DNA from: Oikopleura dioica
Taxonomy: Eukaryota; Animalia; Chordata
Direction: 5' to 3'
Assembly: GCA_907165135.1 (NCBI GenBank)
Contig: OU015569.1
Location: 5,084,001-5,148,000 of the forward strand
Length of the DNA stretch: 64,000 bases
Position numbers and translations under genes: made by a program. Within the stretch, counting starts at the first letter, position 1. Each line of letters begins with the position of its first letter. Below the pieces are notes generated by a model. The model saw only the letters and a program-made list of their open reading frames with translations, was not told where the DNA came from and made no database searches. This document shows, one piece after another, positions 1 to 64,000 of the stretch.

Positions 1-1461
1 CATACGTGGATCGTTACTTAGCCCGTCAGACGCACCCTGTGCGCAAAAACGAGCTCCAGCTGATAGGCGTTTCTGCCCTTTTCTTCTCCGCCAAGCTGGA
101 AGAGATCTACCCTCCGAAGCTAGTGGATTTTGCCTACGTTACCGATTCGGCGTGTACAGAAGTGGAGATGAGGGAAATGGAGCTGATAATGTTAAAGGTT
201 CGGTTCCGACTTTTGTTTTTGGAAAGCTGCCACATCGTGAAACCTCATCAGGAAACGGCTAGGGGGATCGGCGAGGGATTAAACTAGATTTCAATCAAGT
301 CCTTTAGAAGCTCCAGTGGGAGTTGAGCACGCCAACAGCGATCAGCTGGCTCAATCTCTACCTCCAAGTCGCCCAATTGCCGATGAACAACGATCACTTC
401 CATCTCCCGCAGTATCCACAAGAGACATTTGTCCAGATCGCCCAGGTTTTTTTTTCGTGAAGAAATCTAATGAAAATTTAATTATTTTAGCTTATTGACC
501 TCTGTCTGCTTGATATTCAATCGTTGAAGTTTTTGCCATCTCAGCTTGCCGCTGCCTGTTTATATCACTTTAGCTTGGGGTCGATCATTTTACAAATCAT
601 TATCTAGTAGAACTTGAAAATTCGGGGCTTGAATCAACCCCTTTATTAGTAGTGAGGATATTGCACTCGACTGCTCCGGCTACAAAATGGAAGAAATTGC
701 TGCTGCAATAAAGTAGGCAACTAATTTTAAACTCACGGACTAACAAATACCCCCAAGATGGGTGACTCCTTTTGCCGAGACGATTCGTGACGAAGGCCTT
801 GCAGCATTGAAGTCGTTCCGAAAAGTCAAAGTAGAGGACGCGCACAACATTCAAACCCACATCAACAACGTTACTGTGCTTGTAAGTTTTCCTTTATGTT
901 GTCAACGCGGATTTTAAAACTTGCTGTCAGGAGAAAGCGCAGGCATTACAGACGAGTCGTTTCTCGCAACTATCGACGACATCTTCAAGCCGATGGAGCG
1001 CCACCCCTGAGACGCCGACAGACCTCAACATCCTCGTGACCCCTCAAAGTGAGGAGAGCTCGAAAGAAAACCCCTCAAATCCAGCTTCCACACGTTCCCG
1101 AAAGCGCCCCTCGGTCGAGCCAGTCGCCGCGCACATTGACCCCAAACGGCTAGCATCAGAAAGCGGCGCTTTCCCAGCAACACCTGACACCTCGCCACTG
1201 GCTTTGAGCCACTCCTCCTCGTTGTCCACGTCCCCTAATGCCGGCCAGAGTGGCAGTGCCAGTGGCAGCACCTCCGAAATCGCCCCCGAAGACATTGAAG
1301 ACGACGAAGATGATGTTCCCGAGCGAGTGCCCTTTGCGCCCCTCAAATACGAAGAAGAAAGCCAAGACTCGACTGGGAGCAGTCTCTCAGCGACTGATCT
1401 CGCCGAAGAGATTGATTTGCCACTTGAAGACGAGAGTGCCGATGTGCAGCCGATTAGTTAA
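1..1461 (+). CDS. CCNE: Cyclin E, 3' part (multi-exon, 5' end outside window)
   Basis: Joined exons read YVDRYLARQ...LQLIGVSALFFSAKLEEIYPPKLVDFAYVTDSAC...MLK|KLQWELSTPTAISWLNLYLQV...QYPQETFVQIAQ|LIDLCLLD...AAACLYHF...WVTPFAETIR...DAHNIQTH, which are cyclin E cyclin-box motifs. GT-AG introns at 198-307 and 446-490 plus further small introns; stop at 1459-1461. Confidence 0.92.
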
Positions 1462-1518
1462 ACTTAGGAAGGGGCTGTCAATCTCGCTCTGGTCAGTATT
1501 TAAAATAGAGTTTCAAAA

Positions 1519-1534
1519 TCTCTCTCTCTCTCTC
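1519..1534 (+). repeat. (TC)n microsatellite in cyclin E 3' region
   Basis: Run of about 8 TC units read directly. Confidence 0.8.
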
Positions 1535-2189
1535 TTCAAATTCACATCCCTCCCACAGTTCTCTTCCGTTTTCCAGGCTGGAAAACATTCTAGGCCGAGA
1601 AAGGTGAAAACAAGGTGTCCTTCTCGAAGGCCTGCTCCTCGTCAGTTATCTTCCGTTATCGAAAGTAAACAGCGTTTCTGGTGCGCGTCAAAAGCGAATT
1701 GGAATATTTCAATACCCCTCTGTATTATAAGTTCAATCCACGTTTGCGGCCTTCCCCACAATTTCTTCCAAAAAAGAAAATACAAGCATTGTGCCCTGCT
1801 TTCTTCTGCAAACCAAAATTAATATCTAATAATGCCCTGTGTTAGTAACCCTGCTCTTGACCCCGAAACCCTCTTTTTCGACAATTTCAACACTCAGTTC
1901 AAGGATGCACTCGCCTTAACTCTGTGCTCTAAAAATCAATTTTGCCATAAAAAACAGAACATAATAACAACGCAGCATTCGTTTCGTCTCCTGTGATGGC
2001 GTAGCTTAGGAACATAATTATTTCGCTGATTTGACTGCCATGAACTGTATAATTTTATTTGAACTGTATTAAGTCTGTATTAAAGTTCCTCTTCAACCGC
2101 GTACTCTTGTTGCTTCTCTCTTCTTACAGCAGGAATTACTGAAAATAAGCAAGCTGCAGGTACAGAATATTCGAGGAAGAGTTAAAAGT

Positions 2190-2690
2190 ATGTCTGACAG
2201 CGATGAAGATAAACGAGCCTCTCTGCTAAATGAAGATAAGGAAACAGGCTTTGTTTTTCGATCAGCAATGCGGCTGCAATTCAGCTAGTAGAATAGTAGC
2301 ATGGTGTGCCTTGAGCTAACCCCAGAACAGATCAATTTCTTGATTGTAAATTTTGAAGGGAGAGAAAAGAGAATTCAAACTTTCAAAGTCGATGCTGAGG
2401 ATGAAAATTACCGTGAAACTCAAAACTCGACAGATTTAGCAGCAGTTGAGAAGGGTTTACATAGGAAAGGTTCTTTATTTTAATATTTCTGGACGTTACG
2501 ATAAAAAGTCTAGAGGCACGCCCTAAGTGATTAGTAGAAATTTGAACCGCGATAAAAAGGCACACTTTAGCGATAACGAAAGAGCTGGTAATTACGATTG
2601 TCATTCTTGGAATACTCTTTGTGATCGTCATTTATCTTCGAACACGGTATTATTTAAATAAGATATGTGTACACTTTATCGGATTTTAGA
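2190..2690 (+). CDS. Possible small multi-exon protein with a C-terminal hydrophobic segment
   Basis: ATG at 2190 (MSDSDEDKRASLLNEDKETG), acidic ORF 2301-2460, and a hydrophobic stretch ELVITIVILGILFVIVIYLR near 2580-2640. Exon joins not resolved. Confidence 0.3.
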
Positions 2691-2755
2691 AGCTGCCTTT
2701 CAAAACGAATGAGAAAAACAAGCGTTGATAACCGATTTTAATCTCTTCCTGTTAA

Positions 2756-3034
2756 CCTTACGCCGCCAAACTAAAATTTCACCCCCCGCCGCCAAATGTG
2801 CCATATATGGCACATCATCTTTTCCGTCGTCCTAGGCCCCATATAATGGCCGAACCCGAACCTTAACCAAGATCCGAACTCAAACCAGAACCCGAGCTCA
2901 AAAATGAACCCAAACCCAAGCCCAGACTATTGCCCGAAAATGAGTAAAAATGGAAGAACCCGAAATGATGACGGAGAGAAAAATGGGTTTTGGAAAGCCC
3001 TTGTGCCATATATGGCACATTTGGCGGCGTAGGG
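2756..3034. mobile_element. Non-autonomous TIR element (MITE) with TTAA flanks, piggyBac-like
   Basis: TTAA at 2752-2755 and 3035-3038. Left end CCTTACGCCGCCAAA; right end reverse complement CCCTACGCCGCCAAATGTGCCATATATGGCACA. The same ~28 bp recurs at 2787-2814. No ORF of transposase size. Confidence 0.8.
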
Positions 3035-3155
3035 TTAAGTACCATTAAGAATTTCTAGCGACAATAAAGTGACTTTACAGAAGGGTAATCAATCTCTTTA
3101 AATCTTGCGCTCTCTAGAATTATTGATGATCTGACAAAAAAGGTACTCCCTCGGC

Positions 3156-3228
3156 GGCCGCGTGGCCTAATGGATATGGCGTCTGACTTCGAATCAGGAA
3201 GTTGTGGGTTCGAGTCCCATCGTGGTCA
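3156..3228 (+). tRNA. trnR-UCG: tRNA-Arg, anticodon TCG
   Basis: GGCCGCG/CGTGGTC acceptor stem, TGGCCTAATGG A-box, anticodon arm TCTGA-CTTCGAA-TCAGG, GTGGG-TTCGAGT-CCCAT T arm. Confidence 0.95.
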
Positions 3229-3232
3229 AAAC

Positions 3233-3238
3233 TTTTTT
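3233..3238 (+). terminator. Pol III terminator (T6) of the tRNA
   Basis: Six Ts four bases after the discriminator base. Confidence 0.8.
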
Positions 3239-3432
3239 CTCCCTTTCAGGACTGTAATGCAATAAATTAGAAGATACAGTTAGGCAGTTGGAGGAATAGT
3301 TTATTTTAATATTCCGATAAGAAGAGAATTCATACTTGCGTGAACTTCAGGATCTCCTAAAAATTGAGTAAATTTCCAAGGGTTTGGTAAAAACCTAACT
3401 TTACTCGTTATCATCATGATAACACATTGTGA

Positions 3433-3960
3433 CTATTTTTTGGGCACACACTGGGCGAGCGAAAAGCACAAAAAGACGAAGAGGCCGAAGGTAAGGCAGA
3501 CGAGAAAGATATTGAGAATAATCAGTTTCAAATTGCGATTGGCGCTCTTTTCGATGATTTCTTCTTTCTCCAACAGCTGGTCTTCTTTCTTTCGGGTCAG
3601 AAGGTTTTAAAAGCTTTTTTGAAAAGAGAAGAAAAGCTAACCCAGTGCCTAGAAAATTCAACCTCTCAATCGCCAAATCAAAAAGTCGATTCTCTTCCGA
3701 GGCAGGCACGTGCCTTTCAAAAATGTTCACTTCTGTCATCTTCTACAAAATCCTCTTGGAAAATAATTTCAGCTCTTTCCCTCTTGTGAAGCGTAGTACG
3801 GTAATGCCGGAAAGCGAAAATGATCGGCGCAGGAAAAGCAGAAGGAAGCGCGTCCACCTGATTCGTCATTTTCTGGCGACTTTCAAACTTTTTGAAGAAA
3901 ATGAAATTCACGGTTTCTAGACTTAGACTTTCGCCTTCTTTGATAATCAGAGCTCGGCAA
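3433..3960 (-). CDS. Possible small tail-anchored membrane protein
   Basis: Last exon reads KEDQLLEKEEIIEKSANRNLKLIILNIFLVCLTFGLFVFLCFSLAQCVPKK* (stop 3433-3435). Upstream exons not resolved. Confidence 0.35.
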
Positions 3961-3967
3961 TCTGTGC

Positions 3968-4106
3968 AGAAAACCTGAGTCAGGGCATGAAAGGGCTGAA
4001 ATGAAAAGCTGTGTATCGGTTTTTTTTTAAAGGCGGCTTCGCTTATATTCTAATTTCAATTTATTTTAGAATTCTTTGATTTTTCAGACCCTGACTCAGG
4101 ATTTCT
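3968..4106. repeat. 139 bp segment bounded by 25 bp imperfect inverted repeats
   Basis: 3968-3992 AGAAAACCTGAGTCAGGGCATGAAA versus reverse complement of 4082-4106 AGAAATCCTGAGTCAGGGTCTGAAA (22/25). No clear TSD. Confidence 0.65.
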
Positions 4107-4293
4107 CCTCAGTTTACCGAGCTGAGAACTTTTGATTCAGGAGAAACATAAATGCTAGTGTGAAATTTTAAGTCGGGTTTATTAAGTTATAAAAAAAGTA
4201 CAGAATATATAGCAGGTTGAAATAAAGCTTTGAGCAATAATATTGGGTTTTTGATGTGAGTTTCGTAAAATATTTAATCAAAAGAACGTTTTT

Positions 4294-6082
4294 TTAACAA
4301 TTATCTTGCTGCTTGTAGAGCTTGCCATTGAGAGTAAACTTGGGTCGAAAATCGACGAGGTCGATCAGCTCAGGAACAGGCAAGTCAGTAGGTGGAGTCG
4401 CTGGTCGGGGCAAGAACAAGCGCGGATCCTGAACCTCGCCAGAAACTGTCATTGGAATATGGGCGGTCTCTAGTCGGGGATCGCAAGGCTTAGATGGCCG
4501 CCGATATCGACGGACTGGAGTTTTCTAATTATAAATTCGGTCAGGATATCGTGTAAGACGTTTTATATTTACCTCCGAAGGGTCTCGAAAATATTGGCTG
4601 AAATCAAGAGTCAATCTCTTGGGCTCATTGTATTGGCCGTTGAATGTTTCGAGAACATCGTGATCTTTTTGAACCGGGGATTGACTAAAAATTTGTCTTA
4701 GGAGGAGTTGAGAATGCTTATCTTACGTTCGAGGAGGGGATGGCTGTAGACATCTCCGAATTGGAGGCATATCGTAAGGATTGTCAATTGACGAAAATCG
4801 ATCATCGTAACCTTTTTGGAAGCCCAATGGTTTGATTGGAGGTGGAGGAGAAGGAGAGAACCTTTCTGCAAAGCCGCCGTCTCCAGTCATGGGGACTGGC
4901 TCCGTTTTGTCATGCCAGGCAAACTTGATCCAGCCAACGGACGCGGCACTGCCCTCAGTTGGCTTGGAGCTTCCGGGTTTATTTGACATCTCAGAGCTAG
5001 TTTCCATCAACTCTTCCTCGACGGAAACTCCAAAGATGTCATCAAGATCAAAGAGATTGGTGGTGGCGTTTTCAGAAGGTGGGGGAAGGAGAGGAACGCC
5101 CACTGGAGGCCTTGGCAGAGGATCGAATCCTTGGTTCTTGATAAATTCAAGCTCGACGGAGTCATCGGCCACGAAGAAGTCTGACTTGTGTTTCTCGATG
5201 ATTTTGGCAGTTACGGCATCTAATTTCGCATGCGAGAAAATGCACTAAAATTTGTTTCAACCTTTGGACGAATTTCAAAACTATTAGACTTACGTTATCA
5301 TTTTCGCAATTTTTCGAAATATGGTAATATTTGCATGGATAATTCTTATGCATGTAATGGCATCGCTCTCCCTAGAAATTCGTTCATTTCATTTTCAACG
5401 GATAAAAATGTACCTTTCGGCAAGTACCAGCTAAGTAATATTTGCACAGCTCATACTTTCGCCAGTTATCATCATTCTGGTCGGCCTTTCTTTCATGTCG
5501 TTCGCGTCTAGTAGAGTCATTCTTCGAGCGCTTGGGAGATCTTTGTCTGCCTCTTCGGTCGTTTCTATCGTATCCTCCCCTGAATCGGTGGTCGATTCGG
5601 ATGATGCTTCGCTCATTCGTTCCTTTGCGTTCCTGATGTCGTGAACCATTTCTTCGGCGATCATCAATGATAATTGGCCTCTCGTTCTTCGAACTCGGTC
5701 CGGCCTCTTCCGATCCATTCGCATTCGTACTCTCGCCTTTAACGCCTCCATCAGAATCGCCTAAATTTCATAAATATGAGATCGGATAAAAAAAGTAAAA
5801 TCTTACTTTTCTTGCTGAATCGAGCCCGAAAAGCCGAAATGATCTCAATTTCATCGTCGTCCGAGAATTCCGATCGTTCCCTGGCGTTTGCTGGATCGTC
5901 TCGGTCGAAGTATCCGTGCTTCTTCCTCTTTTTCTTCGGTTTGGTCCTTTCCGTCACATCCTTGACCCTTTCGAACTAAAAATCGGGTTTGAAGGAAAAT
6001 AGAATGCTTTATTTTGTACCGAGTCATTAGATTTTCGCCTCTTCCGATAAGTATCGGGCATAACATCATCAGAAAGTCGCAT
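4294..6082 (-). CDS. CCCH zinc-finger protein, ZC3H4/ZC3H6/ZC3H8 (Su(s)) family
   Basis: Spliced reading gives a K/R/D-rich N-terminus, then ELCKYYLAGTCRK|GERCHYMHKNYPCKYYHISKNCENDN|CIFSH (two CCCH fingers matching the family pattern ELCKFY...CPYMH..FPCKLYH...CMFSH), a Pro-rich middle and C-terminal DPRL motifs. Confidence 0.8.
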
Positions 6083-6592
6083 CTTCGTAAAAATGGCAGT
6101 AAAAATAACAACTGGGGTTCTCAAAACTAGAGAATGATGACTCGGGGAGAAAATAAATTTTTAAAGATGAGAATTCTAGAAAAAATACTGAAAATACGTA
6201 TGTTCAGGTTTTAAGATGCCTAACGACTTTCAGGTGCTTTAAATGATCGTGAAATCTTCCAGAAATGACTAAATACGAAGACTTTGTGATTTCGAGTATG
6301 AAAACTCATCTGCACAAGCGAGTGCTAACCTTGAAATCGTAAAAAGGCAAAACAGTCTTTCTGCTCAATATTCTTTTGATCCAGATTTGCAGAGTTTTTT
6401 CAGGCTAGGCCACAATTGGCGGATGCGTTAGTGATTTTTAATTCAGGGATCGCTCAGTACGTTGTGAAAAAGAAGGGAGGAAATGGTATCAATTATGTAT
6501 ACACGCGAAAGTACTCCGCCGCACATGGAACTCTCAATGTCAGATTGTGATATTGAAGGAGAAGAATTTGAAGAAAAACGAAGCTTATAGAG

Positions 6593-8937
6593 ATGTTGAG
6601 AAAATTATGGAGCAAGACAGAGATATTCTTTAGCATAGCGGCTAGATTCTTATTTTTCCTCCACAGGTACGTTGAACGAATACTCCCGAAAGTCTAGGCT
6701 CTCACAAAATTTTAGCATTCTGACAATTCAAATCGTTCAAAAACAATCAAATTCCTCTATCGTCTTGATTCTTCTTATTCCTTGTTGTTTGCAAATTATC
6801 GAGACGATCTTTACTGTCATTTATCGGCGAGGAAAAGAGTTTAGGTCGGTCTCGCCCTGTATAATGCTCTATCTTGCAAGTATTATCCCTGCAGTTTGGT
6901 ACATGGAGAGTTCTCTTCAGGAAACCGCTTTTCTGGAGGAGAATTTTATTGGCTAGAAGAGCACTAGAAAAGCGGTTGAAAAGCACGACCGAACTCTGCA
7001 CCATGTTTGCCAGGTAACCCTAACACTAACCCTAACCCCTAACCCTAAATACCAGAATACGCGTCGGTGGCTTCAAGATCCGGACATAGAAAACGCAGAT
7101 GGCTGTATGGCCAGTAAGAAATTCGTTTTCTTTGTGATGTCTCTTTTATAATTCTGCTTTTAGGCTTCCACAATTCAGTTCTGCGGCCGCAAATAAGAGA
7201 ATACGTCATAAAAGCTTACCCACAATTAGATCCGAAAAAGAGTGAAGACAACGAAGAAATAAAAAAGCTCGTTTCAGAAAGGCTAAAAGGAGAGAAGAAT
7301 TTTGGCTGGTACCATGATCTATACAAAAATGATGACAATATCAGGCTAGCAATGTGTGAGCAGCAATATCACTGCGAATTCAATGAGACCGCATCATGCT
7401 TTGACATAGGAATCGGGTCGGATCAATTCTGCTCGAAAACGCGTTGAGAAAAAAGGAATTGAATGAAAAAGGATCAAATTCTGACCCTTGGATAGAAAAA
7501 GCAGAGCTTTATAAAAAGTTAAAAAGCGATGTGGTAGAAACGACATCAGAAATGATCACGACAATAGCGATGGAAACCGAAGGGGCGAATGTGATGGGGG
7601 CGATCCCAATTGATACAATGAGCATTCAGAACAAAATAGCAGAGTTCGACAAAATTGGGGTTAATTTTTAACTGCTCTTCTTTCATTTCGACTAATCTTT
7701 ACTTTCAGTTATCCCAATTCGACAATGCCTTTCTGGTGATCATCATGCATCAAACGATTCTCTTCGTTATTGTCATTGGGCGCTGGCTACTCCCCACTTC
7801 TACGGATGTGACTCGAGATGAGCTCTCGCAAATTCTGTTTGGCTTTATTGGTGTCGGTGCGGACATCATGGAGTTTATCACCGAGAGTCTGAAAGAGACT
7901 GCTGTCAAATGCTCAGAAGATGGATTGCAGACGGTGATCCTCTTTTTCTGGTGCTTGAGCTTGCTACAATTTATTCTCGTCCTGACTAGCGAGGTAACTG
8001 CGGATATTTTGGTTCAGATTACAGGTCTCTAAAAGTGACTGGATAGAGCAAATGTCACATTAAGAATATTTATATTTCGAATTCTTTTGGGATTTCAGAT
8101 GAGCATACGCCGCGTGGGAAAATTTTCAAGGGCCTTTCTCACCGGCGATATTCTCAGCAAATGTGCTTGTATTAAAATGTTGAATAAAAGGACAATGGCG
8201 GCGAAAATAAATCGGCATGGATGGCATTTTGGACGAACCCAGAAGTTTGGAACATTTGCATCACCTTATTTATTCAAGACGGACCGTTTTTAGCCGTGCG
8301 GGAAAAGGTTTTCTTAGTTTGAATGTTTTAATGTAAAATAATTCTTTTGGGTATTATTTTGACTTTTTAGCCGGCTTCGGCCAAAAACTATATATCCCAA
8401 GAACCCAATTAAATAGATAAACCTTTCAAAGATGTACATTATTTTTGGACGAAATGTAGTCAATCCGGCGTTATTATTCTTCACTACGAAGAATTCAATA
8501 GTGCTCCTCCTCGACACTTACAGGTAGCGTCAATTTTAACTGCTTGTGATTGTTTACTTTCTCTTGCAAGATTGGCTGTCATCGCTACGAATCGCCCGGC
8601 GCAGTCGTCAAGTGAGGAGAGCAAAGACAACGTCAAGGCTGTGGAGCGAGTGGAGACGACGCCGGAGCCCGACACACTTTCGGGAAAAATACGCTTCACT
8701 GAAGTACGTTTTAACGGCCTGCCCGTTCTAATATTGAAGTTTCCCGAGCACGAATCAAGTGCATTTCTATTTTAGATGAATTATGCCAATCTAATCACTT
8801 TATTCAAGTCTAAAATCGAAAAACTGGAGCAGAAGCTGGAACGACTCCGCGAAGATCTTAGCCCAGAAGACTCAAAAAATGATGTTGTCGATGGCGATGT
8901 CGAAGAAGAGTGTTTAAGCGTCTCCGAAAAAGCCTGA
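6593..8937 (+). CDS. TMEM26: TMEM26-family multipass membrane protein
   Basis: Motifs SIAARFLFFLH, VIYRRGKEFRSVSPCIMLYLASIIPAVW, MHQTILFVIVIGRWLLP..DVTRDELSQIL...ADIMEF, VWNICITLFIQDGPFLAVR and LFFTTKNSIV match TMEM26. About 11 exons. Confidence 0.88.
7015..7049 (+). repeat. Telomere-like (TAACCC)n tract filling a 42 bp intron (7014-7055)
   Basis: GTAACCCTAACACTAACCCTAACCCCTAACCCTAAATACCAG; about 5.5 units with two variants. Confidence 0.85.
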
Positions 8938-9487
8938 TTGATATTTGGACCCTTTTTCTTTTCTATTTTGCCTGTAAATCTGCTCCTCATGAAGTGCTTT
9001 CCCTTCGTTCGAAATAAAACATCGGTGCAAGAAACGAAAATATCAATAAAATTGTCATATGATTATCTTTATTAAATTATAAATTAATATTCAATTCGAA
9101 GGAGATTTAAAGTTAAGAAGACTTAAGTGTTCAATGAGATTCATTCCGAAAAGAATTTCCCGCACTAGACTTGAAGTTCTATTCCAAGCCGAGTGTGGTA
9201 TTTCTTTCTTTTCTGCTTTGGAAAAGTCGAAAACGACATGGCTGGGTAATAGCAAATAGATAATCTGGGAACAATCGAAGAGTGGCGTAGCAACGGGTGG
9301 AGTACTTCCTCGGCGACCGTAGCCGGGCCAGAGCGAATAGATGTTCTATTTGCCTGTACAAATACAAATCCGGTGGTTACCTTGCCGACAATGTTTGCCA
9401 TTTCGAAGCGCGAAATCGAAGCGCCGTTAGAAGCAGCCTCAGTGTCCCTTTTTAGCCACCACAGCCAGTCACAGCCAAAAATATAAC

Positions 9488-11002
<1,515 letters not shown>

Positions 11003-11433
11003 GCTGTTTAAAAAGACGACACTCGACCCTGTACTTACACTCACTGACCAAACACATCCACGCACACAATTTCACACACACAGATTTATTATATTTTATT
11101 ACTTTTTCTTATTATATTTTTTCTCTTCATCCAAAAGAGCGAATTTATGACAAACCCCAAACACTTTGAACTCGTATTTAAAGTAAGAAAATATACATAT
11201 TTTATAAGTTGTAAATTTCGAAAATGAGACTTTTGTAAAAGTGAGTTTGGCTTTACATTTATTTTAAAAGATACGTCGTGTTGAGTTAGAGAGCGGCTTG
11301 TTCAGCAATTTAGAGGAAGAGTGAGAGCAGGAGTGAGTTTTGTTTCAGGTTAATCGCGAGCTTTTTGTGATGAATTGTTTTCTTGAGCGTACTTTTTTGT
11401 AACGAGTAGGGTTCATAATGCTGTCTTCGTTTC

Positions 11434-14281
11434 TCATTCGTTGCCTCTCATTCGCAACATTGGAGCCTGCTCTCCGAGATCACAGTTTTGCTCCTCTTCT
11501 TCTGACTCCTCAACCTCGGACTCGGATGAACACGTTATTGGCGGATGTGAGGTCGGTCCTTCCGGCTAGATGCGATCTTTACCGGACAATACTTGAGCAG
11601 GGACTTACAATTGTTTCTTGGTCGATGGGAATGATGTTGACCCTGTAGGTAAACTCAGCGCGCGTATCGGCCGCGGTTTCTGTTTGCACGGCGATAACGG
11701 AAGGTCCCTCCAGGGGCTCCTCGATTTTTGAATAAGTGTCCTCGTCCTGCTCTTGCTCGCTTCGAATTCGCAAATAAATCGCTCCGATTGCTGCAAAATG
11801 ATTATGGACACGCGAAAATTCTCCTTACCAATAGAAATCAAAAGCAATACGATGATGATGATCCACAACCACCAGTATCCCTCCTGTTCTTTTACTCTGT
11901 AAAAACGGCACTGATTGAATTCGGAGTCCTGTGAGTTAAGGGTTCTGTGAACTTCTTCAGCTGCCGCCTCGAAAATTCGGAATGATCGATTCATGATTGT
12001 TTTATCCGCATCATGGAAGATATCGTAACATGCCTTAATTCTTGGTCTTGAAAATTGAATAAAATATAATTCATACGATGTATTCTCCACCAATCGGATC
12101 TTTGACAAACCGGGAAGCTAATGGAGGATCGACTCCAAGTCGGTTTACGCCGTTTCTGAAATTGTTAATATATTATGGAATTGAAAGAGTGTACTTACGT
12201 GAGCTTTTCTTCTGAAGAATCATCGAGTCGCGTGAATTTGTGAGCATTCTGGTGCCACTTGAAGAAGATTATTGAATTGGCGCCAACTCGATGACCAGAG
12301 AAGGGATTCTCCACTGCCAGCCACTTTCCACCAACTCCTTCTTTTCCGTCTTCAATCGTTGGTTTTCCTCCGGCTTTCTGGATCTCCAAAACGGGAACGA
12401 AGAACTCTGCCTTTTTGTAGCTCTCACCGGGAATAGAAACTACTGCAACGTATCGCTCGTTTGGGGATAAAAAGACTCTTCCAGAAGGTTCCGCATTGAT
12501 TTCACTTTTAGAGCGTTCGAGTTTCTTCACGAGGCTACCTCCACTAAGCTTTTCGTTTGGAGAGGCAGGATACCAGGTGACCTCGAGTTGATCATTTGAG
12601 TTCGCTTCTTTGGGCTTAGAACATAAATTGACTCTCTTGATATGTTTTTACATAAAAATATTGATTTTTACGTAACAAATACCAAGAATAATCCGACTTA
12701 TGTGAATTAATACAGAGATGGAATTATCGCGTTATTTTCCGGCGGCACCGGCAAGGTACGGCCAACCCGAATACACGTGCCGCGGTGCCGTGCCGTGCCG
12801 CTCATATTTCTATCCCTGATTATAGATTTTAAGCCCATTTCTGGAATACAGTCAACTTCGACTGGATGACTTATTCTCAAGAGATTATTAGGTTTGACCC
12901 GACATTCAAACTCTGGGAAACGGGTAAGAGCTAGTGGAAACTGCTGGATGACCTCCTCGTCATTAAGCGAGTTCTTTGCAGCGCAGGTGATGGTCATTCT
13001 GCAAACGCGCCTTTTGCTACTTGAGCATTTGATGATTTCCTTTTCCAACTCGGACAAGGATGGAATCATTGTCACATGTGACTCTTGGCCGGGGTCGTAT
13101 CCGTTTGCTTTGCAGGCAATGTTCTGGACATCAGAGCCACTGATATCAAGAACGTCGCCTAGTTCTTCGTCATCTTTGACGAGGTAGACAGAGGACACGG
13201 GGTGGATGACTTTTATCACGTCCCGTGGGGGGTAGTGACGTTCGTAGCTTTTTGTAACGACTTCATGATTATCCCCAGCGAGCTTTTTGTCATAGGTCAA
13301 AAGTAATCACATGTAATCTGTGTTTTTGAATGACTGATAATTTTGCTAAGATAACTGATAAATCTATAAAATAGAGTGTATCGTTTCAAGACTTCTACAG
13401 AGCTTGACCCTATGTGCCTGATAAGTAACAACGCATTTAAATTTATGAAGATGGAACTCAGAAGACAAGTGAATCTTGAGTGGAAGATCGACCTCTTTTG
13501 TACCATGCTTTCCAAGCTCATTATCGAAATCAACGAAGAAGTCTTCGAAATCGTCAGATCTGATCGTGTTGATGTCGATAGTTCTGATTCGGTTTCCGGC
13601 CTTGTCTTCAATCACCCAGCTGATTTCAGGCTCTGGTGAAGCGTATCCGCTACGACACATTGCGATTTCAGTAATCTGACTTGATAATTGATTCTCGTGG
13701 AAGGTAAACTCTTCGTTGTCCCGCTGGTCGGCAACTTTGAATACGTCGGGTCGTCGCTGTGACTCTGGTGGTGCTGAGAAAACTAGAAGTTTCGTGTCTT
13801 GGAAGTCTTCCCCTTGTTCGTGTGTAATTGCGCAGGAGAAGAATGCTGCATCGTCCATGGTTAGAGGAGCCCTGGTTACAAGAAGATCTCCTGTTGCCCT
13901 GTCGAAGTCGTAGCCAGCTTCTTTGATGTCGGTTTTTGGCTTATTCTCACTGTGGAAGTTCATTTATGAATTCAGCTATTTAGTTATCATATGAGTCTAA
14001 TTCGGAAGCTAATATAAGAGCCGTCATGAACGGGGCCTGAAAATCACGAGTCTCTCGGGAGAAGGTACTTGACCATTCAATGTGCGAACACTCCACTCAA
14101 TCTTTTGAAAGCCCTTGAATCGTTTGATGTTCTCCGCTGCAGTTGGTGTGCACGTGATTCTAGCGCTCGTCTCTCCGAGATTCGCTGCATATGTGACTCT
14201 TTCATAGACGGTGGCACTCGCCAATTGGGAAAGAAAAATCAACCGAAACGACAAACGAAATAACTCAACAAGCACATTCAT
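11434..14281 (-). CDS. Ig-superfamily type I membrane protein (paralogue A)
   Basis: Signal peptide MNVLVELFRLSFRLIFLSQLASA; Ig motifs ITC..IEW..DDAAFFSC, AMCRSGYASPEPEISW..FKCVV, IACKANGY..ITCAAKN; TM WWLWIIIIVLLLISIAIGAIYL; acidic tail, stop 11434-11436. Confidence 0.8.
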
Positions 14282-15019
14282 GATTACGATCGTCTACCGT
14301 CTGAATAGAAGCGGCTTTATGTACTGGAATGTTTAAAAAAATCAAACTGTGCGCAAGTGTCTCTGCAAAACTTCTTCGTGCCGATCAATTTTCAAACAGC
14401 TGAGATGTTCTTCGTCTAATACTTAACCTGTCAATTTAAGATTTTACGATAAAGTAGCCTCTCCAATTTTCAACGATAATTAATAGGCGAAAACTGAGTG
14501 AGAAAATTTACGGAAAAACTCATTTTGCTTTCAGAAATTCTAATTATCGTCTGAATAAATAAATCATAACACCTTTCAGAACACCTTTTTCTAGTTCGAA
14601 CGTTTTCTTTTTCTGCAACAAACACCTGCTATCACAAGTTCTAAGTTCACCAAAGATAATGAGTCTTCTCATTATATTCTTTTTTTTTCACCAATCAAAT
14701 TAATAAAATCACCAAACAAACTGACAAACCGTAGCATCAGAGATGCGGTGCATATTGTACTATATTTTACATTGCAAGCACACGGATTCGATGATTTTTT
14801 GTTTCGTAGAAGTTGAATGTACATTTGAGCTTTTAGTCGACAATGTCGCTGTTTTTTTTTCTTTTTGAGCGATTGCCGGGATTCGTTGTTTGAGGAGTTG
14901 GAGGTGGAGGAGGACAATTTTAGGCGGTGCGGTCGGATCGGGTTAGAATGATACTGTAACTGTTCGGGTAAGGATCAATTATCTGCGTCTTTTCAAGTTT
15001 GGCAACAGAAAGAAGGTTC

Positions 15020-17733
15020 TTAGGCGCTCGCCTGCTGCACGAATGGCTAGAAAAATGTGTTAAATGATAGATCACCAATAAATGGGAATGACTAAAGCGC
15101 ATTTAATTGCTCTACGTATTTCCCGAAAAATATGTACCGTGGTTTCATCGGCAGTTGGAGACTCATCATTCGTAAAGTCGCATCTGGCATCAGAATTAAG
15201 TCGGTGAGAGTGGGTTCGTTCGACGGCTTGCACTTCGGGACCTTGCTCGGGACCGCCAGCAATTTCTTTAACATCTGGATCACATTTTTCGGTGTCGTCT
15301 TCTGCTAGGATTTATAAATAATCGCCAAAAAGATGACTTACCTTCTCCTTCATCTTTGGCGCAGCAATGTTTCCAGATGCAGTAAATGATCAGAGCGAGA
15401 AGCAGCAAAATGGGAATAAAGAGCAAGCCCATGAGGTTACCAGTGTCTAGGAATGAGTTTTCGTAGAAGCGGCAGAAGTCGGCGTGGTCTCGATGTAAAT
15501 CATTCTTTACATCTTCGAAAGTAGCTCCGGTGTACTTGTTTTCGTCAACACTGTTGGAGAAATCGTAGCAAAGCTTAAAAAAACAGTTCGACACTATAGT
15601 AAAATATGCAAAATATTTTTTGAATTTAATCTGTGATATACGTACAACATATTTTCCTCCGTCTTCTGGTTGAGGATCGACAATAACGTGGAATCGCTCG
15701 GTTTCCCTCTGATCAACCACTTCTCCATCAATTGGGATAAGCTTTTGTTGAGTCTCGTCATAGTAATATGCTTCAACTTGATCATCTGGCTCTCCGAATG
15801 GCCTTATGAAAAGATTATAAACTGAGCCGAAAAAAACAACAACTTACATGTTTTCGAACCAAGCTTCAATAGGGAACTCTTGATCTACTGGCACACTGCC
15901 GTCTCTTCCCGATGGGAGAGTCGCGTAATTGTATAGAGTTTCTGTGTTTCCTTCCGAATCAGTTACTTCCAAGGTAGACACAGCTACGGTGAATGGCTTT
16001 TCTAAATATCGATATTGGTTTCAATGCTTAGAAAATGGATTTCTTATCGCTTTGTCAGAGATGTCAATTAATACTTACGGTTATCTTCTGGATTGATGAC
16101 GTGGGTATTTGCATCTCCAGCTGGAGTCGCTTTGACACAGTTAGCTTCCAAGTACTCAAACATGTCTCTGTTTTCTTTAGTTCCCTTTGCCTGCTTCTTT
16201 GGCAGTTGATCGCATTTGTATACAGCCGAGCCTTTTTTCGCGTCTGCCGGCGAACTATCAGCAGTAACTTCAACCTTGAGACCGCCATGGCTTTGTGTAG
16301 CTGTTGGATCGCTTAGACCTTAAGATTGTCATGAAAAGCAAAGAGTGCAAAACTAAGCAAACTTACTGGCTTGAGTAAAGATAAATGATTTTTCCACCCA
16401 ATTGCCTTCGTTTTGACCGTTTCGAGCTTTGCAGCCAAATTCAATGTTGGCTCCAGCGTCGTTTCGGCTTGGAACAACCTCGTTATCGCTCTCATTGTCA
16501 TAACCATCAGAGGTGCAATCGAGCTCTGGCTCGCCATAGGTCGTATCGAGCACACCAGCTTGTACGGACGCACCATTTACGAGAATTTCAACATTCTTCA
16601 CGGGATCTGAGATTTGAATTGAGAAAGAGATTTTGACCATGGGAACTTACGCAGAACTCGAACGAGTTTATTGTCTGCTGGCCATCTTGTACTCTTGGGG
16701 AGTTCTTTGAGAATACCATTTCTTGCTTCTTTGTAGATTGCTACGCATTCAAAATGCGCCTTGTCGAAGTCAGAGTTGATTCCGCCAAAGCCATCTGCTG
16801 TAAAAGCTAATGGAAGAGTAGTAGTTTGCAAAGCTCGTTGATCTTTCTTGTCCATTACATAGTCTAAAATCAGGATATTCTCGACTCATAAAGACAGATG
16901 CTACCATTAGTTTTGCCACAGAAGTTGCTGTCATCGCCACCTTTGCAAGCGCTGAAGACGGATGAGTCACTGATTTCGGCGCCGCTTTCGTCAAGCGCGC
17001 GCCACCTCAGGATCGCCGCATCGGGACCGGCTTCGCGCGATTCACATTCGGCGATGTCGTAGTGGATTCCTTCTGGGTATTCCATGCCACCCTTTGGGCC
17101 GAATTTCTTGTCTAAATAATAATGTCAAGATCTTGAATTTTCATAAGAAACAAGAGAGACTTACGTCTGACAAATGGGGTCAAGTCGTTTTTGTCCAGCA
17201 AGTAGTTGACTTTAAATTTGTATGAGTAATCGACAGGGTCGGATCCTTTGTTAACGGAGCATCTGTAGAAACCAGCGTCTTCTGGCGTGAATTCGCTACC
17301 CTCAGCTTTTTGGATGGAAAGAGAGCCATCATCATTGATACTGAACCCATCGATCTTCGACTCTTTCCTATTGTCTCCATTCTCGCGGATAAGTTCTGCG
17401 ACTTCTTCTGTTCCGCCTATTTGGTTATCCGCAGTAATGGACGTCTTGAACCAGCTGATGTGGGTGACATCGTCCACCGAGTCGATTTGCCCGCATGGAA
17501 CTCGTGCCGATTCATCGTAGTTGTTAACCCAGTAGTCGTCCGCGGCAAATGCTAAACAAATTCATCAAAAAAACATCTTCAAAATGGAATTCTTCTTTTC
17601 AAGTACAGTTTTTCTTAGAAATCCTAGATTTAGATATCTTTTATAAAGGGATCTATAAACTGAACGTTCAAAAGAAATCAACATTTTTAGTTAACGACTT
17701 ACCAGAGACCGCTAAAGTTGGTAAAAGCTTCAT
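15020..17733 (-). CDS. Ig-superfamily type I membrane protein (paralogue B)
   Basis: Signal MKLLPTLAVS|AFAA; Ig motifs VPC..ISW..DAGFYRCSV, AEC..LRW..FECVA, LDCTSDGY..FGCKARN; TM LMGLLFIPILLLLALIIYCIW; stop 15020-15022. Confidence 0.8.
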
Positions 17734-20700
17734 ATCTTTGCTATTTTCGTCTTTGTATGCCAGATAGTTTTTCCTCTCTCGATTTCTGTTTCAGTCTAAA
17801 ATTGTCGGATCTCTTGAATTGATGTTTTGTTAAAGAAAACAAAAATAATTGTTTCAGGCGGAGCTGTGGAATTTTACAACTTGCTCGAATAGTAAAATTC
17901 GCTGAACTTGGCTCGCGATTACACTTGCCGCGGCTAATTTTCTTTAATTGCGGGATTTGGATAATCCGAGCACACTTTTTCACGGTTGAACACTTAAGAT
18001 ACGAATTCTAGCTTTGCAGATTATCATAAGCGATCAGTTTAGAGTGGTCTTATTACAAGCAATAATAGTAGGAAGCTAAACTTTCTTGCTAATCTAAGAA
18101 ATCTTCCTTGTTTTCAAGAATCCGAATTCCAGAACTGAAATCAAAAATTCACATAAAAAGTGTGTATAGCTCTAAACTTGTCGAACAAGTAGCCCTTTGA
18201 TGGTGCGCGTAAAACGTTCAATTGGGGAAAACGCTGGAATCGCGCCAACCTTGAGAATTTTAGAATACACGGATTTTATCTCGCCTTTCAGAAATCCGAG
18301 CTGTGGATTATTCTCCTGAGCATTGTTCAGAACTTGTTCGATTCTTTAAATACAGATATCTCTTTTTACGATCCTATTTATTGAACAAGAATTAAAAAAA
18401 TAATAAAAAACGCTGATGACAAAGCACGATTTTGCTTCTCCATGCATGTTCTTCAAAACTCTAGTAATCTTCAGCAAAAAAAGTTACATCTCAATGGGGC
18501 TTTACGTTTCTAGGAGGCAAATTGATGAACCGAGGGAATCGTAAAAAAGTACCCAGCGCAGTCGAGCACGACAAAAAACGGCTTTACGAGGCAAACCCTC
18601 CCGAATATCTATTTTACAGCTCGCGCGGTATAAAAAAGTGACGAGTGTCTCCCAAAAAATGGGGTTCAACGAAGGTTCCGCTTCCGGAAGATTTCCAAAA
18701 ACGACGCTTCTTGAACGATTGCTTTTTCCAAAAGATCATTTTTCGGAAACACATTCGATCAAAATTGTCAATTTATTGAAGGGAAAAAGGACCACACGCA
18801 AATATTGGTGGTTTTATTAGAAGAAATATTTAATAAGAATTTTCATTCTGCAATTTGTGCAGATTAATGGTTTACCATCATAAATTACTAGTTTGATGTA
18901 TGGCTATTATTAAGCGTCCCGTTTTTATCATTTTAACGACTCGTGCGATAATTAGCCTGGGCAGATTCCTTTCGCTAATAATAATCAGACGACTTTGTTA
19001 TCCTTATCGCCTATTGTACCTAGAATGAGTCACTCTTGTGATTTTGGCGCAAGAATTTCGTTTATGGAGCGAGCTACTGGCGCGCAGACTCATGCCAAGT
19101 ATTCAAAAACTGCTACTAAAGCGATTCTAGTTATAGCCATTATGGACAACATCTGCTGTATCTGGACAGAATTCCGGACTCATAAAATCTTGACCTTCGC
19201 CGACCTTCGTTCGGGTCATTTTCTGATTTGAAGATGTTCAAAATAGAAACACTATTCTAGGTTTCCGGAAAATTTATATTGACAGCTATTTACAATCTTG
19301 GAAAAGCGATGGCAACTTTGGGGCAATTAAAGGGGCCAATTTCAGGCTTAGATGGATGCGCAGCCAAGAGGCCAATTAAAGTGACATCCTTAAATAGCTT
19401 AGTGTTTTCTAGCTGCTCAGAGTTCGGCATAGATTCAAGAAAACATCAGAATCATGATTCTAAGTAGATCATTTTGGTAATCTAAACTGTCTTCCTCCTC
19501 CCTTTCTGTTTCCTTTACTTTAGGTTAAATATGTAAACCACCTCTTCTAGGCTCAAGAAGAAAACTCTGTGTAATAAAATTTATCACTTGGATAAGCTCT
19601 TAATACGAAATCATCTGTACGATAAATCTCCTAAAATAGCTCTGGAACTTCTCTGGAATCCATGAAACAAAAAATAGATCTGTCGCCGACTGCTGATAAT
19701 GAAAATAAGGGGCTCTATTTTGTGTGGATTTACGAGGGTAAATGGCGGCACTGGAGCAGAAAATACTTTTACTCTCAGAATCATCTTTTTTATATAAACG
19801 TTCTTTTACGAGCGAACTTGTGAATTTTACATTACATTTCAACTAATCATTATTGAGTGTAGCCGCTACGCAAGAAGTTGTTTATATAAAAACATTCTTG
19901 AACTCTTTTGAATATAACGACTCCTCGAAATTCGCTAAAACACTAAAAGGAAAATTTTAAAATATTTAATTTAGAAAACGCTTCTTTGCTTAAAATAAAA
20001 GTCGAGACTGCAGCTCCATGCTCCTTGATTAGAGGAATTTCGAGAAACCTCGCCTAATGCTTCGTCCTTGTGGGTGTATTTTCAGAATGTCGTTCTTTTC
20101 TCTGAGTAGAGGTTGACTGATCATTCGACGATTTCTGAATTTTCATTTCGATTTCAAGAAAATGGAATTGACGTCGCCGTTGGGCGGAGCGCAACTCGGC
20201 GGAATGTCGCTCCCTTTTTTTAAACTCTGAAACTATTATTAACATGAGCGGCCCTAATTACTGTATTGTTTGTTGTCTGAGACAATTTAATAGAGCATTA
20301 GGTCAGAGGATAATGAAAAAAAATATCTGAGTCTTCTAAATCACAACTTTTTACCGTCAAAATTTTCAGAACAAGATTTGACAAGGAAGCAGGAATGATC
20401 GTTTGTTGAGATTTCTCTATCTTGCTCTTTGAATTCTTCCTAACCATTGACGATTCTAGTGTTGTGTAGTGGCAGAATTCCAGGGCGAATTAAGCGCCGC
20501 TTTTCTGAATTATTCAACGCCTGGCACAAGCTACAATAACGCCCCAAAGGATTACTTACAACAAAAGGCACAACTATTTTTGTATTTTTTTCTTAATTTT
20601 TTATAGCAGCATTTTTCATTAACCCAGCGCTGCATCTAATTCTACTGTTGAATTACTTTGAATTTCAAAAGAAGACAAAGATAACGTTATAGCTTCTAAA

Positions 20701-22879
20701 AAGTATTTATGTGCTGATGAATGTCGCTGAGTATCTGGGCATCACCATATTTTGGCGCTAGAGTTTTCAAGTCTTTGCAAACCAAAAAAAGACGCACGAT
20801 TTGACTATCGACGATAGACTATCGACTATACTATTTAAAAGTCGTGCTTTTCAGCGTTCATCAAATTCCTGTTTTTTTTTCTTTTTTTCTGGGTAAAAAA
20901 GTTCTCTTTTCCAAAAACTAAAAAAATGATTCCCATTTTGCCGGTTTTTCGATAATCCGTGGTGAAGAGGCTTCCGGAAGAATGTGACTGTTTTTTGTTT
21001 GAAAAGAGAGATTTTCAGAAAAAAATGAGTACTCTTGGGCAGAGCGAGCAGAGTCTCAATGGAGCGCGTCACGTGCTCTCCTTTGTTCGCCGTTTTTCAA
21101 AAAATCAAATTCCGGAACGCCGTTTTTATGGTGAACCGGAGCGCGCAAAGGACTTCAACGCCAGAAACTGGTGATAAATGAAGCTCAAAGAGGCTCATCC
21201 CTCTTTTTTTCCTAAGAAAACAGAAAACTCCCAAGGCGAGAAGATTCCTTTTTACGAGTGATGAGAGCGATCAATCTCAAATTGGGAGCTGTCCTTGTTG
21301 ATTTCATGTTTTCGAAAATTTCGAAAACTAAAAAAACAGGATTCTCTTTTTTCTCATCAAATTTGATTTTCCAGTCTCAAGGTGCTCTGGCTCAGTAATT
21401 TTGAATTAAAAAGGGCCAAGTTCAAGAAACACACGCCGAAAATCACATCCGTGAAGAACAAGACAAAACGCACAACTGAACAACTGAAACTTTCTCAAAA
21501 AGACTCGTTGGACTCAATGCATCACGATTTTCTCTCCTTTTTTTGTTCAGGCTCTTGCATCGTCAGAAGCCCAGAATTATGATATTAATATTTGAAAAGT
21601 TTCATCAGCGTAAATTTTACACTTTCTCGTTTCAAATCCTATTCTCAACATTTTAAAATGCTCAATTCTTTCAATTACATAAAGCATATTTTCCTCATCT
21701 TTCAATTCCTCGCAACTACCCATGTGCCCGACCCGTATCTCCCGCAAGAAGTGACATAGGCAGATAATCATTCTCAGGGCTCCCAAAACATTTATAATAA
21801 AGTTGGATTCTCTAAATATTTCGCTGCTGGACGTTTTTGATTACGTATTTTTTGGAAAGTTTAGTAGATAGATTCAACTTGCTGAATATTCAATTTGTAG
21901 TTTTTGTTCTGAGCAACTGACAGTAAACAGCATTCCGAGAAGTGTAAAAAGAGAGTTCGCGTCGTCCTTTTTCCGTGCAGTTCTATTTCTGACCATTCAA
22001 ATTTCAAGCATTTTAACCGTGAAGCAGCGCCTGTCCCATTCCATTCTGACCTTTCCTTTTCACCATTTTAGCTTCAATAACACTCCAAACTCATTAACAT
22101 ATTGCACCAAATAAACAGAAATCGAACAGTCTCGAAGTCTCGAAGAGTGACTCTTATCTGAAGGTGTGTCAAGTGGTGGAGCCTTAGGCAGTCACGCGAA
22201 CTACTCCATACATTCCTTGTTTACGAAGATGTATATAGCCGAAATCCCTCGGAAAATGTCGATTTCTCCTCGTCTTGCTATGAAGGACACAGTAAAAAGC
22301 CTTTGTTTATTGAATATGCCGCTGTAAGATATATTTATAACGCTTGAAAAGTAATATGTAAACACTTGCTCAGAGAGAAATATTTTCAAGACCTTCCATC
22401 GATAGAATAAAAATTAAGGCGGACGGGTGAAAGGGGTATTTTCGGGCAAACGCAGCTTATTAAAGAAAATATGCCTTGCTTTCATATAATGTACATATAT
22501 ATAATAAGACGAAGTATAAATATATAAATTATATAAAAGGAGATAGATTTTTAGCCCAGTTAGCAGAGTATTACTGTAAAACGGATACAGTCAGAATAAA
22601 CAGTTTTGTTGGACGAAAAATTATTAAGACGCCAGAAAGAATATGAATCTTTAAAAGCTCGCTTGTTTGAACATGTTAAACTCGCCATCTTTAAAGAATT
22701 TAAGGATGTGGTAGAAAGGAAGCTGTGAACTTTTAAACTCGCTTGAGGGTAGATCATTTTTTGATGTTTGAATGGTGGTGTTTGGAAGGAAGTAGATTTT
22801 TACAAAAGAAACTTGGCAACAATTTACACAACTAGCGATGCTTTTTTGAGAATAGCTTCGCGAATATTAGGGGAGTTTT

Positions 22880-23685
22880 TTATTCTTTTTCTGGGGCTGC
22901 AGCAAGAATTGACAAGTTGCAAATCATCTGGAATCGGCTTTGCTCATCTTAAATCACATTTTAAATTGGCTCTTTTAGTAGACATAGAACTAACCAAGAG
23001 TCGCCATTTCGTTCCAGTACTGATTGATCAGCTCGACCCATTTGTGCCACTTGGGGTCGTCGGTGTTTTTGATCGAGAGAGGGGCAAACTTAGAGCTCGA
23101 GTTCGGCGAAAGCGGAGTTGGACTCTTGACGAGGATCGGGGAGTTGTTGCTTGGTTGTTGAGCGCTGGGCTGGGTTAGGTACGGGGCTGGAACGGAATAG
23201 TTAAACATCACTTGGGGACCAGTCGAACTCATCGTGGTGGGCGACAAGACCGCCGGCTGCTGGCTTGTTTGGTAGACGAACTGCTGCTGAGGAGGATTCG
23301 GCGCTTGGGCGAGCTGCATGGCGAACTGGCTCGGGCTCATCACTTGTGGTGGACTTTGATTGGCACTAGGCGGGTACGCGGGCAACGGAGGCAAGCCCTG
23401 TCCGTGGTACCCTCCTTGGTAGCCTCCCGGATGATTGGTAGCATTGGTGACGGCTTGCGGATTAAGATTCGCAGATTGCAGATGCTGCTGTTGCGGAGTC
23501 GCATTTTGCTGCAGGCCTTGAGGTGATTGCAAATTCTGGAGGTGAGCAGGGTGAACGGGCTGACATTCGCCATTTCCAAGATTGAAACGCACCGAGTTCC
23601 GTCGATCGCGTCCATGATGCGAGCCACTGTAATCGTGCTCTAAGGACGCGCTCTGGCGCAGGACGGAGCGAACTGGCCCAGACAT
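22880..23685 (-). CDS. Orphan Pro/Gln/Ser-rich protein with short C-terminal helical domain
   Basis: Long first exon MSGPVRSVLRQSASLEHD...; GT-AG intron after MATL; final exon DEQSRFQMICNLSILAAAPEKE*. No family recognised. Confidence 0.7.
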
Positions 23686-24699
23686 TTTCGGTCGAGTTTT
23701 TTGGATGGTGTTAGCTTTGCAATCGTAAAATCGAATTCGCCTTGGCAAATGACTGAGTCAGTGGCGAATGAGTTGTGCTTCCACGTGCGCGACTTCCTCT
23801 TCTCCAAGTTACTGAAAATAATGGTAAAGCTAACTCGTCAATTTTTAAGAGAATATTAAGCTTAGCAAAATATTAAAACCATAAAGAATACTAACAAATT
23901 AATCAATTGCTGTGAAGAGCGTTACGCAAAAATTGTCCGCTGATTATGCTCCCTGCAATTAGAGTACCTGCAATTAGTGGTCCACCATCCTCGACTAGCG
24001 AGATCTCTCCGTGTTCTCAATCTTGCTTCTTTATTGTTTGAAAAATTCGTTTTCCCGCGAGAGTTTCTCTTTTTCGCCGAGAACTAGCCGATTTTTATTC
24101 TCCCGTCCATTTGTTTGCGCCGCGACTGGGAGCTCCTTAGAGGTGGCACTCTGGAGGGCTCCCTCGCCTTCACGTTTTCTCTCGCTCTCGCTCTCTCTCT
24201 CCCGCTAAGAGAGCTAGCTATCTCAGTAGCACACGGAGGAGGAACCTTAACACACTGCTGGCTAACACACTGAGCTAGCACCACCCCCAAGAACCACACC
24301 AAAAGCCGTTGCCAGCCGGAGGCGCGACCGATTTTAAAATCAACGAAACGACAGATCGCTTAAGGATCTATCACGCTTGAATTACCAGCTCGGCGAGCTT
24401 TTGGGTTAGCACCGCGCAGCTTTTTTTTATGACGATACACGTTACATTATGATTATTGTTTTTCCTAGTGTCTTTTTTTTTGCGAGAAATAATAAATGGA
24501 GCGCGAGCAGTTGAATTATAATTTTTATGACTGAATTAAAACTGCGAAGTTTGAATTTACAGATGGAGGCTGTACCCTCGAGTGGCCACTTCAAGTGTTT
24601 TTTTTCTTTTCTGATGAAAAATCTACGTTTTTTTTTGACATTAGATTATGCAGAGTCAGACAGATTTGAGGGTTACAACTTATAAGTTTAAAAAAAACT

Positions 24700-25929
24700 G
24701 ATAAACAATGAATCATGAAAACAAAATCTACTAATTGAATGTTTTATGAATGTTTCAATTCGTCTTTTTTTTTGTTTCGGCCGGAGGCGAGTGTGTCACG
24801 AGAAGCTCGCTCGTTTTTTTGTTCGTCAAGGAGCTTAGACGCCATTGAAGCTGCTCGTTGACTTTTTCCAGTATGATGATTTACGAATGGAATGTTCAAT
24901 TCCGAAAATGAGGACTGGAGAATTCAGCTTCTTGGAGAAATGAACTTACAGCTGGTTTAAAAGTCTCAAAAGACATTTTAGTGCTCGTAAAATTCTAAAT
25001 CTTTGATTTATCGTCCAGACGCTTTTTTAAAGCCTTCTTGTCGGCTGATTTTAATTGAAGTATAAATGTAAGAGGCTTTAGAGAGAATACGCAATTAAAC
25101 TGGGCCAACCTTCTTAATGGTAACGAGGTCGAACAGCGATAACCCGGAGAATACCATCGGCCCTTGATCGATGGCCTTTGATTCGGTCACTACGAACTTG
25201 AACTTTTAAAAAGACTAAAGAGAAGGCGATTAACTTGATTTCAAGCTTTTGAAAAGATTAACCTTTAATTTTTTTTTTCCAAATAAATTAGTTCGCGATT
25301 CAAAAAATATAATAAAAATAAGATTGTTGATCAGAAGTTCTAGTAAGGCGACACTCCCCAATCTACGGCGTCTGATTTCCCAGTAAATAACTGTAAATCT
25401 ACAATTCAAAAGCTCACAAGGTCAAATTGAGTGCAAATATCGCTCGGCATTTCAAATAGAATCTAAAAATTATTCGAGATGGTACAGAAGCGCCGCGTAT
25501 TATTATTGCATTGATAAATAAAACACGTTCATTCTCAAGGTTAATGTCGCAAATCGGGGTAATTTGGAATGAGGCATTCGACGTCTCCTGCTTCTTTCAA
25601 GACGGCTTTATACAGTCTTCTTCACAGAGAGAGCTTCAACAGGAAGTCTGGCAGTCCAATAAACACACTTGATTTGTCGAAAATTCGCTTGCTTGCCTGA
25701 AAAGAAACTAGTAAGAACCGGGTTATTTGAACGAGTCCTTTTATAGTTCATTAACCGCTTTTGGACATTCTCCCTGCCAAAACAAAAAACTAATAAACAA
25801 AGAAAAAAGGTCCCTATTCATTGCTATTGGTACTATTTTTTCCTGGCGGCTTTCCCGGCGAACTTTATTAAGGCTACTTTGGCAATCTTTCAGCGATTCC
25901 TGAGACATGATACTTTCGATTTTGTCCAA
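24700..25929 (-). CDS. Possible unidentified multi-exon gene downstream of the thymosin gene
   Basis: Open, protein-like segments MDKIESIMSQESLKDC (25929), KFVVTESKAIDQGPMVFSGLSLFDLVTIKK (~25100-25200) and SSFSELNIPF..KHS* (~24730-24920). A consistent splice path was not established. Confidence 0.3.
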
Positions 25930-26013
25930 ATTTCAAAGACACTTGACATACGATTTTGTTTATTTATTATAGTTTGGCATGATAAGGGAAAGAAATTGGC
26001 GAAAGAGGGGATT

Positions 26014-27198
26014 TTATTCTTCCTCGCTTTCTTCCTCGGCCGAAGAAGAGTTCTGTTCTGCGGTAACTTCGGGGGTCACTTTCAGCTTGTTTTTGTCGAA
26101 AGCGGTGATTTGCTCGAGGGTCTTCTCCTTGGCGATGTCTTAAAAGATTGCTAAATGATCAGAACCAGACGAGCTTACCTTCAACTGACGGAAGGACGAC
26201 CTTCTCTTCAGTTTCAACATGATTGAGTTTGGCTGGGTCAAAATTAGCCACATTTCTCATCGTGAGCGTCTGGAATATATGAAAGTCTCTTTATTATTGA
26301 CGGTTTACCTCAGCTGGGAGTTCTTTTTCCTTGATTTCAACGTGGTTGAGCGATTCTGGCTTGAAGCTCTCGATCTCCGATGAGATTTTCTCTCGGGCGA
26401 TTTCTTAAAACAGAGTTGAGAATGAAAAGTTTTCCGAATAAACTCACCTTCAGTGTTTGGGAGAAGAACCTTTTCGACTGTTTCCATTTTCTTCAGTTGG
26501 CTCTTGTCGAAGTTGTTGATCTCAGAGGGGATCTGCTCCCGGGAAACGTCTATTTTACTCATGTAAAGATTCTGCCTATCGATAAAAGCGCTCACCTTCT
26601 GCTTTTGGAAGAATGTTCTTCTCGACGACTTCTTGGTGCTTCAGCTCGTTCTTCTCAAAATTTTCTACTTCACTGAGAAGCTCCGTTGAAAGCCGCACCT
26701 CGGCCTGAGCATTTTCCAAAATTGATCGCTTAGTTTTTTACCTCGGGTGGAGAGTTGTCTTCTTCTGAAGCTTCCTCATTTTCCTTGCTAGCCTCAATGA
26801 GAATTTCGGCGGGCGCAGGATCTGAAAAAGTCATTATCGGAAGAAAGAATATTAAACGAACCTTCAGCAGCAGCAGCTTCAACTTTCTCCTCCTCTGGCG
26901 CTTTTTCTTCTTCCAGAGCGGGTTCCTCGGGGATCGTGTCACTCGTGCACTGAGTCTTCTTCTCGACCGTTTCTTCGACTGCTTCTTCTTTTTCTTCTTC
27001 CTTCGCAGTGTCGCTGACAGGAACAGAAGCCTCAGGCTCTTGAGCAGGGGCCTTGACGCTTTCTTCTTTGATTTCCCCCTCAACCGGCTCCGTTTTTTCC
27101 TTCGGCGCTGCCTTAGCCTTGCTCTTGTTTTGTGGTTATTTCTGCTCATGTCATTTATCTCTGTACTATACCTTGTTGCTACTGAAGAGGTTTCCCAT
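26014..27198 (-). CDS. Multi-repeat beta-thymosin/WH2 protein with N-terminal myristoylation motif and Glu/Ala/Pro-rich region
   Basis: MGNLFSSNK|SKAKAAPKEKTEP..acidic, then five exon-encoded repeats: EVENFEKNELKHQEVVEKNILP, EINNFDKSQLKKMETVEKVLLP, EIESFKPESLNHVEIKEKELP, NVANFDPAKLNHVETEEKVVLP, QITAFDKNKLKVT. Confidence 0.88.
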
Positions 27199-29608
27199 TT
27201 TAAAAAATCAAAAAAATAAATCCGAAAAAGCGGCCTTTTTCTGCGAGAGCAACTTTGCGTCTGTCTCGAAATAACGAAAAGAGCCAATGCGCCCGCCCGA
27301 GCGACGAAAACAACCGGTAAGATTTTTCGCAGGAGATTGCAAACATCAAATTTTGCCCGGAGTCTGAAAGTACTATTCGACTAGTTTTGGCGTTTTTCTT
27401 CGTTACTTAGCGAATCGATTATCTGAAATTATAGTTTTTGTCTTCCTTGATTCCACAACGGAAATAATGTTGGAAATTTTGTTTTATTGAAGAAAAATGA
27501 CGAAATTCGTGCAAAAGTTCATGACTCTTTATTCGTGGAGTGCCCGTATGAGAGATTTCCTACGATCGAATAAACGTAAGTACGCTCAGAACAAAAGGTG
27601 CTTCACACATCTTGAGATAATCACAAATGAATTTAAATGGGCGGTCCATTTTGATTCTGAAAATCAAAATCAGAATACAAATATAAAATTGTGAAGAATT
27701 TTCAATGCAGTCCTTCAAGAGTGATTTTAAAACTATCCAGATAGCTGCTGTCGATCCTCATGCGCCGGTAACTTGCACTTATTTCGAAAACCAAAGATTT
27801 GAAAACTAAATAAATTGATAATCAGTGTCTAGAGATAACAGATTCTGGAATAAGTAAAACCTGTTAAGAGTAGTATTATTAGCCTTCATACAACAACGTC
27901 GAGTATGAATCGAAAATACAGGAGAGCAAAGAAATCCAACAGATGCCACCAAAGAAGCCGCAAAAAGGAAGATTGCAAAAATTCCTCGCCTGGATTTTTT
28001 GCTCCTCCGGCTCAAACAAAAGCTGAAATTTCTAAAATTTTAATAAATAAATGCAAAAAATTAGCTCTTCTGTAAAGGATGGTCAGCTGTTTTGGCATTG
28101 TGCATTACAATCGATCCGGGATCTTGGCCGACCTTTGACCTTATCGCATGTTGTTGGCCTACGCATTATTTAGAATTTTGATTTTGATCTGGCGGACACG
28201 CCTTGAGAAAAAAACTCACTTGAGAAATAAAAAAATCTAAACCCAAAAAAGGTATGGAAGAGCCACGGGTAGTCCCAGATATTGAGAAATGCGCTGGCCA
28301 AGAAGCAGAAGCCTTTGAAAGCGAGGAAGGAGAAGTCTTCGTTGATCTCATCGAGTCACTCGTCATCGCGCTCATTGACAAGTTCACGAGCAAGAACTGA
28401 ACTCTGTAGTGCAACCTTTTCTACTGTATATGTATATTCTCGGTTTCGAAATAAACGATCTGATTCATTTTCATGATTTTATACGGGCTTTGGCAAAATA
28501 AGAAATTGTTATTACTGCAATAGAAGGACTTAAATATAGTCAATATTTTGTGGTCAATATATCATGTGGGGGCACGTAAGGATCGTAAGGACACGTAACT
28601 CAAAAGATTGATCAAAGTGCCTTTTGAGATGGTTTTATGGACATTATATATTTTACTTTGAGTAATTGTAAATTTTGCAGTGTAAAATACTTCTGTTCGT
28701 GTGAGATGAGAACTGTAGCTAGTTTAGTGTTTGGCTATTTGAAAGAGCTCATCCTGAGCGTTGCTGATCCCAAGCAGCGTATTTATTTTTTGAAAAAACA
28801 GTCGCTTCATTTTTGGCGTAGACTTATTTGAACCTCAAGTTCCGGGGGTTAGCTCTATTTGTTTTCAAAGCCACCTTCTTAGGAGCGGGCATATTCTGAG
28901 TTTCTTTTACGCGTGTCTTTTTTCGATGTAGCTTTGCTTTAGCCCTCATCCATATCTGCCGATGACCTCTGTGGTCTTTGGTTGCCTCAGGTCCTGGTAC
29001 GATGGGGCCAAGCATCGCCACTTTTGCACAAGGGTCGCGAAACGCGCAAAAATGCGAAACGAAGAGAGCAACCGGTGGCGCTCGGTCCCAACTGCCGTTG
29101 ACCTTCTCTGCTCGGGCTCCAAGACCCACTCGATTCAGCGCGACTGTGCCACTTTGAATGCACTATTAAAGGTCTACCCGTCGATCGTTTTTTTTCCTCA
29201 ATTTTTTCCTCACAAATATTTCCGTTTATATCCGGTGATTTTTCCCAAATCTTAAAATTATTTCAATTTCGTAAATTTCACCTTAAAAGTGTCTACAGTG
29301 GTTCCATGCAGGAGAAAAAAGTCTGAAGATTCAGCTTGCGGGCGTAAAAGGCGCTTAGCTGCGTTAAACCACTTAAAAATTCGAGTGCGTTCGCTGCTGA
29401 CCCGGGAACCGTACTGTAGCTCAAATCTCGTGCTTTGGGTGGTTTTGGATGAAAAGTTCTGAAAGAATCCTTCAGTCTTGGGTTGTCGAAGTCTAACTTT
29501 AAAAATATTTGCAATATAATTTACAAAGAATTATTCCTGCAGAATTTGATAATTAAATACGAGTACTGGCCACACATTCCGAAACGCAGAGGGTTACGAG
29601 ACTTGCGA

Positions 29609-29661
29609 CGATAAGCTCTCTTATCAATTTCTATCCTTTTCCTTATCCTGGTTGCGATAAG
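29609..29661. promoter_or_regulatory. Cluster of four GATAAG motifs (candidate GATA enhancer)
   Basis: GATAAG twice on + and CTTATC twice within 53 bp of non-coding DNA. Confidence 0.3.
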
Positions 29662-30123
29662 ACCTCGCGACCCGTCACGAAACGCTTCAGTTTAACGAAG
29701 CGATGCACAATTTTTATCAGCACTCTAAACGGATTAAAAGGCTTTATAAAGGTACTCTATGTCATCAACAAAATGATAATTTTAGAACGAAGGAATGCAC
29801 TGAAATCGAAACAACAAAACTATCATGTTCGAAACCGCCATAAAAGTCGTGACGAGACCTGAAAAAATGTCCTTACTTTTCGTGCATTTCCTCTGAGAAA
29901 CTGAACATGTCCAAGATAAGAGTTGGATGGCGAGAGAGGGCATTAATCTGTGTCCTTTCTAAAATGTGCTTCCGTCGATCGGATTTTCAACTTCCAGCCC
30001 GATTCCGGCTTACAAGACCTGCGAAGAACCTTCTTTAACTTTCGACTCGTTTGGTTTTATTTTCATTCAGTAAGAAAAACATATGTACAAGAGTTACAGG
30101 AGTGTCCTAGCTACGAGCTAGAG

Positions 30124-32699
30124 TCAGATCATCGGCGACGGCCGTGGCGAATCGAGCTCTCTCTTCTGCGGCGCCAGGTAGTCATCTCTTTCTTTTTCTT
30201 CGCCATCGCTGCTGGCCTCGCGCCATTGTGTGAAAAGAGCGAATCCAACAGCGAGAACTGAAATTAATTTTAAAAATTTAGTTGAAACTTTGTTTTTCTG
30301 GTTATGATTATGCTAGTGATGCTTCTCTGTTTTAGATTATTTTGAACCAACACTTTTGATGATGAATAATACAAAGGGCCTCATCAAAGTGAAATTATTG
30401 CTCGTAGATTTTAGTTTCAACTAATATATCAAACTATAACGGACCCTCTCTAACCCTAACCCTTATCGATGAGTTTAAAAATTATGGCCCATATATTCGA
30501 GTTGAATGGATAACCAAACAGGTTGCTTACGAAAGTGGAATTAGAATGCGCTAACCCTATGTTCTGAATAAATTCTTGAGGGAACGCCAGGATGGATTAA
30601 GAGGGATTTGTAAAAATGCTTTTAGGAAGAAAATGTTTTGGGCTTGCTCGCGGCACTTTCTGTGGCTGATTATGAAGGGCTTTCCTCAGAACAGAGCTCA
30701 TTAGCAGCACCGGACTCAGAATTGCCTGGCATCAAGCCAACGAACGTTACTAGAACTTTCTAGTTCTATTTTCTAAATAGACCGTTATGATATTAGTTGA
30801 AACAGCGCAAATAAGATCTAATCAGAAAGCGGTTTATTTTATCATAAAAAACAGGCTCAGGCCGAGTATTCTTTTCCTACTTTTAAATTCTCACTTGAGA
30901 GTATTCCATTTGGATTCCATCGTGGGAACCAAAGATTTTCAACGCTCTGCTTCTAATAGTTTTCGTTGCCATTACTTCATTAATCAATAGTATCCAATTG
31001 TTAGTTTATGATAATAATTCATTGTTGGTAGTGAATCTGTTATCAGATAATAAAAATTACGTCTGGAGACGTTATTACGACGCTAATAGTCCGAAACTGC
31101 GGTAAGTCAAACAAGCCCTGTCGTTCTATTTTTAGTGGTAACAATGTCCCGTGCTCTTTTTAGAAGCAGTCTTTATTTCGAAATTGTGCTCTGTACTCAT
31201 CCTTTCTCTTCGCCGGGCTTTTACGGACAAGATCCCCAAGAGTGACTCCTTAGCCCGCGCCTTGTTTTACATTTGTAACGTGAAAACCACTTGTTTATTT
31301 TGGAACGGGCAGAAGCTTTAAAATCGGGTTTTGGGTGGAGCCTGCTTACGAAAAATTTAGGACTCGCCCTTAATATCAAATAAATGCCGCTTTACGTAAA
31401 GTTTGGACTGAGAAATGGAGGCCGGAGGATTTTATCTCTTTGGTTAAATTTTCTGAGCTCTTGGAAATTAGTGGCGAGATGGAAACGGTAATTTCATAAG
31501 GGAGGGAATCGCTTTGGAGGAGTCGGAAGGGCTCCTTCCTGCCATTAACTTGGCGGCCAGTTAAAAGGAAAAACTGCCGATGGCGTTCCAGAGTCATTCC
31601 TCTGCTTCCAGCGCTCTGCTTCATCGAAAATTTCGACATCTGACTCCTCCCTTATTCTGCGTAAGAGGTAGTTACTTTGGTAGAAGCTCATGTTCGCACA
31701 AGTTGTTGCTTCAAACCCGCCGGTAAGACATGAATTTGGAAAGAAACTGTTATCCGAAGTGTTTTTTAAAACTCTTGCTCTCGTTGGACATACCTGAGAT
31801 TGTAACAAATGCCATAGCAGCATTGCAGTGATGATTGAGGGAGCGCGTTTCAGCACGATCCGAACATTCGGTGATCAGTTGCAGACATTCCTCGCGCTGC
31901 TCCCGGCTAGAATTGGCTTTTTCAAAGATATTTTTGCATGCATACTAATTTGATATCGGGCTAGAAAAATTGACGCAGAAGTCAGAACGAGGATATTTTT
32001 GAGAAAGCCGTTTCAAAACTCCTTGTCGATTTGAATTTGGTCGTCGCATCTAAAGGGAGAGCCGTTGGACAGCAAAATCGTTTCGTTTTTCAACTGGATC
32101 TTGACTGGGCCGCCCTGTGCCATCGCTGCGATGAAAACTACCCAAGCGATGAAGAGAAAGAGCCCCGCCACTAAAGTTTACTCAGTCTTCATCCAAAATT
32201 CGTCCCAAGTGCCCTCATACAAAATTATTTCAAAAGATCACTTCACATTCAAACTAGCTGCCAAGAAATATTATCCGAGGAATCACTCAAGATCAACTTT
32301 AACGGTCAAAATGTTAAGTGTATCCGTCATAATGGTTGTTCAAAATTTTCTTTCATTATTTGAACGTCAAAGCTTAATCTTTTCACTCAAAAATACCGAA
32401 TTAAACGATTATCGTTTGAGTATAAAAAAGTCAAATTTGGCTCTCGAGTTCATCGATGTTCACTTTGACATGAGTTTGTTTTGACGAGTGGGTGATTTGC
32501 GACTTACGTGAGTTCGTGCTGGCAAGTAGAATCGGCCATTCTTGTTTCGCTTCAGGAAGAAAGACGCACAGACCGCCAGTGAGCGCTAGAATCAACAGGG
32601 ATGTGATCAGAAGCCCGAGAATTGGGGAGAAGAGTCCATCCCGCTCGCCTTTCATCGTTCCAAACAAGATTGTCGAAAGGAGCACTAATCCGGCCGGCA
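30124..32699 (-). CDS. Orphan four-TM protein with Cys-rich second loop (5' exon not found)
   Basis: Four phase-compatible exons (~32497-32699, ~32020-32180, ~31795-31910, 30124-30257) give PAGLVLLSTILFG..ILGLLITSLLILALTGGLCVFL..LAGLFLFIAWVVFIAAM..C..C..C..C..AAMAFVTISVLAVGFALF..SPMI*. Confidence 0.65.
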
Positions 32700-34249
32700 C
32701 TAAGGCAATTTTACTAAGGCGTTAATTTTTTTAATCCATCATATTTTATGATTTATTTAAAGCGGCTCCAAAGGATCAAGAGAAGCTATCGTAACGTTAG
32801 ATTTGATAGACTTTCTTCTAATCCTAGCCCCGTGAGTTTTTAGAGCACTTTGAAAACAAAATGACAGAGTGGGGACAATCGAGGGCACGCATGAACGGGA
32901 AAGCTTGTTGGCCTTTAGTCGAATCGCCTCTCATTCTCCTAAATGCTTGTTTTTGGTGAAATGCACTTTGTCTTCAAAATACAAAAACGCCGAAGCAAGA
33001 CGGCGAAAATGACGTCCGCTGTTTGAGTCCAAAACATATTTCTCAGAACATCGAAAGCTCTGATAACTTTTCCTCAAACGCTGTTATTACACCAAGTACC
33101 ATTTAAACCGTAGATACGACTTATAAGATATTTTAACATTGCAGCAATAAGAAGTTGTATCTTCCAAACGGGTAGCTTACTGTACCTATACTTATTAGTC
33201 GCGAAGCCATCCTGCCCTCTGTTGCAACCATCCTATATTATTTTTTTGAAGTTTCTTTTTTTTTCTTTTTTACTATCTCTTTCAGTTTTTCAGTTTCGCT
33301 TTCAGTTTTTTTCGCGTTTTTTCTTCGGCTTGAGGCGAGTGCGCTTTTGTCCGAGCGGCGCACTTGAAGCAATTTCAAAAGAGCTTTTTCTGAAAAACTG
33401 AATTTTTGAGTAATTTGCTCTCTAATTTACTTTCAGTGCGCAAATCTTGAAAAAAAGGTTTAATAGGAATGGTTCTAGAGGTTTAGTTTTGCGTTAACCA
33501 GGGACACGCTCCTCCGGAAGTTAATTTTCTGACGAGTAAATTTTACCTCGTAAAATTCGTTTCTGTCGATGTTTTATTCGAAAAGTGGTCAGATGCTCGA
33601 AATCATAGATCTTGGTGAATCATCTCTATATAAAAAAACGCAGGTCTCGTAAAAGTGCTTTGGGCACACAAGCGCGCCGCACCCTCTCTTTTTTCGTGCT
33701 CACTGCCAAATTAATTTTAAATAAGATAAAACATTGTTTATTCTATATGCTTTCTATGTGTGTAAATTACAATCGCCGAAGAATGCGAAATGGAGATCCA
33801 GGAGCGCTGAGACATTATTGATTTGGGCTATTACAACTTGGATCTCTGTTCTTTTTTATTTATTGTCAGCTACTGATACAGTCAGGCAAAAGAAGTATAC
33901 TTGTACAGAGAGTGATCGTTCAAGGTTAGGCGAAACTGCTCGATACAGTCAGAAGACTGAATAATACATTAACACGATTAATAGCCCAGATGACATGTAG
34001 AAAACCCGGTATATGGTATTATTACGGGAGATGAACGAAAAAAACTTAAAGCACGATTTTTTCGTTTCAATTTATTTAATGATTGTCTAAGATTAAGACC
34101 ATTTTTATAAAAGTCAAATGTATGACGTGAAATGATACCCGTTCTGATGTAGATCTGCGTTAGAATGCGCTGATGAGAAACGGCCGGGCGCTAGAATGTG
34201 TTGAGTGTTTTCTTGGCCCTGGTCGGGCGTGGCGGCAGTGATCGAGGAA

Positions 34250-35600
34250 GACAGGTATCCTGGCTTATTCGGGATGGGCCGGACTGAGACGGGCCTCGCC
34301 GCTCCTAATCGCGCCCAGTTCATCCCTTCCCGAGATAGGAGGCAGTCGCCCACCGCCGCTTAGTATCCCCTTAAAAGGGATCAACCTTTAAAAACCCCCT
34401 TCAGTAGCAAATAATCCTTCTGACATTATTACACTCTTATATACCTTATTATATGCACAATACTAAGATGATGGCGAATAAATTTGGTTAGGGTTGAATG
34501 TTTTAAGTTAATTAAGGTTTGATCCCGACCGAAGCGACTTCAGAAGTGTTTCTCAGCGCTCTTATCGAAGAAAGCCTGTTTGCAAGGGCGACAACTTTAG
34601 GCTGCAGCTTTTTGGAAAGAATCGCTAGAGTGTCTCTAATTGGAATCATTAGCCCGTGGCTGGGCCTGCACGTGAAGTAGCGCTTCCCTTGCACGATTCC
34701 ATCGTGCCTTCCTACGGCCACGTCTAGTTCGAGTCCGACGTAAACCTAAACCGTGTGAAAGAAGAAACTCAAAGCTAGCCAACAGTTTTACCATATTCTT
34801 GCGGGGGCTCTTTTCCAAGTGGCCTAAGTATCGAACAGTGCCGACGCGGTTGCGCTTGATAAGGATGCGCATGCCCACTTCGAGGATGAGCTTGGCGTTG
34901 CGCATCATCGTCAACTTCTCGAGGTCATCTTTGAAACGCCGCACAGAATTCGCTAGTTTAGGTAGCTGAAAGAGCTCGCCAAAGTCGCCGCCTCGGAAAG
35001 ACGCACTGCGGAAGAAAACTTTGCAGCTTTGGCATCGGCAGCCAACGATTGGGCCTGCGAAGCTCTCTGGCAAATCAGGCAGCTGGCGGACGTACTCACG
35101 CTCGGAGGAGAACTCTCCAGGAGCAAGTTCTAGCTGAGTACTTTCGAATTCGTCTTCGGACTCGGCCAAATGTTCAAGCAGTCGCAATTGAGCTCCCTTT
35201 TTTGGATGTACTTCTCACTGTTAATTATACACTGCTGTTATGTTAATCCGTAACTGAGGTGTTGGCTGTGAGGGATAGTAGTTGTCTTCTAAACATAGAA
35301 AAACGTGAGCATGTATGTTTGTCAGTATTTCTGTTTTTAATTCGAGCCGCTGTGTAAACATTTTGGGTGGAACGAGTACCTTTTCTAAACAACACTCTTT
35401 CGGCGCGTTCGCGAGCTTCCTCCAAACTCAAACGCAGTTCTTTTCGCTCCTTCTCCAATTCTTCGCATCTCATTCGCGCTTATTTCGTTCAAATACTCCT
35501 AGCCTATATCTATCAAATTAATAACTTGCTGAATTTGAACGGTCCCTATTTCGCCTCTCGCGAGTTCTTGCTGTACGTTCGCCATCGCCGCTAATTTTGC
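34250..35600 (-). CDS. Coiled-coil plus CAP-Gly domain protein
   Basis: LEVGMRILIKRNRVGTVRYLGHL...VYVGLELDVAVGRHDGIVQGKRYFTCRPSHGLMI is a CAP-Gly domain, with an upstream coiled coil EELEKERKELRLSLEEARERAE. Ends are uncertain; possible further 5' exons at 36.0-36.7 kb. Confidence 0.75.
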
Positions 35601-37368
35601 CTTACTCGGGTTTTCGAAAGCAGAAAAAAATGTTCTTGAGTGCCAGAAAACACGGCTTCAAACTGCGGCCATGTTTTCTAGTTTGCGGCTTTTCTAGCTG
35701 CTTTTTCTTTTAAACAAGTCCTTTTAAGGAAACAATACTATTTCACTTTTGTTTATCAAAAAGATTTAAAATGGTGATCGGGTTTGACTGCAGCGTTTAG
35801 TTACAAGTCAGAGTGTGTTATCATCTGTTGATAAGGAGGCTCACGGAGACAGGTAACGTGACGCTCTTTTTTACGAGTTACGAACATCTTGTAAATTCAA
35901 AAAACCGCCTGGCCTTCACTTCGTTTTCATATTTTCCCCGAAGATCATCATTTTTTTCTAAAGGAAACAAAATAAGTCTTTATTCATTTATAAAGGGAAT
36001 TCGACAAAAAAAAGGAACCTTGTAGAAGGACGCAGCGCTGCTGGATAGACTCGTACTCCCAGTAGCCAAGCATAGATTGCTTCTTTTCGAGGATTTGGTT
36101 AGTCGCTGTTCCCGAGTCTACAGGCGCGTTGTACTGGACTGCTTGCTCGTTGCTTGGGATCGGTTCACAGTGCCTGCACGTGCACTTTACTTCTCCAACC
36201 AAACTCGTGTTCACTCCGCAATCTTCGTAAATTGCGACGTTTGCAGTCTAATCCTAGGATCCCAAACTATCAAATGCTCAATGGACACTTTTTAATACGA
36301 AGTTATCTTCTCAAAATTCTAGCAGCATTAGGAATTTTCGGTCAGAATAAGTACCAATTTGATTCGAGATTCATAAGAGTAGAATTCCATAAAATCCGCC
36401 AATATTTTAGCATACTAACATAAAAGCCACAGATGGCAACTTTTGAGCAAGCAGTTGGAAATCCTTATCACTGAATGCAGATTTCTTGAACGGTTTGACA
36501 ATTGAAATCTTCGGTTTCGACAATGGGCTTCGAGTTTTTGAGAAAAGCTTCTGCCTCGCGGAATTTAGCTTCGAATTCCGCCGCTTTTTCTTCGTGCTCG
36601 TGGTTTTGCATCACCATCCGCGAGATTTCCTGGCACAGTGGAATTATTCCTTTTTATATGCTCAACAATTCCTTCGAAAAGAGTCTCGTTAATGCTGCAA
36701 TTTCGAATACTTAAATTTTTGAATTTTAAAGCGTATTCCTTGCTTCGCTGTTTTCAAAACAAGTTGAATCGCACGTTTTACATCAGCATGCTGCCGATCA
36801 TCGTCTATTCCGTAATAACGACTGACAAATTAGAGATTAAATAACAACAAGAATTGTTCAAAACATTTTCAAATAACGTTAACGCTCTGTCAATTCGATT
36901 TTACGTTCCTGGAGAAACCTCCATCTTCGTAATCATGCTCTCTAAGTTTTCGGACGTCATTTTTAAAAAAGGAAATGAAGAAATGAGGGATGGAAAATGA
37001 GAAATTTTGAAATGGAGAGTTACGGGAGCGTACAATTTTAAAAATTAATTGAAACAGCTGCCTGCCGCGAAAATTTCGAATGAGTCACGAGCCGGATTCT
37101 AGCGGAATGAATAATTACCTTCTCAAAATGAGAGCTTCTAGGGAAAGTAGATTACCGATAAAACGAACAAACAGATTATGCAGATAACGGAGCATGTGAT
37201 TTTTATGGAAGTTGGTGGAGAAAAAGCTCTCTGATGCTCTCGGTACTCGGCGACGGCGGTGCTTGGAGTACCCTGCGCGGCAGGTGGCGCTCGTTCTTCA
37301 GAATGCTTATAAAAGCTTCTCCACCGCTGCCGATTAAGTAGTCCCGATAGTAGACAGAAACTAAAGAA

Positions 37369-38996
37369 ATGAAGCTTTTGTGTTCCGTTATTGCCCTTGC
37401 TGCCGCCTCCGCTAACGATCCCAATGATTTCATGAAGCGAAAGAGTAAGTAACCAAACAGAAAAAACAGAGATCGAGAGAAAACTACAGGTTTTTATTGT
37501 CTAATTAAGACTCCTGCACTGGCACCCCTCTGTCGGACAAGTCTTGAAGGAGCAAGACAACTACGTCGTCACTGAGGATGACGTCGCCGACTGGCAAGCT
37601 TGCGGTGACAACGCTGTTTGCACCAACGGCCGAGGCTGGAACTTCGAGTGCGCTTGCGCCGAAGGCTACCTCGACTTCGACCCATCCAGCTACCGAAAGT
37701 TCGGTGCCTGCGTCTACGACTCTTGCGCTGACACCACCTGCCAGGACAACGCCTCCTGCAGCGTCTCCGCTGATGGTGCTGCCTCCTGCGCCTGCGACGA
37801 TGACTACTACTACGAGTCCGTCGAACAATTCGATGCTGACGGTAACTCCACCGGATTCGCTGACACTTGCTACTTCGATGCCTGCGCCGAAGACCCATGC
37901 GCTGACAACACCGACTGCGCCAACGACGCCGGTTCCGCCGTCTGCTCCTGCAGCGCTGGCTTCTTTGACTACGCTGGTGATGCTTCTAACTGCGTCCCAG
38001 ACGCTTGCGGCAGCTCCGATGACTGCTCCGCCGATGCCACCTGCACCGTCGAGCTCCCAGACGTCAACGGAACCGCCCAGTGGTCTTGCGATTGCGACGA
38101 TGGTTTCTACGGTGATGGAGTCACTTGCTACGTTGACTCCTGCTCCGAGGACCCATGCCAGGCTGACTCCACCTGCGCCAACGACATGAACGACTACTCT
38201 TGCACTTGCAACGCTGGTTTCTACCTCGGCGCTGATGTTAACGGAACTGACTTCTGCTGGAGTAAGTAGCATTTCTCCATACTCTTCTCTATCTATTTCT
38301 TTATAGCCGATGTCTGTGACAGCGCCAACCCATGCTCCGCTGACGCCGCCTGCGCCAACCAGGCTGATGGCTCCCAGGAGTGCTCTTGCAACGATGGATT
38401 CAAGGGAGACGGATACGAATGCACCAGTAAGTTTGCGCTTTTATCTTCCGCTCATAGATTTGTACTAGGATCAAAACAGCTTGACTAACTCAATTATCTA
38501 GACATCGCTGGTGAGCGAGCTGCCAACATCCTTGCCCGAGCTGCTGAATTCGAGGCCACCGCCGCCGCTGACCTCGTCAACGACACCCGAGCTGCTGGCC
38601 GAGTCCAGAAGGCCCTCAACGCCTTCAACAACGACATCTTCTTCGTCAGCGAATGGACCCAGGGATGCTACAACAACGGTGACCTCCAGGCCGATGCCGC
38701 TGAGGCCGCTGACCTCGAATCCTCTGAAGAGCTCCTCGGATGGGACTCCGATGATCTCTGCGCCTTCGCTGATGATCTCCAGGTGATAATCAATGTAGAA
38801 AACAAGGTTTTTAACTGAATGCTTTCAGACCGCTGCCAAGCGATTCGCTCGATCTTTCGCTTGCGTCTCCTCCTTCGGCTACAACGCTGAGAAGAACATG
38901 GCCTTCAACACCAAGCGAGTCCACAAACAACTCAAGCGACAGAACAAGAAACTCAAGAACTTCGGCAAGAAAATCGATGCTGCCCTCGACTGCTAA
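37369..38996 (+). CDS. Secreted acidic EGF-repeat protein with Cys-containing helical, basic C-terminal domain (candidate house/oikosin-type protein)
   Basis: Signal MKLLCSVIALAAASA; about six EGF-like repeats (e.g. DSCSEDPCQADSTCANDMNDYSCTCNAGF); five exons; C-terminus KRVHKQLKRQNKKLKNFGKKIDAALDC*. Codon bias resembles the tubulin gene. Confidence 0.88.
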
Positions 38997-40289
38997 TTTC
39001 GCAAGCGAAGTTACATCCGTACATTTGCAAAATCAGTTAAAGAAAGCTAAATGCCTCTTGATATCTCCTTTACTAAGATGTACCTTTGTTTCTGTTCTAC
39101 TACTACTATCCCCTGCATAAAAAAACCAAAAATTTCAATAAAAATGGGCTGGTGCCCAATCTAATCGACCCTATCTCCTTAACTTTTTGCAATATGAAAT
39201 CAACAAAGAAAGCATCAATTTTCATAACGCAAGTCAGTTGACTTTGTGAAGCACTCTCAATAGAACTTTTCAATGCCTGAATAATACTCTTTAGTAAATA
39301 GTCTTTACACTTACATCTCCAACGGAAAACTCAACTGGTATTGGCAGGAATTCGCACAGGGAACTTTTTTTGAAAGATTCTTTATTTTTTTCAAAATAAT
39401 CTTCAGGTTCATAAATTTTCAGGTTATCAAGAGAGTCTTGATTAGCCACGAGAATTAGAACGTTTATGATTTAGCTGCTGCAGGAACGAATTAATGACAG
39501 TAATAGATTCTATCTCTCGTTATCTCTGCCGGCAACAGGAACACTTATTTCCAAGTCTAATGTAAAAACTGAATTTCTTGAGAACCTCTTTTAGACGCGA
39601 TAAGACTAAGAATGATATCATGTAGCCTTATAATAGAAATATCGTTAAATTTTCCTACTAGTTAATCAGATTTTTCGATTTAACAAAGCATCGAGTTTTG
39701 AGAGTTAATAATGTCACGTATTTTTATCATTGAAATAATTTTCTTTGTCAGAGTTTGAAATTATTCTGCACTTTGTCGTAAAACAAGAACGTGTACAATT
39801 GTTAATAAACGCAAACGAACCCAAGAACGGACACGTGCTGATCTTGGAGGTTTATGCGCCGAGCTAAGTGTCCACTTAACCTTCGAATTCCGCATTGGAG
39901 AGCTTCCGCGCCGCACAAAAGTGAACGCAGTTGAATATTTCGCGCACTTTCAACGTAAATCCGTATCTAGGAGAATTTCGCAGACTACAATATAATCCTA
40001 GCATAAAAGCCCTGTTTCTTATATTTCAAAAGGTCTTTCTCTAATCAGAGATTTCCTTTAAATGGACAACCAAGGCTGCACAATGAATTAAAAATAAAAT
40101 AACGAGTATTATCACGCTGGTGCTACTAGACGCTCGTTAAACATGATCGCGTCGCAAATTGAGCACCAGCCTTGAATTTGCCGTTCAATTAGAAAATAAA
40201 AAGAGACTCTTTTCTCTGAACGAAGATTCGAAAGACTTATAAATGCCACTTGTCTACAACATCGGTAGGACTGAAATTTCGAGTAATCA

Positions 40290-40960
40290 ACTAAATAATA
40301 TCGAAGCTTGGCTTTGTTTGGCCGTCGCACTTCCTGCCAACTTCTCGCTCAGAGCTTTGTTGGACTATGAAAGGGACAAAGAAGAAAATAAAATGGACAA
40401 TTTTTGGCTAAAGTAAAGGCTCAAACGATGCGTCTAGTATAAAAATTTTAAATCCAGCATTAATTTTGGTAATTAATACAGGTTATTTAATCTTCAAAAA
40501 TTTTGAGCTTAAAAAGTACTGGATAGTTTTCGCCCATTGGTATCTTCTCGAGCTGGTGATAGGTAGCTATTCGGAAGATATTATCGAGAACAGCACGTTT
40601 TATAGACTGGGTATTATGCTGGCTCCCATTTTATACCGAATTCAAGCTTCTTTTTCTTCTCTCGACGTCGCCAATTAGTCCATTTGGCGCCTTGAAAGGT
40701 AATTGACTATTCTAAATCACGTTCTTAGTCTAATCTACAGCCGCTTCCGGAATTCCTCTGGAGCAAATTAAGGTTTCCCGCGATCCGACAGAGATCCTCT
40801 TTTCGTACATTTATACTGCGGCCAAAGCAACGAAAGACAGTGCACATTCTGTTGGATTTTCAAGAGATTCTCTTCGTAGGTCGATTCCAATTATTCTCGA
40901 GCAGATCAGTGGGACTCTATCTTTTGTAAGAGCGAAAATAGGAATACGCTTATAAAAAAA
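40290..40960 (+). CDS. Possible unidentified gene
   Basis: Short open segments bounded by GT/AG (AWLCLAVALPANFSLRALLDYE; AASGIPLEQIKVSRDPTEILFSYIY). No coherent full model. Confidence 0.2.
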
Positions 40961-41192
40961 GTGATCAACAGTTTTAAAAACTTCTACTCTTCATAGTGAT
41001 ATTGATTTTATAAGCATCAAAAAGATTATATCAAGACCACAAGCAAACTTATACAACAAGACGAAGTTGTCAAAGAAAAAGACTCGTGACGCCGTAATAA
41101 AGAGAGACGTTTAATATTTCTTATGTACAAATCTGCAACTTTGCCTCTCGTCATGTTTCAGACTGTCGACAAAAAAATAAGTTAAGAACAAG

Positions 41193-42725
41193 TCAGTTCT
41201 TGAACTTGTTCGTCTTGTTTTTATTCTTTTCGTAGTTGCGCGCGGCTGTTACTTTTTCACGGGTTTTATATTCTTCTTTCTTTTTTCGCTCTACGGCACG
41301 TAGTTTGCAAGTTATTGCGACAGCTATGCTCAAATTAGCTAGGTTTTGCATTAAAACAGCTTACCTATGATGGATATGAGCACGATGCCAACGCAAACAA
41401 GTGAGATGATCTCCGAGCTGAGTCCCTCTTCAGCGGGCTCTATTCTAGTTGCTTTCGTCGGCGGAATAGCAAAATCCGGGACTTAAAAATTGTCTTATTG
41501 CAAAAACTCTTGAATTCAAGACTCACTCTGAGGTGTCGCCTCTATCTGTTGTTGATTGTTCGATTTCATTCTAATTGGCGGTGGAATAAGCATGCCCCTC
41601 TGCGGAGTCACAGGCATTGGTCGTTGTTGTCTCCCGTTCTGTCCTCGCGGTCTTCCCTTTTGCTGGCGTTGTTGACCGTTGCGCATGCGACCATTCATTT
41701 GGGGCCGCTTTGTTATGACAGGCTCAGGCAAATCAGCTGTAGATCCTTGATTTCGTCTGCTTATTGCCTCTACAGCGGCATTTGAAAAAGAAGTAGGAGC
41801 GTTCATAGATGGACGTTCTGGGCCATAAGCCGCAGATAAATGCGGCGGTCCATCAGAATAGCCTGGGTTTCTCGAAGCTGTTGGAATCAACGGTGATTTG
41901 GGAAGGGATGAGGGAACTTGCTGTCGAGGACGAAAACCCATGTTCATATTTCGCATGTTTCCCATTGGCAGATTTGGGCGTCCTAAGTTCATATTCGGCA
42001 TCATTCCCATCATACCCGGAAAGGGAGCGACCATACCATTTCCCATTCCAGGCATTCGCATTCCCGGCATCGGATTTTGAAGACGACCCAAAGGCCTTCC
42101 TAACCCTGCCATATAATCAGGATATTCTGGCTGTCCTGATTCTTGCCTCAGTAATCTTTGAAACTCCTCCTCAAATCCTGGAGGCGTTCTTGTCACCTTG
42201 AGCATGAATCCAATGTGGCGGACGCCATCTGGAATTTGACCGGACTTGACGAAAATGTGGATCCGACTGGACTCCGAGAGATAACGCTGCGGTGTGTCAG
42301 TTCCACACAATGGACCAACCGCATTTTTACTGAAAAATTCTTAAAAATAAGGGAAATTAAAGTGCCGCTGAATAATCATTCACCAATGCCGGTAAATTTA
42401 ACATTGAGCAAAAGACTTACGTTTTCCAGTCAACAATCGTAACATTCTGCAAATCGCATCGTGCAAGGTCAAAAAATAAGAACTCAACCATGATCTTCAT
42501 TTGGGTGTCTGGATTTTGGATCTTGTACTCGCACTCCCAATTGTTTCCCATGGGCGAGGGGTAGTAGCGGGAAACAATCACTTTTGAGTGTTGCTCCTCG
42601 CCGACTCCTGGGCTGATGACTTCGTCGACGCAGTGTGAGATGTCCCATTTGATGTCGCTCGGTGGGCCAGCCGCTGTTTTCTCTATAAAAAATAAAAGAA
42701 CGTGCAAAACTCGCAGAAAATGCAT
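41193..42725 (-). CDS. Type I membrane protein: CUB domain, Met/Gly/Pro/Gln-rich linker, TM, basic tail
   Basis: Signal-like N-terminus; CUB motifs YYPSPMGNNWECEYKI..MVEFLFFDL..CD..GPLCGTDTPQRYLSESSRIHIF..GFML; TM IISLVCVGIVLISIIAVAITC; stop 41193-41195. Confidence 0.8.
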
Positions 42726-43136
42726 TTTTGCGCTCTATTGAAGACTACGCCGGAGTCCCGCGCAAAGCCGAGAGGGCAGAAGGATCACTGGTCTCAAAGC
42801 AAACCACACGTTCGCCGTCAAACGTAAAAACTGTTTATATAAGGAGCTTCTAAACAAGAGAAAATTTAAACATACCCGTTCATTTCATCGTCCTTACAAG
42901 TTTCGGTATCGGCCGACAAAAAATTGTATCTCGTTTAACATCATTTTTGAGAGAAAGGACCAAAGCCGAAAAAATAAAAAGAATGAACCTGAAGGATTTA
43001 TTCTTTAGAGTGAGGGGTCTCCTTAAATCGCAAGAAAGGATTGGCCAATGAAGATGGATATCTAGTGTATGACACACCCATTTTGTTTTTCAATAGCTGG
43101 CGGGCGCAAATATTGAGCTTTTGAAAATTTCAGAGA

Positions 43137-44450
43137 ATGTCTTCGTACACATATTCTTTTGACCAGATTTCGTCGACGCTGCACGAAAAGACGCCTCTTA
43201 TAGAGTCGCCGAAGATTTCTGGTAATTATCTTTTGGCCTGCACGCAAAATTATTATTTTCAGTCAACGATATTCTCTCTTCTTTCTCGGCTTTATCATAT
43301 CTTTTTCTAGCTGCTTGTAATCACCGCGTTCTTCTGAAGCTTGACAATTTGCAGCCAGCTGGCAGTTTCAAAATCCGTGGAATTGGCAATTTAGTCCAGC
43401 GAGGGATCGAAAATGGTAAACGCTCTGCTATTAGCTCTAGCGGTGGAAATGCTGGGCTTGCGGCGGCATATGCATGCGCTAGAAGCAACATTCCATGCCA
43501 CGTCTTTGTGCCCAACTCGACGCCTCAGTTCGCCGCGGACAATATCAAAGAACACGCTGCACAAGTCACCTATCACGGGTAAGTTTCTTTTTCATTACAG
43601 TGAAAATCGTATAAATTCCAGTGAGAACTGGAACGCCGCGGATAACGAGGCAAGGCGGCATTTGACAGAAGAGTCAATTTACATTCATCCTTTTGATGGC
43701 GAAGACATATGGAATGGTCACGCGACCATCATCGATGAGCTGAAAGGGAAGTTAATTATTCCGTGATATTGAATGACGCCGAAAATGGTGATTTTCTGTT
43801 GTGCGCAATATTTAATTTCAAATGGAATTTATTAATTTGAAAAGAACAAATGAGGGGCCAAAAGCCTGGACTGATCGTGTGCTCTGTTGGAGGAGGAGGA
43901 CTTCTAGCGGGCTTGATTCTTGGTCTTGAGCGAAATGGCTGGGAAGATGTTCCAAGTAACGTTTAATAAAACGCTGATGTTTAGTATTCAGTTCTGGCAA
44001 TGGAAACGCACGGAGCCGACTGTCTTAACAAATCATTGGCCTGTGGCGAGCTCGTCACTTTAGACGGGATCAACTCAATTGCCAAGAGTCTCGGCGCTCG
44101 TGCCACTACACAACAAATCCTTGACTTGGCTCGAAATTACAAAGGAAAAGTTTATTACAAAACCTGCCACGATACAGAAGTCATTCAAGGTTCGTAAAAA
44201 TACCGATAAACTTCGTGCTCTTTCACAATTTAGCAGAGCTCTGACTTATAATTTAGTCATTGAAAAGTTCCTTGGAGATCATCGATTTTTTGTCGAGCCT
44301 GCTTGTGCCGCAACACTCGTGAGTTGCTATCTGAAGGAATACTTGAAAGACATCCCAATCGGAGATGGTCCACTCGTGCTTGAAATCTGCGGTGGATCTG
44401 CTGTTTCTGTGCAAATGCTCGAGACGTGGAAAAAGACTGCCTTTTCTTGA
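43137..44450 (+). CDS. SDS: L-serine dehydratase / SDS-like (PLP fold II)
   Basis: LHEKTPL, LKLDNLQPAGSFKIRG (PLP lysine), SSSGGNAG, IHPFD..IWNGH, SVGGGG, FFVEPAC, EICGG. TTTCAG acceptor 3 nt before the ATG. SDS versus SDSL cannot be distinguished. Confidence 0.92.
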
Positions 44451-44609
44451 AATATAAAAAAAATCAACCATTTATTCCATCAGATAGATGACTCTCGAAT
44501 TATTACGATTACACTCAATCATCTTTGTCTAAGAGCTACAACGCATAAATAATGCGAACCGATTGTTATTTCCTCTGGAATTCTCGCTAAAATTGCGTCA
44601 ATACGTCTA

Positions 44610-45647
44610 ATTTATGCGTTCGCGTCCTTTCCGCCGACCGATCGTTATAATTGTAATTTTTATTGGAGTCTATTTTGAAGTTGAAAACGTAAAAAATTTG
44701 AACTCTAAAATTCGCCGTAAGGGTTCACCTTGCCGCATTTGCCAGTGTTCTCGTTCCAGCAGCAGATGCCGCCGCCATAAATATTCGAGCACTTTGAGAT
44801 TGACTCTGTTTCGTACGGACAATCGACGAAAGCGATTCCGTTTGGACCTAAAGAGAAAGAGCGCTAGTTGACAAGTGGAAAAAGTAAGGGTTACAGATGC
44901 CGCCGGTATTTGTCGAGGTCGTGCTTGAGCTCGAAGTAGGAGTCGGAGTCGGAGTCGGAGTGGTTCCGCCACAGGCACATTTCGCTGATAAGAGTTTCAC
45001 ATAAAAGATGCTATAAATAAAGTTCTACCTTCACAAGCATCGAAAGTTCGACGAGCATCGTCCATGCAATACGAGTTGTAAATTTCACACTTGATCTGGT
45101 CAGCGCAGAGCTTGTCGGTGCATGCGTCGCGGCATTCAGATTCGGGCAGGCAGTTGATACATTGGGAGACTTCAGGACATTGCTCGCACCCGTTATAGCA
45201 TCCGTCGTGGCATGGGCAGCCTGAAATAGAATTATTAGCGCAGCCCTTTCAAAATTAATGAAAAGCATAAATTAATGCTGCATAAATTACCTCGTCTGCA
45301 CTTTTCCTGGACATCGAAGCAGTTTCGCGAGCAGTTGGTCGGATCTTGAGACTCGTTACATTGATTTATGCAGCTAAAAGAAGCTTCAAGAAGTCCAAAC
45401 ATGGGCAGGGACACTTACAGGACTAGATCAACGTCGCACTCATCCTCGCATTCAGCAGCTGCGGCGAGAGAAAACTCATCGCAGTTTGGATTCGTTACTC
45501 TTGAGAGGATATTCCTTCGCGGCGAAAAGCCCGCTGAGGCGGCAATGGCTGATCCAAAGGCAAAAACTAAGTGCGGTTTATTTTTTTTCTATGAAACAAC
45601 AACGAAAGTTTAAAAAATTCGAAACCGCGATTGACAAAAAGCTTCAT
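44610..45647 (-). CDS. Secreted Cys-rich protein with CPC-type module and Thr/Pro linker
   Basis: MKLFVNR|VFAFGSAIAASA signal, then C..EC..ECD..CI..C..C..C..CRRGCPCHDGCYNGCEQC, a second Cys cluster, (TP)n/ST linker and a third Cys cluster. 3' end uncertain. Confidence 0.7.
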
Positions 45648-45873
45648 TCTCTAAGTTGATTTCGATTGCTCTAGCCGCGTTTTCATAAATGCGGAATTTA
45701 CCTTTGCGAATCTCAAATTTGATTTTCCATAAACTTTTGTGCGCCGCTGTGACATCAAGCAATGCTGGTTGTTTTAGGAATGCAGTAGAAAAATCTTGCT
45801 GAAAAAGGTCAACACATTCTGATAATAATGGAATATTGCCAATTGGTGTTTTTATTATACAGGTCAGAGACAA

Positions 45874-46332
45874 TTAGAGGCGCTGAAATTGGTAGATGCT
45901 GTAGCAGCGTAATAGTCTGGATTGAATCAGGTCTTTCGCTTCGAGAAGAGCTTCTTGATCTGGATAATGCGCAGACAGTTGTAGAATTGTCCGCGCGAGA
46001 ACCGATGATGAGAGCGGTACGGTGTGGTCTATCAGAAACGTTTGCAGAATCATGTCAGCTTTGGACTTCTTTCGCGTTTGTTTCACATTGCCATATTTGA
46101 CACAGGCGAGCCAGAATTTGAGACTCATTCCAAGACCCTGTCGTTCCGTGAATTCTTCGAAGAGCTTGTAATCCTTTCGTGTCATTCTTGCGATCACAAA
46201 GGCAAATTCAAAGACATTCGTCTTCCCTTCGTAGAATCCTGAACGGCGTTTTCGAAACCTCGGTGAGCTAGTATCTGGGCTTGCGTGATTATAAGTGCAA
46301 ATTCGAGATGTAATTAAACTTCCGCACTTCAT
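45874..46332 (-). CDS. Small single-exon RGS-homology domain protein
   Basis: LFEEFTERQ..SLKFWLACVKY..KADMILQTFL..P..LLEAKDLIQSRL follows the RGS helical pattern; 152 aa ORF. Confidence 0.65.
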   Translation of the reverse strand: MKCGSLITSRICTYNHASPDTSSPRFRKRRSGFYEGKTNVFEFAFVIARMTRKDYKLFEEFTERQGLGMSLKFWLACVKYGNVKQTRKKSKADMILQTFLIDHTVPLSSSVLARTILQLSAHYPDQEALLEAKDLIQSRLLRCYSIYQFQRL

Positions 46333-46649
46333 TTTATACTAAATATTCACGTTAGATATAATGCTGAGTTTTCTTGTAGGGAGATTTTATACCAAATATC
46401 TTGGACTCCGTCGCTAGAGAGCATTGACGCAATATGGCGCCAAGAAAGATAATGACTATGATTCAATAAATACGCTGCATAGGTTCTTCTTCTGAATTTC
46501 GGAAGCTACCAACCCAAAAAAGATCTCAAAAGAAAGCAATGAAATTATCATCCTTTCTCGATCGTTTTTCTAGATTCTTGTGAGCAAAAAAACAAGGCAT
46601 TGAGTTTTCCACGGAGGAGACTTAGTTACAGACGCGTCTAAAAATGACT

Positions 46650-47482
46650 GTGTGCGATATTTTCGGATCTGGGAAGTTCCAGGACAACTGCTACTTTTTT
46701 CTCAAACGTGAGTTACTGACAACGTTCGCGCTCTTTGGATAAATCAGTCTAGAATATATTGGAATCGAGTATGGACCGGCTGGATCAAAGTTTACCTCGC
46801 CCATGTTTAGCTTTGTTTTCAACTTGGTGCTTGTGATCACATTTGCCATACTTGGGTAATATTTCTCGAGAAAAATTTAAATTGAGATTAAAATAAAGAA
46901 TGAAGAACCGGCCGAAATGGTCTAAGAAGGATTTCATGATTCGATCAAAATTAGACGAGCTAGACGAAGAGCTCAAGCTCAAAGTAAATGAGGCTTTGTA
47001 CGAGCGTGTGGCAGTCAGCAAAGAAAGGCTTCTAAGTTTTAATCATTTACGGGCTAGACAATAATAAAAAGCCGTAAAAAGACCTTCAGGAGAAAAGACA
47101 AGCCACTTCCGCTATCTTCAAAGAACACATGTTCTACAAGGAGCAGCTAAAAGAGACCAGGCTTCGGTTAAAAGGCCTGAAGGACGATCACGATACTCTG
47201 ATCATCAAAACGCAAGAAGAAAAACTAGGCTTTGAGGTAAATTCGCATGCTTTTATATAACTTACTATCTTTGAAATAAATAGTTTACTATGAAACGCTA
47301 TGATGACTTTTAGTCTCTGCAGCGAGGTCTCTCAACACTGGACGATCAATTCAAACGTTTCCATAATCAGGTAGACTTACCAATTCAAAACCTCCAACCA
47401 CCTATTTTTTAAGAACAAGCAACTCCGAAGTATGCAAGGATTACTCGAGCCCGATCTGGGAGAAGAAAAAGAAGAACCCTAG
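46650..47482 (+). CDS. Possible TM plus coiled-coil protein
   Basis: Exons read FSFVFNLVLVITFAILG|MKNRPKW..LDELDEELKLKV..|LQEKRQ..LKETRLRLKGLKDD..|RGLSTLDDQF|NKQLRSMQGLLEPDLGEEKEEP*. Start unresolved. Confidence 0.45.
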
Positions 47483-48164
47483 GGTTTGCTTAACTTGTTC
47501 CTAATCGCACATCTGTATTTTAATAAATTATTTTAAATAGGTATCATCGACGAAACTTTTACTGTGAATAGCGACGTAAATGATTTAACTTTTCCTCGTG
47601 CAACATTTCCATGAATGTGATTCATGCTTAAATTGATCGAGTTCAGCCCCGAGTATTTCCTTAATAGCTAATCCGTCCGACGCCAGATCATCCAGACGAG
47701 GAAGAAACGCCATAAAAGCACATAAACCCCGATAAGCTGGACTCTTTTCATATCATAAATGGTAATCTGCGTGAAGATAACCGAGCTGCCTTGTTGTATG
47801 GTCGTTTGACCACTTCGGGCCGGACCCTAAGGAGGACGAGAGTGCTCTGCCAAATCTGACCAGATGCTCAAATCTCATCACCCACATAACTACCAAGTGG
47901 GTAATTATAAACAAAAAATATAACCGGCTTTCCGTACACACTGATACATCAGCTGTACTTACACTAGTTGAGAAGTATATCGGTTTATTGCACCTACATT
48001 ATACAGAAAATAAGAATAGGGGTTCAGGGTAAGGTTCTCTCGCTACTACCATAAGAATAATAAGAGCGAAGGAATTGTCAAGGCAACACGGTGATCATTA
48101 GAACTAGAAGCTGTGAAAGTGATTTTTACTTTGATTAGACGTTAGATTCTTGAGTTTGAAGAAA

Positions 48165-51100
48165 TTAAAGCCCTCCCCATCGCGGCAGGTATGAGCCCCA
48201 GCCAGCTTGACTCTGAAAAATATGAATTTGAACATAAATTATAAAATTTTTCGACTTACAGATTCAACTTCTAGGCCAGCCAACTCAATCAGCTTTTCCT
48301 TCTCTTTTGGTTCGAGTTGAAGCATCGTATCTAGCACGGGTATCAGGCCAGTCCTTTCAGAGCCGGGCGCAATTGTCATGAACTTAAGTATGATGTTCTT
48401 CAAATACTCCAAGTTGTGGATGTTGCTCTCGCGTTCTTGGTTCTTCTCGAGACGCCGGATTTCCGTCTAAAAACACCATTTACAGGCGCCTTGCCAAACA
48501 TTTTAAGGCCATACTTTCAGGATGCTCGTCTGGTCTTCGAGACGAGAATTTGTAGCTTCTGATTCAGCAAGCAGCGAGTTCGCATGTTCCACTTTGAGGA
48601 TGAGCTTTTTGATTTGATCTTCCTGCTTGGAGGATTCGCGGTGGCGCACGGACTCGGATCGCTGGGACATGGAATACGGAGACTGGATGATTTGCTCTAG
48701 AGACATAACGTCCGACCGATCATCTGAATAACTTTTAATAGAGATACTCACATGTGCTATAATTTTAATCGATAAAGCCTTATTCTCCTCGTACCGTCCC
48801 GTTCCGCGCCAATAGGATCCGATCGTTCTGTCCGCAGCGGGTCAATTTTGGGACTCCTATCTACTTGTTGTGAGTTGCGTCGGTTCTCGAGATCGCTCTC
48901 TTCCTGTGCCTTACTCGACTGACGTAGTTTAAAGAGCTCTGATTCCGCTTGGGCCGCGCGTCGCTCTGCCAGCGATAACTTTAATCCGTACTCGTTTCTA
49001 AATAATTCTTTACTTTTCCATGCTACCCGTGACGCCATTTCACCTTTCTTTTTGCTGAGCATCTTCGATCGCCTTCTTGTGCTCCTCCTGAGCCCTAGCA
49101 AGCTCGTTTTCTAAAGTGAGCGTCTTCGTCTTTGCTTCAAGAACTTCAGCTTCAGTTCTGTTAACCCGTTCGACGAGGAGTTTTTCTTTGTCGCCGAAAC
49201 TGCTTTCGAGGTCCTTGAGTTGCGATGCGGTGCTTTCAGCTTGGTGACGCCATTTATCTACTTCTAACCGGACGACTTCCGATTGCGACTGACTCTCTTC
49301 CCGCTGCGCATTTAGTCGCTTGATTTGATCGTGCGCCGCAATGAGCGCTAATTAATTCAGTCATACCAATATCAAAAAATTTTCTTTTTCGCTACCTTGT
49401 TTGGCTTGCTCTAATTGTGCGGGGTCAGAGGAACTCTGTCGCTGCTGTTTTAGGACAGAATGCACTCGGACTTTATACTGCTCGAATTCTTTGCTCAAGT
49501 TTTCGTGATCGGTAGTGAGACGCCCGAACTCGTCAAGCTTCTCTTTGACAGTAGCTTCCAGGGCTGACTTCTCCCTAGCCAGTTTCTTCTCCGATTGCTC
49601 CTTAAAATACCATAGAAAAAAGCTGAAAATAATCTAAGAGCCAATAATCATCATTTTTTCATAAATAAAAAGAATTAATAGCTTGTTTGAACGCGTACAT
49701 TTTTGAAGCGAAGATCGACGAGTTCTGCATCCTTAGTTGAAAGCTGTAACTTGAAGTCTTCTAATTGTCCTCGAAGCTGTTCTGTGGTCGACGACGATTG
49801 CATCACTTCAGTTCGAGTGTGCATTTCCTAAAATTTCAGAACTGGTGAAACAAAGCTTATGCTACCTTTTCCCGTAACTCGCTCAGTTCTTGGTTGGATG
49901 CTTCAACTGTGCTGCGATACTTTTCGACGCGTTCTTCCGCTGATTCGAGCGCCTCTTCCGCCGCATTTGCTCGCTGCCGAACTTGATCGAGCAGATCGTT
50001 GAGCTGTTTATTATCTAAAAGGGATTTCAATAAGAGACTCATGGACACGTCTGGGATCACCTTTCTTAGTGGCTTCAGCTTCTTCTTGGGCACTTTCCAC
50101 AAGTTTTTTGAGCTCGTTGACGGACCGCTCGTAATCCTTCATTTCCATATTGATGAGACGTTGAGTTTTGAAGTCTTCCTTCGTATCTTCCAGTTCTTTG
50201 GCTATTTTAGGGTCGAAAGAACTCAAGTCGATATGAAAATAATCTTTTGACATTGTTCTCGATATTATTGAGTCAATAATAGACCCATTCCTGATAATGC
50301 ACGTTTAGTTTTTTCGACTTCAAGAGCCTTTTCTGCCTTAGTAAATCTTTCCACTAAGATGTTCTTTTCTTCTTGCCTTGCGCGTTTTTCCTAAAATGTG
50401 TTTCTCTATGAAACTTCGTAAAACGCCGAATAAATACCTGAGCAATTTGTGAGTCAAGCTGGACTTCTCTCTCCAGCGCTTCATCAAGTCGCGATTCCTT
50501 TTCCTTTAGTTTTTGAGAAAGTCGCTCAAGTTCGCGAGAGATGGATTCTTTGGCGTCAATTGCCTCTGCGTTTCGCGAGTTTTCCTCCTGCACTTCAGCC
50601 AGGTGCTTGTTAAGACTCTGGAGTTGGGCCTCGAGCCTGTCAACCTCGTCTTGTAATCGATCGTTTTCAGCCTAAACATGGTAATAAGCCATTTCATTTT
50701 ATGATTATCTTACCTGAAATGACGACGTCGCCGTAGATGCTTTTGATGAAGACTCTTTTAATTTCTTGATTGCGTCTTCACGTGATGCTTTTTCGGCTGA
50801 CAACTTCTTTTTCATCTCATCCAGTTCCTTTTTGCTCTTGAGTGCCAGTTGTTTTAATTTTTTGTTGGTTTCTTGAAGCTCAGTAGCTTTTTTCTCCATT
50901 TTCTCAAGCTCATCTAAGCGGATTACTTTTTCTTTCAAAAAAGCAAGTTCTTCTGCAGATCGTTGGAGAAGACCTTCGAGTTCTTTTATCTTTTGACTTT
51001 GTTCCACAGAAGGTACTGTATCTGAATCTTCTGCTTCCTTGCTGTCTGAGCATTCGAGTTGGCTTTTTAAGTCATTAATTACATCGGAAAGTGAGGTTTT

Positions 51101-52408
51101 TTCATCATTAAACTTTTGCTGATCAGCTGCGCGTTCTTCTTGCAGCTTCTTTATCGTCGATTCTAACGATAAAAATGCTTCGGAATCTTCTTTTTGAGCA
51201 CTATCCAATTGATTTTTCAGCTCACTTACTTCTGCAGATAGCGATGCATTCTCCCCAGTTATTTCGTTGCATTTTTGTTCTAGATCTTTTATCGTCAATT
51301 CTCGATTGGCAAGAGCTTCAGAATCATTTGATTGTCGCGTCTTTTCCTCAAGAAGCGTTTTATTATTTTGAATAATCTCTGTCAATTTTGTTTGAGATTG
51401 TTCGAGGTTTGACGCCATTTCCTCCTTTTCATCGCGTAATTTTTCTATTTCCGCGGAAAGCAAGCTAACCGATGCCTTTTCCTCTTCAACATTTGTACGC
51501 GCATCTTGGAGCTCGCTATTCAACTGCGTAATGATCGATTCAAGCTCAGTCAATCGAGTTTCTGATTCTTTGAGGCTTTTCAGAGCATCAGCAGAAGTCG
51601 AAGCGGAGGATTTAAGGTCAGAAAGGGCTTTTTCCAAAGAGATAATATTCTCTTGGGCGAGACGTAGATCTTCTTCGGAGTTTTCGACTTCTCCACGGAA
51701 GGTTTCCATCTTTTCTTTCAGGGCATCGTTCTCGGACTTCATTTTATCAAGTTCAGCTTGATGCGAGGATGAGCGCGAGCTTTGAAGACTTTCAACTTCG
51801 CTTTTCAGTTTTGAGTTTTCCTCTTCCGTCGAGCTGAGTTGATTCAATTTTGATTGCAACGTTTGTTTTTCCTCGGTAATATCGCTAATAATTGCATGAA
51901 GCTTTGTGCATTCTTCTTCTAATTCCGTGAAGCTGTTTTCTTTTTCTTCGTTGAACAGGTCTGATTCAAGTTCGGCGATGCGCGAGTCTTTGGCATCTAT
52001 CAGGTCCTGTAGCTCCCCGCGTAGTTGCTCTTTCTCCTCCATCGCCTTGTCAAGCCGCTCGTTGAACATGTCGCGGAACTTGTCCATCTTTTCGTTTTGC
52101 TCTTCGAACTTGAGCTTGAGCTCTTCATATTCGAACTCCATCTGTTCAGATTGCTTGTTCGAGCTGCTGCCCCTAAGAGTCTCCTCGAGAGTTGCCGACT
52201 TTTGCTTCAGACATTCAATTTCTTCTTCTTGGCGTTTTTGGAGAGATATAGATTCGGCGAGTTCAGACTGGACCGATTGTTTTTCCTTGTTAACCGAGTC
52301 CATCTTCATTTTCAGCTGTTTGAGCATGGACATTTGTTTTCGTGAGAACGCACGGAGGTCTTCCAGAGGAAGCGTGTCAATCTTCGACTGCATCCCCGGA
52401 GACGCCAT
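48165..52408 (-). CDS. GCC2: GRIP and coiled-coil golgin GCC2/GCC185
   Basis: N-terminal KIDTLPLEDLRAFSRKQ, a long coiled coil, GRIP domain NLEYLKNIILKF..GSERTGLIPVLDTMLQL, and terminal GWGSYLPRWGGL*. Confidence 0.88.
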
Positions 52409-52515
52409 GCTCCGATTTCGACAATCTGTTGTTCAAAGTGTTAAAGTGACTTACTTTGTTTGAGAAAAAAGAATCCAGCAAGGATATGAAAGAATGAAAT
52501 GAGAATGAGCTTTAT

Positions 52516-53126
52516 TTATTTGCTTTCAAATGGCTCTTTCAGATAGTGATAGTTGGGCAGAATGCGGTGAAGAAATGTAATATGCGTAGTGTTTGTGGCA
52601 GGCATGACTTCGGCGTTGCGCCTTAATAAAATGCCATCTTGCTTTGTGAATACTGTTTTTGGCTTGACGATTTCGCTTCTGGCGAGACTGGCGCCGATGC
52701 CAAATATGCAGCCGGTGGTGACTTCTACGTCGCCTGTGATTGAGGAACGAACTTCAAAGATATTCCTATCCCCAATTTTTATACCTTGAAGGAAACAATA
52801 CTTTTATCGTTCAATTATCGTCAAGTACCTTCAAATCTGGTTTGTATTTCAAAGATATTTCCATCGCCAATAATCAGTGGTTCCGGCCGTGTGTTCCTGA
52901 TAACGACGAATTCTTCGATCAGATTCTCACTTCCTAAGTAGGAAATCAACGTTGAAACCCACTTGAAGAACTAACCAATTTTGATGGGCCCCTTCTCGGC
53001 GATGATCTGCGCTTTAGGATGTATAACCGTTTTGGCGCCGATCTCCACGCTGAAGTCGCCCTCAATCATTGCCTCCACGCAAACAACTGCTCCCTTTTCA
53101 AGCTTTATATCCCCGATCTTTGGCAT
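52516..53126 (-). CDS. DCTN6: Dynactin subunit 6 (p27)
   Basis: [35 protein letters not shown]|SENLIEE left-handed beta-helix repeats; C-terminal ILPNYHYL. Confidence 0.9.
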
Positions 53127-53553
53127 GCTGAAAGCTTAATTCTATAGACGCGTTTTTAGAACAAATACTTTGACTTTGAATTCTTGAATATCGGAGGCAG
53201 AATAAGATTAAACAGAGGGAACGGTATTTTACTTTGTTGTTTATGAAATATAAATATATAAATAGAAATCGGAATATGAACATTGCTTCACATTGCGGAA
53301 ACATTGTAGAAGACAATATTTACCGCGTCGAAGGGAAAACGGCGATTCTAATCCAGAATAGATGATTGAGATGCGTTAAGAACTTGTGAGGATAAGAAGA
53401 AATCACCCCAAATTATGCAGAAAGTTAAGTATCAGTCGATCAAGGTAAGATCGTTTGAGAAACATAAGGAGAACAGAAACACTACACGGAAGTTGGAGAA
53501 GAGTATCATCTTCATTAGTAAAAAGGGGCCAGCACATCAGATGAACAACGAAA

Positions 53554-55347
53554 TCAGAAACAATCTCTGACCAGCTCGATTTGAGGCGTGTCGCCGACTG
53601 TCTTGAACAGGAACATGCTTTCAAGGCACTAGAAATTCGTTATAATCAAGCCCGATCTTTAATAAGTGGCTTACTTTTAGCCCAATCGATCGTAGAGCTG
53701 GAAGACGGAGGAGAAGTTTCGCAAAGCGGCCGGGTTGCTCCGGGTATTTCTGTTTAGCTATATTTTAAGCTTAGATTTAATTATGTTCTCCCGACTTACA
53801 GTAAGCCTCTAGCGTGGCGTAAACTTTTTCTCGCAAATCTTCGACAAGGAGCGGGTCTTGTAACTGCTTGACGTCGGGATTGTACAAAATGATCGCCTTC
53901 AAGCAACCAAGTTCTGTTCGATCCAGCTATTCAATGTTTTATAAAAAAAATGATGCGTGTAATCACTGTACCTTCATTTCTTTCATTTTATAAACCAATT
54001 CCGTAATAACGCGTCCGAAAATGATGTCAACATTTGTCGATGTGGCTTGTCCTCGCGTGAGGATTTCATTCTTTCCAATGAGCAGTTTATCCTAAATGAG
54101 TGGAACGGTAAATTTTTTTGGGATATTGATAAAAAGAAACCTCGAATTCCATCGAGCGATGCGCGATGTCCGCGATTGTGATTTCATTCCAGGCACTCTG
54201 CACTAGATAAACTCTATCGTCTGTTTTTAACGTCTCAAACTGCGGAATCATCTTTGTCCACTCAATAAGCGCACGAAGATATTCAGTGACGTAGTTGACT
54301 GAAAAAAAGCATTCTATTAAAAAAGATGCGACCGTTACAAACCTCCTTGATTCTGTTGGTATAACCTGTCCAATTCGTTTTCCGCGTCTCTGATCTGTTC
54401 TATAGGCATTTCATCAAATGGGTGCCCGCCGTTTTCAGATGCTAAAGCATAATGAATAAAATATGGTTAGCCCACAGGTAAGTCTAGAATAAATTGGTTG
54501 AGAAAAACAGCGCTTGTCTACGCGACTTACAAATATTTCGGGACATCATAGACGACTCCCCTCCGTTCTCGTAGTCCATCATCATTTTGCCGGCGTCCTT
54601 CGAAACTAGGGAAAGTTGATAAGCAGAAATTAACAGCTAAACTTACTTTCGCCCTGGACTGCTTCGCGCTTCATTCCCATCGTCAGACACTTTTGATATC
54701 GACAAAACTAAACAAAAATAAAAACGTGTCTTGATTATTTTAGTCATAATCCGGGTCACTTATGAACCCTTTAAAAAGCTAACCTGGCATCTATTTCTCT
54801 GTCGCTTGTCGATGACGCAGTGTTTGTTATCTCTACAGGAGTATGAGAGCTCTTTTCTGACCGTGCGTTTGAAAAAGCCCTAAGAACGAACATTAGCACA
54901 TTTTGGTAGGTTTTTTTAGTCTCACTTTGCAACCTTCGCAGCTGTATAAGCCGTAGTGTTTTCCAGAGGCTCTGTCTCCGCAAACTAGAATGAATCTAAG
55001 TGAAACTAGAACAGAAGTAGAAATTACCTTTGCAAACATGCTTCGAGTGAAATGCGCCCTCAGAGTAGATATCCATCGAGAAGTCGTTGGCATCATTGGG
55101 GATCTCGCCGACGTACTCGGGCTCTTCTTTGATGTATGGCGAGTTGGTGTCGATTTGAACATTCTAATCAAGCTTGTTTTAACTGTGCAGAAAGATAAGA
55201 AGCTACTTCGTCATCGTCAGAATGCTGATTTTGAGGGTTTTGCTCCTCCTGCGTCATCATAGGTCGTGACAGATGATTCTGGAAGCGTTGCTGGAGAGAT
55301 TGGAAGCGCTGGTCCTCGGACATATCCATGGGCTCCCCTCCGCCCAT
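53554..55347 (-). CDS. RXR: Retinoid X receptor (NR2B)
   Basis: [75 protein letters not shown]; LBD with [48 protein letters not shown]. Start codon uncertain (55347 or upstream). Confidence 0.95.
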
Positions 55348-55759
55348 TCCAGGGAAGAGACCCCTTAACACTTTTGATAACCATAAAATCCTTTGTAACT
55401 TATCCTCCCGGACCTTTTAGCTCACCTAAAAATAATCAAGCCTCGGGATGACAAAATCATAATGAGCACGAAGTGATTATATTATGGTAAACGTACTGAA
55501 GACTAAATACGCTTCCACCAGCATGTCAACTATTAAAATTCCCGGCAAAGGAATACTCTGATACTAACCTCGGAAAACCAAAATTCATGATTTAAACTGC
55601 CTTGGCCGATTCGGTACAATTTAACAATCTTAACACCAAAGAGGTAAGAATCTCGGTTGTTTTCGCTCTCTTGATCGCATTGGTGATCTGATAGTTTTAA
55701 ATTATTTGCTAATCTTCCACTGATACTATGAGGAATCTTCGATAAGGCGTCGATGTGAA

Positions 55760-56526
55760 TTACTTTTCTCGCATCTTTTTCTCGAGTACATAAGCATCTG
55801 CCGGCGTTATTTTCTGTAATTGGTTAACGTAATTAAGTGTTTTCTCCTACAATAACAGCCTTTATTATAAATTTTCAATGACACTGGTCGAAAATGAGGT
55901 AGGAAACATAAAAAAAACAGTGTCAATGAAGAGAGAAGATACTATTGATTATTAAATAACCAGCCCTTGTAATAACCTTCTTTAGTATCAACGACCGTGA
56001 AACCGTTCTTCTCGTAAAGTCGTCGGGCAGCATCATTATTCGTCTGGACATGTAACGTTACAAGATCGACTTTCTCTTTTTGCGCGTGTTCCAAAATATG
56101 GCTACCGATTTTTGGTTTATTCGCGAAATCAATAATTGTACTATTACTTCAGTAGCTTCTGGCCGACTCCGAGCCGTCTGTACCGCGGTAAGCACCCCAA
56201 AGTCATAATGTAGCATCTCTTCTGATTGTCAACAACCTCTATAAAGGACTGAAAAAATGCTTTTGAAAGGGTTTAACCTGTTCTTGCACACACGGCCCCT
56301 ATGGTTAGATCGTCAAGGAAAGCGAGCTTCGACCACTCTCCGAGCGCGATAATATCGCGATAAAATCTGAACATGAAAAATGGAGCTCATGTTGGGTTAT
56401 TTTGAGGGCCATCTTGGAACTCAGTTACCTATGATTGTAGGAAACGGGAAACACTTGCTGATTTATCAGCCGTAATACGCGAACGTTGTGCTGTGTGACT
56501 TCACCCAGTTCTATCGTGCCAACCAT
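55760..56526 (-). CDS. NAA50: N-alpha-acetyltransferase 50 (NatE catalytic subunit)
   Basis: IELGEVTQHN..VFPVSYN..YIMTLGCLPRYRRLGVGQKLL..LHVQTNN..GYYK|KITPADAYVL. Confidence 0.93.
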
Positions 56527-56722
56527 CTCTTTAACGATCACGGCTAAAGCGAACTTCTCAAGAACTCGGAAAGCTTACCCACTTTTACTTTCAATAACAG
56601 TGACAATCATAATCATATCATTTACATTTGTACAATTGAATTTGAAGAAAAACAAAATATGAAGTTTATTGAATATAAAACGTATAATTAAAAAAATAAG
56701 AAATGCGTGGAATATTGTGAGA

Positions 56723-59700
56723 TTAAGCGGCAGTATATGAAAGGAAGTCTTCGATCGCATCGTTGAGAGAAAATTTCTAAAAGCGAATTTTATAGAGATC
56801 ACGGAAAACAAGCCTACATGAAAGCGGTGGTAGAGAAGCCAGCGGTCGACATTTTTCAGGCGCCACTTTTCAGCTTCAGAAACAAGTGTTTCCGATTCAG
56901 ACGTAACTTGCTCGATCGAGTCTGAAAGTTGAGTTGATAGTTGAAGAGAGGATAGAAAGAATGAACCTGTGAGGTAGGAGGCCATGTGAATGAGGGACAC
57001 TTCATTGCGGACAATTTCCTTTGCCTCGTCGCAAAGAAAGAGGCTGGAGACAAGTGTTGGGAAGAGAATTCCCTTCAGAACGGGCTCGGAGAAATATTGG
57101 AAGGGCAACATGCAGAGTTGGTTGAGAATCGTTGGTTGTTCGCCTTGGTGGATCCAGAGCTGGTTCTCCTTGTTTCCCATGACGAAATAACCAATAGCCA
57201 AGATCGATTCATGGCGAATCGCCTCGGGAACCATCGAAGTCAAAAGACATGCAATCACTTGTCAAAAATGTTATGTTCTCTGATTGACCACTGCTTTCAC
57301 CTGATCGAACTTGTAGCAGTTCTTGGTTTAGAATTCGTTGCATGGTCTCAAGACAGAGCGTCGCCGCTGAATTAATGCATTGGAGGATCAGCATCGTAGT
57401 TCGCTCGATCGCCGGGGAAAGTTTAATTCCACCGTGCTGATTGTCGCTATTCTGCTCGAGAACAATGGATCCGTAAAGCACCGAGATTCCGCCCAACAAT
57501 TCCGTTCTTAATTATTCAGATTCTATCTAAAATAGGTAATGTGTTATACCTTTCGAGCATAGCAATAAACTCTTCATGGTACGATGGGCTTTTCGCAATG
57601 CCTACAGTTCGTAGACTCGCAGTGAGGAAGGCGAATGCAGCAGAGAGCACGTCATGAGAGCATTCAATTGTCGCGAACTGCCAGAGCTTCTCGTAGAAAC
57701 CTGATTGCAGAGCGTGTGAGATGACGTCTGAAGAAGAAGCATGCGCAAGTTCCGCCCCAGTAGGAGCATCGGTGCAAGAAGTCATCAACCAGGCAAGGCT
57801 ATCTAAAAAGACTGGTTCGAATGCTGAACTCAGGTGGAAGAGCTATACCGAGCAGATACCAGCGATCTACATATGGCGACTCAGCAATGACGGGGTACTT
57901 GACAAACGTTGAAGTCACAAGGTCGATGATGGTAAAAGGCACAGAGCTGCACATAAGACTAGCGCACTGAATCGGCCGCGAAGATTTGATCACGTCGACG
58001 ATGAGAGACAAGCATCTTGCAGCAATTGTGCGAATTTGTAGGAGACCTTATCATTCATTTAGCCTAGTGAAAAATAATACCGGCAACATACAGCTGATGG
58101 CTTGAGTGAGCGGCAAGACATCCCCAAGTTGAGATTGTGGAGCCACCTTGGCTAGATCAGTCAATGATCGCTCAAGCGCTGCTTGTCGGTTTGCCGACCA
58201 GACAGAGTTTTTCCCTTCCTGGAGCTGAAGCTCGGCCTGGCGTTTGATGTCACCAATCAGTTTTCCCATTTTGCCCTTGCTCGACGCGGGAGGGCAGTCC
58301 CCATTCAACATGAGTTCGAACTGCTCGAATCTGTTTTCCACTTTGACACGGATTTTTTTCAGCTTCTTTTTAGCAGTTTTCTTCTGAGAAGCGACGGTGA
58401 TGAGGCTCTTTTCTGGCGAAGAATCAAAGTCCTCGCGGTCAGATGCGAAGTTCAGCTTTCGCGAAACAGTTGATGAGGGTGATTCTCGATTCGACTTTTG
58501 TCCATCCATGTTCGACCGTGGCGACACTGGGATACAGCGACTCATATCCTGAATAAGTTTTCTAAAAAAAAATAAAACATAAAATTGCTACCTGCGCTCG
58601 TTCTTTCCGCTTCTCCAGCTCTTCAAGACGTCTTCTTTCGGCCTCGATCTGCTTTGCCTTAATTTTTTCCTTGCTTTCCATCGCATCTTTCTTTTCTTGT
58701 TGCCGTCTGGCATTAACGTATTCCTCGTGGCGCTTTTCTTTGTTTTTGAGCGCCGCAATCTTGGCATTTTTCTCCTTTTCTAGCTTTTCGGAAATCAACG
58801 AGGTCTTATCCTGCCGCTTCTGGGATAATGTTGAAAGCCACGTTTTTCGCTCATACTCAAGGCGTCTTTTGTTGAGCTCAACAATTATAAAACGGCCAAT
58901 TTTATGAGATAGAGTAGCTTGTTTTATCTTCGATAATGTTTTTCAAATATAAACTGTGATTATTGTGAACCCGGACCTTTTGCGAGCAATGACTGCGCGC
59001 TCACGCTCCTCGTTTTCTTTTGCCTAAATCGATAAAAATACTTTGAGTGAAACAAGACACTTACTTTGAGCTCCTTCTGTTCTTCTAATGACATCGTGTG
59101 CTTCTCCGTCTTTTCTTCGTATTTTTTGATCTTCTTTTCTCCATCCGCTCTTTTCATGCCGATTTCTAGCTCATTGATGAAGTTTACTTCTTTTACTTTT
59201 TGACTTTCGTCTTGCGCCTTGATCTTGAGGTCCTGTTGTTGTGCGTTTCTTTTTGCAGTCGCCTGCTTCAGTTTTTCTTCGAGGTTAATTTTGGCGCGCT
59301 GTTGAGCTTTTTTCTGGTTTTGTTGAGCTTTTTCTACCTTTTCAGTTTGTTTTCGTACTTTTTCCGTCTGAAGATATATTTTTTGTGAGTCCACGTGATT
59401 ATTAGGTGTAATAGTAGAAAAATCGACCCCCCGATCGCCCTTTTTAAACTTTTAATTTCATGCAGAATAAGAATCCTTATGTCGCGGCGATCATTTTGGT
59501 ACCAAATTCATCGCAATCGGACTTGGTTTTCGGCCGATAAGGAGCATTTGAAGGCCCAAAATAAGCACTAGAAATTTCTAGCGCCCGGAAAGGGATGAAT
59601 ACTCCAGCTCATCAGTACGCCACTTGTTCCAGATTGTAGAGCAGGCTCTACTCTATCGGAATCTACTCGCAAAAGTTGTGAACAGGGGCTCTAGTGAGAA

Positions 59701-61356
59701 CCAGCGCCCGAAGAAGGTCGAAAAATGAAGCAAAATTGGGGTGAAATCATCAGTCTGAGATCATGGAAGTCAAATTTGGCCTTGATTTTGCCCCATTTTT
59801 TGAGCTTCTTCGGGCGCTGGTTCTCACGAGGGCCCCTGTTCACAACTTCTGCGAGTAGATTCCGATAGAGTAGAGCCTGCTCTACAATCTGGAACAAGTG
59901 GCGTACTGATGAGATGGAGTATTCATCCCTTTCCGGGCGCTAGAAAATTTCTAGTGCTTATTTTGGGCCTTCAAATGCTCCTTATCGGCCGAAAACCAAG
60001 TCCGATTGCGATGAATTTGGTACCAAAATGATCGCCGCGACCTAGGGATTCTTATTCTGCATGAAATTAGAAGTTAAAAAAGGGCGATCATGAGGGGGAT
60101 TTTTCTACCGTTACACCTAGTGATTATCGCTGTACCTTTTCCCGCTGAATCTCTTCACGCCGCTGTTGGGCTTCTTTCTGACGGCTCTCGATCAGCTCCC
60201 TATAGGATTCGCTGTTCTTTTCCGTATTTTTGCGCGATGGGGACATCAGAGTCTCGTGAAGGGTGGCAAGCCGTCCTGGTTCTCTATACTGACAGTCGTC
60301 TTGGCTAATGACATCGTCGGCCCAGTCAAAGTCTTCTATCGGGCTTTGCATGGAGCCGTTTGCGTTGTAATCGCGCACATCTTCCAAATCAAGTCTACAA
60401 GATTAAGATTGAAAACAAATCTCTCTATTTGTATTGCTTACTTTGGAACAGGAAGGTCGCACTGGTCTGGTGAGACGGAAATTGGCTTTGGCAAAACGCT
60501 CGTGTCACTTACTGACTTGCCTTTCAACCTATCTGCCCATGTTCTGGTTCCGTTGGAGTTGTGATGCGCAGTTTGTTTATTCTGCTGATCTGTGTTTGTC
60601 CGATTAGAGAGCCTTTCACGCGGTGATCTAGGAGTCTTTGATCTGATTTCATCCAGCTTTCGCGGGGCAGGACTGGTCTTGCGCACTTCCCAAGCAATGC
60701 CACGGATCGGCAGCTTCTGTTCGAATGTTGGATCCCGCTGTAGTAGAATTCGTTCTTGAAGCTTTTCTACGTCGTACAAGTAAGCTTTCAGGTAGAGCAC
60801 TACTTCCTTGCATTCTTCTACCGACTCGTCTTTTTCGCAAGTCGCGTAAATTTGGTCTATAAAATTCATTTACAACCGGGGTAAAATTAAATGTTCCTGA
60901 CCAACGGCTTTCTTGAGATTGTCGATTAAGAATTGCCACTTTTTGGCGTTTGCGCGCGCTCTGATGTCGGTCCTTGCTTGATCGTAAATGCGACGCATAT
61001 CACCGCCACCGTGCGTCATGTGCTCGACTGCGGAGATCCTCGTCTCGCTCTTCGATCGACCAAAGATCGGTACTGGCCGCATGCAACGGTCGCCTGAAGG
61101 TTGTTGTGGAACATTGTAATAAAGTAGATTTCGAGCGTTACGTCCTTAGATAAATGCGTTAAATGAGACTGCTCTACTGCCGTGGGAAGGAGTTACCTTC
61201 TTCCCGGATGATTTTTTTCATTTTTTCTACTTGGAGACCTGAGTTGGCGCTTGCCGTTGATGCCGAAGATTTGAGCGAGCTCTCCTTGGAGCTGCCTTTG
61301 GAGCCCTTGCGTTTCGCCTCAAACCACCCATCGTTGGTTTTAAAGGCACCTCTCAT
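56723..61356 (-). CDS. SCAPER: S-phase cyclin A-associated protein in the ER
   Basis: KIIREEG|..ARNL; RARANAKKWQFLIDNLKKAVDQIYATCEKDESVEECKEV; IAWEVRK; LHETLMSPSRK; coiled coil; C-terminal LCMLPFQYFSEPVLKGILFPTL. Confidence 0.9.
59403..60119. mobile_element. 717 bp foldback/MITE with ~334 bp inverted arms and 8 bp TSD (hAT-like) inside a SCAPER intron
   Basis: Arms 59403-59736 and 59785-60119 are near-perfect reverse complements; termini TAGGTGTAA/TTACACCTA; GTGATTAT direct repeat at 59395-59402 and 60120-60127. Confidence 0.92.
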
Positions 61357-61520
61357 CGACAAGAAAAAACTGTCCGATGATTTTACAAAGGTGCCACTAC
61401 TTTATCTGAGCGAGGCATTTTTACAAAGATCTGAATAAACGTTCCCTTAGCGTCGATTCTAGAAAATATCCGTGGAATCGAAATTTTGAAGATGAAAAAT
61501 TAAAAAGAGCATCAATCAAG

Positions 61521-61900
61521 TCAAAGCGTTTTCAGGTGACTCTTGATCGCTTCCTCGAGCTTCTTCGTGTAGCTGTCGATTTTGGAGACGTTGGAATTCA
61601 TTTGCTCGAGATCAATTATTAGTTGACTAAGGTTGCCGAGGAGGACGTCGATCTCGTTGTCCCTGGCGCTCATTTGCACGAGTCGCGCGGAGATGCTCGC
61701 CACTTCGTTCTCAATCTTGCCGATTTGGAAGCCGGTCGCCTCGTTCATTTTGTTAAGTACTTCGAACTCCCCTACTGGGACTAAAGTGATAATTAGCCAA
61801 ACTGTAAAACTGGCGATCTAAAGCACCTAAAACAGTCTCGTGTATGTATTGGCGCGCGCGTTGATTAAAAGCATGCCCAGCTTTCTGCAACGGGCTCGTG
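61521..61900 (-). CDS. BLOC1S2: BLOC-1 subunit 2-like coiled-coil protein
   Basis: EFEVLNKMNEAT...VSKIDSYTKKLEE resembles BLOS2 (DYKLLENMN..T...KLDAYSKKLEA, recalled). Start codon unresolved. Confidence 0.62.
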
Positions 61901-61950
61901 CTCTCGACCTGAGACTGATTCAGTTAGCTACAACACACACTCTAGATTAA

Positions 61951-62706
61951 CTAAGGGACAATCCCTTTCTTGCTGAATTTTGTAATACTTACTGGATGGT
62001 ACGTTTTGAGCATTCTTCCAACAATCTTCTGAAGACGCTCGCGAAAGTGACTGATATGAACAGCCTTCTTGTCGAAATAAAAGCTTTCCTTCCTCGCTCC
62101 TGTCAAGAAGTTAATGCAAATTTGATGAGATATTGATAGAACGTGCAGACCGCAATCGTAGGTATTCTTTTGTGCGACAACGTCAGCGTCAACGATCTTG
62201 AAGGGGACTTTTGCGCCAATGGACGTAGCAAAAGAATTTGCGCTTCTTTTAGCCGCCTTGACATTCGAATTACTATCCAAGTAGATTAATTGAAGAAATA
62301 TGCAAAGACTTTTGAGGCTTTGGGATAAAAAATGCAAGGCTTACCTTATCGAGTTGAAATGAACAAATTTTTCCGTCTGTCGGAACCAGACGAGTAAACT
62401 CCAGTGAGTACCCCCGGCATTCCCTGATTCCTCGTCATTTATTGGAATGAGAACGATCTCCTTAGCAGACAAATTCAAACTCTGAAGCATGGCATCTGCT
62501 TCGAAAGGTTCTGCGCACAATTTAACCAATTGCACAAGGGAAGGATCAACATAGCCAATTCTTGGATCATTGATTTCTTCGTTGCTTAGATATTCGTAGA
62601 AAAAGGAGATGATCTGGTCGTTGAGCCAATTCGGGGCGGAGAGCAGTGCCAAGTCAGATTGCCGAAGAACAGAATCGTGGTAGGAAATAACAATCGAATC
62701 TGTCAT
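61951..62706 (-). CDS. SENP8: NEDD8-specific protease SENP8/NEDP1
   Basis: IVISYHDSVLRQSDLALL..WLNDQII..INDE..GGTHWSLLV..|..QKNTYDCGLHV; two exons. Confidence 0.92.
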
Positions 62707-63001
62707 TCAAAAGTGTATCTTTAATTTTTTTTTAATATTTAAATGCTGCTTCAGCTCTGGTTATCTTACTCTTGGCAAAAATAATGTTTCTTTACAAGAA
62801 TTGTATAAGTTAAGGTAGTCAGTGTGAATTTACACGAAGAAAATAGTTCAATCTTCAAAAGAAAAAGAGAATGGAGAAACTTGACGATTTTGTAGTCATT
62901 AAAATGGTACTGCTTCGCGTTATGTTGCTGCTCACCGTAATAAAAGACTTCTAGCAACTCAGACTCGCTCAACTTGGGGAAAATAATAAAGGTGTAAATT
63001 A

Positions 63002-63531
63002 TCACGTTCCTATGGCAACAAGCGCGCCACCTGCAAGTCCGCAAGAAAGAGGCACATTCTCTTTTATTATCTCTTCAGTCGGGTACTAAACAACTCAACT
63101 CAGCTGCTATTTTGGTGATAAACAGACCTTGGATAAATCGAACTGGGGATTGCGGCTTTTCAGCTTGTTGTAATCGTTTTTTACTTTTGGCCAGTCGACT
63201 TTGATGTATCCAAGTTGGGTCAGAACTAAACCCCTTTGTTGGAAGCAAATGTACATAAAAGGCTAAAAGTACCAGAAATACAGGTGATTCCACCGCCAAC
63301 AGTAGAAAAAGCCAATTTTCCCACTTTCTTGACCAGAGCTCCAATAACTAAGCCGCCGATAAATCCAACTCCGGTTTCTTTTAAGATCTGAGCATTTCTA
63401 ATCAAGACAGGAATAAATCTAACTTCTACTGGCGTTCAATAGACTTACGTTCTAGGAGGAACTTCTTGTCGTCCTGTAAGGTATTCTTTTACTGTGCCCA
63501 AAGCTTCGTCCATCACTTCGATTCTTACCAT
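63002..63531 (-). CDS. FUNDC: FUN14-domain mitochondrial outer membrane protein (FUNDC1/2-like)
   Basis: GALVKKVGKLAFSTVGGG, GYIKVDWPKVKND, IIKENVPLSCGLAGGALVAIGT*; TTTTCAG acceptor 2 nt before the ATG. Confidence 0.85.
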
Positions 63532-63730
63532 GTCTGAAAAGATTTTAAAAAATAGTGGAAATGTAGGTTTGATAATTGTAGGTAAAATTGGATATGCGTT
63601 GAGAATAAGAAAGCTACAGAAAACAGAGCAGATATACAGAAATTACTTCATTCATTCTCAATTACAGTGGATGATCATGAAGGTAGTCGGAAGTGGTTAA
63701 CTGAAGAAAATGAAAAGGAGATATCCTTTT

Positions 63731-64000
63731 TTAAGGATTTGGTTTGTACGGAGCACTTGGGTTCGAGTTGAAACCTTCGAGTTGAGTAGCGTTGATGTTT
63801 TCCCACTGCCATTGAAAGGCTGGATCGCCAACTTGCGAGCAGGGCATCATCAAAAGTTTGGAGGCGTCAACAGTCGCGCACTTTTTCGAGGAAGGATGGA
63901 CGAGTTGTTTGTCCATGTACTTCCACAGCTGGTTTCCGTGCTGATTGTGACAGTCCCAAGTCAGGATGCTCTTGCTTCGGTAACTTGCGTCTAGACAGAT
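63731..64000 (-). CDS. C-terminal ricin-type lectin domain of a GalNAc-transferase, GALNT10/GALNTL6-like (truncated by window edge)
   Basis: CLDASY..LTWDCHNQHGNQLWKY..LVHPSSKKC..LMMPC..QWQWENINATQLEGFN resembles the GALNT10 C-terminus (recalled). Confidence 0.75.
   Translation of the reverse strand: MCLDASYRSKSILTWDCHNQHGNQLWKYMDKQLVHPSSKKCATVDASKLLMMPCSQVGDPAFQWQWENINATQLEGFNSNPSAPYKPNP

Follow-up and report, generated by a model that had tools for sequence, protein, structure and literature searches.

The single RXR of Oikopleura dioica retains a near-canonical dimerisation surface and has a remodelled ligand-binding half that is probably insensitive to rexinoids

Oikopleura dioica carries one RXR (NR2B) orthologue, and our analysis suggests that this receptor is probably rexinoid-insensitive and dimerisation-competent, in parallel with the USP of insects. 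The gene lies within the window, meaning the whole stretch of 64,000 nucleotides analysed here (contig OU015569.1), and the positions below are counted from its first letter. The argument rests on the replacement of residues that recognise 9-cis-retinoic acid (9cRA) in the ligand-binding domain (LBD), on the preservation of the DNA-binding domain (DBD) and dimer interface, and on the persistence of the new LBD across a clade of related proteins.

Gene structure and expression

Six-frame translation and splice-site inspection give an exon model with introns of 41-205 nt, GT-AG throughout. The features of the gene, with residues numbered as in RXRalpha, are as follows:

53554 to 55588, reverse strand: RXR (NR2B) coding region, 13 exons, 421 aa
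55569 to 55588, reverse strand: first coding exon (MNFGFPR...), matching the N-terminus of P0104 and CBY08024.1
54647 to 55028, reverse strand: DBD exons 54926-54984, 54784-54879 and 54647-54707 with the end of exon 55028-55163, including the CEGCKG P-box
54343 to 54441, reverse strand: exon with the last part of the hinge and helix H1; the exon has no hits in the PDB, and H1 was placed by the multiple sequence alignment (MSA) and AlphaFold
54299 to 54342, reverse strand: 44-nt GT-AG intron separating the exons of H1 and H3-H5, cDNA junction 54298/54343
54141 to 54298, reverse strand: exon with H3-H5 and the replaced pocket residues (gapless HMMER alignment to RXR chains, E=8e-10; Pfam PF00104; MSA)
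53972 to 54091, reverse strand: exon with the beta-turn, H6 and H7, carrying the changes L326I and A327G and keeping V342, I345, F346, V349, R348 and E352
53675 to 53926, reverse strand: exons with H8-H10 (53800-53926 and 53675-53757), the dimerisation surface, with one 20-residue stretch identical to vertebrate RXR
53554 to 53628, reverse strand: last exon, with H11-H12, the retained C432, the changes H435S and L436M, and the stop codon at 53554-53556

The first coding exon is followed by a 205-nt intron, and exon 2 starts at 55363. The model is colinear across every junction with two full-length cDNA-derived proteins, P0104 (95.7% identity) and P0105 (85.6%), and it is 100% identical over residues 7-421 (415 aa) to CAG5096683.1 (P0215; OKI2018_I69.XSR.g14734.t1). 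By this public gene name, the gene sits in the X-specific region of the O. dioica Okinawa assembly. The 90%-identity protein cluster also includes CBY08024.1 / E4X6L6_OIKDI from O. dioica of Norway, and the public annotation of the O. dioica protein is only unnamed or uncharacterised.

Five junctions are read directly by marine plankton metatranscriptome contigs at least 99% identical to the window. These direct joints come from the contigs of run X1; the raw RNA reads of X11-X13 are only 88-95% alike and mostly partial, and yield two junctions through loose ends and zero direct joints. In the DBD region, junctions 54605/54647 and 54707/54784 are read in cDNA. The first-pass annotation had put the intron ahead of H3 at about 45 bp, too short to hide an exon, and had made its reading of the pocket depend on the H3 sequence of the cDNA. 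The intron is 44 nt long; a contig with at least 99% identity to the window reads straight across the joint between H1 and H3-H5, and the same joint recurs in P0215 and in 15 related cDNA-derived proteins, so that both points stand. An annotated isoform, t2, retains this 44-nt intron, and the end of its protein (P0214, ...QQNQGGL) is intron read-through. At the other end of the gene, the cDNA contig is unbroken over 53505-53628, through the stop codon and with no further splice, so the short C-terminus of the protein is real. The gene is expressed and correctly spliced.

Orthology

The protein has the features of an RXR/USP (NR2B) receptor: a CEGCKG DBD, an LBD closest to RXR, placement among RXRs in the tree and the dimerisation determinants of the family. 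Pfam recognises zf-C4 and Hormone_recep domains (PF00105, E=3e-31 on P0215). Against PDB sequences, P0104 scores 383 bits with RXRalpha (DBD and LBD), 213 with HNF4alpha and 150 with RARgamma, and RXRalpha DBD chains score 148-152 bits. The H7 exon alone matches RXR/USP in 47 of 47 PDB hits, and the top 50 structural matches of the AlphaFold LBD model are all RXR. In a maximum likelihood tree, the window protein and 15 related proteins form one clade (support 100), which joins the ascidian RXRs (SH-aLRT 99) inside the chordate RXRs, the tree being one of RXRs without a non-RXR outgroup. The stem branch of this clade measures 2.83 substitutions per site, and the branches inside it are much shorter. 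These scores, exon matches and tree bear out the initial identification as an RXR orthologue.

The literature describes O. dioica as having a single RXR orthologue and as being without RAR, TR, Aldh1a, Cyp26 and Rdh10 (PMC5882950; PMC7540406; PMC7827873), in agreement with the loss of RAR and retinoic acid (RA) metabolism in appendicularians that the first-pass annotation had taken as established. The gene in the window is this single RXR.

Residues of the ligand-binding pocket

Residues were numbered by gapless HMMER alignment to RXRalpha chains, cross-checked on 4nqa, 3dzu and 1fby, and by an MSA anchored on Q275. At the six pocket positions that were first singled out in this gene, both alignments return exactly the residues claimed; the codons, placed by HMMER, are:

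54291 to 54293, reverse strand: Tyr at A271
54288 to 54290, reverse strand: Val at A272
54279 to 54281, reverse strand: Tyr at Q275
54177 to 54179, reverse strand: Thr at L309
54165 to 54167, reverse strand: Ile at F313
54156 to 54158, reverse strand: Arg, kept, at R316

Over the whole pocket, the MSA shows the changes A271Y, A272V, Q275Y, L309T, F313I, L326I, A327G, R371K, H435S and L436M, together with retention of W305, N306, I310, R316, L325, V342, I345, F346, V349, C432 and F439. Bat, amphioxus, Styela (an ascidian) and Aplysia (a mollusc) all carry the same 20 residues in a pocket signature, from which the window departs at 9 of 20 positions; the vertebrate RXRs compared were those of bat, lizard, fish and bird.

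Eleven residues have been described as critical for 9cRA (A271, A272, Q275, L309, F313, R316, L326, A327, R371, C432 and H435), and the Egea signature condenses this recognition into Q-x33-L-x3-F-x2-R-x9-L-x44-R-x63-H (PMC5624297). The window keeps only R316 and C432 of the eleven, with nine replaced, and its version of the signature reads Y..T..I..R..I..K..S, where R316 is the one position kept out of seven. The canonical 9cRA recognition set is thus largely gone, as the proposal of a remodelled pocket had held. Human RXR with the three mutations Q275C/I310M/F313I fails to respond to 9cRA (PMC2831033). From the residues replaced, it is quite likely that O. dioica RXR has lost a normal 9cRA response. 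Pocket sequence is a poor predictor in this family: the Tribolium USP keeps the pocket residues, yet does not bind 9cRA, and the RXRs of Trichoplax and cnidarians, with 3-4 substitutions, are still 9cRA-responsive (PMC7225927).

The H1-H3 loop

The segment between H1 and H3 (L1-3) is also altered. From the AE of H1 to the EW of H3, the MSA counts 24 residues in the window vs 41 in mammalian RXRalpha. The earlier count, made between other end points, was 12 residues vs about 29 in human RXRa, and the difference is the same, 17 fewer. The length of L1-3 varies in the family, with the Nasonia USP just 4 residues longer than the window and members of the appendicularian clade longer by 0 to 9, and this variability is likewise stated elsewhere (PMC3162005).

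An AlphaFold model was made from residues 201-420 of P0104, whose LBD is about three positions off that of the window by non-synonymous count (pLDDT 91.3, pTM 0.89). In the model, H1 is a single 17-residue helix that runs to a Gln-Gln pair, followed by a 5-residue turn, and H3 starts from the residue equal to A271. With H3 beginning at the 271 equivalent, the H2/omega-loop and the conserved DPVTNIC start of H3, with I268 and C269, are absent.

Pocket volume and organotins

The bulk gained on H3 (Tyr, Val and Tyr) is matched by bulk removed from H5, the beta-turn and H11. Added together, the side chains of the 20 alignable pocket residues occupy 3036 Å3 in canonical RXR and 3072 Å3 in the window (+36 Å3), the gain on H3 being offset by L309T, F313I, A327G and H435S. 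Across the clade, the sum runs from 2895 to 3156 Å3 (-141 to +120 Å3 relative to canonical). The proposal that the pocket fills itself with its own side chains finds no support in so small a net change. Given the kept residues and a volume that is about unchanged, a ligand-accessible cavity may persist.

A possible loss of organotin binding had also been raised. The organotin anchor is C432, and responses to TBT are known even without this Cys and in divergent pockets (PMC7225927). All 16 clade members have C432; for these two reasons, the sequence does not predict organotin insensitivity, and that part of the proposal is not upheld.

Where the LBD changed

The distribution of change argues against remodelling that is specific to the pocket, as first supposed. 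Of the LBD sites that canonical RXRs conserve, the window has changed 11 of 22 in the pocket and 52 of 140 elsewhere (Fisher p=0.35), so an enrichment of change in the pocket is rejected.

A different division of the LBD does separate changed from kept sites. In H7-H11, 64 of 78 canonical-conserved sites are kept (82%) vs 31 of 77 (40%) in H1-H6 plus H12 (Fisher p=9e-8). By element, 11 of 12 sites are retained in H9, 4 of 4 in L9-10, 24 of 28 in H10-11, 3 of 13 in the beta-turn region and 0 of 6 in H12. Five replacements, V280I and A283T in H3 and I299Y, L301V and R302Q in H4, are frozen in the clade, at sites that we take to be part of the coactivator groove. The dimerisation determinants are intact and invariant in the clade: the LLLRLPAL heptad, the pi-turn RxxxE of H7 (R348/E352), S427 and R421, with definitions taken from PMC8092661 (the RxxxE motif) and PMC5624297. 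The DBD scores and the H9-H11 surface agree with the first description of a nearly canonical DBD and dimer interface.

The AF-2 core is part of the altered half. It reads LVRDCF in the window vs the canonical FLMEML, with a stop codon directly after it. The hydrophobic pattern is kept and the Glu has become Asp; in most clade members, the Glu site holds N, T or K. All 16 members stop at the site equivalent to L455 and have no C-terminal tail. The best structural matches of the AlphaFold model are 3eyb (Z 29.5, rmsd 1.4), followed by 1dkf and 7qaa (Z 28.8-28.9), and all three matches extend through the last residue of the model, whereas the alignment of RXR forms with agonist plus coactivator stops at residue 215, with Z of about 26.4. 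By their entry titles, 3eyb is the amphioxus RXR LBD, 1dkf a RAR/RXR LBD heterodimer and 7qaa a RARalpha/RXRalpha heterodimer with BMS614 and oleic acid. In 3eyb, an apo form, and in 1dkf and 7qaa, H12 presumably lies outside the agonist position. This pattern is consistent with H12 not acting as a classical agonist switch, a weak hint from the model that may be a modelling artefact.

Clade-wide state and selective constraint

Searches with the H3-H5 exon and with the related full-length protein P0022 gathered about 15 distinct full-length clade proteins, of marine metatranscriptome origin and with 60-96% identity to the window, along with single-exon metagenome fragments. The short L1-3 is common to all 16 appendicularian-type RXRs. 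Among these 16, Y275, I313 and M436 are each found in 15 and C432 in 16; elsewhere the clade has S or T at 435, V, I or S at 272 and Y, H or Q at 271, and in one subclade K replaces R316. Invariant in the clade are C432, W305, N306, I310, V342, I345, F346, V349 and F439.

Constraint was assessed between the window and L001, the cDNA contig of P0104 from a marine metatranscriptome. As the synonymous sites are saturated (pS 0.77), pN and pS are given in place of a dN/dS ratio:

LBD: pS 0.77 (saturated), pN 0.011
DBD: pS 0.85, pN 0.018
A/B region: pS 0.76, pN 0.079

In raw RNA reads of a divergent lineage, 25 of 26 differences are synonymous. The remodelled LBD is under strong purifying selection and is as constrained as the DBD; given these pN and pS values and the synonymous read differences, it is not decaying.

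A proposed mechanism and its alternatives

We propose that it was on the appendicularian stem branch that the LBD was rebuilt in its ligand and co-regulator half. There, the H2/omega-loop would have been deleted together with the opening turns of H3, nine of the 11 residues critical for 9cRA replaced, and the H3/H4 groove and AF-2 helix rewritten, with the protein coming to end at the AF-2 core; the dimer half (H7-H11) and the DBD would have stayed near canonical. Such a receptor would still bind DNA and pair with partner receptors, and would no longer act as a switch triggered by 9cRA or rexinoids. On balance, we lean towards a role for O. dioica RXR mainly as a dimerisation partner. The expanded NR1H and NR1I receptors are the most likely candidates for the partners served, with 10 NR1H and 6 NR1I genes in O. 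dioica and no PPAR detected (PMC3292500).

How far the ligand half has departed from the canonical state can be read in several ways. The pocket may have collapsed and filled itself, leaving no cavity and a purely ligand-independent partner like the Tribolium and Bemisia USP. Two Tyr and a Val pointing inward from H3, the missing N-terminal turns of H3 (I268 and C269), an AF-2 Glu that is unconserved in the clade and best structural matches to apo- or antagonist-type RXR conformations all speak for collapse. The RXR cavity measures several hundred Å3, and a net gain of 36 Å3, negative in several clade members, falls far below filling it; a basic residue at 316 and C432 are also kept. We hold collapse possible, on the doubtful side. 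Alternatively, the pocket could have been re-tuned to a different small lipophilic acid, such as a dietary or algal fatty acid or another appendicularian signal, held by R/K316 as an anchor against a Tyr-lined H3 wall. Conservation of the new residues across a clade with only 60% overall identity is consistent with this, as are an LBD constrained as much as the DBD, the survival of R/K316, N306, C432 and half of the pocket, the near-constant total volume, and the precedent of an engineered human RXR in which changes at Q275, I310 and F313 switch the ligand and keep binding. Buried core residues are conserved with or without a ligand, though; the rewritten AF-2 core, mostly without the conserved Glu, argues against a classical ligand-to-coactivator switch, and the number of candidate ligands is zero. 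Re-tuning therefore strikes us as unlikely.

Two readings would require less change of function. O. dioica RXR could be an ordinary receptor that functions like its ascidian counterparts and still binds 9cRA, DHA and organotins. In favour are the retention of R316 and C432 and the response of the Trichoplax and cnidarian RXRs to 9cRA despite several substitutions; those cases involve 2-4 changes, however, against 9 of 11 critical residues here, A271Y and Q275Y are large changes at sites invariant from molluscs to mammals, the human triple mutant described above is blind to 9cRA, and O. dioica is without RA-synthesis genes. Ordinary function is accordingly improbable in our judgement. A neutral by-product of genome-wide fast evolution, with no functional shift, is less credible again. 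O. dioica is known as fast-evolving, and because the pocket is not enriched for change, a general burst in the rate of its genome accounts for part of what is seen. The change is non-uniform, however, with kept sites split sharply between the two halves of the LBD, the new states are frozen in the clade under strong purifying selection, and a long stem branch gives way to much shorter branches within the clade. A rexinoid-insensitive, dimerisation-competent RXR is the reading that we prefer to all of these.

Comparison with known receptors

With canonical RXR (NR2B1-3 of vertebrates, amphioxus, ascidians and molluscs), the O. dioica protein shares an orthologous gene, the domain order, the CEGCKG P-box, the identical H10-H11 dimerisation stretch with RxxxE, S427 and R421, and the LBD fold (Z 26-29.5, rmsd 1.4-2). 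Unlike canonical RXR, the appendicularian form lacks 17 residues between H1 and H3, including DPVTNIC, has 9 of 20 pocket residues replaced, and has a rewritten AF-2 core and no C-terminal tail. The engineered human RXRalpha Q275C/I310M/F313I shares with it a changed Q275 and exactly F313I; that receptor is a laboratory triple mutant with a gained response to a synthetic ligand, whereas the natural O. dioica protein has many more changes (PMC2831033).

By analogy, the RXR-to-USP transition in insects is the closest parallel. The non-Mecopterida USP (Tribolium and Bemisia) is described as a ligand-independent obligate dimer partner (Iwema et al., 2007, via PMC3162005 and PMC7225927), and as in O. 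dioica, an RXR orthologue is kept for dimerisation, L1-3 is variable and the retinoid response is lost, a loss that we infer for O. dioica. The Tribolium USP keeps its pocket residues and loses the cavity by backbone rearrangement, whereas in O. dioica the residues themselves are replaced. The Mecopterida USP (Drosophila and Heliothis) shows a burst of LBD change on the stem branch followed by constraint, which affected L1-3, the pocket, the coactivator groove and H12 (PMC3162005); the appendicularian pattern resembles it in these respects, and in an H12 that would not be used as a classical agonist switch. In Mecopterida, an L1-3 insertion locks H12 and the pocket is large and filled by phospholipid, in contrast to the L1-3 deletion and truncated H12 of appendicularians. 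No insertion of that type is present in the window, where L1-3 is 17 residues shorter.

Implications

Many nuclear receptors have RXR as their hub partner, and among the sequences compared its pocket stays the same from mollusc to mammal; O. dioica is the textbook chordate with dismantled RA signalling. In the literature searched, from which the primary paper on RA loss in O. dioica (Marti-Solans 2016) was absent, we found no description of an appendicularian RXR pocket. Neofunctionalisation, in which the pocket was re-tuned to another lipophilic ligand after the loss of RAR and RA metabolism, with a Tyr-lined H3 wall and with the basic residue 316 and C432 retained, and H12 became non-classical and possibly auto-inhibitory, is in our view unlikely; if true, it would make this RXR a new kind of chordate sensor, of a hormone or nutrient, for the expanded NR1H and NR1I partners. 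On the preferred reading of a rexinoid-insensitive dimer partner, the surviving RXR would be a chordate counterpart to the insect RXR-to-USP transition, extending across the appendicularian clade. O. dioica RXR offers a testable case of the fate of a hub receptor after loss of its ligand pathway, and it bears on whether rexinoid and organotin pollutants may act via RXR in a group that ranks among the most abundant zooplankton.

Genomic context and annotated products of the RXR gene

By its public gene name (OKI2018_I69.XSR.g14734), the RXR gene (window 53554-55588, minus strand) is located in the sex chromosome's X-specific region. Directly upstream, at window 55942-56541 on the minus strand, is a gene for an NAA50-type N-alpha-acetyltransferase, within which two stretches were matched:

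56428-56541, minus strand: NAA50-type exon, matching human NAA50 residues 7-35 (E=5e-7)
55945-56094, minus strand: NAA50-type coding stretch, with matches to GNAT Pfam families

The first 32 amino acids of the public RXR model t1 (P0215) derive from the first exon of this NAA50 gene, whereas the cDNA-derived RXR proteins of other lineages start with MNFGFPR, encoded at 55569-55588. The NAA50-derived N-terminus of t1 is probably an annotation fusion or the result of operon read-through.

The second annotated isoform, t2 (CAG5096685.1), is 262 amino acids long and ends in QQNQGGL, a C-terminus that arises from retention of the 44-nt intron between H1 and H3 (window 54299-54342). As annotated, the predicted product would comprise the DBD, the hinge and H1 without the LBD, and may represent either a regulated product or annotation noise.

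Raw RNA reads of run X12, from a lineage divergent from the window, gave a loose-end consensus at window 54951 with an agreement of only 0.8, and a 324-nt skip from 54600 to 54925 with non-canonical ends. Rather than marking a real isoform, this skip likely reflects intervening exons that are too divergent for read placement.

Divergence of RXR among appendicularians

In one appendicularian subclade (P0022 and P0092-P0094, related RXR proteins), the carboxylate-anchoring Arg316 (mammalian RXRα numbering) is replaced by Lys, and the H1-H3 loop is 5-7 residues longer than in the window RXR.

Between the Okinawa gene (window 53554-55588) and an Atlantic-type cDNA (L001:66-1328, a marine metatranscriptome contig), synonymous sites are saturated (pS ~0.77), yet the encoded RXR proteins are 95.7% identical. 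This synonymous saturation is a vivid case of deep cryptic-species divergence inside 'O. dioica'.
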